64,000 nt of DNA, taken from Ascidiella aspersa. Taxonomy: Eukaryota. The notes below the pieces were generated by a model. The model had not been told where the DNA came from and made no database searches. It saw nothing but the letters and a program-made list of their open reading frames with translations. This document shows, in pieces, positions 1-64,000 of this stretch (position 1 is the first letter of the stretch; each line of letters opens with the position of its first letter). The stretch lies in assembly GCA_963924565.1 (NCBI GenBank), contig OZ004609.1, positions 31,806,001 to 31,870,000 on the forward strand. Reading direction: 5' to 3'. The translations under genes and the position numbers were made by a program.

Positions 1-453
1 GAATATAATTTTATAGTTTATAATAAATGCAAACCTGTACATCTAGTTTGCCCTTTAAAGGGCGTTGAATTAATTTTGTAAGAATTTCTAGTTTAAAAAT
101 ATAATATTATAAAGACGGATACCATAATTATAAAATAGACCGAATCTCATGATTCCTTTACTTTGTTTGCTGTTATGAACGCTGCTATATTTCTCTTTTT
201 TAATAAAAAGGTGTCACTCTGGCACAATGTTTTTGTTTACAAATCGACCTTTTCGCAATCGAAGTGCGAAGAGAAAAATAGTTCTCTGACAAATCGTCAA
301 CCTTCATTCAGAGCTGTCGAGCGCAAAATTGGGCTCTTTGCAATTTTCAGCCATCCGTTTATGCTCTCTACACGCGCACCGAAGCGCCAGTCGCAAATTA
401 TCACTTTCCCTTTTATGATGGCACGCCAATCACGCACTTGACCTATGACATAA

Positions 454-518
454 TCACGATGGAGAGCTTTTCACGAACACATTTCCCAGACGCTGTTGGA
501 GGTGAGTTTTGAAAGAGC
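454..518 (-). CDS. Candidate terminal coding exon of the delphilin-like gene ((G)SFKTHLQQRLGNVFVKSSPS*)
   Basis: Pyrimidine tract followed by AG acceptors at 532-533 and 519-520. In phase 1 both run into a stop within about 30 codons. An ATTAAA lies near 200 on the minus strand. The segment could instead be intronic. Confidence 0.35.
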
Positions 519-1015
519 CTGTACGATATTGCTGACGAAAAACGACGTGAAAAATGACATTTAACAAAATGTCGGATTACATGTGCATGTGCCGAAACGA
601 AATCTGATTATTACTTGTAAGGCTAACTATATATGTTATTTAGGTAGAGTAAGCAGAATATATAGTTTGTACTGGTAGTACATTTTGCCAACCGGACTGT
701 CCATAGCCATAAGATTTTCCATTATTCTGAACAAGGCTTTACAATAGTTGCATTTAAAAACAATTCCATTAAATTATGTTTTGGACAATGGATAGTATGG
801 GGTATGATTTCCTAACGTTGAAAATGGTTTTAACGTTACAAAAATTAAACCGAGGCATTTGGTCGTTAGATGAGTCAACGTTGTATAGCCTAGATTTGCA
901 CTATACTAATCTGGCACGATAAAAAGCTTTATTATTAGCACACTCAGATTCCACACAACGCCACCTACCATTTTTTGCCATTTTAGCGGATATATCATTA
1001 AGTAAAATGCCAAAC

Positions 1016-1732
1016 CTTGCGTTGAATGGATCAGAGTTTCCTCAGTGGTGGTCGTAGTTGTCGTGGTCGTGAACACCTCCACGCCCTTGCGCAATGACCT
1101 TCTTCGACCTCCCCTCCGCTTCCCTTCCAGGTTTATCCTGGCGTACAGCTGCCCGTCATCCGCGTTGGCACCGCTATCGACCAGTTGCGGGGAAGTCCTT
1201 TGCTGCTGCTGGGCGACCACAACCCCGACACTTTTGCGGCGCCTGGCGTCCGAAAGTTCCCGGCGCCGTCGGCGGGCCAACTGCTGCTGCAACTCGCCAA
1301 AGGCGTCGGCGCCCGGCGTTGAGACGCCCGATGACGTAAACATTACGTCACTGGCGCTTTTCACCTGGCGATTATACGGCGTCTTGCCAATGCCGCTACT
1401 GCTGTTATATAAGGCGTCCTGCGACGAGGCTACGTCACTCGAAGTGGCGCAGTGGCTTGTGACGTCATCACTGCCGAGGGTGCGCCGTCGCCGGTGCCGC
1501 TTGGTGGCGCTAGAGTTGCTCTGAGAGGGCAAGGTTGCGGTCTGTAGCAGATAGGGTTTGGAGTGTGGTTGTGGCTTGGCCATGACCGCTGGAGGTTCGC
1601 TTAAAAGGTTGCTGGCCGCATTTTTGTTCTTGTTTGCGGATTGCGAGGAAGTTTTTATCGCCTTTGCCCTGTTGTTGTCAGATCTGCGTTTGTGTCCGGT
1701 GACGGTGTCGCTTGATGAAGAATTTCCGTAGT
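1016..1732 (-). CDS. GRID2IP: Delphilin-like exon 13 (Ser/Arg/Thr-rich low-complexity region)
   Basis: ttttgcag acceptor at 1733; in frame with ORF 906..1583; GC-rich coding-like composition ends at donor CAAG|GTTTGG; phase 1 to 1. Confidence 0.82.
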
Positions 1733-4700
1733 CTGCAAAAAGGCATTTGGTAAATTAGTTTAGTTCAAATAACTTCGTATTATTTTGGTTATTGGCAACG
1801 TCGTTTTTATAGGAAGTATTCGTTTTGGGCAGGTTTCAGTAATTGGCTAGCACTAGGTTTAAACCATAGTTACAAATGTGTACCTTGCTCTGTCTGTTAC
1901 AGCAGGACTTGAATAGCCAGTAAGTTTGCTAAACATCAAAACCCCGTATTCCGCGCTTAATTTCCGCTACCAGTTTCCGAATTAAATTAAACTGTTTACG
2001 CGAGGAAACCGGAAGACAATGGTTCCCCCCAAACCGACAAGACCCCCGGGTGTAGCGGTTTCCCAACCACATTGACACTCTCACAAGCGTAAACACATCA
2101 AAAAAGAGACCAAATCCTAAAAATCACAGTCACCTGTCGTCAGCGGCATCTGATTGAGCTCGGTTAGTTTCCGCTTGAGTGCGTCGCGCTCGTGCTCAGT
2201 CAAGCACGACAGCACGTAATGCCAGATCACGTGACGACTGGTGTCCGGTCCCTGTATGATTGGGTAGAGCTGGTAAAGGAGGCCGTCAAGCTGACGGTTG
2301 CAGTAGAACTCGGTCAGAGCGTGCTTGACTGTACGCTGCTCGTCCGGATGGAGAAGCTTTTCCATCTGACATAACAAAAGTCTTCGTAAAAATGCGTTTA
2401 CTGCATTCGATCGCAGCGAGTTTGGGCATTTAAACCTTAAATTAAAGTTGCAATCCCTGTAAAATGAAGTTTATCGAAAAATATTCTAAACCGAAATTCT
2501 ATTTTTGGTGTTAAATCCGTCAAAAAATACAAACCGAAATGATTGGCTTTTAAATAAAAAACTATTAACCTATCCTACGAATTTGAGTTTTTCTTGTATG
2601 ACGTTTAGGTTTATTCATTGTAATGAAAATTCATTCATGGTAAACACAGTTTGCTAATTATTCGTTAACTTGTCGCATATATTTATTGTGTATTTCGTCT
2701 TTAATTTGATATGGAAATCATTCGTTTCAGCTATAGACCCATATACGTTTAAGTTATGAATGAATTAATACTGTATTCTTCTAAAAAAAATATGAGTAAA
2801 GTCCCAACACATTTTCATATGATACTCAAAACTTTACCTGGTTCCGAAACGTTTTCCCCCTGAACGTGATCGTGTCCGGGATGTACTCGGATGCCCAGAT
2901 CAACTGATCGTCCTCGTACGTCTTTCTCCTCTGCAGCGAGGAGCGACACGGAACCGGTTCATCGCCAACGATCGGTTTTGTGACGTACCCGCTAGCGTTG
3001 TGGTACGCGGAAACTAAATTTTATAAAAAAATAAAATAAAAATAAGGTTACCAAAGAAATGATTGCACAAAAAAATTTGGGGCCGGTTTTGGCCGACTTT
3101 TCCCCAAAATGTACCTAACCTGAACCGTTGTTTGCAAGTTTTTGAAAGAACCTGAACCTTAGCCGAACCCGAACTTTTTCAAAAAGCGGTTCACTTGAGC
3201 ATGACGTCACAACTTGGGTTTTACATAGTCAAGTTTATGCTTTATTCGAAATTTTATGAGAATATTCAATGACCTTTTAAAGTAAAGCTTTTTTGTCTTT
3301 CTGTTACGTAACCACATAAAAAAGGTTTTAATAACTTGACAGTTTATTGTTGGGATTTTTTTGCTTACCCGGTTGGCTGAGATGCCCGGAGGTGGTTTGC
3401 AGGATAAGAGTAGGCATTGATCCGCTTCCTTGGATAAGAGCCACTGCTTTAGCGTGCGGAAGATTTCTAAATAAACAACATTGAACCTTTTTCTAGTTTA
3501 CCGGAAATAGGTATATATCAAAATGTGCACAACTGCTTAGTTGGGCGCCAATTTAAGAACACTAGGAATTAACTTCTGTCAAGCATAATTTACTGCCGTT
3601 TTGCAGAAAAACAGACCAAAATTAGGTTAAGTTTAAACAATCGGTTATCATACCGTAGGATCAGCTACCACTGTCACCTGTTCAGTTAAAAGGCAAAACC
3701 TTGTGTTTTTGAATTGTTTAAAAGCGCCATCGTCTGTCATAACACCGTGGAACCTGATCCGTCTCCGTTAGAAGGACCACCGGGAAGTTACAAATGTATT
3801 TCTAAATTTTCTGACATTTGCAAATGTTTGAGTTCTTGTAGACCGATTTTAGACCAATTGTGATATTTTTTATAAAGCTGAAAACAATACTTTTTTAAAC
3901 TCCCATGACAGCATTGCAAAATTCTGAGAAAATTTCCAAGACGCGACTAAGTTCAAGGTATGGCTTATATTACCCGCAGATCAGATAACACTGCCACCTG
4001 TAAAGTCAAAAGGCGAGTACGTGATTTTTAGCGCGGGCGAATTTCCTAAAACCTCTGATCTTGATCCTATCACGTACGAAGTTGGACCACCAAGAATTTT
4101 GCGCTAAGAAACAAACGTTCATAGAAATGGGGTCATACAATATACCGTGAAATATATTTTTTTCGCCGAATTGCCAAAGTACACATTGCAGAATTACCAA
4201 TGCCTGCTAAAGCAGTAGTTTTTTCAGAGAGGTTAAACTGCTGCAAACAGCCTCACATAGCCAAGAGTGGGCTGACGTCATCTGTTCTTGTTTGGGATCT
4301 CACTCGCAACAATTGAAGCGCGAAAAGCAGGTGGGACGCGACTAGCTCCTTACAGAGCAGAGGCAACACGTATACGTATATAGTTCGGGTTAACGGCCGA
4401 TCCATCTTACGCTGATCAAGGGACTCGTCTAACTCCCGCTGTCGGCTTTTCAGACAACAAACGCCTTAACCCCGTCGCAGGTTTTGGGCTAAACTCGAAT
4501 GAACGGCTGGGCCAAAAACCGCAGATTAGGCAGTCCTCGGCACATTTTGTTCAGCTAGGTTCAGAAATAGCGGCGTATATTATATTAGGCAGCTTAAAAG
4601 TTGGGTTTTTTATAGAAAAACTAGGTTTATTTAGAAATATCAAAACCCAGGGGTCTTTATTTCATTGTCACATATTATTGCGAAACTATTCCCGATTATT

Positions 4701-7700
4701 TATTAAAAAAATTACAAAGATTTTTCGCGCGGGCCCAGTGAATCACAATTTATTCTCTTGTTAAACGTACCATTCATTGTTTAGCTTGATTTGTAGCATT
4801 ACATGCAAGGATTTCGATAAGACTGAGTGGATATCGACTGAAGCGTTTGAAGCAACAAACACAGCAATACCAGTTCCGACAATCTCACAAAACATGTCTC
4901 ACAAAATTATAAAGAAAAAATACTGACTATGTGACCACTTGTAGGAGCGTCTTGAATGCACAATTAGTTCAGAAATGAAATGTCGTAAAAATTCTTTCAA
5001 CAGCGCTACGAAATGTCTACCAGATCGGTAGAATCGTTATTTGTTTGCAAGAAAACCCGATTAAGCCGTAAGTTTATGCTCGCCATATGTCAGTGCTTTG
5101 AGTTGCGGCTATTCGTGCTAATCGACTTGTAAACAACCGACGATGGAGGTTTGATCGGAGGGAGAATCAACCAAATCCCAAAACACATTACGCTATGTGT
5201 TGATACAAACAACATAAGCTATTCATCGAATGATCACGCCTTGTCAGCTGTGAGAAAACCAAGCCAACTAAAGACAAACATTTGCCCGTCGCAACGTTTA
5301 TTTCCAGCAAATTGTTAACTGTGAGTTGTCTGCAATAAAAACGGAGTTGTATTATATTGTTTTTTATAAGGCGCTTCTGTAAGAGATTTCCACAAGAAAA
5401 ATCTACAAAATAAGTCCTTTCAAAAAATTGTAGGCAGGTTACGAAGCGCAACAATTTAGCATTGAGTTAAAATTAAAATGCCTTCAATTTGGCGTTATGT
5501 TCCACTAACGGCCATTTGAGCTGATATTTACCAACGTACTTAACCCCAAGAGGCAAACAAGCTACGAAGCAAGGTGTTTCTTTCTGAATTGGTCGTCTAA
5601 TTTCTTAAGGTTTTACATGTGAATTCCATCGGTGGCTGCAATGGTTTTGCTCAAAACGTGACTTCAGTAAACCACCGATCACGATTTCTTGCTGATCCGG
5701 AAGGTAAAGATTAAGATTACATCTTGGACTTGCCTCTGCGGACGTCAGGATTGCAAGATGGCCAGATACGACCGAGTGATTTATCGCGTATTTTGGCGCA
5801 AATCGACTAAGACTTCCTTGACCAGCAAAATGTTATCAATTACACTGCATTTAATCCTGAGAGGAAGCTTGACAGATCGCTCACGGCTGCCGGTTGCTAA
5901 AATGATTGTTTATTTTTGTCTGAATTGGATTTGAATCGATGTGTCAATCAACTAGATAACAATTTTAGCAGTTTTATCCTTATATTTTTTTAATTAAGTT
6001 TAAGTCCTACATCGAACAAATGTTAGGCCATTGCGTTCAGCTTATGTTGTTAGGTTAAGGTTTGTAGTTCTTATCTTATCTGTTTTAAATTCGCAAACTT
6101 TCAAGCTCTTCCAAACCTTAAGATCAAATCTAGCCTGTCACCGGATGCGGCATTTAAAGTTATGGCACAATTTAGAGCCTGTAACCTTATCGTGTTCGGA
6201 CGTTTAAAAATGCGGTTCGTTAACAATCAACCGCAAGGCAACATTTGACTAACGAGGTATGTAATGTTTCTAATGAAAAACTATCAACCCGAAGTTTTGT
6301 TGTGTTAGCTGTCAAGACAAAACTTATATGTGTAACAAAGTTATCTCTATGTTACCACTGTTAACCCTTAAGTAATACTATTGCTTAGACTCACGAAATT
6401 ATAATATGTTTAAATATGACATTAACATAGAAAGGGTTATTTTCGTTCGCCTAACAAATATACATGAACGGTAAAACTTCCATTTTCTGAAGTTCGGCTA
6501 ACATAAAGAGCCAAATGTAAAGTTTAAGATAACTTACATTAAGCTTATTCCGTTGATGGCGATTATTTCATCTCCTTCACGTAAACTAGCTTGGGCTGAG
6601 GGTGAATCTGTAACAAAAACAAAAGTCAAGTTTGTTTTGAATTTGACGTAAACATTAATGAAGTGCCATAAACAATTATATAATTTATTTATCGAAAGAA
6701 ATAACTTATAAACGAAGAAAATACAAAAACATTTTTGGTTATTTAACAACGTTGGTTGACATATTATCGTTACTAGAGTTTTTACAAAGTAAAGCCAAAT
6801 ATATTACTGTAATTTACGGTATATTACTGTAAAGACGGTACCTGATAAATAGTGTTCTGTACAAACGATTGTTTTTAATATCAGTTTTGCTGATTATCTT
6901 ATACACAAATATACACAATTCCACACTTATGCAAGTTTTTCTATTGGAGTATAACGCTGTAAAATGAAGGTAAGGTTAAACAGGAACAGTAGTATTCTCA
7001 CGTGCAGTCTTACAAAATACTTTTGCGGTTTGGTTTTGTCAACATCGACTAAAACTATAGCTGTGGCTTCTTAATGTCGATACAGCTGCTTTATACCTGC
7101 ACCCAACTCCTAGCTAATTACTGTAATTATGCAGTGCACCAGCTGTTTTTTCAACTCACATGGCGTAGCGGCACGCATTTAGAATTTCGGCTTATAGCTA
7201 AAATGTATCAGAGCCTCACCCCGCTCTCTCTATAACAGAGAAAGCGCCTTTAGACGTAAAGATACAAAACGACATAGAACCTGTTATAATTATACAGCAA
7301 TATTGATTTCGTTATGCACGTATTTAATCACCAAACTTGCAAATAGCCAATCACTGGTGCTGGAAGCTATAACGACAACAATAACAAACTAAACTCATAT
7401 CCAACATGTTGCAGGAAACTTAACCTTGAAATCACTTCTCCATTTAGAATACAAATACATATCTAAAATAAAGCCATTCCAAAACCGAACCAATGCCCTT
7501 AAAGCAGTTTACACAATTGCTGCAAGCTATAGTAAGGCATCAAAAAGTCCTGTCTCACTGCTTGAACGTAACTACGAACACGCGTACAGATAAATGTTTC
7601 ACGTCGCAGAATTCCCCACCAGAGGACCGCGTCAACTCTCAAGGCCATTTTCTCGGTAGCGCCTATTAAAAGGCTGGATGGCGATTTCAAAGTATCGCGT

Positions 7701-10700
7701 ATACGGCGGCCCGTCGGGAGTTAAAAGTCTAAACCGCATTCGGACACTTAAAAAGAAACAATATTCTCCGTTGTCAGTGGTGGCCATATAGCTCGGGTCA
7801 AATTACAGGGCCAACGCTGCCAATTACAGGGCCGCAGCAAACACGAAGGGTCGCATACAAAATGCTCCATTTCGATCCTTGGTTTCTGCATTAGATTCGT
7901 TGAATTGTGAAGAATAGGGTTACGCTGTGTTTAACTAGTGATTTTGAAGATTGGGATTTATCTATCTTTGGTGAAACCTTGAGGAACCCAGAGGCTTGTA
8001 GCTCACTTCTCCACCGCTTTAATTCAATAGCCTACGTAAAAAGCACGACGAAAAGTAGAACTCGCCAGATATTAAAGGGGTATAACCTGGTTTTATTTCG
8101 GTACAAGCTCATGTCAGTTTTAATTAGCAGGTTAAGCAATAAGTGAAACCTTTTGCTTCTCGGTGCACACATATCAGTGACAGTGGGTAACTTAATTTAT
8201 GGCAATATTGCATACCTATAGCTTGTCGTGAAAGCTTAGAGCATGGTTATGTTATCTAGCCGGGTCAAATTAATCCGGACCGCGGCTTCCTTCGTCGAAT
8301 ATAATTTAAAACTTTAGTGAAAAGTTGTAATGAAATTTTATGCTGTACGACAGTTTATCAATGGTTACTATACAGTTTGTTCGCATAGTGATTTATATTT
8401 CCTTCGTATAACGTTAATTAAGTTCAACAAAATTTATTTATGGCCCGTGATCGTCAAACCCTAACCTGGTCTAGTTTCTCCCGTGTAAGAGTGGGTTTTG
8501 GACTGTGCCTGTTGACGTCTCAAAGCCCTATGCATTAAATTGCCTTGTAAAGGCCTATACAATTGTAACTTACACACGTTGTGATACGAATGAATGAAGT
8601 ATCTAAATATGTCACAATAAAGTGCCGTTTGAAGCGAGCTTTCAAAGTACGTCAGTAAGGTGAACGGGTTAAGTGGCACGTTTGATCGAATTGGGAGAAA
8701 CGAGCTGTTTTGACAGTGCCGAAATTCCACACGATTGTCAATGGCGTGCACTACGCCTTGTCACCTGAACACTCAGATTAACGCCAGCAGGTAGCTTTCA
8801 CAACAGATTGAGTGTGATAGCTCATTAATTGCAACCCGACACGCTCAATCGCAAAGTGTAGCCGATTCGCAGCAAAAAATAGAACACTTTATGGATTTCA
8901 ATTCTGAACGTTTAATGTTGGCAAATACCTTATAGCAATTCTTGGCTCAGGTCTTTTGTTTATTCCAGGTCACAAAATTTAGAATCAACTAAAAACAATT
9001 CAATTTGATAGGCCTTGTAGATTTAATTTTTCTAGCGACATTCTTGAAAATGTTCACGAAACTGCAACTGATTACCGGAACTCACATTAAGTAACTTGTA
9101 GTATAGCTGCCATTTGAAGTCAAACTGCCAACTTCGCTGAATTATCGCATGGATTTGTCCAAAATATAGCTTATGCCAGTTTTGCAGCAGAACAACACGT
9201 TGGACGTTGAAAATTCTAAATATCTAACTGTGCCATTTGGACTCGAGTCAATAACTCTGCGGTAACGATTTCATCAAACCATAACGGTAATAACTTCGTT
9301 CGATCGATAGAACTCTTGTTTAACTTGATTGCGTCTAAAAGCTTAAAAGCATTCGATATCAGGAGTAACTTTGAAAAAGAGGTATATAGACTGTTTAAAT
9401 CTTTGTAGTGGAAAATTTAACAAAACACTGAAGCTGAATCTATTGGACAACATACAGTAGTTTTCTTAGAATTAACCAACGATGTATATATCGAAATGTA
9501 AATTGTAGAAAGTTATCGGGTGTATATTTCATCTCAAAGGTTTAACGAAGCGTGCCGGGGTAATCCGGGACTAAAAACAACTTTGTTCTATTTTCGGCTC
9601 AAAACCTTCGCAAGATTTCCTGGATTCTAAAAATCGACACGAAATGCAAACAAATGGCCAACCTAGGACGTGAACCTTAACTGAGAACACGAAAACGGCC
9701 TGAAAATTAAGCCGGGCAACTCGGGGCGTTTCAATCGACAAGAGAAAGCCCATTGGGACCGCCACTGTCTGTTCAGGAAAAGGAGCGATGTGATGTCTTC
9801 GCTTGTTTCGCTCAATTTGTGCCAATCAACTCAGAGATATGCGTCTGATAACAATCTGGAAACGTTTGAAGCGCTGATTTTTGCGCAGCTCGAACTAAAC
9901 CCGCCCCTGACCGCAACTATTACTGAAATTTACATCCAGGGCTAAGAAAAATAGTGCTGACAAAACTGAAATTCTTTAGGTGGTGTGGCGTCTAACTGGC
10001 CTTATGCATTGAACATAATTACAAGGTAAACTGTTTAAATTGAAGCGCAAGCATTTTTTAATATTAGCGTTTCAATATTGCCTGACTCCCAAACAGCTGT
10101 TGTTATTGCCCTCTAATGCATCGTTATTTCTTTGCACAATCAATTCAAATCTTATCCTAAAGTAGGCATTTAGGCTTTTAATTTCAACTCAACAATGCGA
10201 ATTGATATCAGCATACATAAAAAAGCACAAGTAAAAACAAAAACTACACCAGAAAAGCTATTTCAGAATTAACTCAAACGCAGCGTTTCCATAACTCAAA
10301 CGCAGCGTTTCCTTCTTTGCACAATTTATTAAAATCTTAGCATAAAGTAAGCATTTCAGCTTTTAGTTTCTACCCAGCACCGCGAATTGGTGAAAGCATA
10401 CTTAAAAGAGTACAAACAGAAACCAAAACTACACCAGACAAATTATTTCAGAATTATAGGTGGGTCAGCAAATACTTTTGCCTTGCGTGCAGGCACCCAT
10501 AAACATCTTTACACCTCCCCTGCTTACAACTCCCAGACAATTTGTCTTGAGGCTTAACGCGTTACTCAAACGCTAAAGTTTTGTTGACAAAGATTGCAAT
10601 CCCGACCAGCACCTGCCGCCTTCTCCAATTGATTGACAGCGAGTGAAATTAACCTCGGCGAATTTGCAACCGCGCATCCATCAAACCAACTGCCCTCTCA

Positions 10701-13700
10701 CTTTGCTAATGCGCACGATTTGCAAGCTGCCCTGTCTGCATCTGGTAGCGCATTTTTAACATTTTTTTGTGACCACCCGTTGCAAGTTCTATATAACAAG
10801 AGGAAATAACTTGGGTACCGTATGTGCACGGATCAGTAATGCAGCTTGATAATGTTTACCTGATATCAAATGAAGATGATACATGTTAGTATCGAAACGT
10901 CTTTATCATTATGATGTCGATCTATGCTCGACCTTTTTGGCTTTGTAATTCAATATTAAGAGGAAAGAAACTGTAAAAAAATTCAGGCGTCTGGCGGTTT
11001 TCCACTTGCCTCGAGATAACCTGATGACAATTTCCAATTTTTTATTTTTTATCGGCCAACGCCCATCTATATAATTTTCCATCTATAAATTACCTTTTCT
11101 GATCTTTCTACGTGTAGCTAAGCGTAGATAACAAAATCGCGTCTCTGTGCAATTACAACTAACGCCCTTTAATTTATCAAATTGATGCTTAATGCTTCCT
11201 ATAAAAGTTTAATAAATATTTCCATTATTGAATCATTTTTGTTAGCGCACTACGAGGAATAAATGGAGCAAAAGTCCCCCCAAATGGGTCAAACGGGTCA
11301 TCAACCGAGCAAACCACAGTTTAGATAGGAGCGACACGCGCTCTTTGTGTGGTCTTTGGCGCATAAGGTCGACCAGGTGCCTGGGCTAATTCTGGCGGTA
11401 GCACTTTTTCGATCTGACATCGATCAACCCAAACTGCGGAGCGGTTCCATTGGGGTATTCCACTACAACAGAAATAACCACGTTACTCATGTAACCATAA
11501 TCATTATAGCACGAAAGAACGGCGTTTTGTTGATAAAAATACAAATAATTAACCAGGAAAATGTGTCTGTTTCAATAAAAGCTTGCAGTTTTAGTCACAA
11601 ATCACAAAAACAATACTAACTTCTTGTAAAGTTAAGAAGTGTGCAAAAAACATGTATTTAAAAAAATTATTTCAAGGTTAAAACCAATCACAACAAAATA
11701 AAATGCTGTTTTTCTAATAGTAGGTGTGCGAAACACTCCACTCGCTACAATGACCTTTTTTAGGGGTCATATAACTTGCACTATAAAAGCGGAACCAGCC
11801 AAATCGGAAAGTTAACTCTCAGAACAGGGTACCCTTTGCTAGAGTTCCCTTCTAAAATGCAAATTAAGCGCGAAATACACCCTTTCTCACGCAAAAAATA
11901 TGAGTAAAAAATATTCCTTGTAAAATAATGCCGTATTGCATAAATAACGTACACGAAAAAAGCACAGTTTATCTTTTTAAAGTTATTAAATTAAATACCC
12001 AACTTGCACTACTTTTTCTCTTTAAGCAAAGTAGGCAAAACCCGGGAGTTGCATTTCTGCGTTTTTACAGCAACTCCACGAAACACTGGCCTGTCTTATC
12101 AATCACATAAAATCGCGGGACTTTTTGCCTGGGGTCACACAACAAGAAAACAACGCCTTCAACACAATAAAAACTTTACACCACACCTCCGTTTCTATTC
12201 TAACTAGGTGATACATTTTCAATGGGTCTTACCACTTACAAAGTTAGCCGAAAAAGAGGAAATGCAAAAATGTCAGTCGATCGGTTTATTTGCGTGTTAA
12301 ACTAGCATAAACGGCACGTTGCCCGTTGTGACCCGAAGCTACAATCGCAGTGCAGGAGCGAAACGTAAACAAACATCAAACAAGCGAGAACAGTCGCACT
12401 ATCCGCGCCCGGGGCTCAAATATGTGGGACAAGGGTCGGTCCCGTGACATGAAATCCGACCCTAACGCCGCGATTAATATCTAACTCCGAGCACCGCGCC
12501 TTTGACAATGGCGATTTGATTTCGATATTGAATTTCTCCATAATTTGAAACAAGCAGAGGTCCAATTGAAACTCTAGATAAGACCTTTGCCCGATGAAAG
12601 TCCTGGGAGGGCCTTGATTTTAAAGTTATGGAAAGGGAGCGGATGTGCTTTTGACAATGAGATAAGAAATCTAAATCCCTACTATGGAGTTTTTGATTTT
12701 TCACACGAGAACCTGGAACGGATCTGCTATCACTTAAGCAAGCCTAAAGTTAAAATCTATAAGCATAGCTAAATTTTAACAGCTTTCTTTTGTTATATAT
12801 CAGATCTATCTTTCGATAAAAATTGCTGATATCCAATGGCCAACATTTTTCTAACACAGCAAATTTAACATTTCACAATGCAGTTGGCAGAATAAACGCC
12901 TAATTTCTGTCAATATATGTTTACTAAATCTTTCTTTCTTTAGGCTAATTTATGGAAACCAGAACTGTTGACAAACGCAAACGCTAAGTTTTAGTATTTT
13001 AGTGTAACGCCACGGCTAAAAATAAACATGTCATTTAACGGCAAGCAAATCGTTAAATCCCAACAGGCAACAAAAACATGGCCACGACGCTTCTCAAACA
13101 CAAGTATCTCAACCCAGCTTAAATACAGTTCTTCTCTGTTTCTAACGAAAACCCACTTCCCAGTTTTGCGCCAAGGAGAGGCGCGGTCTGTTGAAAGGCG
13201 CTTCCAAATTTAACCGGATTACTTTCGCGGTGTTTTAACCTTCTCTAATTACGACCGACGCCCTGGTCTTGAGAGAATAGCTCTCGCCGCTTAGTGCTCA
13301 GAGGTTGCTGTTGATGCCGCCTTGCGGTCTTCTCTATGCCAACTTGCACCCTAACTCCTGGCAATCGCTTGCAAAACATTGTTTAAAACACATTCCTTGC
13401 GAAGCAACAGCCAGACTGGGTAGGGCTTGGCGTGATATTTAGCTGCATATTTGGCAGGTTTAAAACACTTTGTTCGCTTGGAGGCAACTTGCTGCATTAC
13501 AAGGCATTGGTTTTTGCTTTCTTTGACAACAAACACAATTCTTTTTCAGCAATAGATCGGTCGGGTTAGTTTTAAATTGTCCGGTGTTTTGCTGAAGTTG
13601 TGGGGGAATACACATTTTTCTGCATTACTAATATAACCTATACCGATACGCTGTTATTAAACCAGCAGTTTCATCGAAAGTTGCGGTTTGTCGATTTGGT

Positions 13701-16700
13701 GTGAAAGTGTATGTTCCAACAACCACAAGAACAAATAGCAAGACTACAGAAATATTAGCAACAAAAGCTATACTCGAGAGATATAAAAAGTCTCTCACAC
13801 TGAAATGTCATCGCAACTGGAAACTGAGAAGATTGTAAACTGTATGTTTAGTCAAAGCAGATGCTAGCGCTTCTCACCATTACTACTATTACCTTTCGAT
13901 ATACAAGCAATGTCACCTCACATAATCGCTATAAACATCACGCCATTTCCCAAATCGTGCCATCCCGCCGTACATTGAACGTCACTGCTTGGACTCTTCC
14001 CTAAATGAGTCGGTGCCGAGTGACGCTGCCGCCTTCCTAGTTCTGAAGAGAGACGAACTTTGACGCAATGATTACCGTAAACAAACCGGGCCAGAAGAAG
14101 TGCACCGCGTCGGATTCACACTCGGTCGCTTTCAAAATACGTATAGTTTCCGGCCACTTGCCTACGCGATAGCTCCGAACCTGTTAGCCGTTTGAGGGTT
14201 CTTTTTAACCCAGTGGGGGTGAACGTTTGGCGTGACTCAAACACTCGTGAGCACCTCAATGAAAGGAGCCCAAACTGCACGATTTTTAATGCTAATTTAC
14301 GATAGATATTTAATTAACATACGGCTCACTAATGGAATAATGAATCACCCAGTATTGTCCAGGTCTTTAGCTTTTCCATATATCTCCTTGCACGCAATTC
14401 GTTAACAGCCTTTGCCACAATTGCTTTCGACTAAGAAAGGTGAAGATGAACAGTATCGGAATTGAACACAGCGAAGGAACAACAAAACATTTCTGGGCAA
14501 ACTTGTGAGTCATGCCCTTTTTGGTGTCTGTATACCGCAAGGGGTTTTTACGCAGCCCACGTACCCACTATTACAATGCGACTGAATGATTTTCAGTAAC
14601 GCTTAATTTAAGTGCGAGGGGGCGTAGGAACAGACTTGTACCTTGTGGTGGTCACCTCAATTTGTTAGTTTTAAAATATAAAAACAAATTTTACGATAGG
14701 GTTTGATAGGTAGAAAATTCAGCACTATAAACCAGGAAACTATAGGATCAAAATTCCCAACCAAAAAGAATGTACAAGCTACTGTTTCAGTTCCAAATCA
14801 CTTAGGTGTCGTGCAACTCAGCTAAAAGGTTAAATGATATCGCATGACAGTTGCGGAATTCGGACAAATCACACCCTTTTCCGTGATTCAAACGCCAACG
14901 GGGCGGGCTGAAGTGTTGTTCGCCTTTACCCTTTCACCCATTACATCCGGCATTTGGCAACACAACCCGTGATCGTTTGTACACGTGAAAGAATTTCGAT
15001 ACGCAATGCTTACTTTTACTGCGGAAAAATCAAAGCGCACTCCTCTTTTTCACCCGGTTTACAATCAACTGGAATTTTACTTATCGAGTCGTCTTACGCA
15101 TTCCAAACTAAATGAAACCTTTTAAAGCAGCATGAAAACAAACCCAATATGTGAATTCTTCACATACTACAAGTTACAACATTTTTGTGGGATCTGATAC
15201 AAGGTTTTATGAGAAATCCATGAGAAATTGCAGCGCTTTTGTACACTTAATTTCCACGAAGACAATAAATTAAGGTTATACATTGCCAATCCGAGCAACT
15301 GTACAAGTTTTAAATACAAGACTTCGACGTGTTTACTAGAAGTAAAATTGCGACCTGATGTTAAGTATAGCTATCGTCTCTAACTTAACCAATTGAACCT
15401 TCTAGATCTAGACATTAAATACCGATCGCGTACCACAACTGTATATCCTTCAGTATAGAGGCGCTGTGCGTAACCTCCATAAAACATATTTTCATGATTT
15501 AAATTAAATTCCAGAACGTTCATTCCAAACGAGCCGGAACGTTGCCGCCTCTGACACAGTCAAAAGGCGATGAAAAGTTTCGCATTCCATACAGGCCAGA
15601 ATAAACGGCCATTCAAAGTAAAACCGGGTCTTTTTGGCCGTAGCATTGCGCAAAATATTATAACTGTTAATTTTATATGGTTAATCCAAAAAGTATGAGC
15701 TAGCTAAGCCCAGTTACTTTGACAATCAAATTTGCTCCGCTTTTTACGTCGTTCGATCAAAATATGGCCAAACTAGTGTAAAAAAATAGAGCCGGCCGAT
15801 TTATTTACGGTCACATAAGTTGGCTGAAATGAGAATATACGGTGTGCGTCACGTTTGCATTCATGCGCGAACGCGGATCTTTTCCGAGGTAGCAATTTGT
15901 GAATAAGTGTGATGTTCCGTGTCATCACGAAGACCAACACGTGAAGACATTTATACTAACAAGCCACAGTCGCACCATACGCGTTGTAGTCACATTTAAG
16001 CATAAGATAAACCTCAAATAACCAACCTTATGTTAAGTTCCATTTACACGCAAATTTATTCTTCCAGTACACTTTTATTACCGTTAATTAGTAAGTGATA
16101 TCTCCAACACTTCGCCCTTACAAAATATCTCAGAAATCACTAGAGCCTCAAAAAAATTTAAAGATTCTAAAGCACTTCACTTTACTATATGAAACAATCA
16201 TAGTCGCAGCGAATAAACTTTCTGTCCTGCAAATCCTTTTTCTGTGTTTAAGTCAGTATTCGAGGTAAAGTACCTTCTATGTCTCTTTTCTGTATTTAGG
16301 TCAATATTCTAGCTCAAGAGTTCTATGTATTTTTTCTGTGTTTAAGTCAGTAACATTCATCTTCCAGGAGCCAGCCTCCGAACCGTACAAATCAGCCAGA
16401 CATACGGTGATCGGTCTCAATTCCTAATTAACCAACGCACTTTTTCAAGCTGACAAAGTCTCAACCCTTAGCCAGACTTATCCGCACACGCAGCAGCCCT
16501 AAGCCGCTCGACGGAGCATACTTCAAAGCCTCTGTCGCTTCACGCTCTTGGCGAAAGGCAAGTCAGTCCTAGCAGAAACAGAAGCAGCAAAAGCTTTTAC
16601 GACACGCCGACTGCAGATGTTTACATTTCCACTTCAGGATGGGTTACGTCATAGAGTGCCTGTCCCGGCCCCACGAAAGGCGTCCAGGTTTAGGCATACG

Positions 16701-19700
16701 TCATTTACTATTGGCGCAACATTGGTGTCATCAAAATATATACTCGACCCGTCAATTAGCGGTCGTTAAATTGGCTGACCTGTTGGTTGAAGCGATGTTG
16801 TGAAGGTATACGGACGTTGAAAGATGTAACTGTAAATGCTCTTTTGTTGCATTAGTGGACTTCATTAAAGTTGTCTGTGCCCTGTATACCCTTTCTACAA
16901 ATTTATTTGTTTTAAATTGTCTTAAAGGTGACTTCATTTTTCTTTAAACAAATTACATCAAATCGTAGAATCTGAAGCTTTCTTTGATTTAAAATACAGG
17001 GTTGAAGAAACACTCAACCGAAACAAACATCTAAGGCTCAAGTAACATATGAAAGATAATCTTGTTCTGCTTGGCGAGAAAAGTCATCTTTTATTTATGA
17101 ATTGCCTTGCAATGGTTTGCACTTGCTCACCAATCACGTCCTGAATAGGGTAGCTGGTTTGCAGAGCTTTGGTGTAGGCCAGGTGTTCTTAACGTGATCC
17201 TATTTCGGTTTTAGTAACGGTACGTTCGATCCATTGAAGTACTATAATTGATCCAAACGACTGATAACCCCTGGCGCGTGGGAAAGCCTAAAAATCATAG
17301 ATTTGAATATAACCAATCACAATACTTTCAACAAGTTGAAACAATTGCTGTACGGAATATACCACAGATAATACAATGCGAAAGAAAGATTGTTGCCTTC
17401 GCGTCAGATGAGATGATTTTAAGGACATATTTATGAAAACCGTCTATAAAAACAGTAGTTACGACAAAGTTTTCGTTATTGTTAAAATCCTAGGTAAAAT
17501 CAAAGACACCTGAAGTACGTTTAAATACGCTAGAAAGGGTATTAATTAATTCGCAAGAGGATATAGCTTTTTCAAAATACAACTTTTTATCCTATGCGCC
17601 GCAAACTGTCCAATATACCCCAACAAAATGAAATAAATGAGCATTTCAGTCAACCAGAAAAAAAATCTAAAAACAGTTTGGCCATGTGTCAAGTTTTTTT
17701 AACTGATTCACATAATGCGTCAACGCCCACTTTGTAGCACTTAACAAACATGCAATTGGCAATTTGGATCGCGTATTTACTCAAAAACATAGAGTATTTT
17801 CTTCCGAATATGGACATGATCTAAGTTGGAAGTGGAAATAAGCTCACCGCGCAGAAAAGGCGTTTAAATGCTTTTTGTAAAGCGAATTAGCAGTACGAGG
17901 GCGTGGGCGAAGCTATTAAGCTCATAGGGATAAGCACCGACGGCTTGATAACACTTGTGTCTTGCGTTTGAACTTAATTTGCGTCTGAAATAAAAAATCT
18001 ACTTCACGCTGTCGCAAAATTGCTTTTCTGGGATAATCATGTAAGCTTCTATATGGTGTTTAAAGATAACAGATGCCACAGTGATGAAACCGCTATATAG
18101 AACAAACCACAGCTTTTGGCGTTAAATTAAATTACAACACATGTATTTCAGCCTGATGTGCATATTCGCTCTATGACAGTAATTATCTCAATGAAGTAAC
18201 TTACTTTTTGTCTTTAAACCCTCGCCATCTTCACAATTCATGTTCCATGCAACTTAAGGTGTTTGTAAGGCAAGGCGGTATTTCTGCATTATCACCCCTC
18301 AAATCCTTCTAAGCAGAAACGGCAGCAAAGCGAGCGTCGAATTACATTGCCACCCGTAGTTAAGCCGTGGGCCGTACGTTGACTGAGTCAGGGAACCACA
18401 ACGACAAAATTACAGGCTTAAGCTAAACCCTCGAACGCTAGCGACGCACTCGCGGTTACTGCCAGCCCGCTTATTGTAACAGGTGCCAAAGACCCGAGTC
18501 CTCAACAAAGTATACGACTAGAAGGGGCAATTTTGCCACTATTACGACCAGGTGTCTTTGCTTGGCATGCAAACGTGGGGCGTGTTGTTTTTTTGCCGAA
18601 AGCATTTCACGCAGAATCCGATACCCAGGGGCAAGGGGCTAAGGGGATTTCTTATTGATCTTGTCATAGAAGGGGTAATGGATGGGTGCGAGGGTTATGT
18701 CTGAGTTTGTTTTCTTTTCATAGAATACTGTTTAAACATAATTGATTTAATTTTAACTAAAGAAAATTCTGCCTAATTGACTGTAACAATTTTACTCGTT
18801 TGACCAATCGCGCCTTGCGATTCTTCTAAGGTGATTTTTTTTATATAACTCATAGTTTGGTATGCAAATCAATCGCGGCAACAGACCTACGTGTGCGGTA
18901 AAAAAAATCAATAAGACTGAACAACAAAGATTTGCATATATCAGGCTTAATTAGCCCCCTGCCTTTCGCTCGCATACCTAAAACCGCAAAACAAACAAAG
19001 GCAGCATTCTGCGTTCTGCTTCCTAATTAGCCAGTTGGCCGTCTAACAAGACTTCTTAAAGCGGCCGGCACCCTCTTCTATCTAAGTTCGGTGCCCTTTT
19101 TTGCTGAGAATGCCACAAAGTTATAGGGTAGAAAATTGGAGAACTTACACGCTTTTTTAGTGCCTAAGTTAAAAAATCGAGTTCTGTTAATTTTCTGGTG
19201 GGCATTTTAGAAAACAAAATTAACAAAAGGCTTCTTCGAAAGGGCTCATAAACAGGCCAACTATACTTTGCACCATCAACTTTCACCACCTTACACGAAG
19301 CGTGCAAGCTGTCAAGTGTTTGGGCCAAGAACAACACAAGCCGAAGCCGCACTGTGGCAAGTTAATCCAGTTGCGATGTGCCACGAAAACCATACCTTAC
19401 CCTTATGTTTAACCCGGACCCGGAAAATTGCTTAAATCAATCAATTGGGTAAACCGGGTAGGAAGGAATTTGGTCTCGGCAGTTGTCTGATACACGCTAC
19501 CAGTAAGTCGACGCTTTCAGAAAGGCTAGTCGAAATTAGTCAGCTTTAACTGATAAGCTATGCCGCTGTAGGGGAACTGTCTTAAGTAAGGTTTGAACTC
19601 ACAACCTTGGGTCACCGCCAAGTCTATATGTACTCACCTTCGAAGGCTAAGAACCGATCTTTATACCGAGTTCTGCTTCATTATGTTATAGTTAATCATA

Positions 19701-22700
19701 AAGATTAGGATAGCAATAAATATTCACAAGTGTATTAACAGTCGGTCAATATTATATTGTTACGCCAAGTAACATCATTCTGTTTTGTTTAACAAGACCA
19801 TGCGCTGTTATTTTTTAAAGCATTCTTTACCAACAAACTTCATTATATTTCACTAAAACACTTTCCGCAATTCCATTTTTAACACTTCCAAAGGACTTAA
19901 ACCTTAAGATTCTTTGGAAGCTAGGCATAAACGAAACTAGGCTAAACCAAACACGATAAAATCAAACAATGCGATTCTATAAAAAGCTGCATCTTCGTGC
20001 AAGCCTTAATCGGCAAAGATAACAAAATAGATGAACTGTTTCGTGGACAAAATCGTGCAGAAAAAGCCAGCGGTTCGTTGCCGGGTAACGTGTAATTTGT
20101 TCGGAAACCACCGCAAAATGTATAAACAAGCATCCCCCAACCCCTTCTTAAGACCCGTCGCTTGTTTTGACTTTTGATCTTGCATTAGAGCAGTAGAGGG
20201 GCAACGAACCGAAGCCGAATCGCTAGAATAGCGGCGAAGAACAACGGAAACCATCGGACAAAAGATGGCCTCCGAACGAGTCGACAACGGGTGTCAAACA
20301 GCGACCCAATGTCACACCGCAGCTCCTAAACGTGCTTTCATTGCCACGACCGTGACAGTACAGCTCAGCTCAGCGACGCTTAAGCGTACATAGGAGGACC
20401 TTTGCGACATGTGTTATGAAGCTCTGTATACACTGCGCGTTCATTGCCACTGCGCGCGACGATTTGTGCGTCAGGTTTCGACAAGATTGGGATCCAGCAC
20501 TCGGCTGAAGTAGTGATTCAGCGTCTGGCGATGCTACAGTTTTTCTTTTTTGTGCTGGCAAGGTTAATTGACTCGGGGAAAATGAATGCAAGTCATTTAT
20601 AGAGCTCGTTAGGTTTTTTTTATAACATCATTGCATCAATTGATACTTGCTTCGCTCTATTGTCATCGATAACAGGGTATTGTTATTTTGTATGGCATGA
20701 TATGACTTTGCATAAACGGCCATTCGGTTTATACTAATCGGGAGATAAAAGTAACACTTGTTTGTTGTGATTTGAACTAGCAGCCCCGGGAAAACAGGTA
20801 AACATATTTTCTTTAATTATAAATTGGTTGCCGACAACATTTTTAATGATACGTGTCAACGTTTAGATTACCTAAGCTTTTAATTCTAAAAACTTAAAAC
20901 TAAGCGAAAGATATATGTATGTCAAATATATACGTGTCCCATAATATTGTTATATTTCAGCTAAATCATATTATGAAGAAATTTTTATCATACAACGTCT
21001 TTGAACCACCGCGAAATTTGGTTATCCGTTAACACTTGACATTCGTTAATACTTAGGCGTTCTTTAATAACCCTGTTGTTGACTGGAAAACGTGTTCGGA
21101 GCTAGAAGCCTTTGCAAATGCCGTAACACATTTTGCAAATAATGGCTGAGCGGTAAATCTAATTTCTTGTTTGGAACGTTTTGCTGGTAACCACATGCCG
21201 TTATTACGTGAGTTGAAACAAGGAAATTCAATCGATGGCCTTTAAATTTAACAATACGCACAGCAAGCAAGTTGCGCAAAGCAACAAAAATTTCTAAAAG
21301 TTGCAATTTTCGCTGTCCTCATACATCGGTATCACGTCGTTGTTCGCAATTCTTATCACTTTTTTGCTAACGATATTAACATACTTCAGCAGTAACTTGC
21401 CATAAAAAGTAGAAGCTAGCGAGATGCCTACCTCTCTCCACGTCGTCGATCATGATTGGTTGGCTTCCTCTCAACGTCAAACCAAAGCTCTTTTCACCTC
21501 GAGGAACCTTCACAGATCTGTAAACACAAACGCTTGTTGTAAGACGAGCAGTAGTTTTAAACAACAGTTGGAAGAAGGTGCGCAAGCCTGGATCGTTTAT
21601 TAGCGGCGAATCAAAAAGAATATTTAGGGTAGGCTATTTGCAAAACTGATTTTGGTGGAAAACTGTAGGGTACCTTCCTTTACGTTACGTGAAACAAACT
21701 GAAGCAGTATTGTTTTGAAGGTTACCCCAAAATGTAATCAGGAATGAATTGGTCTAAACAGGGGTGTCCAACTCAAACATGCCGGCGTGCCAATGTTTAT
21801 CTTATAACTTTTTCCCGTGCCAAAGTTCAGTAACTAATTCTTTCTTATAATAACTAATTCTCTTCTAAACAATATAATGTTAAAGTATTAGAAGTAATTG
21901 TTTGTTGTCGTGCTTGCCGCGACTGTTTTATATTGTAAATAAACAATGACAATTTATTGTATAAAAAATTAAGCATTTTTTGACAATTGGCTGAATAACA
22001 AATTAAGTATTTTAGGGGCTCTTGCATGCCATTTTTTATTAGGTCGCGTGCCGCTTGTTGGACACCCCTGGTCTAAACAATGTCACAAATCCCTGGAAGA
22101 TTTTGAGTAAATCATATAAGTTGTTGGGTACACTATGTGTGACTGAAAAGCAAATCAAAGCTTCACTTATAAAGCTTGTGTCCTACCTTTTATAAGTGAA
22201 GCTTTGATTTGCTTTTCAGTCACACTGACTGAAGATGATACAAGTTCGTATCGAAACGTCTTAATCAAGATGCTGTCGATCTACTCGACCTTTTTGGCTT
22301 TGAAATTTATTATTAAGCTACATATAAGTTGCATTATACTGTTTTACTCCGCTTTGTAATTTAAAGCCCAGTCCCCTGTTATTCTATGTTGGTAGTGAAA
22401 CCGTGACGTTCATGGTCGCGAGCATTTCTTACAAGTACAGGAAACGATGTGAAACCGGCGAAGTGAGTTTCCTCCTGATGTTGCAAAGAAAACAGCGCTC
22501 TGCACCTTAAAATGCTGATTCCCATTTAGGCGACATACCGATGCGTTGCAAGAATCCCGTTGGCCAAAGCTTTCAAACCTCGAGATATGTGGTTGTTGCC
22601 GAAACGTAATTACGGCATTTTTTCAGCATGCATCTTGTTTGCAGAGCGACTCGACTCCTCAAAAGGGGGATTTAAAGTAAAAGATTGAACGCACGGTTCA

Positions 22701-25700
22701 GTGAAGCAATACGGACGCCCGTGACCCAATCACTTTTGTTTTGACACAAATACCACTTCTGCTGTATACACAGCTATCTTATTTCCAGCCTTATGCAACG
22801 ACACTTGTGCGATTTCTTAAATAAAAAAATTGTTTCCCGTGAGCACGCTATTTTGACACATTTTTATTGTTAAACTTGAACACATGATCTGTTACAGATG
22901 TGCTATAAATCCATTTTTTCTGAAATAATATTGTATTTTAAACCACTTCTTTGCCGATGCGTGGCCTATGCAAAGAATCACAATATTTGATCTGATGTAC
23001 TTAACTCGATATATGACGTTGCTGGACTAACTTATGTTCCTGGACTAACCTCTGGGTTGTTCAGGTGTCCAATGACCTTAGGTTTGAAACGACCTTTGAC
23101 CTCCAACTTAGCCGAAATGAACACCTATTTCTTAAAATTTGATTTAATTAAACCACATAAAAGTTCAATAAAAATATTAAAGTCGCAATATCGACGAAAT
23201 CGACATTTTATTGTTAACCAACGTTTCGGCAAAACATTATGCCGTCATGGGTATAACAATTCAAGTAAAAATAAAAGCGATAGCATTAAAAAGAAAAACA
23301 GGACAAAAGTAACATGAAAAGTAGGCTATGTATAAGTCAGTTAGTACCAGTTTGTAAAACACTAAATGCCTATTTTATTGAATATTATGGATTTTATATA
23401 TTTATCAAATTTTTTGGTTGCTTACATGAAATCAAATTTTAAGAAAAAATTGTGCATTTCGGTTAAGGTAAAAGTCAAAGGTCCTTACAAACCTTAAGGT
23501 CATTGGGCACCAATAAAACCGTATTCCAACAAGAACGAAACTAAAATGTAAGTAATTAATGTTGTGTTTCAGCAGGGCCCCTCATAGTTTCAGCAGGGCC
23601 CCTCATTTTTCTTAAAAATTCAATAAAAACGGAACTTCTGTAGTGCTCGGGATTTCCGCAAGGACTTGGGCTAGGCGGGGCGCTGACATCGAAAGAAAGC
23701 AAAAGATAAGTTTCCACCCGTTGGTCATGGGAGAACGCAATCTCAAGCAGCAAACTCGCAAAATAAGCGATAATAAGGCTGTAAGGTTATGAGCCTTTGT
23801 CGTACTAAATTTCTTTTTTTGCCTTTTCTTTTTTAGTCTTTTTTACGTGGTTTGTTTTCTATTTGTTGTGTTGTGTAAGTTCAGCTGCGGTAAGGCTACT
23901 GTTTCTGACCCGGGGGTCGTTTAAAATTGGTTTACGTAAACACGGAAACTTTCGCTTGGAAAAAATCTTAGAAAATAATGAGCGAAAAATAGATGCATTC
24001 CCGTGAGAAATTTGCTTCCAGGAAAAACAGTAGTGTCATTTGTAATGATTAGGAAGACATGCCTACAAAATACCCTTGGGAACCAGATAAGTTCCATTAC
24101 TATTTCTGACACATGTTTGTTGTTTCAGTGAGTGTGAATAGTTAAAGTTAAATTACGAAATCCCAAACGAATTAACTTAACGAATCAGAATATATTTTAC
24201 CAAAACAAGAACTAAATACACAATTAATTCATATAAATTTTTGTTTATTCTGCAATTTCTTATCGAAATGCATTGTTTGTAGCATAAACGGCGTCATACT
24301 TATTTTGACATAAAGCTGTGTTATTGTTTTTAGACGTGTTATTTGCCAACGCTATAGGCAATGTTCAAACATATATTTGCCAAACATTAAATTTAATTGA
24401 AAAAATATACGAAAATAAATCTGGTTTTATGTATGGTGCATTTTATTTGTAAAAAGCGGTTTTGATGGTCAGCAATACCTGATCCTTTGCACGTATGAAT
24501 TGACTCCCTGGTCGTGTTGAACAAACGCGTTGCAACTTCCGTTAGATAGCGCCATGGAGCAGCAACAAGATGGAAGGGAGCAATCACAAGTGACCAGGAT
24601 AGGAACATCGTTTAACGAAATCTACAGATCAATAATATCATGAATCAATATTACAATGAGCAATAATACTTAGTATGTAAAATATATTGTTCTCAGCGCT
24701 CTGCTAAATTCTTTGGCAAGTAAACAAAAATTCCAAAAGGATAGGAGTTTTGCATTTCTCATTTATCTTCGTCGCGCTGTGGCTGGAACTTCTTGTCCAT
24801 TTTTTGATGACGGTATAACATAGTTTATCAGTACTTTGTTGGAAAAGTATAGAAGCTATCATTTGCACACCAGTTTGTTGGAGAATATCACTCTTCGAAA
24901 GACTAATTTTTAAAATGTAACGTAAAAAGAATTTTTCTCTCAAATAAAACTCACAAGTTATAATCGAATATTTAAGTTATTTGATATTCAGTGTAATATA
25001 TACAGAGGTGAATGAAAGAAGTTGTTAAGTATTAAAGTGTGCTAATTTTAAGAGCGCGATTACCTGAGGCGCAGCAAACGTCGTATGGCCGGTGTTATTT
25101 TGAACCGCCATGATTCGGTCGAAAGCGTCTTTGTGGTGTTTCGGAATGAAATATCTGAAAAAATCATGATGGTTTTATTCCAATTTGACCTATCTCTTAT
25201 CTCTCGTCCTATCTCTTTTCTACCGGGTATGTAAAAATACCACAAAAATGAAACCTACTCAGTTTGCATATATTCTACAGCAACCACTGTGGACGAACAG
25301 AAGGCCTAGTTATTGGTGACCATATCGAACATAAGCTTGAGCGTCGACAAAAACAAAATAATAAATTGTTGAAACAAAAACTATGGATTCTACCTGAACT
25401 AAGTAGACTGTGTCAGTTTTGCACTTATTTACTGTACACTGAGAGCCTTGACTAACGCCAATCGAAATCACTCGGCTTATTAAGGTTTGTCGTCATCGTC
25501 CATCAGCATAACTTTACAAGGTCAAGCCCGCATATGTATTAATATGTATACATGGGGGAATAAAATAAGTAAAAACAACACAAAAATGAAACGAAACCAA
25601 GTGTAGCTCAGTTGATAAAGCGATTGTCCCGATGCGTCTACAAAGATATTACTGTATGTAAGGTTATAAAGCCATGCCTTAGTATGGAAATCCTCGAGAG

Positions 25701-28700
25701 GCCTAAGTGTAGGTCGGCCAAGTTAGATTGGTAACTCATACCTCATGTTTGCAAACAGCTCGTCCCGATTGGGGATATCCCCCAAAAGCTGATTAATCTG
25801 GCCGATGAAGAGCAAGATGTCGCTGTCGACTGAGTAGTTTTGAATGGCGGCCACAAACCGCTGCAAATCCTTTGTACGATCGCCGAGACAAGCCTTTATC
25901 TAACGAGGTTGTTTATAGAGTGTTTTATCGCTATGACAAATAGTTTGCAAACTATTCGTCTGACAAAACATAACAAGTATCTATATTATAGAGAATGATA
26001 CCATATGAAAAATTATTTGTTGCAAGTTTGACATCATCGGTAAAATTGCATTTTGTCTCCGGCTAAACTTAGCCCCATCAAGTGACCCGAATACCTTTAA
26101 ACATACAGTAAAGCGATTTTGTATCTTTAAGCATATTGAAGTAATATGTGACATAGTATACTTAAGAGTAGCCTACATGTAGAAATACATTAGAAAGCAC
26201 ATGTTTGGTTAGTGATTAAAAAATCCGGTTTTGCAAAACTTTACAATCTTACATTGTCAAGGAAATCTTTTGCTTTTTGTTGCCCAGCAGTTCTGTACAG
26301 CGTTTCTGATTCCTCTGAAGGCATTTCGAACTGTTCGACTTTCTGGGCAACTTGTTCTGTGACTCGCGGTGAAATTTCTTTGACCGATATTACGCCCACT
26401 TGTGCCCCACCGACGCGCACGCAATCTTCCAGTAGAGAGCGCGCTTGTTCAATGTCTGATACGATCATTTCATCGATCTGCAAAGATGTCAGAGACGGTT
26501 TTTTTCCGGATCGCTAAAAGTAGTATACTGCCATTTTTTCCTGAGTAACACCGGTTTTTGTGGGGCAGTAAATTACTAAAATTATTACTTACATTTACAT
26601 TGATATTAACATTACACCATAACCAAAAAGGTAAAAGTGTTAACCTTTTGCCGATGCTCAGTTCAAATCTGGCCCTACCTCCAAGAGGCGGCATCTCTTC
26701 CTTATGAAGATTGGTTGTCCTGAGGACTTGGTCCGAACAGATACTGACATTTAGGGCATTTCCAGCCTACTTTGTGGCCAATGGGAAGAAAAAGCCACTA
26801 CACGTTCACCCCTTATAGTACTTTACATTACTTTGTTTACTTTCTTTTAGTTAGTAAAATCAGAGTTGTTCAATCAACTCCTCAACATGGCACGCTCAAG
26901 TCAAACCCTAGATTTGCTAAATGCAGAACAAATTTTACACTTCTTTATATTAAAGTTAGCAAAGCGTTTTAAGGCAGCGCTATCGTATTGTCATCTAAAA
27001 TCTAGATTATAATAACGCACGCCTTGTTTTATACTACTGGTTGATACTGTTAATGCTGTGCTAAAATGTTGTACCGTACTCAATAAAACCTTGTCATGTA
27101 TCATTTGTAAACGTGCTCTCCTTCAAAGAAAAGTAAAAACATGTTCAATTTGTGGTTATTTGCTTTTTGAAATTTACAATTGTATAAACATCCATGGATG
27201 TTTCTTTTATAATATTTAGAAATAAAAAAACTTTATTTTACATACCTAAAGCAATTTAAGCATAAATAATAAATAATGCAATTACAGAAAAGGGCAAAAT
27301 CAGTGTGATAAAAGATGCTTATTTGCCAGAAAAAAAGACATGACACCTACCTTGATGAGAACATCTCCTGATTTTAGGTTGGTATAGTATGCCGGACTTC
27401 GTTGTACCACGTGGTCGATAATCACCGGGAAAGGTCCTTTCAAGGTCAAACCGAACAACCGAATGTCAGACGTCGGGGCCCTTTAACAAGGACGGATTAA
27501 CGTTTGAACTTTTACTTGTTAGCACGTTGCTGACAAAATAACTGACATTACACTTGATTCTAGGTTACATAGAGTTATACATGGTTTAATTTAAAAGGGA
27601 TTAAGGTTTAGCTTATCCACAAAACCACACGATTCCTATGTGGTAAATACGCGTATCTGTCTAAAATTTTTAATATATTCTAAAAAGATACAAATGTCTT
27701 TTATCACCCTCTGTAATTTACAAAATTAGTAATCCGTTCGATCAAATTGACTCGTAAGCGTCTAAAGATGATGTCTTTAAAACTGACGTTATCAGTTAGA
27801 TTATTTTGATATAAACAAAAAGAACACAGGTTTTCAATTACCCTATTTAGTGTCAACCATAGATGTAAGATGGTGCATTCGATAATATAAAAGTTTCCTG
27901 GTTGAATATAATGGTATGGGTAAATATAATGGTACATCACTGAAGGTAAATTTAGATGATGTAATATAGCGTGATAAAGACGTTTAACAAGTTTGCAAAA
28001 ATCCAACGAACGTACTAACAAAACAATAATATTTGAGAATGCATTTGCATAACTGAAAAAAAGTTTAAAGCCGCGGTATTGTAAACTTCTCAAGTAAAAC
28101 TACTTAAAACAAAGACACGTTTTTAATAGGACGTTAATTATCGTTCTAAGATGGAGGGTTTTCATGTTTGTAGAAAACTGTCCGATTGAATCTACGTCGC
28201 AGTTTCCTATTCTGCGGATTAGGGCAAGACATTTAGTCAATAAGACAATCAATAAGCAGATCAAAAAAGGTCATGTCATTCAAAATCGCGCCTCTGGCCC
28301 TATAGCGAAAGTTTATCACGCCACCGTTGCAAACCCGAACATGTGAAAAAAGGCGAGAAACATCCAAGGTACTCGAGGTGCATACGCAATGGTAACAACA
28401 CAACAGGTGCCATTGTATTTCACGTCTGAGGCTGTACAATTCGGTATTTGGTCGTGATCGGGCAAGAATTCGCGACCGCAGGTGTAGCAAATTGGCCTGT
28501 GAGTTTGCCATCTCGAGCCCGAAGATAAGTCACCGCCTTCACCAAGAGCCTTTGCTTAAGCAATTCGTTCGGTTAACCTAGCGGTCGACAAACTACCGCT
28601 TTCGCTGTTCTTATTTTTGGCCACCGTGGCTGCCCTAATAAAGTCAACGTTCGGATATTACAACGGTGTTAACTGATAGTTTTTAAGATCCACTATTTGT

Positions 28701-31700
28701 TTTTACCTAAAGAGTTTTGCAGTTTCGCTGTTGAATTATTATCAAGTCAATAAACCTCGAGGCATGTTTTGTGTGTGTTAGCAATCTTAAGCCCTTTACA
28801 AAAATGTGGACCATCCTTATGACAACTGTTTGTGCGATTGGGCGAATAAGTGGGGAACTATTGGAGACCGGGTATTTCCTTGTAAGACTTACGAACTGCG
28901 TACGATAAATTTGTTTCTGGCTGCGCACACATACAACTATTATGTAGTTTATGTTAGGCCAAAGTGGTTATACAGTCACGTTTAATATTTAAATTGTATA
29001 TTAAAAATGGGCTGTCCGCACCAATTATTGTCACCCGCAGTGACTATAAGATGTTACTATGGGCTTCATCTAAGACAAAATTGCGATAGTGTTACTGCGG
29101 GAGGGGTGTACCAAATAAAAAGCCACAAACCCGTGACAAAAAAAGGATAAATGTTGAGTTGTTTCAAATGTCATGTCATCCGACCAAAATGGGCAAGACA
29201 GGCAACGAAATAGAACTATGCCTGTCAATTGTCGTTCAGGCCTGTCACAAAGCCTCTTATAGGAATCAGTTAAACAGGCTTTCGCCTTAAAGCTTGAGTG
29301 TGTCGTCAAAATCCGGCACGCGCCCGCAATGGACTCACGTCGCGAGCTGTGATTTACGCGCTTTTAAAAAGGTTTAAAGACACTTGGCCTTTAGCTTGCG
29401 CGCAGGTGTTGCGAAGAACTCGTAACTCATCGAACGTTGTCTTCTTTCGAATACCACAACGGGCGCTGGATTATCTATTAGAAAATCTGGCTGCGGGAAA
29501 TTTTCACTTCAGGTTAACGGGTGCGACGCTTCTCGTGTCACCTTGGAGAGATTTTGAGCTAGGTTGCCTGTGTGTTAGGTGGAAGTACCGATCTTTATCT
29601 AATATGCTATTTTGCTTTAAGTAAGTCGACACGCGAAAATATTTGTGTAATAAGCCTTTTGTCTTGTGTTCGAGAGTGCACTAGCCTCTGATTCGGCCTT
29701 GGCGACACAAATACGTTGCATAAAAACTCAACTGAATTTTGACACGGCCTTTTCAAATCACCTTTGTGGCACAGTTCAAGCAGATAACCACATAATAGTA
29801 CAAACTAAAGTTAACCTCAAACTTGGAAATTGATGTCCGATTCAAGCTTTCGTGCATGTATTTATCTTAAGGAATGCGCAAAATCTTGTCAGTTTGTGGC
29901 GCAATGGTTTTAAAGTTGTCGCATCGAATATCAAAAATAACTGCCTCTATATGCGTAATGCCTATCTGCGCAAAAATCACGGAGGCGTGCGGTACGCAAA
30001 GCGAATTGCTGGTTTCGTGGCAAAATGGGGAAAATTTAAACAACCTAAGGCTGATCTAATCTTATCAAGGCAGGAATCGAGACCTCAGAATGTGAAAACA
30101 CTTTAATCCTGATTTGTTTTCAACTGTTCTGAAAGGCATTTTCCGTTCGTTTATATGCTAATGACATACGTTATAGTATTTTTTAAGATAAGCTAAAATA
30201 AGAGGTACGAAATGACTTAGAACCGAATGATTGAGTTTACAGGGCGTGAGTCCACAAAAATCGTAACATTTTAAAAAGTCAATACTGTTTTAAAATCAAA
30301 TGAGGTGAGCAGAGAGCCACTCTTAATAAAAAATACTATTTTCAAAATGTGTTAAACAATGGTAATGCGGTGTCCTAAACAACTTGTAATCCTCCTGAAA
30401 TGTCATTTTGACAACTCCCTATACCGGATATGCAGTGCGATAAGGATTGCATCTACCTTTAAACGGGTATTATTTAAATATAGTTTGAATGTGATTCGTA
30501 CCGATCAGGTATCAAACGTTAAACCTTTGCCAAACAAAATATCAATTTTAAAAAAGGAAAAAATGGCAAATAGGCAAATTAAGCATGACCGATTTAGAAA
30601 TAATATTCTTATTTCCCCTTTTTGTTTTAACATACTAGAAAAGTTAACAAGGGGCTGGTTTGTTATTTTAAGTGACCTAATGTCAGAAATGTGCAAAACA
30701 ACGCAAAGCGACAAAACACACGTTTTTAAAAAGATATATATATATATTTCCGTCAACCAAACACCTTACATTGCACCAAAACCAAAAACCGCGGCCACCA
30801 ATGTCAGCAAAATATACTACGAAGCAGGACGGCTGGTTTCCCCTTTAAAATTCACCTGCACAACACCAATCACAAGATTGCATCTCAAGCCAGTAAACAG
30901 CACACCTGTATGCGGTGATAAACATTTTATGTGCTGCAAAACTTGCGCACACCTCTATACCGCAACCTATATGTTTTGTACTGGATGTCTGCAGCCGAAT
31001 TACTTGACTTAAATACATTCAAGTCACTGTTTTCAACTTCATTGACTTGACTTAAGTGCTTTGGACAAATTATTTTTTAGTTGAAGTTCACCAAATTTAT
31101 TAGCGTAACCTTTAATTTTCTTAATAAGGATTTGAATTATACTTCACTTGCCTTAATTATGATTGGAATGGGATTTAACTTGGGCAACGGATGATTTGTA
31201 CTGGGACGTTTAATTGAAAAAGACTTAAATTGGACTTAAGTCATTTCAAAACAACTTGTTTAGAACACTGGCCAACTTACGTAAGAGTGATTTCCGTTAC
31301 CCTCGAATAAACATTTTACGGGTCATGCTGCAAAACTTGCGCACTGCTCTTTACCCGAACCTATGTTTTGCACTTGAGGTTTGCAATCGACTTACGTAAG
31401 GGTGACCTCCTTTAACCTCGAAGCAACCCCAAGCCCGGGGGTCGCCGGAGCCAATTTGGCGGCCAGGTCGACGATCTGTAAACTCGAGTAACCCGCCACG
31501 TCGCGGTCGTTGACCTGCCAAAAAAATGACACATATAAAAAATGGATGAACAATTTTCACCAAGTTAAGTAGATGGAACAAGTGGTAAGTTAGCCGGAAC
31601 GGTCTGGAAAGGCATTCAGATAAAACAAATGCTGCTGAACCGTCGTTCCTGTAAAATAGACTTCAAGTACGTCATATCGTTAAAATTGTTCTTTGGCCAC

Positions 31701-34700
31701 GTTCCTCTTTAACAAGCCGCTCTCTCCTACATTGTATTTAAACTATATGATTCCAGTTCCATATCTGTCTACTACACCGTACGATTGCCTTTTCTGCTAG
31801 GTGACTTTTAAGACGTGCTGTTGTGCCTTAACTTTGTGACACAAAAAAAATTCATCTTTTCGGTAAGACATTCATTCTACTGTCACCTCTGTATAGAACA
31901 AACAAATTAATCGTTTTCCTTCCTTCAAGAGTATGTTTTCCTAATATACTTTTAATACTGACACAGTCGTACTTTTGGTTTGCCTCAGAAATACACCAAA
32001 TCATTGTAAGATATGTAACCTCAAAATATTAGGAAAAATTTAAAGGCATATTTTGACATTAAACGAGAGTTTCGCAAGTCAATTGACTTTGCTGCGCTTT
32101 ACAGGAAGAAAAATCGGAAAAATATAAAAATAAATTTCGGCAAAATATAACTTACAGTGCCAAGGTTGTAAATTGTTTAGCATATTTTAACCAAAACATT
32201 TTTAGATGAGAGTTCGATGAATTAATGCCACAGGCAAACGGGTGAAAAGAATTGATAATTCTTCTCACACATAGAAGTTTTTTATTTCGCCGCCTTGAAA
32301 TATAACAAGACCGCGTAAAAGTTTAACAAATGATACGACGGTGCTAATTACCATATTCTGCAACTTATCAATTTATTTATGTTTTGGTAGTAAACTGTTA
32401 ACCACCACTCCTTGTGGAGCCGAACGTTTTTAATTATAAACAGATTAAACCGTATACTATGCATGCTGTAATCTGTCTGACCTATACGGTGATCACTGAT
32501 CATATACCACTCCCACAGCCCATCTAGATCGAATTCAAGACTATACTACTCTAACGACAGAACCCACAAACTATATTGTCTGTTGTTTGACCAACAAAAC
32601 TTATTTAATTTTAAACGGCCTAACATGGGTGTTGATTAGTGTGGTTAAAAATAATTATAAATTGGAAGACGAAAACCTAAAATGTAAACATAGTAAGCGT
32701 AGACTATTTTAGTGCTGTCTGTGTTAGTCAAAGTTTTCAATGTTTCAACAATAGATTACATGCGGCTGAACAAAGGTGTATATAAATCACACGCGGTAGA
32801 TAACCTATTATTAAGTTCACCGAATGTTACGATGTCTGAGTTAAAATGTTTCGTGGTGGGAATTGCATTACCGCAAACGAGGTGGTCCTGTTATATATTG
32901 ACGTCAGAACGTCAGAGATACGAACCCAGACAACGAGATGATCTCACAAAGAAAAACAAACTCTAAAGCTTTGGATTACGCGGTGTGCAATTTAAAAAAA
33001 GACATACTTTGTCACCTTGTCCTCCTATTGTGGTAAAAGTTGAAAGTTACAAACAGTTAATCTTGCAAAGTTGTTTGCCAATGATCATTTTTTTTAATTC
33101 GGAAAAATGGCGATGCTGTTAAAAGCTTCGTTAACTTAGTAATCATTCTTTAACAATTTTATGATTTAACACTCGGAAACAACTTTCGAGGATGTTTGTG
33201 GTTAGCTGGGTTGTCCAAGTCGCTACATCTTCAACAGTTAACAACCGTAAACTTTCTTAAAAGTTAAAAATAAAACAACTCTAGTCGTGTGTTACTACTT
33301 TAGCTCAAATATCTTTGACAATATTAGGGCTCCCTTTCCCGTAAGTGCTGGAATGTTGCGGTTCGTGAACTTGACTTTAGAAGCGCTTCGTTCAGTCGGA
33401 ATATATATTGCCCCATTTTGTCGCGGTTCATTGCTTTTGATATTCGCGGAGTTCGTTCGTTGCAGGTTCGCAGATCCAAGCTACGCCGCCGACAATACAA
33501 TAATGAGTCACTGCGTTTTTACGGCCGCCACGGAACACTCGCCTGCGCCGCCATAGAAAGCTGCAACGTTTTGACTGCTTCCGATTATTGCTAACGGGGC
33601 ATTTCGTCGGCCATAAATTGACAACTGCGCAGGTTTCTAGTCTGTGGTCATACCGGAGCAAGGGTGTTTCTGATGATTTACCACAAATAACCGAACATAG
33701 AGAAGTGCCCGGTCTGGCTATGGTGCAACACAATTATTGATCAAACTTAACAATGGTAAAATAATCTATTCCTGTTTTCCAAAGAAAGCTGCATTGTGTA
33801 TTGTTTCAGTAATTATGGTATAGTTTGTTGCACAATAAAGACAATAGGTGTCGTTTTACCAAGAAAGGCGCCAAAATAGAGTTTTAAAAAGCGATTTAAA
33901 CATCGTTAAGTTTGCTCTTCATTTTGGATGTGAGAAACTATTCCTAAAATAAATCCAAAAATACTAAAAGTCATTTCAAAGCCTTTGAAACTTTAAAATA
34001 GCGTTGTGTAAGTTGCTTTTTAGACAAACAAGTGCGAAGCTTGGGACAACTTCAGTCGAAAAGGATTTTGATAAAAATTGCAACTTTTCACTTATTTCAT
34101 GAAATACTTTTAGAAAACCAACAATGCTCGTTTTAAGTAGAAAGCTCTACAATCTATCAAACAAACTAATATACTAAGCCAATATAAAAGTTTGCTTGAC
34201 AGTTAAACCAACAGGGTGGTGACTGGTGATAGGTTAATGGCCAATTCTTACCACAGGTTAATGGCCAACACTTACTCAAGAACCAGGTATGTCACCCATT
34301 GTTGTTGCATTTGCAGAGCTAACGTATTGATATTACTTATACGTTCTTTAATACCGAAAAGAGAACATTCAAATCGATTAATTGAATTATCCTATCTGAT
34401 TTGAACAGAAGTGCACCAATCAATCAACGTGTCAACGTCAATTACATACACGACAGTATCTTTCCGAATTGATTGATTGTTATGCTGGTCGGAAGCTTGT
34501 AGGTAATTGTTTACATAAACAAAGTATGCCCAAAAAGTATAGGCAAAATATTAAAGAGCGAGCAAGGTTGATCTAAACAGATAACAGTGAAAAGGAAAAA
34601 TCCAAAAAGCCAATTTACAGGTTGTCAAGGTTTGTTATAACCAAAGTATGGGGAATTGTTAAAACAACCGCCACAGATTGGTCACCTTATCAGATAACAA

Positions 34701-36242
34701 ACAATACGTTCAGCTTAAAATTATTTGTAACAACCCGGGCTCGCACCATGAAGGATTTACATTCACGCCAATGTATTATAGACCTGATGTTAATCGTAGG
34801 GCACTTGATCTTGGCACAGTGACCGAAGCACAAGTTTAGTACAACGCAATTTTTGTAATGAACAATTTTCTACACCTGCACTATGAAGGCCAGCGCCGTT
34901 CGTCTAGGCGACGTATTTTAAAGCTGGCGCCAGTTCTATATCACTGTTAGGCAATAATCCTTTGACGTGTTGGGTAACCAGCTACAAACATAACACGGGA
35001 GGGAGAAGGATGTGTTTCTGTGGGTTTAGTACACCCGATGTTTGAGCCACAAGTATGCAGTCGATGATGCGTTGCACTAACACAACTTCGAAATTGCCGA
35101 ATTCAAAGTAAGTGAAATTAAAAGTTATGAGCTTGGTATTTAGCCCCATAATTTTGTGAATGAAAAAAAAAATTTGTGCTAAAAAAATAAAGGGCTTTCA
35201 CTTGTAAAACTACTAAAATTTGACAAAAAAGTTTTTTTAATTTAAATTGTCGAAGTTAGGTCGCCCACAATGGCAAAATTCCTGCATAGTTTAAGTTCTG
35301 ATTCGGCACTTATACGGTTCAAATAGGGGTGTCTTGAATATCAGGCAATGTATAGAGCCACGATGTTGAGGTTGTGCTAATAACGACACTAGTTTAAATG
35401 ACACTTAGGCTGAATGACTTTAATTTAAATTACACATTTTTTAAATATTATTTTGATATTTGTTTTGTTCGTCTTAACCAGTTCGTGTTATCTAAAAAGA
35501 AACGCGAAAAACTTAATTTAAAAAGCTCTTCTGCAACAACCAATGATGGTAATTTTGGCGTAAATGTGTTTAGTTTATGTGGTTAAAATCGTTTTCTTTG
35601 TTGTTTTTTGATAAGTTTCAGCAATATTTTGCCGATTTTATGCAGTTGTCCGTCGCTTTCTGTCAGAAAATTCATTTGTCAGAAATAATATTTCGGAAGA
35701 AACAAACTTCTTATCAATAAACCAAATTATAAAAAAAAATACATAAAACCCCAATTAACCTGACATTCGCATGTGTCAAGTTCAGCATTTTTTGTGTTTT
35801 TGAAACTTGCTATAGTAGTTTACTCCCTTATTGGCTAAACGGAAATTTTTCAATAAAGTGGGTAGACCTAATTCCACGTCGTTTGTAATGCTTTTATAAG
35901 TCAACCTTCCTATTTTTTTGCAAGTAGAAATATTTACCGCACGACGCAGAATGTGTATTTCCAGTCTGCAGTTCTCTTTCTGCTTTGTTGAATCTCTCTG
36001 TTTTTGCCCTGATGTCCCTGCCCCTAGCATAAGAACCGATACTACAGGATAAAGTATCAGGCATCGGCTCTACTCGGATAATACCAAACATTCCTATTTA
36101 CCTGCAGCAGTTGATCTCCTGGACGAAGGCCGCTATTATCCGCCACACTTCCCTTCTCCACTGCTACGATGTACGAAGGGCCATCTCCGTAGATTTGGAA
36201 GCCGAAGTTTTCCGGCCATCGATGCTTTCCCTCATCCGACAT
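1016..36242 (-). CDS. GRID2IP: Delphilin (GRID2IP)-like multi-PDZ/harmonin-N-like scaffold, spliced gene. Coding exons: 36102-36242, 31396-31514, 27351-27480, 26253-26477, 25742-25899, 25064-25154, 24479-24621, 21432-21517, 6538-6607, 3369-3466, 2838-3013, 2134-2365, 1016-1732. 3' end uncertain.
   Basis: All 12 introns are GT-AG and the phases chain without a break (0,2,0,0,2,0,2,1,2,1,0,1). Peptides match vertebrate delphilin as I recall it: WPENFGFQIYGDGP...GLRPGDQLLQV, RYFIPKHHKDAFD, LIQGSGSMPTL, WASEYIPDTITFRGKTFRNQMEKLL. Confidence 0.9.
2134..2365 (-). CDS. GRID2IP: Delphilin-like exon 12 (harmonin-N-like domain 2)
   Basis: MEKLLHPDEQRTVKHALTEFYCNRQLDGLLYQLYPII...IWHYVLSCLTEHERDALKRKL; phase 0 to 1, donor AG|GTGACT. 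Confidence 0.9.
2838..3013 (-). CDS. GRID2IP: Delphilin-like exon 11 (linker and start of harmonin-N-like domain 2)
   Basis: SAYHNASGYVTK...QLIWASEYIPDTITFRGKTFRNQ|gtaaag; phase 1 to 0. Confidence 0.9.
3369..3466 (-). CDS. GRID2IP: Delphilin-like exon 10 (PDZ3 C-part)
   Basis: tttatttag|NLPHAKAVALIQGSGSMPTLILQTTSGHLSQP|gtaagc; phase 2 to 1. Confidence 0.9.
6538..6607 (-). CDS. GRID2IP: Delphilin-like exon 9 (PDZ3 middle)
   Basis: ttgttacag|(D)SPSAQASLREGDEIIAINGISL|gtaagt; phase 1 to 2; continues the PDZ of exon 8 across a 14.8-kb intron. Confidence 0.88.
10128..10456. repeat. Diverged tandem duplication (about 185-bp period) with an internal 21-bp direct repeat
   Basis: TTCTTTGCACAAT...AAAACTACACCAGA...TATTTCAGAATTA occurs at 10128-10271 and 10313-10456; TAACTCAAACGCAGCGTTTCC occurs twice between them. 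Confidence 0.8.
10861..10960 (+). mobile_element. Second, degenerate copy of the hammerhead-bearing repeat (homologous to 22229-22317)
   Basis: aTGAAGA-T-GATAC(atgtta)GTATC-GAAACGTC followed by ...TGTCGATCTA..CTCGACCTTTTTGGCTTTG, shared with the 22.2-kb copy. C3 of the core is mutated. Confidence 0.6.
21432..21517 (-). CDS. GRID2IP: Delphilin-like exon 8 (PDZ3 N-part)
   Basis: tttacag|SVKVPRGEKSFGLTLRGSQPIMIDDVER|gtaggc; classic PDZ carboxylate loop SFGLTLRG; phase 2 to 1. Confidence 0.9.
21759..22070. mobile_element. hAT (Charlie-like) non-autonomous MITE
   Basis: 14-bp perfect TIR CAGGGGTGTCCAAC...GTTGGACACCCCTG; flanked by a duplicated GTCTAAA (7-8 bp TSD); no ORF. Confidence 0.88.
22137..22225. 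repeat. Perfect inverted repeat, 37-bp arms and 15-nt loop
   Basis: GTGTGACTGAAAAGCAAATCAAAGCTTCACTTATAAA (22137-22173) and its exact reverse complement (22189-22225). Confidence 0.92.
22229..22260 (+). ncRNA. Candidate minimal type I hammerhead ribozyme motif (Penelope-like element remnant)
   Basis: CTGAAGA-T-GATAC(aagttc)GTATC-GAAA-CGTC: CUGANGA box, 5-bp helix II, GAAA box and palindromic ACGU with a GUC triplet. Helix I is weak. Confidence 0.6.
23064..23511. mobile_element. Degenerate MITE/fold-back element with about 60-bp imperfect terminal inverted repeats
   Basis: GGTGTCCAATGACCTTAGGTTTGAAACGACCTTTGAC...CCGAAATG at 23064 is the imperfect reverse complement of CATTTCGG...GTCAAAGGTCCTTACAAACCTTAAGGTCATTGGGCACC ending at 23511; AT-rich interior. 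Confidence 0.7.
24479..24621 (-). CDS. GRID2IP: Delphilin-like exon 7 (Cys-rich linker)
   Basis: ctgtag|ISLNDVPILVTCDCSLPSCCCSMALSNGSCNAFVQHDQGVNSYVQRI(R)|gtattg; the open exon I found that supplies the required phase 0 to 2 link between exons 6 and 8. Confidence 0.75.
25064..25154 (-). CDS. GRID2IP: Delphilin-like exon 6 (end of HN1)
   Basis: tttttcag|(R)YFIPKHHKDAFDRIMAVQNNTGHTTFAAPQ|gtaatc; resembles delphilin RIFIPKKH..FD; phase 2 to 0. Confidence 0.88.
25742..25899 (-). CDS. GRID2IP: Delphilin-like exon 5 (harmonin-N-like helical domain 1)
   Basis: IKACLGDRTKDLQRFVAAIQNYSVDSDILLFIGQINQLLGDIPNRDELFANM(R); phase 0 to 2, donor AG|GTATGA. Confidence 0.87.
26253..26477 (-). CDS. GRID2IP: Delphilin-like exon 4 (PDZ2 C-half and linker into harmonin-N-like domain 1)
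   Basis: ctttgcag|IDEMIVSDIEQARSLLEDC...QQKAKDFLDN|gtaaga; 75 codons, phase 0 to 0. Confidence 0.87.
27351..27480 (-). CDS. GRID2IP: Delphilin-like exon 3 (PDZ2 N-half)
   Basis: APTSDIRLFGLTLKGPFPVIIDHVVQRSPAYYTNLKSGDVLIK; PDZ signature (LFGLTL...SPA...LKSGD); phase 2 to 0, donor AAG|GTAGGT. Confidence 0.88.
31396..31514 (-). CDS. GRID2IP: Delphilin-like exon 2 (PDZ1 C-half)
   Basis: tttttggcag|VNDRDVAGYSSLQIVDLAAKLAPATPGLGVASRLKEVTL|gtaagt; phase 0 to 2; this frame is not in the ORF track. Confidence 0.88.
36102..36242 (-). CDS. GRID2IP: Delphilin-like coding exon 1 (PDZ1 N-half)
   Basis: ATG at 36242; MSDEGKHRWPENFGFQIYGDGPSYIVAVEKGSVADNSGLRPGDQLLQ; donor CAG|GTAAAT, phase 0, 47 codons. 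Confidence 0.92.
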
Positions 36243-39200
36243 ATTTTTTATTTAGTCCGTTTTTGCGCGATGTAAACTTTCGCGTTTCGCTCGTATGCTT
36301 GCGTTGCGACAAATTTACTTTCTAACACATACAGGTAGTGGCAAAAATATTTGCAAGTAGTTCAGGATGAATCTTCCAAGAACATAATTTAACTATTACC
36401 TTAATAAAGTTCCTAATTAACCTTGGCCATTCACCAATAAACTGAGTTAGTCATTTTTTTTGAATTAGGATAAAGTCTGCAGGAAAAAGACGATATCGAA
36501 TGTTATTCATTATCAAACCGTCAACTATTATTCATATTCAAGTCGTCAACAAGTGTTTTTGATTTGAATAAATTTTGATTAGAGTCCTTAAAGTAAATCA
36601 TAAAAAAAATATCTTAAAATAATTTTATAGCAAAAAAAAATTCTGTGTCAAAATGTTATGTCTCTTTAGATCCATACCCGATCGGAAACATCAATACTAA
36701 TTTTATACCAACAGAAATCGATTGAACTTTAATCTTCCAAACTGACAGCTTTGTGTTAAAATAAATAGTATATCTCCTTAGATCCCTACCCATAGCCAAT
36801 CTAAAACATCAATAATAGTTTCCACGTTCAAGATGATACCTACTTCTGTATGGGCTTTGATATTCTTATTACGTCTTACTATAACCTCCAACCATTATGC
36901 TCCAAAATAATTTCCCCCTTCAAGTTTTCCTTCGAAATGCTCAATGTTAACCTCTGACAACCAATTTTTGCTTGAGCTCTCTTGTGGTGCAAATTTGACA
37001 AAACTGAACCAATAAGTTTGAGATATATCAATATAGAACGCAAACGGTAAACCGCAGATTACATAATAGGCAGCGATCACGCCATAACACTCTCGCTTCT
37101 CTTGAAAAGCGGAACAACGCCTTCCTAACGCTACACAATGCATTGTATTTCGCTATAAGCAAGTGTGTGAGCAACAGCTGCTGCTGCGTTGGACTCGGTT
37201 TGATGCTAGGCTCCTATCATTCCTGCGACTCTACGCATGCGCACTTGATCAATTCGCGATGAAATATTTATGAGCGTTTTCAAACGTTTTCCGTGTTTTA
37301 TTTTTCGCTTGCAGTCTCCCCTCTCGCGATGGCTGGCGTGTCCTGCCGTCGACCTGCGTAGAAACTGAACAGGACTTTGGAAAAATATCGCAAATGTGTC
37401 GGCGAGCCTTAATTTGACGTTTTTTGATAGAGGGAGGCGCTCGTTAAAAAGCGTTAATCGCCAGATATAAAACTGTTAGTCCTTTAATAAGAAATGGTCT
37501 CTTATGGGAATTTGCATAAAGAGTGATCAGATGGTTTTTACGGAGGAAATTTTCTGGCTTAATATACCGTAGAAATTTTCAAAAAGGGTGCCTTATGTTT
37601 TTTATAAGTACATGTTAAATGTGATTCGCAAAACATGATTTTCAACACCAATGAGTGAAGCAAATACTTTACTTGAAGATAATCTTAATAAATTTTGACT
37701 TTACACTTATGACAACGTTGGTACAATTCGCTTTTATTTTTAGGTGTTATGCTGCGAGTGTAGTGCGATGCAGCGCATGTGAAGTGGTTAATTTTTAATG
37801 TTCCACTAACGTCGCGTCAACGCCCGAGCAGGTGTTTTTTTAAGACAAGTGTGAGAATAGTTCCCTGATCAACTCTCGTTTGATATTCTGAACTTGTTTT
37901 ACATGTAAAATGGTAACGCTTAAAAGAAAATTAGTTGTGGAGCCAATAAAAGCCTCGCTAAATTTTTAAACCATTTTGTTGCAAATCTTTTATCATTTAA
38001 CCCATATCGGAACTATATGGAATGTTAGGCATCATTTTAAATCATACAACATAGCGACTCAAACAAACCCTTTTAGATAATTTCTAAACTTGGACTGGCG
38101 CTAAATAGCACCACAATTGTTAAAATAATTACTTTTTTCCACTGTAAAGTGCTTGGTTTAATTTGCGAAATAAATTTTTATGTGTAACACATGTACGGTG
38201 GTTCGATTTAGTGACATATTTTGTCTGACGTTCCATCGCTTTCAAAAGTAACCAACTACATACTGTTAAAGTTGCGTGTTTGACTAAAAGTTGCAAACAT
38301 TAATGCAGGTATTTTGTCAAGTCCGATTCACAGATGGATCACTTGATTGAACTTCAACCTCTGATGAAATATGTGTAATAAAATGTTGGACATCGGGGAT
38401 TTTGAATTTTATTGTTCATATTTAATAGGAGTATTCTTCAAAAACAAGTTTAAAAACGGTCATCTAATATATTTGAAATATTGGGGTTTGTAAGTAAAGC
38501 ATCAAAGATAGAAGATCGAATTTCTGGCCAATAGGCTTATCATAATTGGACAGTTGACAAAAAATCGATCTGGACGTGATTTATAATTGGACAAGTCGAG
38601 CATATAATCCAATCACAGATTTAATTTCGAAACCTTTACGCTGCATAAATTCACAGAGGCAATCAATTTACAAGATTCTCGACACAATAGGATGAAACCT
38701 GGAAACTATTGATTAATTTAAAGCTCGGCCAATAGAGTTTTATTTAAAGTTGCAGATGTTTTAATTGATCATAGATTCACATGCAAAAGCTTGTAATATA
38801 TACCGGCGATCCGTTCAATTATCACGATCTTCGAGAGCGAAACATAGCCGCGGCAATTAATTGCGTCTTTTCAAACCTGTGAACTTTGGAAATTTTCCGC
38901 TTTTCAGACAGTAGGAGCCGTTTATCTACTTGGCAACCTTAGATCGTGGTGCTCTTCGTATAACACGTGTAATCCACGCTACGCGAGAGCCGCATCACGA
39001 TTTCGCTACGAGAAAATAACAACAACAAATGCCCTCCTACTCGTCGCCAAAACGCCACTCGATTGCTTTGTACGTGTCGCTTCGAGAACTTTCTCACAGT
39101 CGATCCGACCGCCGCTTGCCCATTTTCGTATCGGGTTCGTCAGGTTACGATTAGACCAAGAAGGTCACAGCAAAAGACCGAAGGTCGCAACCCAACGGTT

Positions 39201-41320
39201 CGCCAACTTTTTCGACTTGCGACGTGATATTGATGTAAAAAAAATTGGGAACGCCTTCTGCTATTACATCAATAATGTCGTTAAATTGATAACTACCCTT
39301 ACTATACGTCAGGTCGTCAATGTTGCCACAAAGAAATTTGGATGCTGAGCATATGTTTTCTAAACGCTTTCTGTTGTTACATTAATAATTTTGTAAACTG
39401 GTCAGTCACCCTTACTGTACGCCAGTGTTCCTACCAAGAAACTTTCTGTCTGAGCAAATTTTGTTTCAGTGAGCACCAGCATTTTAAGGCAGAGTTAGCA
39501 TAACGTTCAACGAATAACAAACCGTCTAAATTAGTCTAGAAATGACCAAAATATGAATCAACTACATATCACATTCACATGGCTTGACTTACACGTTGTA
39601 AAGATTTATGGCTGGGTTTTCATGGCTGATTGTACAAGAGTCCGGAAGAAAATTTGACTGCGCAGTTGGTATGGTAGTTGTGAGCATCTGTGCACATTAG
39701 AGGTAATACTGCAATACGCAAAAGTCAATTGACACCAAATTAATATCAGATATCACATTGATGTTATACATTCCATATGCTTGCCTTTGCGCCAATTTGT
39801 GATACGATTTGGGTATTTTCAAAAACCACACAAAGTATTTCAACGACCAAGTTGAGAACTCTCGAGGCACAATGTTACTCCAAGGCACACAGTTTGTGAA
39901 TCACTGTCGCAAAATGACACCAGGCAGTGTGGAGATGAGTTGTGGAATTGCGAACGTTTTAACGCATCTTCTGTTCCCTCTGGAACGCAAATAATAACGT
40001 TCGCAAGCCGGATTCGACAGGTTAAATGCAATGCAGATATACGCAAAGGCTCACGGGTGTCTTGAGTTCCGATACTTGAGTCATTAATAGGCCTTTTTCA
40101 GGTCCGCTTTGCTGAGCCGAGATCCGAATACGACCTATTACACGAAACTATACAACATACCAAGATCGCATTAGTGACGTAAGGAACGCGAGCTGTCAAT
40201 CAAAAGTTCTAAAGTTACATTGAACTTGTAAGAAACTAGAAGAGTGCCAATATTTAAAGGATTGTTTTTTCAGGTTGCAACAAAGGTTCATTACAAGTAA
40301 ATATTCTTTCATGTAAGAAAATACGTACAAAGCCCATATAAAGAGCTGCAGGATAATACTTAAAATGGTGATGAGTTAAAAATTAAATTTCAATCACACT
40401 GGTAGTGTTTGTCCGAAAGTAAAAGCAGACTTAATAACGTCGCTAAAGTCATATAAGTAACGCGGGTTGTCAATCAAAGGTTCTAAAGTTACATTGTATT
40501 TCAAAAAAACAAACGGTATGTCAAACGTTAACGGATTATTTGGTTTTATAAAAGTATAAAAATATTTTTTCTGTCGTAGGTAACCAGTAACACGATGAAA
40601 AGGTAGTAACACGATGAAAGGTAGCCACGAGATAAAATAAAAAATAAAAAAAATTAAAAAAAATAAAATCTTGAAACCAAGGTGGAGGACCATATTGGTA
40701 GAACATGAAAACACACATGACAATGCCCCCTCAGTTACATATAAGGAACGTGGACCGAAACACACGTTGTTAAGAATATTATACAAGTGGAGTCAGCAGA
40801 ATGCCAATGTTTCAAGGTCTCAAGTTTCTGCACATATATAGAAATAAAATTGGTATAAGCAACCGTATAAAAAAACTGCACAGCCCTAATGAAAACGAGC
40901 CACGATCAAATTACAAATGTAAAAAAAGTTTAAAGAAATTTAAAATGGCAGGGATTGACTCGATGCCCTCCACATAACTGTCTCGTTTCCAACAAAAACA
41001 AAACCTGGCTGTGAACGCCGGCGCTTTTATTTATTTAAACGCCCGTCGTCGCGGCATGGACGATCACTCAAGTGTGTGTACAGCTGCCAGGAAATTTCGC
41101 GGCCCTTTCAAAGTCGATTCGCCTTGGATGTTATGTCGTGAGTCCGGCCGACAATATTCTTGTTTCTACCCCTTCGGGGATTGTTTGTGGATTAGTGTAG
41201 CTTGACACGGCGGTAAGTCGCAAATCCTGCACAAGTTCCCTTTCGCGCTCGCTTCGTTTTCAAACCCGGGCCGACATTAGAGGCGTTTGTTTGCGTGAAA
41301 CGAGCTTTTTGTGGAATGGT

Positions 41321-41765
41321 CAAGGGCGTTGTTGAAAACATTGTTAAGGCATGTGGGAAAACTTACCGAATTAACTACTAACTTTTCGTGATAAAATGCT
41401 ACGAGTTTTATTTTTAGTGTCATTAAGGACAAGCTGTATTGATTTAAATTAACAGAATATTAAATAGACGATAATACCAACTGTTAGATTTCTGATATAC
41501 TATAGTATTAATTCTCAAATTATAATACATGGCGCCCCCGTTTTGTGCTCCAGATAATTTAGTGCATAAATCAATTACATTTGGACCCTTTCAAATTCGT
41601 TTTACAGACTCCAGTTTGACCTTACTTGGTAAAATGACGAAGGCGTTGTTGAAATACACGTTAAGACATGTGGGAAAAACTACCGAATCCATGACAATCT
41701 TTTGTGACAGTGTTTCAGCTTTATTATTTACATTTCTTATTGGGGATTAGCGGTGTTTATTAAGA
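41321..41765. repeat. Diverged local duplication (about 125 bp, copies near 41321 and 41640)
   Basis: GGCGTTGTTGAAA...GTTAAG.CATGTGGGAAAA.TACCGAAT is shared by both copies. Confidence 0.7.
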
Positions 41766-43799
41766 TGAACACGATGTAAGCAAGCGTTAAAAATAAATGT
41801 CCACAACTACTATATATTCTGAAGTTTGTTTAAAACGTTCAACATACAGCTGTGAACCTTTCAAACGAGCCAAAGTGACTTGATGTCGGATATTTCCGGT
41901 GAACGCAAGTCAAAAATGAGTCACAATGCCGAAAATAATAGAGGTCAACCTCAATCTGTACATACGCTAGATGGAAAGCCTTTTCATTGTATAAATCATC
42001 ATCAGACACGGCGCTATTACATGTGTTCTACCCAATTAGGTAATATTTGAAAGCGCTGTATATGAACCGTTTAAAGTCTAGTGGCGGCCTTAATCGAACC
42101 ACGACTGCGTCAGAAAAGATAAATACACGACACTATTTGCCCTCGTGTGGTTTCATACAATCATTTATCCTTATTCGTCATTGTGTGTAATGCCAAATCG
42201 TTTATATGCTCCGTAATTACCTACCTAGCATTCCAAACCTATTACCTATAGGTATACCATATGTTCGGCAAAAATATACCAAGTTGTTCACGTAGATTGG
42301 TTAAAATCAACTCTTTAGCTCGGTATACTGTTTACCAAGTCTATCCAGGGTTAGACTACTGACAAATGTTAAGGTCAGGAATTGTAGCATGCCAAAACTG
42401 TAACAGAATATATGTTTTATTCATCCTTTTTTGGTTCATATTAAAAATGCCTGGCATCCTGACCTATGTGAAATTACTCTGTGTTTTTAAGATATAAGAT
42501 CACATAATCACTTTACCTGACAACTATTTATATTTCTTTACATTACGAGGAATATAAATTGATTAATTCATTGTTAAATGTGTACCACGATTAAAGATGC
42601 GAGTAATGATTTAAGTAGTCTATATAGTGGCATAGATATGCTATCCTTCAAAGCATATAGAACAGTGCTTTTTACGTTGTTTTTTTCAGTTTTGTTTACT
42701 CGTAAAAGTTGGGTGGTAATATTAACACGTGCAATTCCTGTTCAACACATGCCTACTGCAAAACACCTGGCGCGCTGTAAAAGGATGGCCGACACAGACC
42801 TTACGAATAACACCAACGCCCAACGTTTTGATCGAAATACATGACTCCGATAAAACTGGAACAAGCTTTCTTTCGCCTCTTTGGGGGCACTGACCACGGG
42901 CTACGTGTAGGCTGTTATTACTGCAGTTAAGATATTATGGGTTGCCCGGCGTTGTCCACGTTAGCTGACCGGTAAATTGCCATGGAAAGTCCAATTGGTC
43001 CCACGGAGTTTGATACAAGCAACTTAGTTCACTGTTTAACGTTTATCGGTCGCATCCTATTTTAATACTGCACATGAAATATGTTTCTCGAAGTCGTTCA
43101 TATGGAGGATCAGTGACAAATATACGAGACAATTGTTCAGGGTAAGTAAATAGATTGATAATCAATAGGCCTATTGTATTTATTTATTTACAGCGGTAAG
43201 AATACGGGTTGTAAAGATTAGTTTTACGGTTGTTTGAACTGATACCCTGCCTTGCTTATTTCTTAAAGTTTCCAAAGCTGTAAAGTGGTTTCGGGTGAAA
43301 TAGTATTTCAAGCAATCGTTTGGGTTTGTGTAACGCCGGTAATTTTCGAGAACTCGATGTTGAAAGATCTCTTATAAAACATACAATTTGCCAAGTGAAG
43401 GTTTCCATAGTAAGATATATCTCCTCAGATATCATATTACTGATCAAAGTCGTCCACAAATGGCCGTGTGTTATTTTTTTAGGTGTGGTTACTGCGGGGC
43501 GACTAAAGCATCAAGGAGAAACAGCCTCGATTAAAGCCATTTGCCAAACTATTTGCGACTGCATCACCATCATCAGATGCGTGGGTTGAACGCCAGTTGC
43601 CACCACCAACATGCCAGCGAGGGGAAATTGAAACCAGCAGTTGCCTTGGCCGTCTTGACTCGGGTTGCCGGTGCCGCGAAGACACTTCACTTGACGTCGG
43701 CGCGCGCCTTGCCCCACAGTCGCAACAGTTTAAATAAATAACAAGCGGGACGCACATACAGCAGCAACAGCTGTAGGTGTAAAGGGATCGCCTTGTGTC

Positions 43800-43960
43800 G
43801 AAGGCAACAATAAGAGAGGAAAACCCCCGGAGCGCCGCCGCCGGTGAAAAAAAGAGAGAGAGAGAAAAGAAAAAAGAGAGAGAAAGAGTGGCGGAAACGG
43901 CGCGAAAAAAGGCGTTTAACGGCGTCGCCGGCGGAAAACTTTCTCGCCGCGTGTCGTTTC
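43800..43960 (+). promoter_or_regulatory. Candidate promoter: GA-repeat tract and CpG-rich elements
   Basis: (GA)n/A-rich purine tract at about 43847-43890 flanked by GCCGCCG, GCGGAAA and GGCGCGAAA motifs, directly upstream of the putative first exon. Confidence 0.35.
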
Positions 43961-44280
43961 AGTTGCAGTTCCGCTTCTGCGCTGACCAGGTCTCCTCCCT
44001 TCCACTTTCGCGACCCCCTGTCCTCTGCCGCCGACTCGCTACAGCGAATTTGCACGGAAGACAAGACGCGAAACGCGGGATCCTTGAAAGAGCAGGAGGA
44101 AGAAAGGAGCAACAGCATCTTCCTAATCTTCTTCTTCTTCCACGAGGAGACAGCAACAGATCGCGAAATTTCATCGGGAACTTGAAAAGCCGAACGATAT
44201 CTTCGCCACAGCAGCTTGTAATAGCGTCGCTCATCATAGCCGTGTAGCCGCATTTATCGCGCTTGGAGTTTGTGTTGTTG
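43958..44280 (+). other. Probable non-coding first exon (5' UTR) of the plus-strand gene at 54.7 kb
   Basis: GC/CpG-rich block with no plus-strand ATG from about 43800 to 44280, an Inr-like TCAGTT near 43959, and a consensus donor TTG|GTAAGT at 44281 followed by an abrupt switch to AT-rich sequence. The start coordinate is approximate. Confidence 0.5.
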
Positions 44281-45949
44281 GTAAGTGGGGTCTTTATCAT
44301 TTTAGCATACTTTACCTAACTACCTAAATGTACTTTTCCAATACTGTTTTATATGTAGTGGTCCCGAAATTTTGGTAAAAAACTAATGTAAATAGCTTAT
44401 GCTCTAAATATGTGCGTCGATATAAATTTGCATGAACTTATTTTTATCTTTCATCTAATATTCACACCTAAACCACATTGATTAAATGTATAAATTTTTC
44501 ATATTTAGTTATAGAGAGCTACCCCATGCATATGTATATATACTTGAGCCTTTTTATCTTTAATTTTCATAAATTTCTAAAACAAATAGTGCAGAGCCTG
44601 CATATTACATTTGTAAGTCAATGTTTATCAGCATATCGGCTTTTGCCTTGTTATTGAGGATTGGGTGCTACGAGCCCCTACGGTATTTTAACGGATTTTA
44701 GATTGTACGTATACAGTTAATCTTGAATAAGCAGTGGCGCGTCTAAATTGAACTTTCGTCTGACGCAGCCATAGAAAGCGTTTAAACGACAATCAGGCTT
44801 GTCAGCCGAAGTTAACGATCCAGTTATTGCGATGCAGAAATGACTTTGTCTCGCCTTTGCGACTTCCGTAGATTTAAGCCGGGTCAATCGCGTGATTAGC
44901 GGCGTAATTAAAGCAATTACTCGTATACGACCCTCTGGGGCCTGACACCGTTAAGTTTAAACGACGTTGCTCCTCGCCACTTCCAATAGAACAACGTTGA
45001 ATAAGCATCAGTCGAACATAAGCTTTAGGAAGAAGATGTAGAAGGTTGTTGATGTTTTATAAGGTTGAGTCTCGTGTATTTTCTGTTGGTTTCTTGGTAA
45101 AGTTTGGTTATATTATATAGGGTATAGGAATTTCAATTTATCACGCCAAACAACTATTCGATCACTCTGTTCACTGTTATGGTGACACAATTTATCATTA
45201 GTATTGGATTAGAAATGTGTTTTTTGCAGAAGAAGATCTTTACGTAATTCCCTAGCTATAAGCGTTTTTTAAACTATATTCAATTCAAACGAGTAGTCCA
45301 TGAACGCCTTAAGTAAAGCACATTAGCCGTACAATTCCTAGTGTTTATGGCGATAGGATGAAACAGTTTTAATATATTTTGAATAAAATCCAAAAGATCC
45401 TAATAAAATACGTTGATTTTTTACAAATACTTTATTTTTTTACATTGAGTGTAACTGATGCAATGGATAAGGGCTCCTGTAAAAGCAAACGGAACACTTT
45501 AATAAACTCTTTGGTAACAACTGACATTCTTTACAGTGATTTTATCGCATTCGGGGCACGCTTTTAGTCAGAGGCCACCGCAATGCAGCCTGCAGCGAAA
45601 TTTAACGAAATTTCCGTCGATGCCTTTCGAGATTGCGTAACAGTTTAGTAACGGGATCGCGCCGGTACACCAGCACGCTAATCTATCAGGAGACGACGTG
45701 GCAAAAAAGATTTTGATGATTTGGTAGCATTTTGCGAAAAACGGGACAGAAAATTGCACAAATTTAGTATCCTCTTATCGCGTGTTCGTTGTAAATGTCA
45801 GCTAACTTATAATAGCGTATTCGTTTCATGGAAAGATTTACACTTTATCAATTAACACGTTGTTATAACACGATCACAAACCACCGAAAGTTCGTTAAAT
45901 TCCAGTTGTATAAATTCTATTTTCCATCTACAAAATTTCCATTTAGACT

Positions 45950-46162
45950 TTCCATGTCCAACTATAAAATGTCAAGTTTTAGACAAACCATGTCCGACTA
46001 TATAAAGTGTCCAGTTTTACACATGTTAATTCTAGCTATAAAATGTCCAGTTTTCGACACTTTATATTCAGCTACAAAGTGTCCAGTTTTAGACATATTA
46101 AATCTAGGGGTTAAATGTCCAGTTTTCGACATTCTATGTCCAGCTTTAAATGTCCAGTTTTG
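45950..46162. repeat. Minisatellite, about 36-bp unit with core AAATGTCCAGTTTT(A/C)GACA, about 6 copies
   Basis: Core starts at 45970, 46008, 46044, 46080, 46116 and 46151; the intervening parts are also mutually similar. Confidence 0.85.
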
Positions 46163-49100
46163 AAAATCGTGAATTTATCTTTATCAAAGCGAGCGTCCCG
46201 ATAGCGATCGGTAAAGCAAGGGCAAGTAATATAGGCGCCGACGTCAAATCATACGAAAAGAGCGCAAATATCGCCACGGCCGGGTCTTTGCTGTCGCCCT
46301 GGGCTTCGAATGACCTCTGAGCCGGCAGCAATTAACATATATAGAGCTTTCTGTGTGTGTGACAGTGCCCGGTCATTAGCGCTTCCCAAACGGAGGCGAT
46401 TTGGCCGAATAAAACTTCCTTTTCCCGCCTGGACGCTGTAGTTTACTCCTACGCTAAACCGCAATGTCACAGCATCGACACAAAGTGCTGAATTTGGGGC
46501 TGCGGGCCCTGACACGAACTAGGAGTTGTCGGACTATAAATACGCTACGTATAGGAAGTATTTACTGGGTTAAAGCATTAGATTAAAATCCCTGAAAAAT
46601 TGCTTGCATTTCATTTTGGCGTGGTATTACATTTTCAACAGTAATACCAACGTACCATGTTATGATAATGTTTCAACTTTTGTGCAAAACGCACGTTATT
46701 TTAGGCAAGTAATAACAAGGATAGCAATAGCACGATCTCAATTTTTTTACTTAAATATTGCCAGGGATACTGGCCGAATAAAACAAATCAATTATAAGGT
46801 TTTTCTTAATTCTTTGTAAATTCCGCTGTGGCAACCTTAAACTGGATTAACCCAAACTCAGCCAACACAAGACGCTGGTGGTCACCACAGGTAAGTCATT
46901 CTGAGTAGACCGAAAACAAATAATGCCTGCAGGTGAACAGGATACACGTATGCCTTACCGCACAATCAGTCAAACTAGATGTATTACCCTTCTCTATATC
47001 TATACCTCAAGCAGAATGCTTTTTCGGACATAGACGCTATCGTATAAGAAAAACTTGTTTTACTAGCGATGTGAAAGGGGGAGAACGAGACAGTACCAAG
47101 CCCAAAAGTGCAGCTATTTACCTCTTCCCTGTGGCCCGAGCCGACGCAATTTACCGCAAATTATACGGGCGAACGCGTGGCCCGCATTGCATTGCAGTGA
47201 CACAGGCCGCAAGCGTATATCAATGTGCCAATTGTAGCGCTTTCAGGGGGTGTGCCCCTATCATGGCAGAAGATCGGTTTACGCGGTCGTTTCCGAACTG
47301 GCACAGGCTGCGCCATTGCACTCTTTTCTCATTTTAAATATAAGTTTACCTAAACTGTGCTAGTTTTTATTGATATTTGCCTATGTTTGAACACATATTC
47401 TACCTTGATTTTGTTTAAATCCTTTGTTTTTTTTAAATTGTTTGAGTTTTAAAATTGAAAGGTGTTACGCCATGAGAAAAATTGTGACAGCCGCCAGTTT
47501 AAAAATATTGTTTGCAAACGAATTCTGGAATTTAAATCTATGTTCAAGAAAATCAACGTTTACTAGTTGCTGTTTCATGACATCGACGGTCGAAGGAAAA
47601 TTAAATTGCCCCTTAATGTAAAAAAAACCTTCCGAAAATCAAAAATAAAGATGGTTTGACACTGATATGACCTATGTGTTTTACCATATGGTTATGTTCC
47701 TTTCCAAATTTTCAGCATGTAGCTTTACTTAATGCAATTTTTATATCCACCCTGCTTTTTAACGGTAAAAAGGCTTAACGTTGGAGTATAGTCACTTACT
47801 TATACCGTGTTTCAACGTTTTGCGCCTATTATCAGGTCGTTTAAATATCTGTTGTATTTTCAATGTTCGAACTCAGTTTTCCTACATTTAGCGCAAGAGA
47901 CGTGGGTGCAAACAACATAGCCAAGTACGTTTGAAGCGATCGTGCCAAACGGTGTCACATCAAACTTTTCGCCTGTCTAGATATCGGATGTCTCGCGCTT
48001 AAACGACCAGAGAGCGACGCGCGAGTCCAGAAACTTTGGCCACATTTCTTGGCTACTTTAAAAAGGCCGGCACCCTTTTTACTCAAAGCCCCTAGAGCCA
48101 ATTGGCCAAATTGTACAAGTTTAAACCTCTTTTTAGAGGGATATATCCCTAAAGCCCCACGTCGCATCACACAACCGCCCAACTCACCCCCTAAAACCCC
48201 GCAAAAAAGGGTTTCAAAAAAAGGAGCCGGCTTAAGAGCGGAAAACGGCCCCGTGATGAGTCGGCACGGCGCGAATTAGCCCCGAGCTAGAGCGATCGTG
48301 GTCGGGCCGCGTACGGACGCCGCCACACTTACAATAATCAAGTCGGACCGGTTTGGCCGGTGATGGATGCTGGTGTGGCTTCTAGAGCACTCGCGCAGCC
48401 ATTTAGATTGGCATTTGTTTTCCGGAGCTCGTGGTTTTGCTGTTGCCCATGGCCGATCCTTATCACGCGTTCGCCCACGCGTCTGCGATGCAAGCACGTG
48501 TACAACGCGTGATTCGGATCTGATTTGTGTGTTTATTGCATAACGTTCGCTCATTGGGTCTTTGTCTGAACGTCTTAGGGCGATACAAAGTACTATGAGG
48601 TCCTCTTTCTTCAAAAGAAGCGAATTTCCGTCCTGGTCTCATAGAAGTCTTACTACCAAATATGCAATACTATAGGACGTTTTGTTTCACTTTTTAAAAT
48701 TTGTGATTACAAAAAGATTACAACATCGGAGGAATTAAATTAATTAACACTTTTTTTACCATACGGACCTAAACATTTTCTGAAGACAAAAATCGCACCC
48801 TTATCCACAAGCATGGCTTTGAAACTTTCATAACGCAGAAAGAATCTTTATCAAAAATGACTTGCTTCAAAATAATAAAATAAGGTTCTTTCGTATTTAA
48901 CCAGTGCCATTTTTCGTTTAACAACCCAAATCAATGTACAATTTGACGATTTGGATTGTTTCGTACCAAATTGTTAATTTCAAACATTACGGTAACGGAG
49001 TTCAAACATTAAAATTTGTTTTCTCAAAAAAATAAAATGATTGAGCTTATTCGAGAATTCAATATAATAATTGTTTTCTCGTATATTACTTAACCGTGTT

Positions 49101-52100
49101 TTCTAGTGTTTATTGGATCATTTGCTGTGAAAGAATCACACTGCTCTCCACGTAATCCTCAAACAGAGGAATTTTTTTTCAGCGGAAGCGGTGTTGAAAT
49201 TCGGCGCAAAAAAGTCCGACCAGTGTCAACGTCATTAACATGCCGCCTACAAATTTTCGCGACTTAATTTCGCGCAAAGTCTGGCGGTTTCCCAGAACGG
49301 TGTCGCCTCGCGTATACAGCCCAAAAAATAACCAATATCGTTCACGACAAGTTGTTTGCGCAACGGCGGCGGAGAAAAAACCAGCCGAGCGAGTTTCGGC
49401 TTAATTAGCGTATATCTGCTGTGGTTGCGATCACGTGAAGCTGGCCCGGCGTGCACGCAGCGAGCACGCAGCGAACGCGTGATCGCAGGCGCAGGTGAGG
49501 TTTACGTTGCTTGAGGATGGGTCGAGCTTGGTGCGTTGTCGGCGATTCGGAGACGCACCGGTTAAAGGTCGAACATGATGGCTTCACGATTTTAAGCAGA
49601 TTGTCGGGGAGGATCCCGCGACGCCGGCCGCCAATTAATAACCGGAATGCGAAGTTTGGTCGGATTGAGTTAAAAACGAACGGGCTGACGGTTTCGGAGG
49701 TTTGTGTCGGAATGCGGAAACGCTTTTTTTCTGCTGTGTTTTTGATCCAATTTTTTTTTTTTTTTGTGGTCGTTTTTTAAATAGGCATGAAATGCTGTTT
49801 TTATAAAATAAATTTTATTGCTGCCACTGTGTATAAATTAGCAACATTAATTGCACTTGAATTATTGCATAATTATATGGCTAAGGAAATTTTTATTCCA
49901 AGTTGTCAAAATTGCTCGTTGAAATAAATACCGTCTTCAGGTTCTCGTTTTTTTAATTTTCATTTTAACTTTCCTAATATCAATTAATGGGTATTATTAG
50001 TTTTAAAAAAGTCCAATGACCCCATTTAAGGGATCTCTGGTATAGAGTCAAAATCAATTTATTGTATAATGACAGGTAATGGATTAAAATGATATAATAC
50101 CGCATATAAAAATATAAAAAATGCGATGTGTCGGTATAACTTATAACCGAACCTTAAATCCTACATCACGTTTACGCTCCAATTAGATAATTACAGGCAC
50201 AATGGGCGTAAATTGCCTTCCTACTGTAGAGTTTCAGTGAGAAAGCTTTTAAACTTTGCAATTAAATCGCACAGCCACGAAATCTAAGCTTCTCTACCGC
50301 GCCGTGTAATTGTTTTTAATTTTCCTATTTCAAGTAAAATTGCCTTCGCGTAGGTATTTTCATTATCAAACGTCCCATTCGTCTCAATCGTATACGGGGT
50401 TTGGCGTTTTTATGACGTCCAACGCTTTTTGGGCGCATGGGAGAAATCGTATTGGCGATTGCGCGAAAAAAACTCCGCGCTTCTATTTTGGTGGCTGGGA
50501 TTCTCGTTTTTCCTGACCAGCAGCTATTGAGAAACAGCGATAATTTGATTGCGATAGACCTATCGAATTGATTGATTCCATTACGTATAGTCAGACGTTA
50601 AATATATGCACGTCATATCGATTAATACTTTTTGTTCCCTGCGAATAGTAAACACAGTTAAAAATACCTGCAAAACTTTGGACAATACTTGAAAATTTTA
50701 ACTGACAGCAGATTTACAAAATGTTAGCGTATTATTTTAAATATTTTTAAATTTCTTTTCGGTCAAATCTAACACAATGGTAATATGACCATATTCCTAA
50801 TACATTGAAGCGAACAAACAAAAAAAGAGCCGATAATTATTTATTTAGTATTCATATAAACATTTTACAAACGTTGGTGCATTCAACGGTTTGCGAAAAG
50901 ACGAAAAAATTTTATTACAACATTGGAACAAAAGAAAACTCGAAAATCCATAACAAACACTTCATAATCATTTGTTAGTGTTTTGCTGTAAAGCTCTGCG
51001 GTTGCTTCAAATTTCGGCGAAAAATCGCGCGAAAACGGCGAAACGAAATCAAAACCTCGTTTATTATTGTTTGTAGCCGGCTGACCTTGACTGCGACCTT
51101 GGCGTTAGGTGGCCGGGCTCTCTGCTTTAAGCCGCTTCGCGAGTTCCAAGGTCAATTGTTTGGCATTAGTCCACATTAGCCGCATTAACCGCAGTGGTTT
51201 CGCGTGGTGCAAGAAAATCTTTGTTGCCATTTCTACAATGACACTATGACGTCACACTGCATACTTGCATGTCGCTGCGGAATGTCAACATCGCGAGAAG
51301 ACAATAGCGATTATGACGCAACAGTAATCGGGTGTTTTTTGGCGATCCTCTGTTGGGATTTGCTGGATCGCTTTCAGTGATTGGCGAAAAATTAAGTCGT
51401 TTTTCGTATAGCATTGGGCCACGGATAGCTGGCATTCATTTGGGATTTGGCCGTCTTCAATGACTTAATATTTTATTTTCAATTATATTAAAGCTGGGTG
51501 CAATGCGTTAAACATTGACATCTTAAAAACTATGAAAAGTCGTAGAATTTGTGCGGATACGCAGAGACTAGAATATATATATCAACAACACTGTTGCATA
51601 AAATACTAGTTTCGTGTCCTGCACTAAAGTTATAACATGGACAAACAAGTTTCCTACGAAAATCCCAAAATCTGGGAATTACGTTTTACTTTTCCAGGCA
51701 AAACCTCGACCTTAAATAGCGAAACCGCCATCGATCCAAATTAGGGAAAAAATCATTACTTTTTTTCGTTCAGCTGTTTCTCTCTCGACAAATCACATCA
51801 AAAGGACGACAGGGATAAAAAAACTCGCACGTTTTTGCGCGCCCCTAAACAAAACCCCCTAAAAGTGCGCGATGTTTGAGTGGGAGCCAAGTCGAACTGA
51901 ACCTTAATCGATCACGCTTAATATTCAAGCGCGAAATCGCAACTTAGGCCAGCAGAAAGGTGTATTACGCTTACAAGGTAGGCGTTAATTGCCGACGCTG
52001 GCCCTTTGCAATTATATACGGGAGAGCAATAAACAATCGAACTGGCCCTTTCTTGATACCTCGAGACACCCACGCTATGACGTCACACGCAGTGTATTAC

Positions 52101-54677
52101 GTCTGAAGGTTTCGGACCGGCGTCCGAATTCGCCTTAACCCCCGAGGCCTGTATAAGAAGGAAGGCGCGAGCGCAGATTCGGCGACATTCTTTTTTAGCC
52201 TCGGCGGGCAAGTTCGCTGTCAGACTCTGTGTGACGTAACAAGAGCCGGCTCTGTTCTAAAATCGGCGCTTTTCGTCCGAATTCGGCCCGGGTGATTCAG
52301 TTTTATGAGCAAGTCGAATCGGTTATTGTCAGTCGCGATCAAGGTGGTTATAGGTGACGAGTCGCGCAGTTTTCGTTAGTCAGCGAGCATGGCGGTTTAA
52401 GCTCCAGTTCAGCATCACGGGGTTTTTAGTTGGAAATGAACATACAGGATTTAGCCCGTCAGCATTAAATTATAATATTATTGATTAATCAAGTTGCAAT
52501 AAGCGTCGTTCTTGCAAGGTGTTCTGCTTGGTATATCGGAAAATTTGGCTAAAATTGTAGCTCAAAACGAAGCAAAAATTTTAAAAAGGTTTAAAACAAC
52601 TTAATTAAATAAAGAATATTGCAGTTACGCTAACAACAGCATCATGTATATTGGAGTTAGTACAATTGTGAGTGTTTTGGTTCGTTCATAGATTTTATGA
52701 GATAATAGTAAAGTTAATTGGAAATGTAGTTGTTTTTTTAATGTTAGCTTAAAACAACGCAGTAGGCTACTGACTATGCTCGCTGACTTTCGGTGCACTT
52801 ATATATATTATATGAGAGTTATAATACTTCCAGCAGGATTAATTTCGTTAGTTAATGATAAGCTGAATATTATTAAAATTAAGTAAGGGTTATTGTCGAC
52901 AGCGGCATACACGTGTCGAAATGTTGCCCTGGTGCTTTTATTCGCTGCCGATATTCCGTGATTGGCATGTACAAAGTAGCAGGGTACGTGTACGTATGTG
53001 TACATGTATACAATGCATACCACCGCACGCATGAAAAAAGCCTGCCGTGTTATCCGATGTTTGTAGTCGAAGGACCTTAGTGTATTGCATTCGTTACCTC
53101 TCTTTCTATCTCTTCGGCCCTGCACCCGTCCCCCTAGGCGGCTTTCACATTCCTGGCGAAGCTGTTTCCCGCCAGTAAACCATAACATGGTCGTTGCCGC
53201 TTTCGTCGGCGCACAGTGTTCTACGCGGACGCAGTATACAAGCAATATAACGTGCAGTTGTAAATGCCTGCTACGCTCAAAGCCGAGCGTTGTGTGTTTC
53301 ACAAAGGTTCGCTTCGCATTGGATTGAGCGCTAGATAAATGGTGGTTAGGGTTGGTGTCGGTTTAAGGCAGTCGAAGTTTAGTAATAGTTGTATAATGTT
53401 AAGAGAAGTCCATAGCTACGTCGTGGAAATCAAACCCTTTTTGAAGACAGCGTAATTTGCTTAGCTCTTCTTGTTTGTTAAACAGCTTATAGTGGATGCT
53501 TTTAAACAACTCTATTTGGTCCCAAATTCTAAATTATTAACATATCTTGTAAATGAAAGACTATACATTTGCCAGGAAGTATTTTTTTTACAAACACGAC
53601 ACTTATTGTTTTCTTAGCATAATCAATTGTAAGTTCAAATTAGTACTTTCATGACGGCATGGTACCCTGGTTTAGCTTTAGATCAAATAGGGTTGATTTT
53701 TTTTAAGTCGAACTATTGCAAACAAAGGTTTCTGGCGTTTTATGTAATACCATTCTGCTGCATATGGCTAGTTTATAAGAATAGCAAAGTGTACATGAAA
53801 AAGTAAATGTCATCTAAAAATGTTCGCTAATCTCGATGAGACGCGGGACTTTTTAGTCTGTCGCGTCGGCGAGTGACGATGTGTTGGGAAGATTACGTCT
53901 CATTCGTAAAGCGTGGGCTAACCGGTTATTAGGTGCGTTAGTAGAGGCTATGAGTAAACCTAGACTTTATTAAACAGTCCACGGTAATTGTCGGCAAATT
54001 GGTGCCTGTTTATTTGTGTGTGAGAGGTGGTGTATATTGACGACAGAGGTAATGTTAATAACCAGGACCTGTTAATTGTAGGATGCGTAGCGGTAAATAA
54101 CTGTTGACGTACTGCGTGGGAAAAGTTTACTTTTTTGCGTGACATGCTACGTTTATGAGTTGTACGTCATGCGTTTTGCGTGTAACGTTATCGGAAAACG
54201 GCAAAAGGTCTGGGTATAACAAGTTCTAGCACTTAAAACGCTTTGATTCGTCTAGATATATTTTATATGTGTTTAACTTTAAAACTTTACACTTGGTTAT
54301 CAACATCCAATACTGCTGGATCGGCGAACAAACTAATTATGCCCCTTCATTTGCTGAAACTTTGAATGTTTATGTCTGCCTCTTTCAGTGTTTGACACAT
54401 TTCAACTTACAACTTGCGATGGCTTAATGATATTTCAAATTGTGTCAGTGAGTGTCGAAAAACTAACGTGCCTCTTTATTTTTGCAGATAATCCGGTGAA
54501 ATAACTGTCACGTGGTCTTAACACCTGCACGACGACAGTTTCAAAGGTTTTTGAAAAACAACAGCAACAACAAACCAACAGCAACTAACCGAGCCTGTTT
54601 TGAGACAGGCCTAACCCCCCTTAAAGAGAGATAAAGAGAAGCACCAGTTGTTAAGTTTAATTTCAAACAATAACAAC

Positions 54678-55556
54678 ATGAAGCCGCCGAAGAACGTCCG
54701 GAAAGCGATGCGTTCCTTCCTGGGCGTGAAAAAACGCGACACATCGCAAAGAGTGGACCGCGACGTGCCGGTCAACTACAGATCGACCTTGCAAAAGAGT
54801 TCGAAAAAGTTCGGCAGCGTCGACCACCTGAACCGCAGCACTTTGCCTGCCAGGTTCGCCCCGACACAAGAACACGAGCAGTTTGAGGTGCAGAGCCAAA
54901 GCGGCAGTCTCGGACGTCGCTCCATGTCCGTACCTCCGGGAGGACGCAACAGGATTGACAACTGGGAACGGGATTATGATGAGGAGGAACGTATGTTTCC
55001 CAACTCTGAAAGAGGCTCGCCGGAGAACGGCATGCGACGAACCGCGTCCACAAATTTCCAGCAGCAGCAGCAGCCGACGATTCGACGCTCTCAGTCGCTT
55101 GCCGGGTATCACTCAGGGCACCGATTAAGAGCCTCACAGTCGATGGTTACATTGCGGGATAGCGGTCTGGATAAGTTCTCCAGGAACGAAAAGGACTCTT
55201 TCCGTGATTCGGGCGCCTTTGACATGTACGTAAACGACGACTTCCAGCCGCTCGACCAATCGCGCGCCGCCACGTTGCCGTCGCGCATGAACGAGCTCGC
55301 GGCGTCACGTTCGAACGCTTCGTCCAGGACACTCCCGCGTTCGGCGTCGTTCTCTAACTTCGCCAACAGCCAATCAGAGGCCAGGAGCCTGCGGACGACC
55401 AGTCATGCGTCACACGCCAGTGAGCGGCTGATGTCATGCATGAGCGCGCTCGATCACCTCGAGAAGAAGCTCCGGAACGTCACGCAAGTCAACGCCAAGG
55501 TTGACCGCTTCCGCGAGATGACCGAGGACTTCGAAAATGTCCGTCTGTCGTCACAG
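54678..55556 (+). CDS. Uncharacterised disordered protein, coding exon 1 (293 aa)
   Basis: Acceptor tttttgcag| at 54487; first ATG of the exon at 54678 (AACATG); long GC-rich ORF; donor CAG|GTATGC, phase 0. Ends in an amphipathic or coiled-coil-like helix (ERLMSCMSALDHLEKKLRNV...). Confidence 0.88.
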
Positions 55557-55783
55557 GTATGCAGAAATGATCAATAATCAAATAAAATTTAAATGAAGAA
55601 TTCAGCACTTACGAGTGTGTACACCATTCGGGGACAAATTAATAAGGAATTAATCCTTTCTTTACATGGTTAATTAGCAAAAAAGCCAATGACAGTGTAT
55701 TAACATATTTGTTTGGATCACTGGTAAATAATCAAGAGAAGTGATTTTATTGCTTAAACAAAAATTTATTATATACAGGCAAT

Positions 55784-56059
55784 AGATAATAATTTGGAAC
55801 ACTATATACGGATCTGTTCATAAGTTTAATGGTGAAAATAACGGCCCAAATAGAAGTTAATTTCGTAGCTTCTTCTTCATTACAATACCGTAATGGTTGC
55901 CTATATACTTTGGAACACTATATACGGATCTGTTCATGAGTTTAATGGTGAATTTGGGCCGTTATTTTCACCATTAAACTTATGAACAGATCCGTATATA
56001 GTGTTCCAAAGTTTATAGGCAACCATTACGGTATTGTAATGAAGAAGAAGATAATAATT
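55784..56059. repeat. Fold-back insertion (direct and inverted copies of a roughly 100-bp unit) flanked by an 11-bp direct repeat
   Basis: Blocks B-C (55793-55851), A-B (55869-55952), then C'-B'-A' reversed (about 55952-56050) ending in GAAGAAGAAG; AGATAATAATT at 55784-55794 and 56049-56059. Confidence 0.88.
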
Positions 56060-56249
56060 GATTCGGTTAAAAGGGAAATCAATTTCCATTGGTATTTGAC
56101 TATTTGCATCAAAAGTGATTGAAAGAACAGGTTAAATTGTATTGGTATGAAAAAAAGGTATTGGGTAAAAAGGGTTTACAAGTTTTAACCTCTATACCAA
56201 GATGCCTTTTTTCAACTGTAACTAAACCTTTGTTTTTCCACTTATGCAG

Positions 56250-57491
56250 CGAAACTCGCCCGACCCAGTCTCTGACTGGCGTATCGGCGGCGACGAAATC
56301 AACCAATCAGAGGGCGCGTTTGCGTCACGTGACCGTCGCAGGAGCGCGGAGAGCTCGAGCACCGACAGCGGGATCACTTCGAACGAGTGGGGCAGCAACA
56401 ACCACGAGAACCCCACTTCGCGACCCAGGAGGGTTCGGCCCCAGCACACGCAGGCGTCCCCGACACATAGATGGCACGACACCCTGGAACCGCGTCACAG
56501 GCGCCATTTGAGGTCGGACAGTCTTAGCAGCGGGTATTCGAGCAGCAGCAGTGGGGGTCCCCAAACCCAACAGCCCCGTGGCCCAGCTGTACCCCCGCAG
56601 CATTACCCCCAAGCGCACCCAGCAGGGTACTTTAACGATCAAGATAGCGTAATGTCGGTTTACTCGATGAACGGCGGCAATCAGTACCCAATGTATGACT
56701 ACTCGCACCAGCAGCAGTATTCGGGCGGGTACGAGCAAGAGAACCCGTACGGGTACGGTGAGTACGCCTACCCGCCTTCCAGCGTTTACGAGGAAGACCT
56801 TCACCAGCAGAACGGATGGTTTTACCTGCCCCAGTACCCACAAGCCAACCAGGACTACTACCAGGCCAACCCCGATCCATACGGCATGGCAATGCACGGC
56901 ACCTACCCATACTACCACACCGAGACCATGGCCAGTGGTCAGGCGCCGCCGTCGTCGGCCGACTGGGGCGGTTCCCGGTACGGCGCCCTCAATGACACCT
57001 TCCTGGACGCCTCGTCGATAGGGGCCTCCCCTCTGGTGCAGGCCATCCGGAGTACGTGCGCCGAAACGGCCAGCGTTGCCGGATCTAGTGTTTCATCATC
57101 GTCCAAGCCCGATATAAAGAAGTACGGTTCGTTCCGCTACCGCAACGGCCAGAAAACGGTTTTGGTGCCTGAAACGCGACGTCGCAAGACCGTACGCTTC
57201 TCCAAGACCGTAAACCAGCGTGTTGAGCACTGCGACAGCGAAGTTGAGGACTCGACGCCAGCCATGAAGGGTTGTACGGGTGAGGACAGCAGTTGTTACG
57301 ACGTACCTAGTGCCTGGACATCACAGCAGCCCGCTGTCTCTGAGGCCGACCAGCCTATAGCGGCTGCAGTCAGCGAACCGATTTACGAGTTCCCAACCGG
57401 GCACATCGAGAACTCGTGCATGTGCACCGATTGTAAACTCGCCCGCAGCAGCTGTAAGCTGCAGACCCCATCGCAGTACGCTTACTATTGA
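56250..57491 (+). CDS. Uncharacterised disordered protein, coding exon 2 (413 aa plus stop; whole protein 706 aa)
   Basis: tgtttttccacttatgcag|CGA, phase 0, matching the upstream donor; strongly C/G-biased third codon positions; Ser-rich and Tyr/Gln/Pro-rich segments; TGA at 57489-57491. Confidence 0.9.
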   Translation, partial: RNSPDPVSDWRIGGDEINQSEGAFASRDRRRSAESSSTDSGITSNEWGSNNHENPTSRPRRVRPQHTQASPTHRWHDTLEPRHRRHLRSDSLSSGYSSSSSGGPQTQQPRGPAVPPQHYPQAHPAGYFNDQDSVMSVYSMNGGNQYPMYDYSHQQQYSGGYEQENPYGYGEYAYPPSSVYEEDLHQQNGWFYLPQYPQANQDYYQANPDPYGMAMHGTYPYYHTETMASGQAPPSSADWGGSRYGALNDTFLDASSIGASPLVQAIRSTCAETASVAGSSVSSSSKPDIKKYGSFRYRNGQKTVLVPETRRRKTVRFSKTVNQRVEHCDSEVEDSTPAMKGCTGEDSSCYDVPSAWTSQQPAVSEADQPIAAAVSEPIYEFPTGHIENSCMCTDCKLARSSCKLQTPSQYAYY

Positions 57492-57517
57492 ATTCAGCGC
57501 AAGCGCGCCCTCAAACG

Positions 57518-57568
57518 TAGGGCTGTCAATCCCAAGGTCGCGGGTTCGAGGCCCATATCGGGTGAAAT
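57518..57568 (+). mobile_element. tRNA-derived SINE or tRNA 3'-half remnant
   Basis: GGGCTGTCAATCCC-AAGGTCGCGGGTTCGAGGCCC resembles an anticodon arm, variable loop and B box; no D arm or acceptor stem. Similar B-box fragments lie near 19590-19615 (-) and 61755-61785 (+). Confidence 0.45.
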
Positions 57569-57614
57569 CTTTTGCTAAAATGTTCGAGGAATGTTGGAAT
57601 GGAGCATAATTGCG

Positions 57615-57806
57615 AAGCCAGTTTACGCGGACAACTTGAACAGTGGCTGAAGTTTTTAAACCAAGGCATTAATCTTCGACCGTATAATTAAAAAAGTTTA
57701 TACTTATCGAATTTTTAAAAAGGCCAACTCCATTTTGGGGTAAGGTGCTTAACACTAATATCATAAAACGAGTAAGTCACTTCCAGGCAACCGCGCAAAC
57801 TGGCTT
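57615..57806. repeat. Short element with imperfect terminal inverted repeats in the 3' UTR
   Basis: AAGCCAGTTTACGCGG (57615) versus CCGCGCAAACTGGCTT (57791-57806), 15/16 complementary, with weaker pairing continuing inward. Confidence 0.55.
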
Positions 57807-57816
57807 TGTACCCCCA

Positions 57817-57822
57817 AATAAA
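57817..57822 (+). terminator. Candidate polyadenylation signal of the plus-strand gene
   Basis: First AATAAA I see after the stop, about 325 nt downstream, with TG/T-rich sequence further on. Confidence 0.3.
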
Positions 57823-60259
57823 CTCGCAATTTGCACCACATTTGCAAATTTACAAAAAAGCAATTTTGCAAATTTACAAAAGACTTGTTATGTTCTGCTG
57901 TGTTATGTCCTTTGATAAAAGGCAATAGTTTTTATGATGACTGATTTGTTGGTGTCACCTTATTTCGTTTCGTGTCTTGGCGGTGTCATCGTAGTATTTA
58001 CTCTATTGTTGCATTTATTATTTTTTTGGTTTCAAAACAGCGCTATATATTGCAAAGTTTTCTATCGTATCTTTTCTACCGCTAACGTAACCCTTAATTA
58101 TTAATAACTTCGCCTCTCTGGCCCCTCTTGGCGGCGGCGCCTTCATTCTGCTTGGGTGTCTTTTGCGTTTCTTCTTAATTCCTTTGCAAAAACTCAACAA
58201 AAAATTCTTCTAGCGTCGCTTCAGATGCAAAAAGCACCTAAAAGCACTTTTTTATTGCGTTTTTGCTTTACCTACCCTAATTAATGACGCGTTTCGTCTT
58301 CATTTATAACATCGCGCCTCTAAATTTGCAATATTTTGCTCAACACTTTACATTTTCCGATAATTGAAACTACACAAATTTCGATTTCTATCCTAGCATC
58401 GCAATTCCATCTGGCCCGACGACTTTGTTTTGGGAATCTCCACGCCGTGAAATTAAGCCACTTTGAAAACACGTCGATTTATTGGCGTTAATAGCGCGCG
58501 GCGTAATTAAGTCGGGCGCACTTATGGGAAGCGTTCGAAAAGCATTTTCACAAGGAAGAAAGAGGCCATAAAAGGCACAAGGTCGGCCAACTTGCGTCAG
58601 ATGTTGATTGTGACCCTTGGGCGTTATTTCGTATTGTTTTGGCCTGTAGAAGCGTTAACGACCGTGACTTTTGGCACACGGCAAATGAGACATTTTAAAA
58701 CCCGTTTGTTACCAAAATCAAAAAACAAATTAAAACTTCAAAGAACAAATTTAGCAAAGGCTTATTCAGTATTTGTTTAATTTCAAACTCCCACAGTAAA
58801 AATTGTCGTTAACAACTTCTTGATTAGTCCCTTTAAATCAACGTTCAGTTTAAAACATCTTAAAACATTCTTTTTAGAACTTTCTTCATGTCTCGCCATT
58901 CAGATGTTGTTGGATATATTAAAACGCCATTTTCGAGATAATCATCGTCTCTTTTAAAGCGTTTTGAAACACACATGATCGAAAAACCTTTCGTAACTGC
59001 CGCCGGCGTTTGGCTCTATCCGAAAACACTTTCTTTGTGTGTCATGCTTACACCGCACAGCTTGACAAATATATGTGCCCTTTAAAGGTGGATGTAAAAC
59101 GTTAATTTCGCTAACTTTACACGTTGCGTGGTTACCGGTGATAAATTAACCATTGGCTGTTGATCCGGTGATTTTTGGTATTTCTGGATTATCTTGTCTT
59201 AGTCGCAAACCTGAGTCACAATACCACGATTAATCTATACGATGGCATTCAGTGCACATGACGTTTAATTTACATTAAAGTTTTTCACAATTCTCTAGTA
59301 TCGTTTGCACCTTTCTTTTTTTCTTTTTCGCAAATTAAAAATCAATTTTTACACAAGTAAGTCTCGCTATGCACTTAAAAGGCGACAAGAAGCAATAATA
59401 ATTTATTCTAAAAATAGTGTGCCTTTCGAAGTTTCAAAATCGGCTGCCCGCCATCACATGAGTGAGTGTCTTGTTCGTTTTCGCCTTTTTTGTTTGAAAA
59501 TAGATTCTCCTGTTTTTGTGATGTTCCTGTTCGCGCAGCACACTGTCCTTATAACCCGCTAAACGTAAAACATGTGCACGACAATTTTGACTTGGCAATA
59601 TCATACACGTTTATAATTTGAACGCATGAAAATTTTCGCAAGGATGGAACTATTTTTCGAACTGGCCAGAAATAAAAATCCCAAGATTAAGAAAAGTGTG
59701 TTGAACGCTAAAGGCAGAAAAAACGCTAAAATAGCTGCTAGAGGAAAAAGGATGACAAAACTTACATTTATATGCAATTAGCTAACATTAAAATTTCTGC
59801 CGCTACAGAAAGTAACAATAAAGTATAAAAAATATATATATACATATATATATTTTAGAAAAAAAATAGGAAATCTTTTAGTTTTACGAGGATTTTCAAC
59901 TAAAAACAGTAAAAAAATATTCACGTATAGGTTTGTGTCAGTTTTTTGTTAGTTATTATTTTACTTTTTTCTAAGTTTATGAGCATTTTTGCGTTGTGAC
60001 ATTGTTTGTTTCAAAGCAAGTTCGACATGTAGCAGAAAGTTACACGAAAAGTCGCAAAACCTTTCGCATTTTACCGCACGGATAGGCAAGCATAAAATAT
60101 ATAATTACATTAAACTAATGAAATCATAAAGTAAACATTATTAAAAAAGAAAAGCAGTTCTATAACAGTATACTACAAGATACGCAGAAATGCGTGTATG
60201 ACTCCAAAACCTGTGGAAATAGACCAGGGAATGACTATACTTAAATCATATACCATAAA

Positions 60260-60414
60260 CTACAGCACGTAAACAGATTTGTAAGGAACGGCATTAGAGA
60301 GTCTCTCCAGCACGACATGATTCATGTAATTCTGCTCAGCCTTCGGATTCCAGTCTTTAGCCTCAAAGGGAATTTCCCGTATGGTTTCCATCTCCTTGTT
60401 ACTTTTGCGCCAGT
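60260..60414 (-). CDS. Terminal coding exon of an unidentified minus-strand gene
   Basis: tactttctgtctccag|(D)WRKSNKEMETIREIPFEAKDWNPKAEQNYMNHVVLERLSNAVPYKSVYVL*; strong acceptor; phase 1 matches the donor at 63825; AT-rich UTR-like sequence follows. Below the ORF-track size cut-off. Confidence 0.72.
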
Positions 60415-60897
60415 CTGGAGACAGAAAGTAGACAGAAATATGATGACAAAATTATTCAAGTATATCACCCGGTTCGATTTGTTTTAGACGCTTGTAGCGT
60501 TCAAATTAGGATAATTCGGGGCTTTGTAGCGTCTGTGTTGGCACATGTGTCAGAAATTTTACCCTATAAGAGAAACGTGTTACAACTGAATTCAGGTAAC
60601 CAGCGAATGCGCGGACTAATCATGCATAACGCAACGTTACCAAGAGACGCAGGCTACAGATTTTTTACCTTACAGTTTTGTATTTTATTATAAATGTTTA
60701 TAATTTAACCCGGTAAATAGCAGGTTAAAGACTTTTATCGTTGATAAAGCATTGGTAATTCAACATAAGTAAAATTGGGAATGGCTTTGTTTCTCCGTTT
60801 AGTAGTAAATGTATTTAATATACATGTTTGCTGTACTGGTGAATAACGCTGATCCTGGCTATTAACCTTCATACAGTATATAGTCTTGTATACTTGG

Positions 60898-61302
60898 CAG
60901 GGCTGCGGAGTCGGAGTCGGACTCGGGACTCGGGACTCGAGTAAGACCGCTTAAAACTACACGAGTCCCGAGTCCGACGTGCGCATGCGCTGTATCAATT
61001 TTAAAACTGTTAAGGCGGCAAAATGTTAGTTGTAAAAGTGTAATAGCAAATGTGAAATATTTTTAAACCATGTAATGCGGGTGGATCAATTATGACAGCA
61101 ATATAAGTGGATTGCAGAAAATTCACCTTAATTTAGTTGCGTAAATGGGTAAAATAACTGTAGAGTCAGAGCATCAGGACTTGGGACTCGACAAAATCTT
61201 ACATTTGGCCGGAGTCGGACTCGGGACTCGGGAGTCGGACTCTGGTGTATTTTTTTGGCCGGAGTCGGACTCGGGTTGTTTTTAACCGACTCCGCAGCCC
61301 TG
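60898..61302. mobile_element. hAT-type MITE with GGAGTC/GGACTC subterminal repeats
   Basis: 17-bp perfect TIR CAGGGCTGCGGAGTCGG...CCGACTCCGCAGCCCTG; perfect 8-bp TSD ATACTTGG (60890-60897 and 61303-61310). Confidence 0.93.
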
Positions 61303-61313
61303 ATACTTGGGTG

Positions 61314-61714
61314 TAGGCAGGTCCGATACTTGACATTTTATTCCTACAACGATACCCGATATTTTTGACTTAACGTATCGCGATCTGATCCGATCTCGAA
61401 TGACGTCATTACCATGTGCGAACAAGCAATATAGACGTCATTAAATCATTCAGGGCATTTTCAGGTGTTTTTAGGTCACAATTTGCTTTAGCGAGATAAA
61501 GGTTATTTCTCATTAAGTGATTACCTTTTACTAGGCTTATATATGAGAAATTTGTGTTTAAAGGTAGATATCACTGTGTTGGAGCGCAAATCATCTCTGA
61601 AATTCCTCTCTTAATGTGGTATTGGATCGGCAGCGATACCATCGTAGTATCGGACGAGTAGCGATACTTTAACTTGGCATCGGGCATCGGCTCCGATATA
61701 ATCGGACATCCATC
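61314..61714. mobile_element. Old degenerate hAT-like MITE with CCGAT/ATCGG subterminal repeats
   Basis: Clusters of (C)CGAT(A) on the left and ATCGG on the right; decayed ends GTCCGAT...ATCGGAC; no clear TSD. Confidence 0.45.
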
Positions 61715-61939
61715 CTTGAGTTTGGTTGTATGTAGCGTGATTGAAAAGAAAATTCCTGGGGTTGTAAGTTCGAATCTTGACAGGTGAAGCTGATTTTATT
61801 TTGCAGTTACGTTAAAACTGCGTCGACCAGCTCTTTTTAAAGCAAACTGTAATATTTACAATTTTTTTTTGCTGCCCTATGCGGAATTGTTTGAAACTGA
61901 CTTGTGAATTAACCCAACAGCCTCTCAATATACGTAGTG

Positions 61940-62255
61940 CAGTGGTTCTCAACCGAGGTGCCACGGCGTCTTGGTGTGCCATTTATAATGCATAAGGGTG
62001 TCGATAGATTTTAGAAATTTTTAAGAATTTGATTTTTGCTCAATTGGTAAACTCCTTGATAGAACTATTTGTGTACGATTACAGACCACTAAATCAAATC
62101 ATATTTTTCTACTTGTTTTAAGTTGATTGTGTTCTTCCAGTTTAATTTATAGCAACATTTTAGTAAAATACTCAACAAAAATTCCAGTTGGGTGCCGAAA
62201 ATCTATTTGTTATTTTTGAGGGGTGCCGTAAGCCATAAAAGGTTGAGAACCACTG
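61940..62255. mobile_element. hAT (Charlie/MER5-like ends) MITE
   Basis: 15-bp perfect TIR CAGTGGTTCTCAACC...GGTTGAGAACCACTG; 8-bp TSD ACGTAGTG/ACGTAGGG (one mismatch); GGTGCC subterminal motifs. Confidence 0.9.
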
Positions 62256-63825
62256 ACGTAGGGTGTAAATTTGAAATTCCCATAGTAAAAGTTATTAGCA
62301 ATTGTCACCTCGGCAAATTTACTGCTGCAGACGACACGCATTGGAGGACTTAACCACATTTCACACGCGTCACTAAACTTGACAGAATGGCGTGATTGAT
62401 GAACATTCGCTTGACCCGACCCTGACCCTTTGTGACGTAACAATGACGGAAGACTGTTGCATAAAAGAAGACTATCGCTCCTCAACACGTGAGACCGGTG
62501 TATTTCCTAAACCAATCTGGTTATTAATGTAAGGCACTTTGAGATTGCGAAGTTATAACTTTGAAGCTTCGGCGTTAATTCGTTAAACTAGAGTGAATTT
62601 GCCACCTGCGTGTCATTAGCACAGGGTAATAGAATGATTTCACACTCTCATATAGCGAAATAACAATTATTTTAATCACCACTTTACAACTGTCGGTCGT
62701 GCGTCACTGTACTGCGGAAAAACAAAACAATTTGTCCAGTTCCAAATCCGTTGGTGTAATCTTGGCTAACCAAAATGGTCGTTGACTTACATCAGGGGTT
62801 CTTAAACTTTTTATACGACGAAACACTATTTTTTTTTGCTTTGCATTGACCACAGTAGGCAAGACAATTTCAAAAAAAGAAATTAACGTCACAATACAAA
62901 TATAGACTTCATAAATCTGTTGATTTTGGTCCAAAAAATGTAAAAGTGAAGTAGAATCTAAATATAGTCAGTGCGAAACATTGATTACTTCTCAAATATA
63001 CACTAATATTTCAATATTCATTGTAGGATACCCTAAAACTAGTTAACAAATTATATTACATATTATAAACGTTTTGATGCGATTTTATTTTACACCTGGC
63101 CGCAAGTGGCATTAGTGCTTCACCTGAGAAGACTTACACGCCACGGCATATGCCTTGCGGGGGCTTCAACATACTTCAACTAAAATAATAAACAAGCGAG
63201 CGTCCATTTGTAAAGCTTGTTGCCTAACTTTAGCGAACTGTTACCAAAAACTATAAGCGACCGAAAAAATCGTATTACATCTGTTTTCCCAATTGGAATC
63301 GCATATGTAATGTTTGGTTTTCGCACAACATCTTGGCAGCTTGATTCTATGACGTAAGGTATTTTCGTTGTCTAAGTGCTATTTTTGTGTTTGTTTTTCA
63401 ATGTTCTTAAGTTGCTCAAAAATAAAATAAATCGCGAATCTTGATCTGCCTTTTGGTGTGAAGTAACTTAAATACCTTGTTCAGGAAAATAAAGTGTTGC
63501 ATTGATGAAAAAAGAGTGCTTGTATTGATGTGCACCTAGTCAGTATTATGAGCTAATTTATCTATCAATAAAAATGTTAATACCATCCGACAAATTTTTA
63601 GTTGACGAAAAGGCATCATGTGTTTAAAAACCAGTTCGCCAATTTGTAAAAAGGTCCAAGAACTAAGAAATTCCTCACAATCCCATAACTCGTTATTCGA
63701 GTTGGGCATATTATTTTTCGGTTTGATGAGTAAAAGATAAATACTGGTTTAATATTACAACTCTGAGTCGCACACTATAAACAGCAGATACCCCAAACAT
63801 GTGGTTTACAAAGCAAGTGACATAC

Positions 63826-64000
63826 CTCCGCTTCGATCAGGCGCCACTTCGCCAATCGTCCGCATTTTGCCTTCAATTTTACTTCCGCGAGATGACAGTA
63901 GATGTCCCATCCCGTTCAGCCTCAAACTGGTCTTTGTTCCCGCCGAGGTTGCTGCTGATCGTTCGTCCATCGACGAGGATCGGATTCTGGCGGCTTGTGC
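63826..64000 (-). CDS. Internal coding exon (5'-truncated by the window edge) of the same unidentified gene
   Basis: Only one of three frames is open: AQAARIRSSSMDERSAATSAGTKTSLRLNGMGHLLSSRGSKIEGKMRTIGEVAPDRSG; donor GAG|GTATGT, phase 1; GC-rich. Confidence 0.7.

Follow-up and report, generated by a model that had tools for sequence, protein, structure and literature searches.

A polymorphic head-to-head insertion of a Penelope-type 3′ end with a minimal hammerhead motif in Ascidiella aspersa

Introduction

A hammerhead ribozyme motif lies directly beside a perfect palindrome in the genome of the ascidian Ascidiella aspersa. What kind of element left this pair of structures, and would its hammerhead be expected to cut? 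The question was addressed in the window, a stretch of 64,000 nucleotides (assembly GCA_963924565.1, contig OZ004609.1, positions 31,806,001 to 31,870,000 of the forward strand); all coordinates below count from its first letter. The original prediction was of a non-autonomous family, either Penelope-like or retrozyme-like. Our analysis indicates that 22125–22320 is, very probably, a recent, 5′-truncated insertion, arranged head to head, that derives from the 3′ end of a Penelope-type family with reverse transcriptase (RT) and endonuclease, and that the hammerhead is a motif of its pseudo-LTR that is likely inactive in this copy.

Results and Discussion

Bounds and empty allele of the insertion

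Both the hammerhead motif and the palindrome are contained in a 196-bp insertion, 22125–22320. The sequence of 22113–22123 recurs identically at 22321–22331, and reads of other DNA samples join 22124 directly to 22333. The 208 nt skipped in this way equal the insertion plus one duplication (196 + 12). The joint, supported by five reads with four starts (DNA run X12) and one contig (run X2), is the empty allele, and the insertion is absent from some individuals. Target-site duplication and empty site, the pair sought for an endonuclease-bearing Penelope-like element, were thus both found. The span of 22137–22317 given originally was too narrow, and the target duplication, a remnant of the element's tail and a 111-nt deletion had been overlooked. 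The features of the locus are as follows.

22113–22124, plus strand: left target-site duplication, 12 bp, from the repeat match and the empty-site joint
22125–22136, minus strand: final 12 nt of the 3′ tail in inverted orientation, at the outer end of the left arm; the reverse complement is the tail end common to family copies
22137–22173, minus strand: inverted pseudo-LTR fragment, the left palindrome arm, joined to the tail remnant across the 111-nt deletion
22176–22320, plus strand: right arm, a 5′-truncated, tail-less pseudo-LTR (3′ end) of the Penelope-type family, continuous with the RT-endonuclease frame in L024, L061 and L064
22191–22220, plus strand: TATA-like box (22191–22196) and initiator-like TCAGT (22216–22220), 27 nt apart, from sequence
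22224–22265, plus strand: minimal type I hammerhead, with helix I 5′ strand 22224–22228, core and helix II 22229–22256, helix III 22256–22259 and helix I 3′ strand 22261–22265
22270–22320, plus strand: probable start of the element's reading frame (17 codons), within the pseudo-LTR, open from ATG 22270
22321–22332, plus strand: right target-site duplication; 11 of 12 bases equal the left copy and the last differs

Arms, tail and left-arm deletion

The inverted repeat is perfect, as predicted, with 37-nt arms (22137–22173 and 22189–22225) that are 100% complementary across a 15-nt spacer; the 4-nt gap between the right arm and the start of the core was also correct. The inverted terminal structure anticipated there is a head-to-head inverted pseudo-LTR forming the left arm, and the tail stands on this inverted arm only. 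In the left arm, the final 12 nt of the tail come first; a 111-nt deletion (length taken from locus L013) follows and removes this arm's own hammerhead. This deletion is the reason that the perfect palindrome is only 37 bp long and ends just before the core. Its junction, searched at up to one mismatch, occurs once in the genome, in the 22125–22320 insertion, and the deletion is private to the locus. A recurrent deletion subfamily is ruled out by the uniqueness of the junction. A long-range helix between the pre-core sequence and the tail, considered as a cause of the deletion, is absent from the predicted fold. The right arm differs from L006 by two substitutions, at 22179 and 22227.

Thirty top loci were fetched for a count of the family's layout, and 28 distinct ones remained once two duplicates were dropped. 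An inverted arm lies head to head in 20 of these 28. Apart from 22125–22320, 17 of the 19 head-to-head loci carry a full tail on one arm only, one has a partial tail and one has none. Exact target duplications of 10–14 bp flank 16/28 loci, most commonly of 12 bp (10/28). The inverted, 5′-truncated copy with a tail at one end, as looked for in endonuclease-bearing Penelope-like elements, is present at our locus.

Two further structures of this kind were seen in the window. A second, older head-to-head stub of the same Penelope family lies in the same gene at 10810–10960; its inverted tail is followed by a plus-strand arm of ~87% identity with the first core base mutated, and a script found a 9-bp duplication. 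At 55789–56053 there is a palindrome with 87-nt arms and no hammerhead, the inner part of which is the inverted tail of another Penelope-type family. This tail sequence also adjoins other minimal hammerheads in L113, L141 and L177.

A coding Penelope-type family

A family search with the right arm gave 2061 first-look candidates, of which 40 were scored; the best copies are 96–99% identical. The family is young and polymorphic. In longer copies the pseudo-LTR is continuous upstream with a reading frame of 309 aa (L024, where it ends just upstream of the pseudo-LTR), 433 aa (L061) or 419 aa (L068). Pfam RVT_1 matched above the gathering score in L061 and L068, identifying an RT frame. The C-terminal part of the L024 frame holds a VVY...YIGQT motif with two Cys and two His. 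The closest long homologues are 48–50% identical, and one at 48% (P0002) is annotated as RT plus GIY-YIG (PF01541). Direct Pfam scans of the endonuclease part, which is represented by fragments, gave no GIY-YIG match; motif and homologue P0002 together point to a GIY-YIG-type endonuclease in the family. A PDB sequence search with the RT returned nothing significant. The RT-endonuclease linker of L024 contains a single Cys, which fits the lack of an extra zinc finger given for the Penelope/Poseidon clade in the available text of PMC8557442, and inspection of the sequence would place the family in that clade.

The predicted Penelope-like link thus holds, as the same sequence forms the 3′ pseudo-LTR of copies with an RT and endonuclease frame. 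The non-autonomous family does not, since longer copies run straight into this frame. Given the continuity of pseudo-LTR and RT-endonuclease frame, the insertion is best described as a 5′-truncated copy of a coding family, not as a member of a separate non-autonomous one. In many copies the frame from ATG 22270 reads on through the tail for 26 codons. Neither a full-length element nor a source copy with its complete ORF in a partial tandem turned up in the assembly, where the longest copies end a little upstream of the RT, and the searches give lower bounds. None of 69 distinct tail flanks runs on into shared sequence. An insert splits one long Penelope copy (L064:2790–6573); the 640-aa frame of the insert looks intact and, judged by eye, resembles a hAT transposase.

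The minimal hammerhead

The core CTGAAGA-T-GATAC-AAGTTC-GTATC-GAAA-CGTC at 22229–22260 agrees in letters and position with the original prediction, and the assignment to the minimal type I hammerheads is confirmed. Both boxes (CUGANGA and GAAA), the extra base before helix II, the G-C first pair, a palindromic helix III (ACGU, pairs 15.2–16.2) and the UH site are all present, with the cut predicted after 22260. Helix II is predicted to pair with a probability of 0.96 in the isolated motif. The exact 32-nt core occurs 211 times in the genome (309 Mb) and not at all as a reversed control, and a general hammerhead pattern matches 3391 times against 22 in the control. The motif is therefore not a chance occurrence, weak as the loose pattern is within the window alone (a match in 5/100 shuffles). 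An Rfam scan up to E 10 returned no hammerhead match, only miRNA hairpin models below their gathering scores.

Genome-wide, the pattern falls into several families with differing helix I and II sequences in which pairing is kept. The young subfamily forms three Watson-Crick pairs in helix I, an older subfamily five. Over 30 pattern matches, which include copies of the same families and are not independent, the mean was 2.97 contiguous pairs against 1.14 when shuffled, and none of 2000 shuffles reached 2.97; helix I is thus kept across families, as sought for minimal hammerheads. The copy at 22229–22260 has three contiguous pairs, one of them G-U. Its helix I had been put at about 3 bp and the copy suspected to be inactive. 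Length and probable inactivity both stand, but three contiguous pairs is the commonest length (9/30), so a 3-bp helix I is no defect by itself.

Other features bear on activity. The G at 22227 is private to this copy: 1247/1296 DNA reads and 50/50 RNA reads (run X13) have A. It turns one helix I pair into G-U and perfects a hairpin covering the first box. The core is predicted to be fully paired when upstream sequence is included, and even in RNA starting at 22218 it would remain 0.46 paired, compared to 0.0 in L013. Cutting after 22260 would require a same-strand partner (a dimer through the ACGU palindrome) or protein help, and the 22125–22320 copy has no same-strand hammerhead partner. According to the available text of PMC4209133, single minimal motifs did not cleave in vitro, and that of PMC11167929 describes an Anolis motif that cut only with protein. 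The hammerhead of this copy is likely inactive, as suggested by the missing partner, the G-U pair in helix I and the predicted hairpin over the core. In RNA run X13, family reads occur on both strands, none with the G of 22227; read ends do not pile up, which fragmented RNA-seq would hardly show.

With the A-to-G change at 22227, a local inverted repeat at 22215–22233, centered on 22223–22225, becomes perfect and the hairpin over the core tighter. Such a change is, we presume, as expected of templated quasi-palindrome correction. A degenerate minimal hammerhead of a different family, with its first box broken, was seen on the minus strand at 23222–23250 within an inverted-repeat element (23055–23520). 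Loci L113–L192 hold several unrelated minimal-hammerhead families with differing, compensating helix I and II sequences.

Host gene context

The insertion lies in an intron. The exon nearest to it (21432–21517, 608 nt away) is on the minus strand, with canonical splice sites and a coding stretch that resembles PDZ. As originally proposed, the hammerhead thus runs antisense to the host gene and its pre-mRNA. For this gene, originally named as delphilin, PDZ matches were weak (E 0.2–1.2), a PDB sequence search with a host exon returned nothing significant, and the host exons had no coverage in RNA run X13. At 26498, inside the candidate host exon 26253–26513, all three other DNA samples have two extra bases, which means either a frameshift allele or error in the window or a wrong exon call.

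Alternative explanations

Could the locus instead be a retrozyme, a short, non-autonomous hammerhead repeat without coding sequence that is propagated in tandem arrays via circular RNA? The sequence is short, abundant and hammerhead-bearing, and retrozymes are reported to derive from Penelope pseudo-LTRs in the available part of bioRxiv 10.64898/2026.07.22.740005. However, the copies vary in their 5′ ends and reach into the RT frame, so that the family has coding capacity. The 28 + 30 loci read contain no head-to-tail arrays of a fixed unit, nor tandem 150–450-bp units each with a canonical type I hammerhead, and the motif is minimal as opposed to the canonical type I form described for retrozymes in PMC7229834, as far as its available text goes. 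Coding copies and the lack of tandem arrays in the loci read also dispose of the retrozyme-like family envisaged originally; for 22125–22320 we consider the retrozyme refuted and grant it hardly any probability. A host function of the 37-bp hairpin as an intronic RNA element (a microRNA precursor or editing substrate) has a practically negligible probability. The hairpin is very stable (z −11.4) and scores against miRNA models, but the perfect pairing of the arms accounts for these scores, all of which lie under the gathering thresholds (best 54 bits versus 90), and both the polymorphic site and the private left-arm deletion junction speak against a host function.

The left-arm deletion raises a further alternative, in which it was selected since a host-sense hammerhead would cut the host pre-mRNA; minimal hammerheads would then have to be active in vivo. 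The deletion takes out the entire minus-strand hammerhead, and the other family copy in the gene (10810–10960) likewise has a hammerhead-like core on the plus strand only, although that core is itself mutated. Strand bias was assessed by T-A skew, an indirect measure used without gene annotation that a weak bias would escape. A first test on the 54 of 82 examined loci with a core on one strand only gave −0.014 ± 0.006 (p 0.03), and skew does persist across flanks (r 0.43). The result was not replicated in 76 of 80 new 9-kb loci (+0.004 ± 0.004), where a count of donor motifs leaned the opposite way. Internal deletions also occur in other family copies (L205, L212 and L222). Neighboring cores lay on the same strand in 54/93 pairs, which is marginal (p 0.07). 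Selection against host-sense hammerheads is not supported, and we judge it very unlikely.

A possible start-site switch

The TATA-like box and initiator-like sequence at 22191–22220 lie at promoter spacing and form a possible pseudo-LTR promoter, within which 22208–22219 also reads as a 3′ splice site. Motifs of this kind are described for Adineta pLTRs in the available text of PMC3846280, and that of PMC2377424 reports a TATA-less internal promoter instead for D. virilis Penelope. The 5′ ends of genomic copies were counted in 51 arms of at least 88% identity, unselected for holding the core and including one duplicated pair. Twelve ends fell 12–1 nt before the core, 2 in the further-upstream 24 nt and 18 in the downstream 24 nt; the same three bins held 25, 5 and 30 of 99 arms when no identity filter was applied. 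Folds predicted for L013 have the first box 98–100% paired with upstream sequence when at least 16 upstream bases are included, and 0% paired when the RNA starts at −11. As a rule across 56 cores of other families (L113–L192), masking by upstream sequence was not significant (0.30 versus 0.21, p 0.11). A TATA-like box starts 53–36 nt before the core in 13/56 of them, compared to 0–8 in other 18-nt bins.

These folds and counts can be modeled as a start-site switch, which we consider rather unlikely. The hammerhead would lie at the extreme 5′ end of the element's promoter-started RNA. A start at the initiator, ~11 nt before the core, would leave the core free; read-through at the 3′ pseudo-LTR would lock it in a hairpin formed with the initiator sequence and so protect the template end. 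The step in the 5′ ends of genomic copies would then record the start, and copies would be made from uncut RNA. A literature search found no paper on such a start-site hammerhead switch within the collection it covered. If true, the switch would concretely explain the conservation of minimal hammerheads, which barely cut in vitro.

Proposed insertion mechanism

Returning to the head-to-head insertion itself, we propose a route from its layout together with the two-strand nicking and two internal RT starts described in the available text of PMC11167929. The element's protein would nick both strands ~12 bp apart in AT-rich DNA. From each nick, cDNA would be primed at either of two start sites inside the element, one including the tail and one lacking it; both cDNAs would stop early and be joined head to head. 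The 111-nt deletion may stem from a template jump during synthesis or from later loss out of a long palindrome. The tail asymmetry fits such stitching of two copies and is no proof of it. Cut RNA was considered as the template and rejected: of 51 unselected arms, only one has its 5′ end at the cut site, compared to 14 and 6 in the 18-nt bins on either side. In a single family copy, at L212:4490–4560 (G000:C3 near 5569160), the predicted cut site is joined straight to the tail. The 22125–22320 locus alone has little weight, being ordinary mobile DNA and one among hundreds of stubs of a known class. The family, being young and polymorphic, provides many natural snapshots of how Penelope copies insert head to head, which bear on the 12-bp stagger, the tail on one arm and the stopping points of cDNA.

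Comparison with known systems

The motif closely resembles the minimal hammerheads of metazoan Penelope pseudo-LTRs described by Cervera and De la Pena (2014) in the available text of PMC4209133. Shared traits are the type I core, the extra base before helix II, the G-C first pair, palindromic ACGU for helix III, a short helix I, and mostly single copies that number in the thousands and fall into several sequence families. Helix II is 7–8 bp in Schistosoma compared to 5 bp here, and the three contiguous helix I pairs of the young subfamily and five of the older one also set our family apart. A literature search combining Penelope, ascidian and hammerhead found nothing; the larger alignments of PMC4209133 may already contain a related family.

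The layout matches the inverted-pLTR insertions of Adineta Pen2/Pen2a, as far as described in the available text of PMC3846280 and in the scheme of PMC8557442: a 5′-truncated copy with an adjacent inverted pLTR, head to head, a tail of 30–40 nt on one end only and a short target duplication. The first of these sources also places TATA and initiator-like motifs and the first ORF codons inside the pLTR. In contrast, our insertion measures only 196 bp, its duplication is 12 bp instead of 8–10, and its inverted arm has the internal 111-nt deletion. The Poseidon element of Anolis (PAc; Frangieh et al. 2024), as presented in the available text of PMC11167929, is similar in several respects: a GIY-YIG-type endonuclease follows the RT, the tail is defined by two 3′ ends, targets are AT-rich, and nothing points to cut RNA as template. 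Its ORF starts inside the hammerhead, whereas here the corresponding ATG meets a stop and the open frame begins 10 nt past the cut site. Non-LTR retrozymes (available text of PMC7229834) are likewise short dispersed repeats of animal genomes with a type I hammerhead; unlike them, our family has no tandem units and no canonical hammerhead and is tied to a coding frame.

Other repeats in the window

Next to the insertion, at 21759–22071, lies a high-copy element with short terminal inverted repeats, a 7–8-bp flanking duplication and a read depth ~100× background, which we take to be a likely hAT-type MITE. A degenerate 36-bp tandem repeat of about six copies occupies 45942–46167.
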